Shown one piece after another: positions 1 through 20,000 of a stretch of DNA of 20,000 nt. The position numbers and the translations under genes were made by a program. The notes under the pieces were generated by a model. The model was not told where the DNA came from. It saw nothing but the letters and a program-made list of their open reading frames with translations, and did not search any database. Origin of the DNA: an uncultured virus (IMG/VR IMGVR_UViG_3300020048_000102) (taxonomy: Duplodnaviria > Heunggongvirae > Uroviricota > Caudoviricetes); IMG/VR virus record IMGVR_UViG_3300020048_000102, one strand, 5' to 3'. Positions within the stretch are counted from its first letter, which is position 1. Each line of letters starts with the position of its first letter.

Positions 1-2035
1 TAAGTGTATTGTCAAACTCTGGAATAATTGCCGATGGCGGGAATTGTTCGGGATCTAAATACGCTCCGGTTGGAACATATTGATTAAGAGTGACAGGACC
101 AAGGCCCGAAGATAGATTACCTTCGCCGAAGTTGAATCCATCTCCAACTACGTTTTCAACTCCAATCCAAATACTGTCTTTGCCTCCGTTACTACTAGTT
201 GGGATTCCTGCCTGTAGACGATTATTTTGATCAAAATAAAACCCTAATGGCGCAACAAATTTAAGTTGAGTTCCTTTAGTAATGTATCTCATTGAATAGA
301 TACTAAAAGTTCCCAATGGAATAGATACCTTCGTTCCGGTATTATCAATAATGTAAAAATATCCTGTTATTTGAGAACCGTCTATTGTAGTTTGTTGCCA
401 ATAACAATAATTGTCTATTGAGTTGGCACCTGGATAATATCCCGTATATCTAGGATAATATTTTTGATAATATTGAGTCGCTGATATTTCTGATAATAAT
501 ACTGGCAACGTTTGAGTAACAAACTGTAGAGCAAAATTTTCATTGATTATCGAGAATTGTACAATCTTATCTAAGTCACTGACGTAGAGTGCTCCGTCAT
601 CTGCGAACATGTTTGTGCTACTGTATTTTCCAGTAGGATCAAGTAAATCTAAACTACGACTTACGCCAATGCTACTACGATTTAACGCAGTACTTTTAAT
701 AATGCTGTTGTATCTAGTAAAAGGAAAATTACTATAGTCTTCTCCATTTACCATACGATTTTGAGTATAGTATCTTGCCGGTGCACGTTCCTTAATTTGA
801 GAAATACTTTCTCTTGCCTGAGCAGTGTTAACAACCGTTTGCAAACTAAACGTAAATGTTAATGTTTCAATACGATTTTGTCTGCTGATGTAGTTAATAC
901 TAACGGCAATTCCAGCCATTTCGTTGGGTTCGATAGTGTATGTCAGTGCGTTATCACTTCTAACATAAGCTCTGAATGTTCCTACCGGTATTTCTCCAAA
1001 TACTCCGTCACCAAATATGTATCTTACTTGATCATTTGATCTACTTGTAACCGCAAATATTTTACTTTGACTTTCGCCCTGTAAATTAGTATTAACAAAA
1101 ACATTTTCAACCTGATTCCATCTGAATTGAATTGTTCCGCTTTCATTTAACTGATAAAGCCAGGTATCTGTGTTATTGATTCCTTCAATATCAATATTTT
1201 GAAAGTTATTTTGTATTCTCTCTGGAAAATAAAAGTCGTTATTAACTAATGTTCCCTGTTTGAAGTAAAAAAAGAATCCTGTGTTGGCACTGCCAAATCC
1301 CAAACGATCATTACGATAAAGCATGATAAACTGCCCGTTGGGCTGTGGAGGTGGCTCGTACAACGCTGTACTATTAACACTAGTGCTACTTACTAGTTCA
1401 AAATTCATTTGAACGCCATCTACTTCGGTTGTGTAAGGAACAACTGGCAACTGACCTGATGGAATATTTACGGTATATTCCTGGGTAGTGACTCCTAAAA
1501 TATTCTGGGTATTACCGGGTCTTCCAACTCTCTGACTATTCACCAGTGAGCTGTTGATAATTGTGTTGAATTGTTCTTGCCAATTAGGGTTAGCGCTATC
1601 GTTCCATAATACAGTTTGATTACTAAGATTGACGCCGTTAATATCACGAATATTTTCAGTTGTACTAATCGCTGTTACTTTTACTAGACCTTGTCCAGTA
1701 GTGTTTCTCTTGGGGTTGTAACTAACAAGATTTGCTAATTTAATTACACTGTCGCGGCGTTCGGCAGTGTCAATAAAATTTTCTCTAGTATTTAAATCAT
1801 CACGAAATGCCAGAGCCTGTCCCATGAACGCCATGACATCTAACAGTGCCACAAATTCACTGGATTCTATATAATCATTGAAGGTTTCTGGATAGTAGGT
1901 CGTTAGATAATCGATGAAACTCTTACGCAAGGTTTCGTAATCAAAACTTTGGAAATCCGCCTCTCGATAGGTCTGATAGATTCGCTTCCAGTCCTGAATT
2001 CCGAATAGAGCTGTTTGTCTACTTGAGCTTGCCAT
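1..2035 (-). CDS. gp6: Baseplate wedge subunit, T4 gp6-like (partial; runs off the left edge)
   Basis: Not in the ORF track because it has no stop inside the window. ATG at 2035 gives MASSSRQTALFGIQDWKRIYQTYREADFQSFDYETLRKSFIDYLTTYYPETFNDYIESSEFVALLDVMAFMGQALAFRDDLNTRENFIDTAERRDSVIKLANLVSYNPKR. The DFxxFDY...ENFIDTAxRRDSV...LxxLVSYxP pattern is typical of gp6/baseplate J N-termini. The same frame is still open at the window edge (LDPEQFPPSAIIPEFDNTL). Confidence 0.88.
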   Translation of the reverse strand, partial: MASSSRQTALFGIQDWKRIYQTYREADFQSFDYETLRKSFIDYLTTYYPETFNDYIESSEFVALLDVMAFMGQALAFRDDLNTRENFIDTAERRDSVIKLANLVSYNPKRNTTGQGLVKVTAISTTENIRDINGVNLSNQTVLWNDSANPNWQEQFNTIINSSLVNSQRVGRPGNTQNILGVTTQEYTVNIPSGQLPVVPYTTEVDGVQMNFELVSSTSVNSTALYEPPPQPNGQFIMLYRNDRLGFGSANTGFFFYFKQGTLVNNDFYFPERIQNNFQNIDIEGINNTDTWLYQLNESGTIQFRWNQVENVFVNTNLQGESQSKIFAVTSRSNDQVRYIFGDGVFGEIPVGTFRAYVRSDNALTYTIEPNEMAGIAVSINYISRQNRIETLTFTFSLQTVVNTAQARESISQIKERAPARYYTQNRMVNGEDYSNFPFTRYNSIIKSTALNRSSIGVSRSLDLLDPTGKYSSTNMFADDGALYVSDLDKIVQFSIINENFALQFVTQTLPVLLSEISATQYYQKYYPRYTGYYPGANSIDNYCYWQQTTIDGSQITGYFYIIDNTGTKVSIPLGTFSIYSMRYITKGTQLKFVAPLGFYFDQNNRLQAGIPTSSNGGKDSIWIGVENVVGDGFNFGEGNLSSGLGPVTLNQYVPTGAYLDPEQFPPSAIIPEFDNTL

Positions 2036-2039
2036 AATA

Positions 2040-2681
2040 TTAGTATCCCGATAATATTATGTATTTATCACTAAAAAACGACTCTATTTTGATAACTTTC
2101 CAACCTCTGCTCACGCCGTTATCATTTATCATTCTGTGTACCGTGCCGGAACCGAATCCGGTCATTTCTCTAAATTCTACTCTTGTCATTGTCATTTGTT
2201 GATTTGTTTCAATGTTCAACCATTCATATTTTACTGATCTGAGTTTATTCAATTCGGATCTTTTTCTTCTAAAATCTTCGCTGTGTTTTATTCCTCTTAT
2301 TTTTTTCATTCTATTTTCTACATGTTGTTTAGTTTGAGATTTACCTCTCAATCTTTGACTTTGTTCAATTCGCGCTTCTTTAGATTTTTTCATCCCAGAT
2401 ACCCCTTCGCCCCCATCTGTTCCGTTGATTAGGATTCCAGTCTTTAGATCTTTTCTGCCCCACCAACGAATCATTCTGCGCTCTAATGCTAGTGCGCCTA
2501 ACTCAGATAGTCCGGATTCACAGATTACGATTCTATTGTTTTCTTTTGGGACTGGGATTTTGTGATGGGGTTTCCCCGCTCGTTCTGCCTTGCCTTTACC
2601 GATGTAATAAGGCGTTCCGTCTTGTCTTAGATAGGCATAAACATAAAACCCCAAGGGAGGGTTTAATTTACTAAATATCAT
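2040..2681 (-). CDS. Free-standing GIY-YIG (Seg-like) homing endonuclease with NUMOD3-like and C-terminal HTH-like DNA-binding segments
   Basis: [18 protein letters not shown] is the GIY...YIG motif. It is followed by R and E (ALALERRMI) and [19 protein letters not shown] and [11 protein letters not shown] are basic NUMOD3-like repeats. SD AAGGAG lies at 2690-2695. Confidence 0.85.
2062..2069 (-). promoter_or_regulatory. Late-promoter-like GATAAATA upstream of the gp6-like gene
   Basis: Resembles the T4 late promoter TATAAATA and lies about 27 nt upstream of the ATG at 2035. A gp55-like sigma factor is encoded in the window. Confidence 0.65.
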
Positions 2682-2751
2682 GGCTGATGCTCCTTGAAAG
2701 CGTTAGAGTAGTTGGGAGTTGGTCGCTCCGCGAACTACACCATTATTTATC
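2682..2751 (-). promoter_or_regulatory. Late promoter plus structured 5' leader of the homing endonuclease
   Basis: Minus strand reads GATAAATA-ATGGT-GTAGTT cgc GGAG cgaccaa CTCC c AACTAC-tctaac-GCTTT caa GGAGC-atcagcc-ATG. This gives a bulged hairpin (2708-2738) and a small hairpin over the SD (2689-2701). Confidence 0.6.
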
Positions 2752-2886
2752 GTCGTCGTCTTCCGATATCAACTTTTCAACTTCGTCTGCTGCTTTACGA
2801 GTTTTTGTTTTAGTAGTCGTGTCCAGAGAATCTTCGTTGACCTCTTTCTCTTTGGCCGTTTCTGTTATTATTTCATAAATTTTCAT
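2743..2886 (-). CDS. 47-aa charged peptide, possible virion-internal protein
   Basis: Translated by hand: MKIYEIITETAKEKEVNEDSLDTTTKTKTRKAADEVEKLISEDDDDK*. It starts 2 nt after the gp25 stop on the operon strand and fills the gap exactly. Confidence 0.65.
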   Translation of the reverse strand: MKIYEIITETAKEKEVNEDSLDTTTKTKTRKAADEVEKLISEDDDDK

Positions 2887-2888
2887 AG

Positions 2889-3341
2889 TTATTGACTAAG
2901 TTGTTGAATACTACCGTCGAAACGATTTAGAAAAAAATCAATTTGAGTTGCTTGATTAAATGGACTAAAGGCTAACTCTATTTGTAATAAGAATCCGTTT
3001 TCTTGTTCATAAGCCCCAACACTGTTAAGCACAATTCTGGGATCTAACGCGATAACTCTTCTGACTTCAGTTTCTATTTGATCTCTGACATCATCAGTAG
3101 CGGGTTCAAAAACATATGACCAGAGTGTTGTTCCGTAAGTTGGCTGTCCGACCTTGTCGCCCTGTTTAATACTAAGGGCATTTAGTAAATCTCTGACCAC
3201 TAACCGCTCATCTGTTAGTGAAAATTTTCTGCCCTGTCTTGGAGAAAGAACTATACTACCAATACCCCCAAATACGCCTGGGCGCTGATCAACTCTTGGT
3301 TGATTGATATCTACGGTTGAAAATCCAATGTATGTTGGCAT
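2889..3341 (-). CDS. gp25: Baseplate wedge / sheath initiator, gp25 (GPW_gp25) family
   Basis: LLNALSIKQGDKVGQPTYGTTLWSYVFEP...EVRRVIALDPRI matches the gp25 pattern (GExxxxPxYG...EPR). Size (150 aa) and position after the spike gene also fit. Confidence 0.88.
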   Translation of the reverse strand: MPTYIGFSTVDINQPRVDQRPGVFGGIGSIVLSPRQGRKFSLTDERLVVRDLLNALSIKQGDKVGQPTYGTTLWSYVFEPATDDVRDQIETEVRRVIALDPRIVLNSVGAYEQENGFLLQIELAFSPFNQATQIDFFLNRFDGSIQQLSQ

Positions 3342-3356
3342 GATGTTATCCTATTT

Positions 3357-6300
3357 TTAAAATTGAAAGTATTTATTTGGGTCTGAGCGATCACCGTTCC
3401 AGAACTTGCTCCATCCACTTTGTTTTGGAGGTCCGACAGACTGAGAATTTTGCCCGTTGACTTCGGTTTGATATTTTATTTCTGTTTGATAGAGTTTTTC
3501 ATTTGCTGCAGCCAATTGTTCTACGGCAGCGGAATACGCACGTTCTACGGCCGCGTTGGTTCCTCTGTCCATACTTCTAGGAACTGGACGTTTTCTAGAA
3601 GCATCTAGTTCTGCCACTCGACGTTGTAGAACTTGTATTTCGTCCTCGTTCGTTCGAATTTCTCGTTGCAGTTCGCTTTGTGTTTTTAATTGATCTCCGA
3701 TATCTCTAGATTCCACATATGGCGCTGCCTCTTCTTTGGTAGGGATACTTGCCAGTGGAGCTGGAATTCTAGGGTCTTCATTTACTTGACCCTGCTTGGA
3801 TACAATTTCTGTTTTTACAAAAGTTTCTGTGGCTACTATGGCCGATTTAATTTGCCCGCCTGCCTTGCCTACTGCATTGAGTGCTCCTTGAATACTACTT
3901 GCTATTCCTGCTACGCTGGCTGTAACAGATTTTACTATCTGTGCCGGTAAATTAAGTGCTGTATTTACTAACGTTGTGGCAGTATTAACTACTCCAGAAA
4001 CTACTCCAGTTACTATTCCAGTCGCAGTATTAACTACACCAGTGGCGGCATTAGATATTCCCTTGATAGTATTATCTACTAAGTTACCGGTTAGACCTGA
4101 TGCAGATTGAAGATTTCCAGTACCAACTTGTCTAACTGAGTTTTTAACATTGTTGACGACATTTCCGGCAGATGATTGAACTTGTGACATAGATGAACTT
4201 AATCCTCCAGGTAAACTATTAATTCCACTGTTGGCCGAAGTTGCTTGAGATTTAAATATTCCACTGACTCGTTGTCCAACCGAATTAAATGTGTTACTAA
4301 CTGAATCAATAGCACTATTGATTCCTCCGCTAAGGAATGAAGAACTAGCACTTGCTCCTCGTTGTCGTGCTTGAGATGCTCGTTTTTCAGCCTCTTGTAG
4401 TGCCTGATAATTTTCAGGAGTAGCAGAATTTCTATATGCTTTTGTTGCACTAAAGACCAGTTCTTCTGTTACTGTTATTTCCTGTTCTGCAGCGGCATAC
4501 TGTGCTCCGGCAGAAGATGGATCAATTGATGGCTCTATTACTTCTCCATCACCTAAAACGTTTGGAGCATTTGCCGTTAAGTTTTGATAAGATTTTTCAA
4601 TAGTGTTAAAGGCATTTCTAAGAGTTCCCTGTAGTGCAGTAGTGGCAGCAGCGATGGATTTTCCTAATCCCGCGACGGTACTAGATATTGCACTCGATAC
4701 ACTTGATGCCAAGCCTGATAATCCATTGCTTAAACTATCGCTAAGTTGTCCAGCGTATTTTCCGCTACTGATAGATTCTACTACCTGACTTGCTTTACTG
4801 TAGACTTTCACCGCAGTGTTTGCTACTTGAGTAACCGTGTTTGCCACACCCTGAACCACCGCTACACCGGCGTTGATTGTTCCAGCCACCGTTGCTCCGA
4901 TACCGGCAATAACTCCAGTAACGGCGTTGATTCCGTAATTCGCTGTTGCTAATATTAAACCTCCAGCCTGTCCTGCAGCCTCTTGACCAGTTAAGATTCC
5001 AGCGTTTCTAAGTTGAGTGCTTGCTCCAATAATACTATTAGACACGGCAGACATTTGAACTGATGTATTTCTTAACACTGATAGTGGACTTGTTGCTCCC
5101 CAATTTCCTGTGACTAATCCCTGTATCGCTTTTTCATACGGCATACCCTGTGCTATTCTTGCCTGAACCAGTGATTCACTACCAGGTTTAAGAATTTGGC
5201 CTGGGGCGGTTGCTTGAGTCAGTGTTACTCCGCCTGGGCCAGGTAAAATACCAGCGCCTCGTTTCGTTAGTGTGTCAGTCGAAGATCCAGTGTCGCCAAA
5301 ATCATACACTATGTCGCTGAATTCTTCACCCAGTCCAGATATCGCCGTAACAGTTAGTGTTTCGCCTGTTCTACTTGTTCTTGCCGTTTGATTTGTTGCA
5401 CGTCTAGCAGCAGTTGGCTGTCGACCATCTGGCAATGTGCTGTTATTTACTGCCTGTTGAGCGGCAAGTGTAGTAGTTACTGGAGTTCCCAAGTTGCTGT
5501 TGATTGGCGGTTGAGTAGGAACAGTTGATGCCACCGTTGTTGTAACTGCCTTTTTAGGAGTGTTCGACGTAGCCGTATTGACTTGGTCGGTCACTGTTGT
5601 TGTTACGGGAACGCTGCTGTTTACCGCCGATGATACTTTAACATCAACTCCCTTTCCGGCTTCGGCCCAGGGTTGATGAGTGGGAGTTCTGGTAGTAACA
5701 GATAATAGGGCAGTTGGACTTGGGAACATCCAACCCTTGGAGGTACTAAAAGCAGTATCTAAATGATTTACTTTTGGTATTACCGGTATCGTTACCGGAA
5801 CTGTTCCCGTTTGTCCTGTATTAAGATTAACCTTTGCGCCATTAATGTAAGTTGTTCCAGAACTAGCCAAACTGCCAGTTCCGCCACTTAATAAACTTAA
5901 ATCGCCGTCAGACTTAACTGTGTATTTTCCCACAGAGTATTGAGCAAATGTAGCGCCTGAACGAATATTTAGATTGTTATCTGTTTCAAGATTAGCATCT
6001 TTAGCGTAAAAATTAAAGTTTCGTTTAGCGTTAATATTGACATCACGGTCAGCATGTAGGTTTAAATCACCCTGTGTACGAATGTTGACCGAGTTCGTAG
6101 AGAACATATCTATTGTTCCCTCTTTACCTAATTCTATCCAACTTTGTCCATTAGCGTGACAAATGAATAATGTTTGTCCACTATCACTCATAATGATTTG
6201 ATGACCGTCAGCGGTTCTGAATCTCATTAACTGATCTTTGCCGTCAATAGTACCGTCATCCATAACAATACTATGTCCGCCGGTTTTACCTATGCTTTGT

Positions 6301-7070
6301 AGTTTTGACTGATCTTCAGTTTGTGCCGCCTGTTTAATATTACTATTATTGTATCCGCCAGAATAAATTGTTCTACCAGGAGTTGAAATTCCAAATACTC
6401 TACTCGGCGTTTCACGTTGTGCGCTACTACTAATTGTTCCACGAATATTATCTCGAACTAATCCCTGTTGTAGTAGTATGCTGGCCTGATAACTTTGAAC
6501 CGGCTTAGGATCGGTAGCGATTGTTGAACTATTTCTTAAATTTGGGTTATCATAATTAATTTCGCCTACCGGTAAACGATCTGCGCCGCCGTATGTCTCA
6601 GATTCGCCCTTGTTTGGAACTACGACATTACTAGATCCTAATCCAGGAGTCATTTGCAATAACCCTGTTTTCGGTATACATCCTAGATAATATCCTTGAT
6701 TAGCATCTCCGTTAACGAAAATACAGATAACTTCAGTTCCGAGATCGGGAGCAGTAGCCCAGAATCCATAACTTTGGGGATTCTCGACAAATTTTCCGTA
6801 TCCAGTTGTGTCATTTCCACCTTCAATACTTTTTTCTTTAGTCGATACTCCATAAAACGGACTCAAATACCCTACTGTAATCCAATTAGTACTATCATCG
6901 GGGTCTTCGGAACCCACATTGGCAATGAAGACTTGAATTCTACCACTCTTACTAGGGTCAACATTGTTTTTAACTACGCCTATTACTGGTTCTGTTATCA
7001 GCGCAGCACCGCCATGGTCAGATTTATATTCTTTTGGTTTTCCTGAAAATATTTGATTATTCTGTGACAT
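3357..7070 (-). CDS. gp5: Baseplate central spike, gp5/VgrG-like, with a long low-complexity C-terminal extension
   Basis: N-terminal OB-fold pattern GVVKNNVDPSKSGRIQV...W...P.LGTEVICIFVNGDANQGYYLG. Beta-helix-like repeats follow (GHSIVMDD, GHQIIMSD, SWIELGKEGTIDMFS...INGAKVNLN). The remaining ~750 aa are rich in A/G/S/T/V. Confidence 0.8.
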   Translation of the reverse strand: MSQNNQIFSGKPKEYKSDHGGAALITEPVIGVVKNNVDPSKSGRIQVFIANVGSEDPDDSTNWITVGYLSPFYGVSTKEKSIEGGNDTTGYGKFVENPQSYGFWATAPDLGTEVICIFVNGDANQGYYLGCIPKTGLLQMTPGLGSSNVVVPNKGESETYGGADRLPVGEINYDNPNLRNSSTIATDPKPVQSYQASILLQQGLVRDNIRGTISSSAQRETPSRVFGISTPGRTIYSGGYNNSNIKQAAQTEDQSKLQSIGKTGGHSIVMDDGTIDGKDQLMRFRTADGHQIIMSDSGQTLFICHANGQSWIELGKEGTIDMFSTNSVNIRTQGDLNLHADRDVNINAKRNFNFYAKDANLETDNNLNIRSGATFAQYSVGKYTVKSDGDLSLLSGGTGSLASSGTTYINGAKVNLNTGQTGTVPVTIPVIPKVNHLDTAFSTSKGWMFPSPTALLSVTTRTPTHQPWAEAGKGVDVKVSSAVNSSVPVTTTVTDQVNTATSNTPKKAVTTTVASTVPTQPPINSNLGTPVTTTLAAQQAVNNSTLPDGRQPTAARRATNQTARTSRTGETLTVTAISGLGEEFSDIVYDFGDTGSSTDTLTKRGAGILPGPGGVTLTQATAPGQILKPGSESLVQARIAQGMPYEKAIQGLVTGNWGATSPLSVLRNTSVQMSAVSNSIIGASTQLRNAGILTGQEAAGQAGGLILATANYGINAVTGVIAGIGATVAGTINAGVAVVQGVANTVTQVANTAVKVYSKASQVVESISSGKYAGQLSDSLSNGLSGLASSVSSAISSTVAGLGKSIAAATTALQGTLRNAFNTIEKSYQNLTANAPNVLGDGEVIEPSIDPSSAGAQYAAAEQEITVTEELVFSATKAYRNSATPENYQALQEAEKRASQARQRGASASSSFLSGGINSAIDSVSNTFNSVGQRVSGIFKSQATSANSGINSLPGGLSSSMSQVQSSAGNVVNNVKNSVRQVGTGNLQSASGLTGNLVDNTIKGISNAATGVVNTATGIVTGVVSGVVNTATTLVNTALNLPAQIVKSVTASVAGIASSIQGALNAVGKAGGQIKSAIVATETFVKTEIVSKQGQVNEDPRIPAPLASIPTKEEAAPYVESRDIGDQLKTQSELQREIRTNEDEIQVLQRRVAELDASRKRPVPRSMDRGTNAAVERAYSAAVEQLAAANEKLYQTEIKYQTEVNGQNSQSVGPPKQSGWSKFWNGDRSDPNKYFQF
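3370..3376 (-). promoter_or_regulatory. Late-promoter-like ATAAATA upstream of gp25
   Basis: The motif lies inside the last codons of the spike gene (NKY), about 29 nt upstream of the gp25 ATG. Confidence 0.45.
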
Positions 7071-7083
7071 TGTTTATTCCGTT

Positions 7084-9546
7084 TTATGACGCAATTATTT
7101 GTGTAATTCCACGAATTCCGGTGAAATCAAAATTTTGTTCTTCTATTCTCTCGGTAACTTCTGGAATTGTTTTAGGCGTAGGTGTGATATTTTTATCATC
7201 ATCCGGCGACGGCGGAGTTAATACGTACGGCGATGTTACATCTGTACCGCCTTCCTCTGTAAATCCCCCTCCTAGAGACTGTTTTTCGATAGCGAATCCG
7301 ATATCAGCATCTTCTTGATCAAGCGAGCCTCTAATATCACTATTAGTCGTAGTAGGAATAATAGAACGACCCGTATCATTGTTCTTTGAGCCAATCAATG
7401 CACTATCAGGAACTAGTAACAAACTTAATACTTGTGTAAATGAACCCTTACTCATAGTGGACTCAACTGAAATTACCTCATAAACTACTCCACTAATCTT
7501 GGCAGCCCTTAAAGTGTCATAATTTTCAGGACTGTAAAATTGAATATTATTCCTTACGTTTAATAAACCCTTGTCGGTATAATCATCGGGTGAATTAAAA
7601 CGAATTTCTATAAGAATTTGAGACGAAAATGGATTTATACTACCGTCAGAATTATTATATATCGAACCGAGTGAATTTATTTTCCCTTGAGTTACTCCAA
7701 CTGCTGTCATAAAGTAGTCAGGGTCTCCAATTATTTTTATTTTGGCTTCTACCTGATCTTTCAAACTATATAAACTGGTTTTTACGTCCTGTGCGATAGT
7801 AGACCCTTGATTAAACTTAGTAGATGTAATGTCGCCGGTCGACACAGGCATAGGAATTGTCGTTACTCCGTAGTTTGGAAATTTAGGTGATATTATTCTA
7901 GAATCTGTTGTTGCCGTAGTTAAAAAGTATTGAGAATTAAATGATTGATCAAATTTTAGAATCTCGGTGTTTTTTCCAGTAAACATATATTCATAATATT
8001 TGAATGGACCACGATATGGAGTCCTATTAGAAACATATTGACTTTTGATATTAACTACTTCTTTTGGAATAATTTGATAGGTTATATCTAAAATAGGATA
8101 ATTTGTTACTGGATCGACTCCTTTATTAATAGTCACGGTGTTAATAGTGTGAGATTCATAATTCAAATTATTTGGATTAGATTTTGAAGATGATTCGGTA
8201 GTTTGGTCTATAGACCTATTTAATCTACCGGTAACATAACTACTATTAGTAATAATATTGTCAATGATTTGAGTAATGGCGGTTCCGGCCGTAACCGTGA
8301 CTTTTTGTTTAGTAACGTCAATGGTCTGTGCGTTAATGCTCTTAGTAACAGTGACATCTTTAGTTGTTTGAGCGGAACTCATTGGCACACTTCCGAAATT
8401 CACTTCGAAATTATTTGGCAACGTTGCTGTCGCGATAGGACTATTATAATCTATTTTTCCCTTTTTATCTAAAAATACGATATTATATGTAGTTGCTTCG
8501 GATAAATATCCTTTATTTTTTAGATCTTGATTTTTTTGATTTAATATTTGTATCAAACTGGTGGACGAGGAGAACTCGCCCTCGGATATAGAGCCGAGTA
8601 ATAATTCACGAACTGTTCTTCCAGTCATTGAGATACTTCCTTTGACTGAACCATTTATTTGACCATACGCTTGTTGTTCCGATGTAATTGCTGCCTCTAT
8701 TGAATATTCTGTTGAGCGCTCATCAATACTATACTCGAACTTATTAATAAGGATACTAAAATATCTTTCAGCTACACTATTTTTATCAGTACTTCCATTT
8801 AAAAAATTAGAAAATCTCGGGTCTGATGATTTCATTGGCAGACCATTAATATCATACCCATAGAATTTAATTCCAATAATTAAATTCTGTTGAAATTTGT
8901 TGGAGCTGCCCCCGGAACTTGACTGATTTATTTTATTACTCATTTCCGATAAATCAGTGATAAAATTAAAGCCAAGAGGTTCAATAATTTTAAATTTAAT
9001 ATCAGTAGACGTTGTCGCTCCTTGTAAAGCATTTCCAGGCATAATAGTATTAAAAATAAGGTCGTCTATGTAATAATCGTTTCCTTGCTGACCTTTGCCT
9101 AATTGTCTACTTTTTGTTATTAATCTTTGCTCAGCGGCGTTATTAACGCCAGCACTCTGTGCTACGATATACACGTCAGATCTAGTAGCTGGAAATTTTC
9201 CTCCACTAGAAACAAATTCGTTATTTGCCTCTTTGCTTACCATATACAATGTTATACTATAGTTGTAACTACTAAATTCTGATAATATGTTGTTTCTTCT
9301 AATGCCAGGGGCGTCGATATATTCAGTATCTCGAATAGACTTTTGACCTGTGTTTCTCACACTGGTCATTGTTGTCGTGCCATTGGTATCGGCGACGGTG
9401 CTAACAGTGCCTCGATTTTGACTATCGTCACTTGATAAGTTTAATGATGCTAGTCTACGTGCGCCCTCTAGGTTTTTGAAAGCGGCAAAAGCTTGAGCAT
9501 ATTCTCGTTCAGTTGCATAATTCTCTGGTACTGGTACTGTTGCCAT
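7084..9546 (-). CDS. Probable baseplate hub protein (gp27/GpD-like)
   Basis: 820-aa ORF between the gp53-like and gp5-like genes. The C-terminal IKIIGDP and SGVVYEVISVESTMSKGSFTQVLSL resemble hub/late-control D motifs. The assignment rests mainly on synteny. Confidence 0.6.
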   Translation of the reverse strand: MATVPVPENYATEREYAQAFAAFKNLEGARRLASLNLSSDDSQNRGTVSTVADTNGTTTMTSVRNTGQKSIRDTEYIDAPGIRRNNILSEFSSYNYSITLYMVSKEANNEFVSSGGKFPATRSDVYIVAQSAGVNNAAEQRLITKSRQLGKGQQGNDYYIDDLIFNTIMPGNALQGATTSTDIKFKIIEPLGFNFITDLSEMSNKINQSSSGGSSNKFQQNLIIGIKFYGYDINGLPMKSSDPRFSNFLNGSTDKNSVAERYFSILINKFEYSIDERSTEYSIEAAITSEQQAYGQINGSVKGSISMTGRTVRELLLGSISEGEFSSSTSLIQILNQKNQDLKNKGYLSEATTYNIVFLDKKGKIDYNSPIATATLPNNFEVNFGSVPMSSAQTTKDVTVTKSINAQTIDVTKQKVTVTAGTAITQIIDNIITNSSYVTGRLNRSIDQTTESSSKSNPNNLNYESHTINTVTINKGVDPVTNYPILDITYQIIPKEVVNIKSQYVSNRTPYRGPFKYYEYMFTGKNTEILKFDQSFNSQYFLTTATTDSRIISPKFPNYGVTTIPMPVSTGDITSTKFNQGSTIAQDVKTSLYSLKDQVEAKIKIIGDPDYFMTAVGVTQGKINSLGSIYNNSDGSINPFSSQILIEIRFNSPDDYTDKGLLNVRNNIQFYSPENYDTLRAAKISGVVYEVISVESTMSKGSFTQVLSLLLVPDSALIGSKNNDTGRSIIPTTTNSDIRGSLDQEDADIGFAIEKQSLGGGFTEEGGTDVTSPYVLTPPSPDDDKNITPTPKTIPEVTERIEEQNFDFTGIRGITQIIAS

Positions 9547-9549
9547 TAA

Positions 9550-9849
9550 TCATATTCCCAATGAAGATTGTAGGACATTCTGTTTTGGAATGTAAATTTT
9601 AATGCCTTGAACAAAATCAAATAGCGGGTCTTTTATAGTGTTTGGATTTCTCTGAGCGAACACCCACCATAATCTACTATCATTATATAAATCGCTTGCT
9701 AATAAATCCGGGCGAAGATTGTATACTGGTGTTATCTCCCAATACATGTCGGTTGGATCACTGAAAATAGGTCTATTGACCATGATATCCAGATATTGTC
9801 TATTGACTACATCTGTTAAATAATATGGACTTGTTGGTGGATAATTCAT
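9550..9849 (-). CDS. gp53: Baseplate wedge gp53-like / LysM-fold protein
   Basis: Contains RPDLLASDLYNDSRLWWVFAQRNP...DP...G.KIYIP. The likely start is the ATG at 9849, which overlaps the upstream TAA (TAATG coupling). Confidence 0.8.
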   Translation of the reverse strand: MNYPPTSPYYLTDVVNRQYLDIMVNRPIFSDPTDMYWEITPVYNLRPDLLASDLYNDSRLWWVFAQRNPNTIKDPLFDFVQGIKIYIPKQNVLQSSLGI

Positions 9850-11516
9850 TACCACATACCTCCGCCGGTTCCTGGATTAACACTGCCTCGTAATAATTTT
9901 CCACTAGCGTAATCTCTAAGACTAAACTTGTTGCTAACGGCATTTCTAGTAGCGATAGGCAAGAATGACAACTGAATATTTATTTTAGTTGGAACTCTAG
10001 TTATCTCGTTGATATTTTGTGAATTTTGAAATATTGGAGGTGGAGGAAGACCACCTTTACTTATTCCAGAACTAACTAATGAACGCAATCTATCTAGTGG
10101 ACTAAAAGATCTAGCCGCGGTGGGTGTGTATGGCGCCAGATTTAGTCCACCTGCCGAACTGGTATTGTTGGTAGGATATGCGCTAATGTAATCAACGTCA
10201 ACTGGCAAGTTATACGTAAAGTTAGTAAGTACCATAGGATGCCTATCGAACTGATACTGTCCATGACCGCTTAAGTAACATATTGGCGGTGGAATTCCTC
10301 GGGACGGGTCTTGATCTTGTCCATAAAACATTTTTGTCATTGATCTGAAAAAATGTATGACTGCCAACATATAATTTGCCTCTACAGTATTTTGTGCAGT
10401 AAAATCACCGGTTATCATGATATTTTCTATGCTACTGTTTTTATAGCTATAGAACTTGTAGTTTGTATGAACAATATCAAGTGGCGTATAACTAGCAGTG
10501 TAGCTAACAGTTATTTGGGGCAGATAAGGAAATATTACACCATTTGTTGCCGCGAGTGGTTTTAAAATTCCGGCATCGCTTGAGTTATAGAAATAATCAG
10601 CCGCGTCGGCAAGTTGTATCCTGACTCTCCAATCCGGATTTGCTTTACCAACCGCCTGTTCTCTAGCAGTATTAACTAGTGTCTGAGTTTGTGGGAAATT
10701 TTCAGTAAACTGACTATCTATGTCTGGATTACCCTGTTCAAATCCAAATCCTCCATCTTGAAATTCTTCAAATTCACCCTCATCTTGAAACTCTTCAAAC
10801 TGTGGTAAAACACCGCTGATAGTAACCACTCTGCCAGGCTCGTTATTAACTATTTGCTGTTCAACTGGAAAGCCGTCATCGTCTGGTTCTATCTGTCCGT
10901 TTTCAATCAGAACATCTAGTGCCGCGGCACTATTAGCATCGACTTGCAAAGAGGAATTTCCGGTTTCTGCTAATCGATTGTTGTATGATTCTATATAATC
11001 TATCTGTGATTGATTAAAAACAAATGGTTGCTGCTCATTGGGCGCAGCGTATCCTAGTGGGTCGTCTTCTGCAGTTGGCAAGTTTGGTTCGCTGGGAGTA
11101 GGAACAGGTGGCTCCGTTTCACTGGCTTGTTTTGTTGCCGCGGCGGTTTGTTCATCAAACTGAGTTTGTTGATTTTGTTCAGGTTGGGTTTTGGCAGAAC
11201 TTAACTCTTGTACTTGAACTCGTGCCGTTTCGTAATCAGCTCTAGCAACTTCCAATTCTTTACGTAACGGTGCAAATTCTCGATTTGCCTGAGAAAAGGC
11301 GCTGAGTGCTTTCTGTGCCTCTAGGTTTAATCTGTTGGCTTCTTCAGTGTTTCCTGTTGCCTCCGCCACTCTTTTTTCGGCAATAAGTCTTCTTGCCTCC
11401 TCGGCCTGCTCCTGCACTATGGACCTCAATGACTGATAATTAGGATCTTCATTGAGTCTGTTGAAAGTATCGGCTGCTTCTAACTGTTTTTGTTTTAAGT
11501 CTTGTAGGGTAGACAT
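9849..11516 (-). CDS. Tail-tube initiator / baseplate-tube junction protein (gp48/gp54-like) with an N-terminal coiled-coil and acidic extension
   Basis: The C-terminal half (DWRVRI...GVIFPYLPQITVSYTASY...HTNY...YKNS...ITGDFTAQ...PPPICYLSGHG...PMVLTNFTYNLP) fits tube-fold initiator proteins. The gene lies directly upstream of the LysM/gp53 gene. Confidence 0.65.
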   Translation of the reverse strand: MSTLQDLKQKQLEAADTFNRLNEDPNYQSLRSIVQEQAEEARRLIAEKRVAEATGNTEEANRLNLEAQKALSAFSQANREFAPLRKELEVARADYETARVQVQELSSAKTQPEQNQQTQFDEQTAAATKQASETEPPVPTPSEPNLPTAEDDPLGYAAPNEQQPFVFNQSQIDYIESYNNRLAETGNSSLQVDANSAAALDVLIENGQIEPDDDGFPVEQQIVNNEPGRVVTISGVLPQFEEFQDEGEFEEFQDGGFGFEQGNPDIDSQFTENFPQTQTLVNTAREQAVGKANPDWRVRIQLADAADYFYNSSDAGILKPLAATNGVIFPYLPQITVSYTASYTPLDIVHTNYKFYSYKNSSIENIMITGDFTAQNTVEANYMLAVIHFFRSMTKMFYGQDQDPSRGIPPPICYLSGHGQYQFDRHPMVLTNFTYNLPVDVDYISAYPTNNTSSAGGLNLAPYTPTAARSFSPLDRLRSLVSSGISKGGLPPPPIFQNSQNINEITRVPTKINIQLSFLPIATRNAVSNKFSLRDYASGKLLRGSVNPGTGGGMW

Positions 11517-11545
11517 AGATTTTCCAGTGATATAATATCGCTTTT

Positions 11546-11568
11546 ACTATTTAGTCTAGATAAATAGT
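11546..11568. promoter_or_regulatory. Back-to-back late-promoter-like motifs forming an inverted repeat
   Basis: ACTATTTA-gtctaga-TAAATAGT. CTAAATA on the minus strand (11548-11554) faces the baseplate operon; ATAAATA on the plus strand (11560-11566) faces the sigma gene. Confidence 0.65.
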
Positions 11569-11602
11569 CGTGTATTTTCATCTCCAATTCTTCCAATTAC
11601 AC

Positions 11603-11630
11603 TTGACTTTTGTTGTAGTTATGCTACAAT
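11603..11630 (+). promoter_or_regulatory. Host sigma70-type early promoter for the late-sigma gene
   Basis: TTGACT, a 16-nt spacer, then TACAAT with an extended -10 TG, 23 nt upstream of ATG 11654. Confidence 0.7.
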
Positions 11631-11653
11631 TGCAATAACTTTTAAGCGAAACC

Positions 11654-12595
11654 ATGATATCAACCACTCCAAAAAAGAACTATTTAAATAACAAAGACAT
11701 TCTCAAAGAAATTCATCTTAGTAAGAATACATTCTGTTCATTTGTTAAACCAGAATATCATCACTATGATTTAATCATTGATTATCTAGATAACAATGAC
11801 TTACAGCGTAGTCTAGAATACGCTAGTAAATCAGAAGTAATACAGCGTGCTAGAGAAGCCAGAGCGGCTAGACTAACACAGCAAGAAATTCTTGACGGAA
11901 CTAGAGAAAAAACAGATAAAATAGATCCAGACACGATTAATGTTGAAGACGTAGTATTTCGTGTTATGACCTGGGATCATATACCATTATCACCGAAAGT
12001 AGCCAGAAAATCCACTAAAACAAAATCAGCAAAAGAAATATTTGAGTTTGATATTGAACTCGAAGAACCATTATTTGAAGATTTAGAAAATGATTTACAA
12101 TTAGAAAAAGAAATGGGTTTGGATAATATGGTTCATGTTCGCTTGAATTTTCCTCCGTTTCAGCACTTCAAAATTGATAGCGATGGCTCATTTTACTGTG
12201 TAGGAAAAAGTCATTGGATAGGTAATATGGAAACCGGTGAGTTTAGTAAGGATCATGGGCAACTTACCAATAAATTAGCACACATGTATCTAAAACTGTG
12301 TGAAAAATATTCATTACGTTATAACTGGCGTGGCTATACATACGTGGACGAAATGCGCGGCGCGGCTATTCTACAACTGACCTACGTCGGTCTACGTTTT
12401 AATGAAGCAAAAAGTCAAAATCCTTTTGCATATTACACAGCAGCGATAACAAATTCATTCTGTCGTGTGTTAAATACCGAAAAACGTGTGCAGAATATTC
12501 GTGATGATATCTTAGAAATGAATGACCTTAATCCTTCATATTCCAGACAACACAGTCATGATTTAGCAAACGAGAAAAAAAGAAACGGAATCTGA
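11654..12595 (+). CDS. gp55: Phage late-transcription sigma factor, T4 gp55-like
   Basis: N-terminus NYLNNKDILKEI. The segment NWRGYTYVDEM...F...KSQNPFAYYTAAITNSFCRVLNTEKR matches gp55 region 2. The gene lies directly upstream of gp47/gp46, as in T4-like phages. Confidence 0.88.
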   Translation: MISTTPKKNYLNNKDILKEIHLSKNTFCSFVKPEYHHYDLIIDYLDNNDLQRSLEYASKSEVIQRAREARAARLTQQEILDGTREKTDKIDPDTINVEDVVFRVMTWDHIPLSPKVARKSTKTKSAKEIFEFDIELEEPLFEDLENDLQLEKEMGLDNMVHVRLNFPPFQHFKIDSDGSFYCVGKSHWIGNMETGEFSKDHGQLTNKLAHMYLKLCEKYSLRYNWRGYTYVDEMRGAAILQLTYVGLRFNEAKSQNPFAYYTAAITNSFCRVLNTEKRVQNIRDDILEMNDLNPSYSRQHSHDLANEKKRNGI

Positions 12596-12620
12596 TATTT
12601 TATCAATACTACCGAAACTA

Positions 12621-12650
12621 TTGATTTTTGCCATGTTATTATGTTAATAT
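12621..12650 (+). promoter_or_regulatory. Possible sigma70-type promoter for gp47
   Basis: TTGATT, an 18-nt spacer, then TAATAT with an extended -10 TG. It ends 6 nt before ATG 12657. Confidence 0.45.
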
Positions 12651-12656
12651 ACTAAT

Positions 12657-13673
12657 ATGAGCAACTTATTTAAACGAGCAGCGGTTTTTACCGATATTCA
12701 CTGGGGACTAAAGAGCAACAGTATTCAACATAATACTGATTGTGCCAATTTTATCGATTGGTTCATTGCCGAGTCTAAACGACACGATTGTGAAACTTGT
12801 TTCTTTTTAGGAGACTGGAATCACAATCGTGCCGCTATTAATTTACAAACACTACAATTTGGATTACGTGCACTTGAGCGTTTAAATGATTCATTTAAAC
12901 AGGTGTATTTTATTCCAGGTAACCATGATCTTTACTATCGTGAAAAGCGTGATGTTCACGGAGTAGAATGGGCCAAACATTTACCCAATGTTACCATTGT
13001 CAATGACTGGTTTACAGAGGGTGATGTTACGATTGCTCCCTGGATAGTAGGCGACGAGTGGAGACGATTATCCACAATGTCTGGAAAATACATGTTTGGT
13101 CACTTTGAGTTGCCACACTTTTACATGAATAGTTTTGTAGAAATGCCCGATCATGGTGAAATCAAGAGTTCTCATCTTTCCGGGTTTGAACATGTCTTCT
13201 CTGGTCATTTTCACAAGAGACAAACTAAATCTAATATTACCTACATTGGAAATGCGTTTCCACACAACTTTGCTGATGCCGGAGATGACGAGCGTGGCAT
13301 GATGATACTGGAATGGGGTAGTAAACCACAATACTTGAACTGGCCTAATGCTCCTAAATTTAGAGTTTATCGACTAAGCCAGGTTCTTGATAATCCATCA
13401 GCGTTGTTATTACCTGATAGTTATGTTAAAGTTAATCTAGATATCAATATTTCATTCGAAGAGGCGAATTTTATTCGTGAAAAATTAATGCCAGAACATC
13501 GTCTACGAGAACTAACTCTTATTCCTATTAAAATGGTCACTACCGATGACGGAACTGATATTTCAAATATTCATTTGGAAGGAATAGATTCAATTGTACA
13601 AAATCAAATTGATGAAATTCAAGATGGTGCCTACGATAAACGACTATTACTAGAGATTTACAAAAATCTATGA
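12657..13673 (+). CDS. gp47: Recombination nuclease, gp47/Mre11/SbcD metallophosphoesterase
   Basis: Contains motifs TDIHWG, GDWNH, GNHD, GHFE and SGHFH. It overlaps the next gene through ATGA. Confidence 0.93.
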   Translation: MSNLFKRAAVFTDIHWGLKSNSIQHNTDCANFIDWFIAESKRHDCETCFFLGDWNHNRAAINLQTLQFGLRALERLNDSFKQVYFIPGNHDLYYREKRDVHGVEWAKHLPNVTIVNDWFTEGDVTIAPWIVGDEWRRLSTMSGKYMFGHFELPHFYMNSFVEMPDHGEIKSSHLSGFEHVFSGHFHKRQTKSNITYIGNAFPHNFADAGDDERGMMILEWGSKPQYLNWPNAPKFRVYRLSQVLDNPSALLLPDSYVKVNLDINISFEEANFIREKLMPEHRLRELTLIPIKMVTTDDGTDISNIHLEGIDSIVQNQIDEIQDGAYDKRLLLEIYKNL

Positions 13674-15742
13674 GCATAAAATTTAAAACCCTAACTTTAC
13701 GCAATTTTCTATCTGTTGGACAGATAACCCAAACAGTTAACTTTGATAATCAAACACTTACGTTAATATTAGGCGAGAATTTGGATTTGGGTGGCGACGG
13801 TGCTAAGAATGGAACTGGAAAAACAACCATACTTCAGGGTCTAAGTTACGCACTATTTGGCTCTGCTATCAACAACATCAAACGTGACAATCTTATCAAC
13901 AGAACTAACGTCAAAAATATGATGGTTACTGTTGAATTCAGTGTCAATGATACAGAATATAGAATAGAGCGTGGAAGAAAACCAACATTCTTGAGATTGT
14001 ACGTCAATAATCAAGAACAACAATCAGACACGGAATCAAGCGATAGTCAGGGCGATAGTCGTGAAACTCAAGATCATATTGAACGCATTATGTCTATGTC
14101 AGCGGATATGTTCAAGCATATTATTGGACTGAACAGTTACAGCGAACCATTTTTATCACTAAAAGCAAACGACCAACGTGTCATTATTGAACAATTACTT
14201 GGTATTACACTGTTAAGTGAAAAGGCTGATCAACTTAAGGAAATGAATAAGGGCGTCAAAGATACTATTCAAAGTGAAGAGTATAGTATTCGAGGCATCG
14301 AGGAGGCTAATAAACGTATCAGTGAACAGATAGATAACTTGAAAAAACGTCAACGTTTATGGTCTCTTAAACGCGAAGAAGACTTGATGAAGTTATTTGC
14401 TGAGTATGAAGAATTATCTAAGATAGATATCGAGCATGAACTTCGCAGTCATAAGGATTTATCCGAGCATGTTCGGTTACGTGACCTAAAATCACAGCGT
14501 GATTCGCTTGTTGCTAGACAAACTAGTTGGATGACCAGCAGAGATCGAGAAATATCAGATCTACAACTGGAACTATCAAAACTTGATTCTATCGATATAG
14601 AACACGAATTACAGAAACACTCCGATCTAAAAACTTACAATGAATTAACAAAGTTAAAGTTAGATCAAGATTTAGAAATTGCTAGACTAGGAAAAGAAAT
14701 CGCTCGTGAAACTAAAACGATTGAGAAACTTGAACAGGAAATATCTACACTACAAGATCATAGATGTTACGCTTGTGGTCAAGATTTTCATGATGAACAA
14801 CACACTTCGGTATTGGATAACAAGTCCAGACAGTTAACTGACTGCGTCGATTCTAGATCAGAATTAGAATCCAAATTAGTTGAAACTAAATCCGCAGAGA
14901 TTGTAGTTATTGAAAAACCTGTTACACATTACGAAACTGAATCTGATGCTGTCAGACATAGTACCAAGGTTCTGAACTTACAAAATTTAATAGATTCTAA
15001 AAAATCAGAGTCTGACCCGTATCTAGAACAAATTTCTGATATGTCAGAAATTGTTTTGGGACCTGAACCTAAAACTCATTATGATACTGAAGAAGAAGCA
15101 TTTAAGCACCAGGGTCGTGTGTCTAGTCTACTAGAGCAGATCACAAAGAAACACGAGGAGTGTGATCCGTACTCTGAACAAATTCTAGATATGGAACAGG
15201 AAGGATTACAGGAAATTAAATTTGACCGTATCAATGAGTTGACTAGACAACTACAGCATCAGGAATTTTTATTAGATTTATTAACTAATAAAAAATCATT
15301 TGTTCGTCGTAGAATCATTGAACAAAACTTAAGCTATCTAAACAATCGTTTAACACATTATCTAGATAAAATGGGACTTCCACATCAAGTCGTGTTTCAG
15401 AATGATCTATCAGTTGAGATCACAGAACACGGTCGTGATTTAGACTTTGACAATTGTAGTCGAGGAGAAAGAACCAGAATTATTCTAGGATTGTCATTTG
15501 CGTTCCGTGATGTATGGGAATCTCTTTATCATAGTGCTAATCTATTATTTGTTGATGAGTTATTGGATAATGGATTAGATATTATAGGAGTTGAGAACGC
15601 TGTGGGACTACTAAAAGAAATGACTCGACGTAGAAATAAAAGCGTATGGCTAGTAAGTCATCGAGACGAGTTAACTAATCGAGTAGAATCTATTCTCAAA
15701 GTCATAAAAGAAAATGGGTATACTAGTTATGAAAATAGTTAA
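13670..15742 (+). CDS. gp46: Recombination ATPase, gp46/Rad50/SbcC
   Basis: RNFLS start, Walker A NGTGKTT, coiled coils, zinc hook CYAC (14765-14776), signature CSRGE, Walker B LLFVDE and H-loop VSH. Confidence 0.93.
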   Translation: MSIKFKTLTLRNFLSVGQITQTVNFDNQTLTLILGENLDLGGDGAKNGTGKTTILQGLSYALFGSAINNIKRDNLINRTNVKNMMVTVEFSVNDTEYRIERGRKPTFLRLYVNNQEQQSDTESSDSQGDSRETQDHIERIMSMSADMFKHIIGLNSYSEPFLSLKANDQRVIIEQLLGITLLSEKADQLKEMNKGVKDTIQSEEYSIRGIEEANKRISEQIDNLKKRQRLWSLKREEDLMKLFAEYEELSKIDIEHELRSHKDLSEHVRLRDLKSQRDSLVARQTSWMTSRDREISDLQLELSKLDSIDIEHELQKHSDLKTYNELTKLKLDQDLEIARLGKEIARETKTIEKLEQEISTLQDHRCYACGQDFHDEQHTSVLDNKSRQLTDCVDSRSELESKLVETKSAEIVVIEKPVTHYETESDAVRHSTKVLNLQNLIDSKKSESDPYLEQISDMSEIVLGPEPKTHYDTEEEAFKHQGRVSSLLEQITKKHEECDPYSEQILDMEQEGLQEIKFDRINELTRQLQHQEFLLDLLTNKKSFVRRRIIEQNLSYLNNRLTHYLDKMGLPHQVVFQNDLSVEITEHGRDLDFDNCSRGERTRIILGLSFAFRDVWESLYHSANLLFVDELLDNGLDIIGVENAVGLLKEMTRRRNKSVWLVSHRDELTNRVESILKVIKENGYTSYENS

Positions 15743-15783
15743 TAAAATTTTTTTAAAAGAACAAAGGACTGCTAAGTAATAAC

Positions 15784-16305
15784 ATGCCATCACCAAGTAA
15801 AAATAAAGGATCAGGTTTCGAGCGAGAAGTTGCTCGTTACCTTAGTGATCTCTACGGAGAATCGTTTATTCGTGCGCCTGGATCCGGCGCCTACACAGGT
15901 GGTACTAACAGTCATCGTAAACAGATACTTCACGAGGGTCAGATTCGTTCATTTAAGGGCGATATCATACCTGGCGAAAGCTTTACTCGTTTCAACGCTG
16001 AGTGTAAGTTCTATGGTGACTTTGGATTTCATCAGTTGTTCGAGGAGTCCAGACAGCTTGAATCATGGTTAGAGCAGTTAATGACGGCCGGTGATCCTGG
16101 CGACGCAAACATATTGTTTATGAAAATCAATCGTCGTGGCAGATTCGTTGCCGTTGAACAATCTCAAAACTGGAATACTGACTGTAATCACACTGTCTAC
16201 AATAGTACAGGAGATCATGGTCGTTGGTTAGTCTATCGTCTAGAAACATTTTTTGATCTGAATGCTGAACGCCTAAAAACGCTGAGTGGGGTCAATGCAC
16301 AGTAA
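15784..16305 (+). CDS. Holliday junction resolvase-like PD-(D/E)XK nuclease (Hjc type)
   Basis: SKNKGSGFEREVA...SGA...GDII...AECKFY is the Hjc/phage resolvase pattern. Confidence 0.8.
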   Translation: MPSPSKNKGSGFEREVARYLSDLYGESFIRAPGSGAYTGGTNSHRKQILHEGQIRSFKGDIIPGESFTRFNAECKFYGDFGFHQLFEESRQLESWLEQLMTAGDPGDANILFMKINRRGRFVAVEQSQNWNTDCNHTVYNSTGDHGRWLVYRLETFFDLNAERLKTLSGVNAQ

Positions 16306-16492
16306 CAAACGCGACATCAATCGTTGGAAACGACACGCTAAACTTAGAAAAAATAGTCTGGGTGTAGAATCTAAACAACGTGAATCCGATGAACAGTTGA
16401 TTCAACCAGTTGATCCACTTGCTCCTCGTACTATTAGAGTTGTAAAGTTAGACGGTACAGTTCAAATCATTGAAGTAAAAAAGCAACAGTAA
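16295..16492 (+). CDS. Small basic hypothetical protein (about 65 aa)
   Basis: ATG at 16295 overlaps the end of the resolvase gene. Sequence MHSNKRDINRWKRHAKLRKNSLG...RTIRVVKLDGTVQIIEVKKQQ. No family recognised. Confidence 0.5.
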   Translation: MHSNKRDINRWKRHAKLRKNSLGVESKQRESDEQLIQPVDPLAPRTIRVVKLDGTVQIIEVKKQQ

Positions 16493-16538
16493 ACAACTGT
16501 TGTGTTATAGGTCAAACAACAGACCTATTCAAAAAACT

Positions 16539-16866
16539 AGAAACGTTGCTATTGCCGGGTTAGGTTATTACCAGGCTTCAGTGGCCCGATAAAGAAAAAT
16601 GTCGGGAGGAGAAAGACTTAGACTTTGGTTCTGTTCAGTACACACTGGACTATACGCCTTACAGTCAAGCCGTCTATAAACGACTAAGCCCCAAAGGTAA
16701 ACTACTTTGGAACCAGGCAAGCAAGACGTTTTTGCGTTATAATTATATGGTGAATAAGAGTTCTGGGTGCAACCTTTGCGTACAGTCTTTCTCTGTCTGA
16801 GTTCTTCACGGAAACAGATAAAAAGACGGGGGGAGGTTGTGGTATAACATCTCTTACCTCTGTATG
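16539..16866 (+). ncRNA. Candidate large structured non-coding RNA (unassigned)
   Basis: Nested long-range helices and several hairpins. The non-Watson-Crick pairs are G-U when read on the plus strand. No credible ORF. Confidence 0.5.
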
Positions 16867-16869
16867 AGT

Positions 16870-17052
16870 GGGTCATATCGCTTCGCTCAATGACCCGTTG
16901 TTTGTCACTGACGAGCTGTCGCTCGTCTGGCGTGACAACAACAGATTTCTATTAAGTCTATTTCTTCTTAACTGATATCAGTATCAGTTACTGAGTAATT
17001 AAAACACGTCGGGAGTCCCCCGGGACGAACCGACAGGCGAGATATCTCGCCT
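16870..17052. repeat. Cluster of strong inverted repeats and palindromes (bidirectional terminators and/or a DNA cis-element)
   Basis: GGGTCAT/ATGACCC (16870-16896); GTTGT-TGTCAC-GACGAGC/GCTCGTC-GTGACA-ACAAC (16897-16942); TAACTGATA/TATCAGTTA (16969-16990); GTCGG-GTCC/GGAC-CCGAC (17008-17034); perfect palindrome AGGCGAGATATCTCGCCT (17035-17052). Confidence 0.85.
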
Positions 17053-17088
17053 TTAAAATATAGAATGATGAATGTGCGCTCAAAATTT

Positions 17089-17325
17089 TTAAAAGAATGG
17101 AATTTTGGTTTTTTTGGTAATTTCCATGTGCTCATCGATGATTTTGTTTAAATTATCGATCTCTTCTCGACTCATGTTCATTATGTCTGAGTATCCGATC
17201 CCACCTCTAAAATGCCATACCAAGTTGTGAGCGTTACATAGTATTTTCATTTTTTCTTTTACCATATCATCAGTGAGTTGAGTAATTTCAACCACACCGA
17301 GAGGTAGGATCGTTAGCCGAAAAAA
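17089..17325 (-). CDS. gp51-like hub/tail assembly chaperone segment, probably expressed as a -1 frameshift extension of the upstream gene
   Basis: Contains RGGIGYSDIMNMSREEI...IIDEHMEITKKTKIPFF. The frame is open from 17325, exactly at the slippery heptamer. The annotated GTG at 17295 has no SD. Confidence 0.65.
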   Translation of the reverse strand, partial: FFRLTILPLGVVEITQLTDDMVKEKMKILCNAHNLVWHFRGGIGYSDIMNMSREEIDNLNKIIDEHMEITKKTKIPFF

Positions 17326-18140
17326 TCAGTAACGTTTAATATCACCTTTTGTGAATACTCATGACTACAGTTAGAACATTTAATATCTAAATCTGGTATT
17401 TCACTGGATTCTCTGATTTTTACGCTATGGTCTTTTATAGCATTACTAGTCTCTCGATCACAATTATTTAAAAAATCTACAATATATTCTTTCTGACTAA
17501 CAGTAGATTCTGGAGTCTGGATATAATCTATGGTCTTGGCAACAATGTTTGTAACAAGGTCATTCAACCGTTTTACAGAATCCGCCATAAGTTTTTGTTT
17601 TTCTTCATTTTCCTCGAAATTTTGCAAATCATATAATATTTTCTGAATTTCGAATTGATTTTGGCCGTTGTTATTTATTTCAGTGTATGTTAATGGTCTA
17701 AACTTGATAGATAATTCATGAATCAATAACGGAACGTTATAGTCAACATTTTTAATTTTTTCTAATAATGGCATAATATTGACTTCGTATTCTGTAGATT
17801 CTCCACACGAAGGACAGACACTCTGAATATCCATTTTTCCATTGCCACTGGCAGCACGAATTGCCACTAAAATGGCATCTAGGTCAACAATATTAATTTT
17901 CCATGGATCATGAATATTAGGCATACAGCTCTTAATTAGTTCTACGATTGCCACGCCATTCATTAATGCGTCAGGTGTTCTAATAGTCATTTCGTCACCG
18001 GATGTCATTGGATATACCGGTAATTCCTGATTTGGTGGAATATCAACTATGCCGGGTTCATAATATTGTCCTCCACTTGGAAGTTTAAAATAAATGCTGG
18101 GTCTGCGAAAATATTGTTTTAATGGATTGTTTTCAATCAT
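17313..18140 (-). CDS. gp26: Baseplate hub assembly chaperone, T4 gp26-like, with two CxxC motifs
   Basis: FKLPSGG...VYPMTSGDE...DLDAILVAIRAAS.G...CPSCG...IKFRPLTY...CSNC, ending DFFG. Preceded by SD GAGGA. Confidence 0.75.
   Translation of the reverse strand: MIENNPLKQYFRRPSIYFKLPSGGQYYEPGIVDIPPNQELPVYPMTSGDEMTIRTPDALMNGVAIVELIKSCMPNIHDPWKINIVDLDAILVAIRAASGNGKMDIQSVCPSCGESTEYEVNIMPLLEKIKNVDYNVPLLIHELSIKFRPLTYTEINNNGQNQFEIQKILYDLQNFEENEEKQKLMADSVKRLNDLVTNIVAKTIDYIQTPESTVSQKEYIVDFLNNCDRETSNAIKDHSVKIRESSEIPDLDIKCSNCSHEYSQKVILNVTDFFG
17319..17325 (-). other. Putative -1 programmed ribosomal frameshift site T TTT TTC
   Basis: X XXY YYZ heptamer in the correct phase (GAT TTT TTC GGC TAA). The -1 frame opens here and continues for 78 codons. 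Confidence 0.7.
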
Positions 18141-18168
18141 AATGTTCCTCGTGAACGATGAATTTTTA

Positions 18169-18210
18169 CACTAAATAGTAAATGAAACAGTGTAATAGTA
18201 CTATTTAGTG
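18169..18210. promoter_or_regulatory. Face-to-face late-promoter-like motifs in a perfect 12-bp inverted repeat
   Basis: CACTAAATAGTA (18169-18180) ... TACTATTTAGTG (18199-18210), between the divergent gp26-like and tape-measure-like genes. Confidence 0.7.
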
Positions 18211-18217
18211 AGACAAA

Positions 18218-20000
18218 ATGGCTGATAATAATTTAGATAGCGATACCGTAAATGAATTAGAAAACATGATTCAGGATTTGCAACGGCAGACTGCCGGCGT
18301 GAGTGTGGTATCTAATAATTTTGTCATATTGGATCACGTTGAAAAACTTGAGCAAAAACGTAGTATTGAAAAAACTAAATCAAAACGTTTACAACAACAG
18401 GCGATAGGATTATTAGGTAATGGATTTGCTAATTTATCATTGAGTTTAACTGACAGTGGGTCGAGTTTCAGGCCTATAACATCGGCTATTAAAACATTGG
18501 GCCGTTCTCTTAACAAGTTCGCATCATCGTTTGGAACAATAGGTAAAATAGTAGGTGATGTTTTCGAAGCAGTAGCGGACGGCGTCAATCATGTAATAGA
18601 AACATTTGAAAAAGTTTATGGAAATTTTGAAAAACTAAGCGATTCTGGTTTGGTCGATCGAGTTGAAACCCTAGTAGACATATCAAATAATACAAGATTA
18701 AAAATTGAGACTCTTGAGTCAGTATTAGTAAAAAATTCTAAAAATTTAACAGTAGTCTCTGGTACAGCATTAAAAGGCGCCCAAGATTTTAAAAAGTTAG
18801 CATCCGTTAATTTATTTAATCGAGAACATTTTTTTAAAATGGGTCTCAGTGTTGAAGAGTTTGCTGATACTCAAGCGGAATATCTTGGCTCGATGGGATT
18901 ATTATTGGCGGATGACAAAAAGAATTTCAGAACAATATCCAGTTATTTTCCTGATTACTTAGAAAATATTGTCAGATTATCTAAAATAACTGGAAAAACC
19001 AGAGCAGAACTAAGACAGCAATTGAGCGATTTAACATTAGATCAACGTTTTAGGGCATGGTCTAAAGGGCGTCGCGCTCAGGAAATCGAAAAAGCAAATG
19101 AGCTTATTACTCTAATGAATACAGTGGGCGGCCCAGATGCCGCCAAAGCAATCAAAGAAACAATTGCGGCAGACGGCGCATATGCCATGAATTCAGAAGA
19201 GTTTAAAAAATACTACATAACATACAAATTAGGAAACTCTAATTTAATAGATAACGTACAACGCGTGATGAGAGGTCAGATGTCGACCATAGAATTCGCC
19301 GAGCAAAATCAACAAGTGATGCAAAATTTTAGTGACAGGGTGCAACCTACCGTAAAAACAATTGGTGATATATCTTCCACTGTGAAATTTTATGATGCTC
19401 AGAATCAGTCTGCTTTTAAACTACGAGAATTAACTCAATCAGTGGTGTTAAGTGAAGAGGAAAGATTAAAGTTAGAAGAACAGAAGAAAAAAGAAGCTGA
19501 TCTTGCAATTACAAGAATTAAAATGAGCGATTTTGGCACAGGTGTACAACAATTAAGTCTTAGTGCGACTGGCGTTATGAAAGCATTCAAGTCAATAACT
19601 AATAACATTGATAAAATTGTAGGTTTAGCATATGATTTTGCCGGCAAACCTTTGCCTGAAAATATCAAAGAGTTACGAAAGCATAGTAAAATGTTAGATG
19701 ATGTAGTTAACTTGGAAGATGAAACTAAAAAATTAGACGAACAAGAACGATCTTTACTTAAAGATATCGAAAAAGTAACTAAAGATAGCACCATAAGTCA
19801 AGGGGAAAAATCTTATACACTAAACATTCTAAAAGAAAAACAAAAATCAATCAACGATACCATAAATGGTAATAGAACAAAAATAGAAAAATTAAATTTA
19901 GAAATAAATCGAATTCAAAGTTCTTCGATTTTGGGCGGCAGCGCTATTAGTTCAGGAACCATAACATCTACTGGTACTACTGGAACCTCTGGCGGCACCA
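18218..20000 (+). CDS. Tape-measure-like tail protein (partial; runs off the right edge)
   Basis: Not in the ORF track because it has no stop inside the window. ATG 18218 gives MADNNLDSDTVNELENMIQDLQRQTAG...AIGLLGNGFANLSLSLTDSGSSFRPITSAIKTLG. It has helical/coiled-coil character, the frame is still open at the edge (GTSGGT), and it lies next to the assembly chaperone genes. Confidence 0.65.
   Translation, partial: MADNNLDSDTVNELENMIQDLQRQTAGVSVVSNNFVILDHVEKLEQKRSIEKTKSKRLQQQAIGLLGNGFANLSLSLTDSGSSFRPITSAIKTLGRSLNKFASSFGTIGKIVGDVFEAVADGVNHVIETFEKVYGNFEKLSDSGLVDRVETLVDISNNTRLKIETLESVLVKNSKNLTVVSGTALKGAQDFKKLASVNLFNREHFFKMGLSVEEFADTQAEYLGSMGLLLADDKKNFRTISSYFPDYLENIVRLSKITGKTRAELRQQLSDLTLDQRFRAWSKGRRAQEIEKANELITLMNTVGGPDAAKAIKETIAADGAYAMNSEEFKKYYITYKLGNSNLIDNVQRVMRGQMSTIEFAEQNQQVMQNFSDRVQPTVKTIGDISSTVKFYDAQNQSAFKLRELTQSVVLSEEERLKLEEQKKKEADLAITRIKMSDFGTGVQQLSLSATGVMKAFKSITNNIDKIVGLAYDFAGKPLPENIKELRKHSKMLDDVVNLEDETKKLDEQERSLLKDIEKVTKDSTISQGEKSYTLNILKEKQKSINDTINGNRTKIEKLNLEINRIQSSSILGGSAISSGTITSTGTTGTSGGT

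What the first reader, a model, noticed from the sequence alone, without database searches (positions are those of the whole stretch)
16539..16866. Unassigned multi-junction structured RNA candidate downstream of the recombination/resolvase operon
Seen: a long closing helix AAACGT-TGC-TTGCC-GGTT (16541-16561) / AACC-GGCAA-GCA-ACGTTT (16711-16731). It encloses hairpin GGT-tatt-ACC, helix GGCTT-c-AGT (16574-82) / ACT-AAGCC (16683-90) and hairpin CCAAAG/CTTTGG (16691-16710). Inside the inner helix are CCCGAT/GTCGGG (16585-16606), GACT/AGTC (16621-24/16663-66) and GTTCAGT/ACTGGAC (16633-50). All of these are mutually compatible. A second domain may close with TAAGAG (16755-60) / CTCTTA (16851-56). 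Mismatches are G-U on the plus strand and would be A-C on the minus strand, which points to a plus-strand RNA. The region is visibly more GC-rich than its surroundings in an otherwise densely coding genome. Inference: a roughly 330-nt phage ncRNA (ribozyme-like, scaffold or primer RNA). I do not recognise it as tRNA, tmRNA, RNase P or an intron.
Basis: partly seen in the sequence, partly recalled or inferred. Interest (0 to 1): 0.78.

Follow-up and report, generated by a model that had tools for sequence, protein, structure and literature searches.

The report
Uncatalogued folded RNA in jumbo phage
A large freshwater bacterial virus carries, between its DNA-recombination genes and a tail gene, a roughly 355-base folded non-coding RNA of an undescribed family, in a fixed slot where related viruses keep different folded RNAs; what it does is still open, and priming DNA replication is the leading guess.

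Summary
The element spans about 16484-16840 (+), starting 55 nt upstream of the finding. It is a divergent, mosaic member of an uncatalogued family ('B', 8 distinct relatives). The resolvase-gp51 gap is syntenic in 78 of 80 loci; 49 of 52 distinct gaps hold a second, sequence-unrelated 350-nt covarying, pseudoknotted RNA ('A'), and one holds a third. No Rfam family matches and ten literature searches found no description. No RNA data were available. Best mechanistic guess (about 0.3): a ColE1-RNA-II-like pre-primer at a replication origin (3' G-run, AT-rich spacer, DNA-type mini-hairpins); GC skew and RNase H searches did not support it. A GOLLD/ROOL-like trans-acting RNA is nearly as likely.

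The parts
11654..16305 (+). Upstream operon: late sigma factor (11654-12595), SbcD-like (12657-13673), SbcC-like (13670-15742), RusA-like Holliday junction resolvase (15784-16305); probable source of the transcript (inference)
   Evidence: ORFs; PHROGs
16286..16492 (+). Small basic ORF (68 aa), no family; its stop codon lies in the loop of the first RNA hairpin; present in only some relatives
   Evidence: L008, L091, L109; no PHROG or atlas hit
16484..16502 (+). Hairpin H-1 with A-rich loop; on the minus strand it scores as an intrinsic terminator
   Evidence: equivalent hairpin with different stem letters in 6 of 7 relatives folded and in the X8 loose end; terminator scan
16507..16547 (+). 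Hairpin H0 (16507-13/16522-28) plus A-rich leader; the family-B signature
   Evidence: B profile hit 16508-16555, E 9e-6; alignment; weak sub-threshold PreQ1 score
16553..16577 (+).
   Evidence: 3 compensatory pairs and 2 repaired mismatches in the X8/X20 variant
16585..16606 (+).
   Evidence: MFE in window and variant; no variation seen, so untested
16607..16683 (+). Purine strand (16607-18) and P3/P3a domain (16614-17/16672-75; 16621-24/16663-66) carrying a version of the conserved family-B loop
   Evidence: positional homology to B helices with covariation; an X16 contig joins a B-type loop to window 16668-16733; window pairing itself inferred
16684..16755 (+). Window-specific middle domain with hairpin 16691-96/16705-10
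   Evidence: MFE; unchanged in X8; structure inferred only
16756..16836 (+). 3' domain: small hairpin 16768-80, pyrimidine strand 16784-93 that can pair either with 16609-18 or with 16822-36, inner hairpin, terminal G6 run (16828-33)
   Evidence: nearly identical in L104/L108 and X19 contigs; B profile hit E 5e-4 (63); duplex tests
16837..16942 (.). Variable spacer then two tandem hairpins with mini-hairpin-type loops (16870-96, 16897-16942); probably DNA-level or terminator elements, not part of the RNA fold
   Evidence: conserved in B and L008; motif enrichment
17089..18140 (-). Convergent gp51-like small gene (17089-17295; name by position, no PHROG hit) and baseplate hub (17313-18140)

Best explanation
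Identity (shown by comparison, about 0.9): a single-copy, plus-strand, ~355-nt multi-domain non-coding RNA, a divergent mosaic member of an uncatalogued family B, occupying a slot between the resolvase and gp51 genes that other phages of the lineage fill with unrelated folded RNAs. Mechanism (inferred, about 0.3): it is the pre-primer of an R-loop replication origin. Transcription from the late-sigma/SbcCD/resolvase operon runs through it; the RNA folds co-transcriptionally; its pyrimidine strand switches between partners and so frees or hides the terminal G-run; the freed 3' end stays hybridised to the template across the AT-rich spacer, as RNA II does in ColE1; the hairpins behind it fold in the opened DNA and serve as loading sites for the replication machinery.
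For: Shown: fixed slot in 78 of 80 loci with three unrelated RNA families, which suits a cis-acting element; unrelated primer RNAs with one mechanism are known from ColE1 and MRB plasmids (PMC6380287, passage). All 8 B members and the window end in a run of 5-6 G followed by a 41-89-nt spacer of 60-79% AT (A: median 56 nt, 76% AT, n=49) and hairpins; the mini-hairpin word RCGNAGY is 4-fold enriched in the gaps (2.76 vs 0.67 per kb; 50 of 53 gaps). That C-GNA-G triloops are stable in DNA rather than RNA is recalled, not tested. The pyrimidine strand has up to three purine partners. Iteron-like repeats lie beside the RNA in L081 (3 x 26 nt) and L109. Phosso has RNase HI next to the syntenic gap. 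In 4 of 4 uncultured genomes the element lies 5.5-7.1 kb from the global switch in gene orientation and is the nearest large gene-free gap.
Against: Four-fold-site GC skew shows no leading/lagging difference around the element in 6 of 6 genomes, and in PA5oct and Phosso the gap is far from the skew and gene-strand minima. No RNase H (PF00075) in 5 of 5 phage records (4 are incomplete). Family A lacks a terminal G-run and has many invariant junction bases, more like a compact functional RNA. The mini-hairpin words also occur elsewhere in each genome and the hairpin cassette has no meaningful plasmid match. G-run pairing was not better than shuffles in most members.
Confidence: 0.33

Rival explanations
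1. A trans-acting large structural RNA in the manner of GOLLD or ROOL: released as the last unit of the operon, it folds through kissing loops and pseudoknots, perhaps multimerises, and binds a host or phage protein through its tandem A-rich hairpins; different phage clades carry different versions because their hosts or partners differ. The downstream hairpins are then just terminators between convergent operons.
For: Ornate folds with pseudoknots and invariant junctions (A; B kissing loop H1-H3 with a two-position compensatory swap in L091/L109); tandem hairpins with A-rich loops conserved in shape not sequence; 229 nt without a substitution in X8 against about 11 expected from the flanks; precedent of phage RNAs that multimerise through kissing loops (PMC12286853, passages).
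Against: Not in a tRNA island; no reason for a trans-acting RNA to keep one slot while its sequence is replaced; the four abundant PA5oct ncRNAs are elsewhere in that genome (PMC7318152 Table 1).
Confidence: 0.28
2. A cis-acting 3' untranslated region of the sigma-SbcCD-resolvase message: a nuclease block and termination or attenuation device between two convergent operons, possibly tuned by a short antisense RNA ending at hairpin H-1.
For: Begins at the stop codon of the upstream gene in the window and in family A; alternative pairings; minus-strand terminator at H-1 and a minus-strand promoter-like site at 16676-16649.
Against: 350 nt with pseudoknots exceeds what termination needs; the promoter scan found 2 sites against 1.7 expected by chance; an A-run before H-1 is clear in only 3 of 9 sequences.
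Confidence: 0.15
3. A ribozyme, for example a degenerate RNase P-like or a new processing RNA for the many phage tRNAs.
For: Invariant junction bases in family A; the window's order of helices (16609-18 pairing to 16784-93 across a closed domain) recalls the RNase P P2/P4 arrangement (recalled resemblance); these phages carry up to 34 tRNAs.
Against: RF00010 finds nothing in 5 of 5 phage records at E<=10 while ringing in 11 of 14 controls; no ribozyme family scores in any cmscan; the long-range helix is strong only in the window and L104/L108.
Confidence: 0.08
4. Not an RNA: the pairings matter in single-stranded or cruciform DNA (for instance a substrate or loading site for the neighbouring SbcCD and resolvase), or are partly chance.
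For: No transcript evidence could be obtained; folding z-scores as low occur in coding DNA; some B members fold no better than shuffles or better on the minus strand.
Against: One-sided G-U-type changes are frequent in family A helices and pseudoknots covary; plus strand favoured in the window.
Confidence: 0.07

Closest known systems
GOLLD and ROOL RNAs (PMC12286853, passages read)
   Same: Large, multi-domain, pseudoknotted non-coding RNAs of phages with kissing loops and no settled function.
   Different: About half the length or less; no Rfam score; not in a tRNA island; fixed slot beside recombination genes with three exchangeable families.
ColE1 RNA II and MRB plasmid primer RNAs (PMC6380287, passage read; G-tract role recalled)
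   Same: Long structured RNA with alternative folds ending before an AT-rich stretch and hairpins; unrelated sequences in the same role.
   Different: No sequence match; in a 200-470 kb phage; no RNase H in the uncultured relatives searched; origin activity and an antisense RNA not shown.
Phage T4 R-loop origins such as the uvsY origin (recalled; my search returned no paper)
   Same: Transcript-primed origin in a T4-like phage, near baseplate genes.
   Different: T4 origins are a promoter plus an unwinding element with no conserved RNA fold known to me.
PreQ1-I riboswitch (RF00522)
   Same: Hairpin H0 followed by an A-rich tail scores 18.4 bits.
   Different: Far below the 39-bit threshold (E 0.36); the loop cannot pair with the tail end; no downstream gene on that strand.
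Polynucleobacter-1 motif (RF01718; PMC2864571, table row seen)
   Different: No match in 5 of 5 phage records at E<=10 or in any cmscan.

Membership tests
Any Rfam 15 family | Covariance-model score at or above gathering threshold | tested here: not met
   Window, 20 loci at gathering, A and B pieces, 11 loci at E<=0.5 (133): none
Family B (this work) | 5' tandem hairpins and leader | tested here: met
   Profile built without the window hits 16508-16555, E 9e-6
Family B (this work) | 3' pyrimidine strand, hairpin and G-run domain | tested here: met
   Hit 16755-16839, E 5e-4; alignment
Family B (this work) | Central core (H1-H3 kiss, P3/P3a loop, H4 loop) | tested here: inconclusive
   No profile hit in the middle; P3/P3a placed by motif and by one bridging X16 contig; H3 and H4 loops not recognisable
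Family A (this work) | Sequence profile match | tested here: not met
   No hit at the locus in window, B members or L008; B 5' model gives no hit at A loci
Bacterial RNase P RNA (RF00010) | Model score and conserved regions | tested here: not met
   0 of 5 records, controls 11 of 14; none in window
Bacterial RNase P RNA (RF00010) | pre-tRNA cleavage | not testable with these tools
   needs in vitro assay
PreQ1-I riboswitch | Score over threshold and loop-tail pseudoknot | tested here: not met
   18.4 of 39 bits; loop letters do not pair with the tail in the alignment
tRNA / tmRNA | ARAGORN detection | tested here: not met
   0 genes in window; relatives carry a separate tmRNA elsewhere
ColE1-type primer RNA origin | Sequence similarity to plasmid origins | tested here: not met
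   Downstream cassettes give only chance hits in PLSDB; the RNA itself was not searched against plasmids
ColE1-type primer RNA origin | Location at a replication origin | tested here: inconclusive
   Near gene-strand switch in 4 of 6 genomes; no replication skew at four-fold sites
ColE1-type primer RNA origin | Persistent RNA:DNA hybrid processed to a primer | not testable with these tools
   needs R-loop and nascent-strand mapping
Retron / RT-associated ncRNA | Reverse transcriptase in the genome or adjacent | tested here: not met
   PF00078 in 0 of 5 records, controls 3 of 14; none adjacent
GOLLD / ROOL | Abundant discrete transcript, multimer formation | not testable with these tools
   no RNA holder listed

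The most novel reading that the evidence does not exclude
A lineage of jumbo phages (uncultured freshwater clades through PA5oct and Phosso) initiates replication from an origin defined by a large pseudoknotted primer RNA, and swaps whole RNA families and single domains in that slot faster than the flanking proteins diverge, as an incompatibility or host-adaptation module. The window holds one such mosaic.
Probability: 0.25. Interest if true: 0.9.

Novelty: new variant of a known kind. Interest (0 to 1): 0.7.

Why it matters
Two alignable, uncatalogued classes of large phage RNA come out of this locus, one (A) with dense covariation and pseudoknots, ready for probing or cryo-EM. The same slot is gene-poor and folds well in cultured phages (PA5oct/Paride, Phosso), so its function can be tested genetically. 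How these jumbo phages start replication is, to my knowledge, not established; a primer-RNA origin would answer that, and a trans-acting RNA would add a new class beside GOLLD and ROOL.

Tried and rejected
No RNA holder listed among sequencing runs: no evidence either way on expression. BLAST of the gap against GenBank phages: chance hits only. Hub and gp51 protein scans added few new loci; GTDB gave two short resolvase fragments without the gap. Of 119 loci from the loose hairpin pattern most were chance; only those with resolvase, gp51 or hub homology or the leader motif were kept; L096, L099, L229 and L235 were dropped as chance pattern matches. A full-length covariance model of B could not be calibrated within the time limit, so only the 5' 76 positions were modelled; outside the training loci its best hit was E 0.02. 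T4-type RNase H search rang nowhere, controls included, so says nothing. The minus-strand 102-aa ORF across the element has no family and was set aside. RNase P, PreQ1, HDV-like and group I readings were considered from recalled motifs and rejected on Rfam scores. PMC12619734 and PMC10085705 (passages) do not mention this RNA. Fremin 2023 (PMC10690425): candidates are at most 151 nt (passage); six motifs were not found in the supplements searched, but 3 of 6 held files were not searched and 3 more were too large, so fragments may be listed there. PA5oct supplements (2 files) gave no row for the gap's genes.

Full report
Setting. The window is part of a large T4-like phage: late sigma factor, SbcD, SbcC and a RusA-like resolvase on the plus strand face a gp51-like gene and the baseplate hub on the minus strand. 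The finding lies in the 596-nt gap between a small ORF (ends 16492) and the gp51-like gene (17089). The nearest cultured phages are distant: SCTP-2, the PA5oct group and Phosso at 36-42% resolvase identity. Runs holding the stretch are aquatic, runoff, wetland, lake, soil and sediment metagenomes from 11 studies.

Observation. The listed helices exist and mostly reproduce the minimum-energy fold (z -3.16 on plus, -1.14 on minus). With the two upstream hairpins included (16484-16840) z is -4.80. Energy alone proves little here, since part of the SbcD gene gives -4.92, and the GC excess is shared with the resolvase gene. No Rfam family or tRNA/tmRNA matches.

Strain variants overturn the proposed fold. 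Contigs of four runs were laid on 16200-17200 (4 of 20 holders). X8 and X20, from two studies, share one haplotype with 11 substitutions in 16551-16577; it counts as one event, and the X20 contig has depth 2. Three pairs of a local hairpin 16553-60/16570-77 change on both sides and two mismatches become pairs (6 of 8 to 8 of 8). In the window sequence itself the energy model gives the local hairpin probability 0, so either the model is misled or the window RNA has an alternative state. X8 has no substitution over 16578-16806 against about 11 expected from its flanks (recent recombination could also do this). Upstream of 16511 X8 is different in sequence yet still ends in a hairpin with an A-rich loop (table 7).

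Synteny. Of 80 loci fetched with the resolvase, 78 also show the gp51-like gene 424-1104 nt downstream, giving 52 distinct gaps. Forty-nine hold one conserved ~350-nt sequence, family A; two (L001, L004) hold family B; L008 holds a third, unrelated, strongly folding sequence (z -5.67). For A, 47 of the 49 were aligned (L029 and L049 left out as near-duplicates): mean identity 72%, about 16 effective sequences; RNAalifold gives 62 pairs, 35 with a two-sided change, covariation term -12.0. Mutual information adds pseudoknots (columns 192-197 with 334-339; a C-run with a G-run) and a possible base triple. An A profile does not hit the window, B or L008 at the locus.

The window belongs to family B. 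Pattern scans gave eight distinct relatives, all beside resolvase, gp51 and hub homologues; L001/L004, L104/L108 and L091/L109 are close pairs, so independent evidence is nearer five. A profile built from these eight alone hits the window at 16508-16555 (E 9e-6) and 16755-16839 (E 5e-4). The 3' domain is nearly identical to that of L104/L108 and to X19 contigs, and an X16 contig links a B-type loop to window 16668-16733, so the window RNA is a mosaic. On the B alignment my 46-pair structure has 88.7% of cells paired and 12 pairs with two-sided change (4 of 500 shuffles; slid controls 0-3); the structure was drawn from these sequences and L091/L109 are partly misaligned, so this is supportive, not decisive. 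Shared features are tandem 5' hairpins with A-rich loops (7 of 8 folded), a kissing interaction between the H1 and H3 loops with a compensatory swap in L091/L109, two invariant loops, and a pyrimidine strand near the 3' end that can pair with the 5' leader, a central purine strand or the terminal G-rich strand. The central pairing is strong in the window (-15.5 kcal/mol, 0 of 300 shuffles) and L104/L108, weak in the other six.

Context of the slot. The element is single-copy in the three genomes where a profile applied. It is followed by an AT-rich spacer and hairpins with C-GNA-G-type loops. In four uncultured genomes it lies 5.5-7.1 kb from the global switch of gene orientation, but GC skew merely follows gene strand, four-fold sites show no replication bias, and PA5oct and Phosso (400 of 469 kb analysed) place the gap far from the switch. 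These two cultured phages keep a gene-poor gap at the same position that folds better than shuffles (z -2.5 and -3.7), without sequence match to A or B; Phosso has RNase HI beside it. The four ncRNAs reported for PA5oct lie elsewhere (PMC7318152, passages and Table 1). RNase H and reverse transcriptase domains were absent from 5 of 5 uncultured records.

Mechanism. Shown: a conserved folded element, its homologues, its position. Inferred: transcription, strand, boundaries within about 10 nt, and every functional step. I rank an R-loop pre-primer first (0.33) because a slot that keeps its place, its spacer and its DNA-type hairpins while the RNA is exchanged looks cis-acting, and because unrelated primer RNAs with one mechanism are known from plasmids (PMC6380287, passage). 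My own tests of the origin idea were neutral or negative. A trans-acting GOLLD/ROOL-like RNA (0.28) explains the invariant junctions better. A 3' UTR device (0.15), a ribozyme (0.08) and a DNA-only structure (0.07) follow; the remainder is unforeseen.

Novelty. No Rfam match for the window, A, B, L008 or the cultured gaps. Ten literature searches (listings only unless a paper is named) found no description; the library lacks most subscription papers, and unread supplements of PMC10690425 could list fragments. Two unchecked notes from this scan describe what appear to be other B-like members. It is a new RNA class within a known broad kind, large ornate phage RNAs; the exchangeable slot is the part I have not seen described.

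Noticed in passing
L017:3557-3929 and 48 other gaps (family A): A separate ~350-nt RNA family with dense covariation, at least two pseudoknots and many invariant junction bases; no Rfam match; far more abundant than family B and the better target for structure work.
   Followed up: partly
L008:3770-4160: Third, unrelated structured sequence in the same slot (z -5.67), behind a homologue of the small ORF.
   Followed up: partly
resolvase 3' tail, about 45-55 nt before family A RNA (e.g. L017:3505-3520): An 11-nt motif in 50 of 52 loci, always in frame (Asp-Thr-x-Ser) but with fixed rare codons (GAC 50 of 50 against 33% background), one copy per genome; suggests a nucleotide-level signal. Not seen in the window's resolvase tail.
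   Followed up: partly
L081:4742-4818: Three 25-26-nt direct repeats just upstream of a family A RNA that is preceded by a nuclease-like ORF rather than the resolvase; iteron-like.
   Followed up: no
L252:3486-4501 (Phosso) and L251:2978-4492 (PA5oct): Syntenic gene-poor gaps in cultured phages fold better than shuffles; Phosso has RNase HI adjacent; PA5oct annotates four tiny ORFs there.
   Followed up: partly
window 12741-13080: Coding stretch of the SbcD-like gene folds with z -4.92; possible structured mRNA element or chance.
   Followed up: no
window 16595-16608 and 17002-17015: 14-nt direct repeat (86%) between hairpin H1b and a downstream hairpin that scores as a minus-strand terminator.
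   Followed up: no
window 16969-16993: Short palindrome with a repeated unit that is expanded by 12 nt in run X8; L109 has degenerate repeats at the same place.
   Followed up: no
window 2040-2681 (-): Homing-endonuclease-like ORF inserted among baseplate genes (PHROG 314, weak).
   Followed up: no
G001, G002, G005: Each carries a tmRNA call marked as permuted or atypical by ARAGORN, away from this locus.
   Followed up: no
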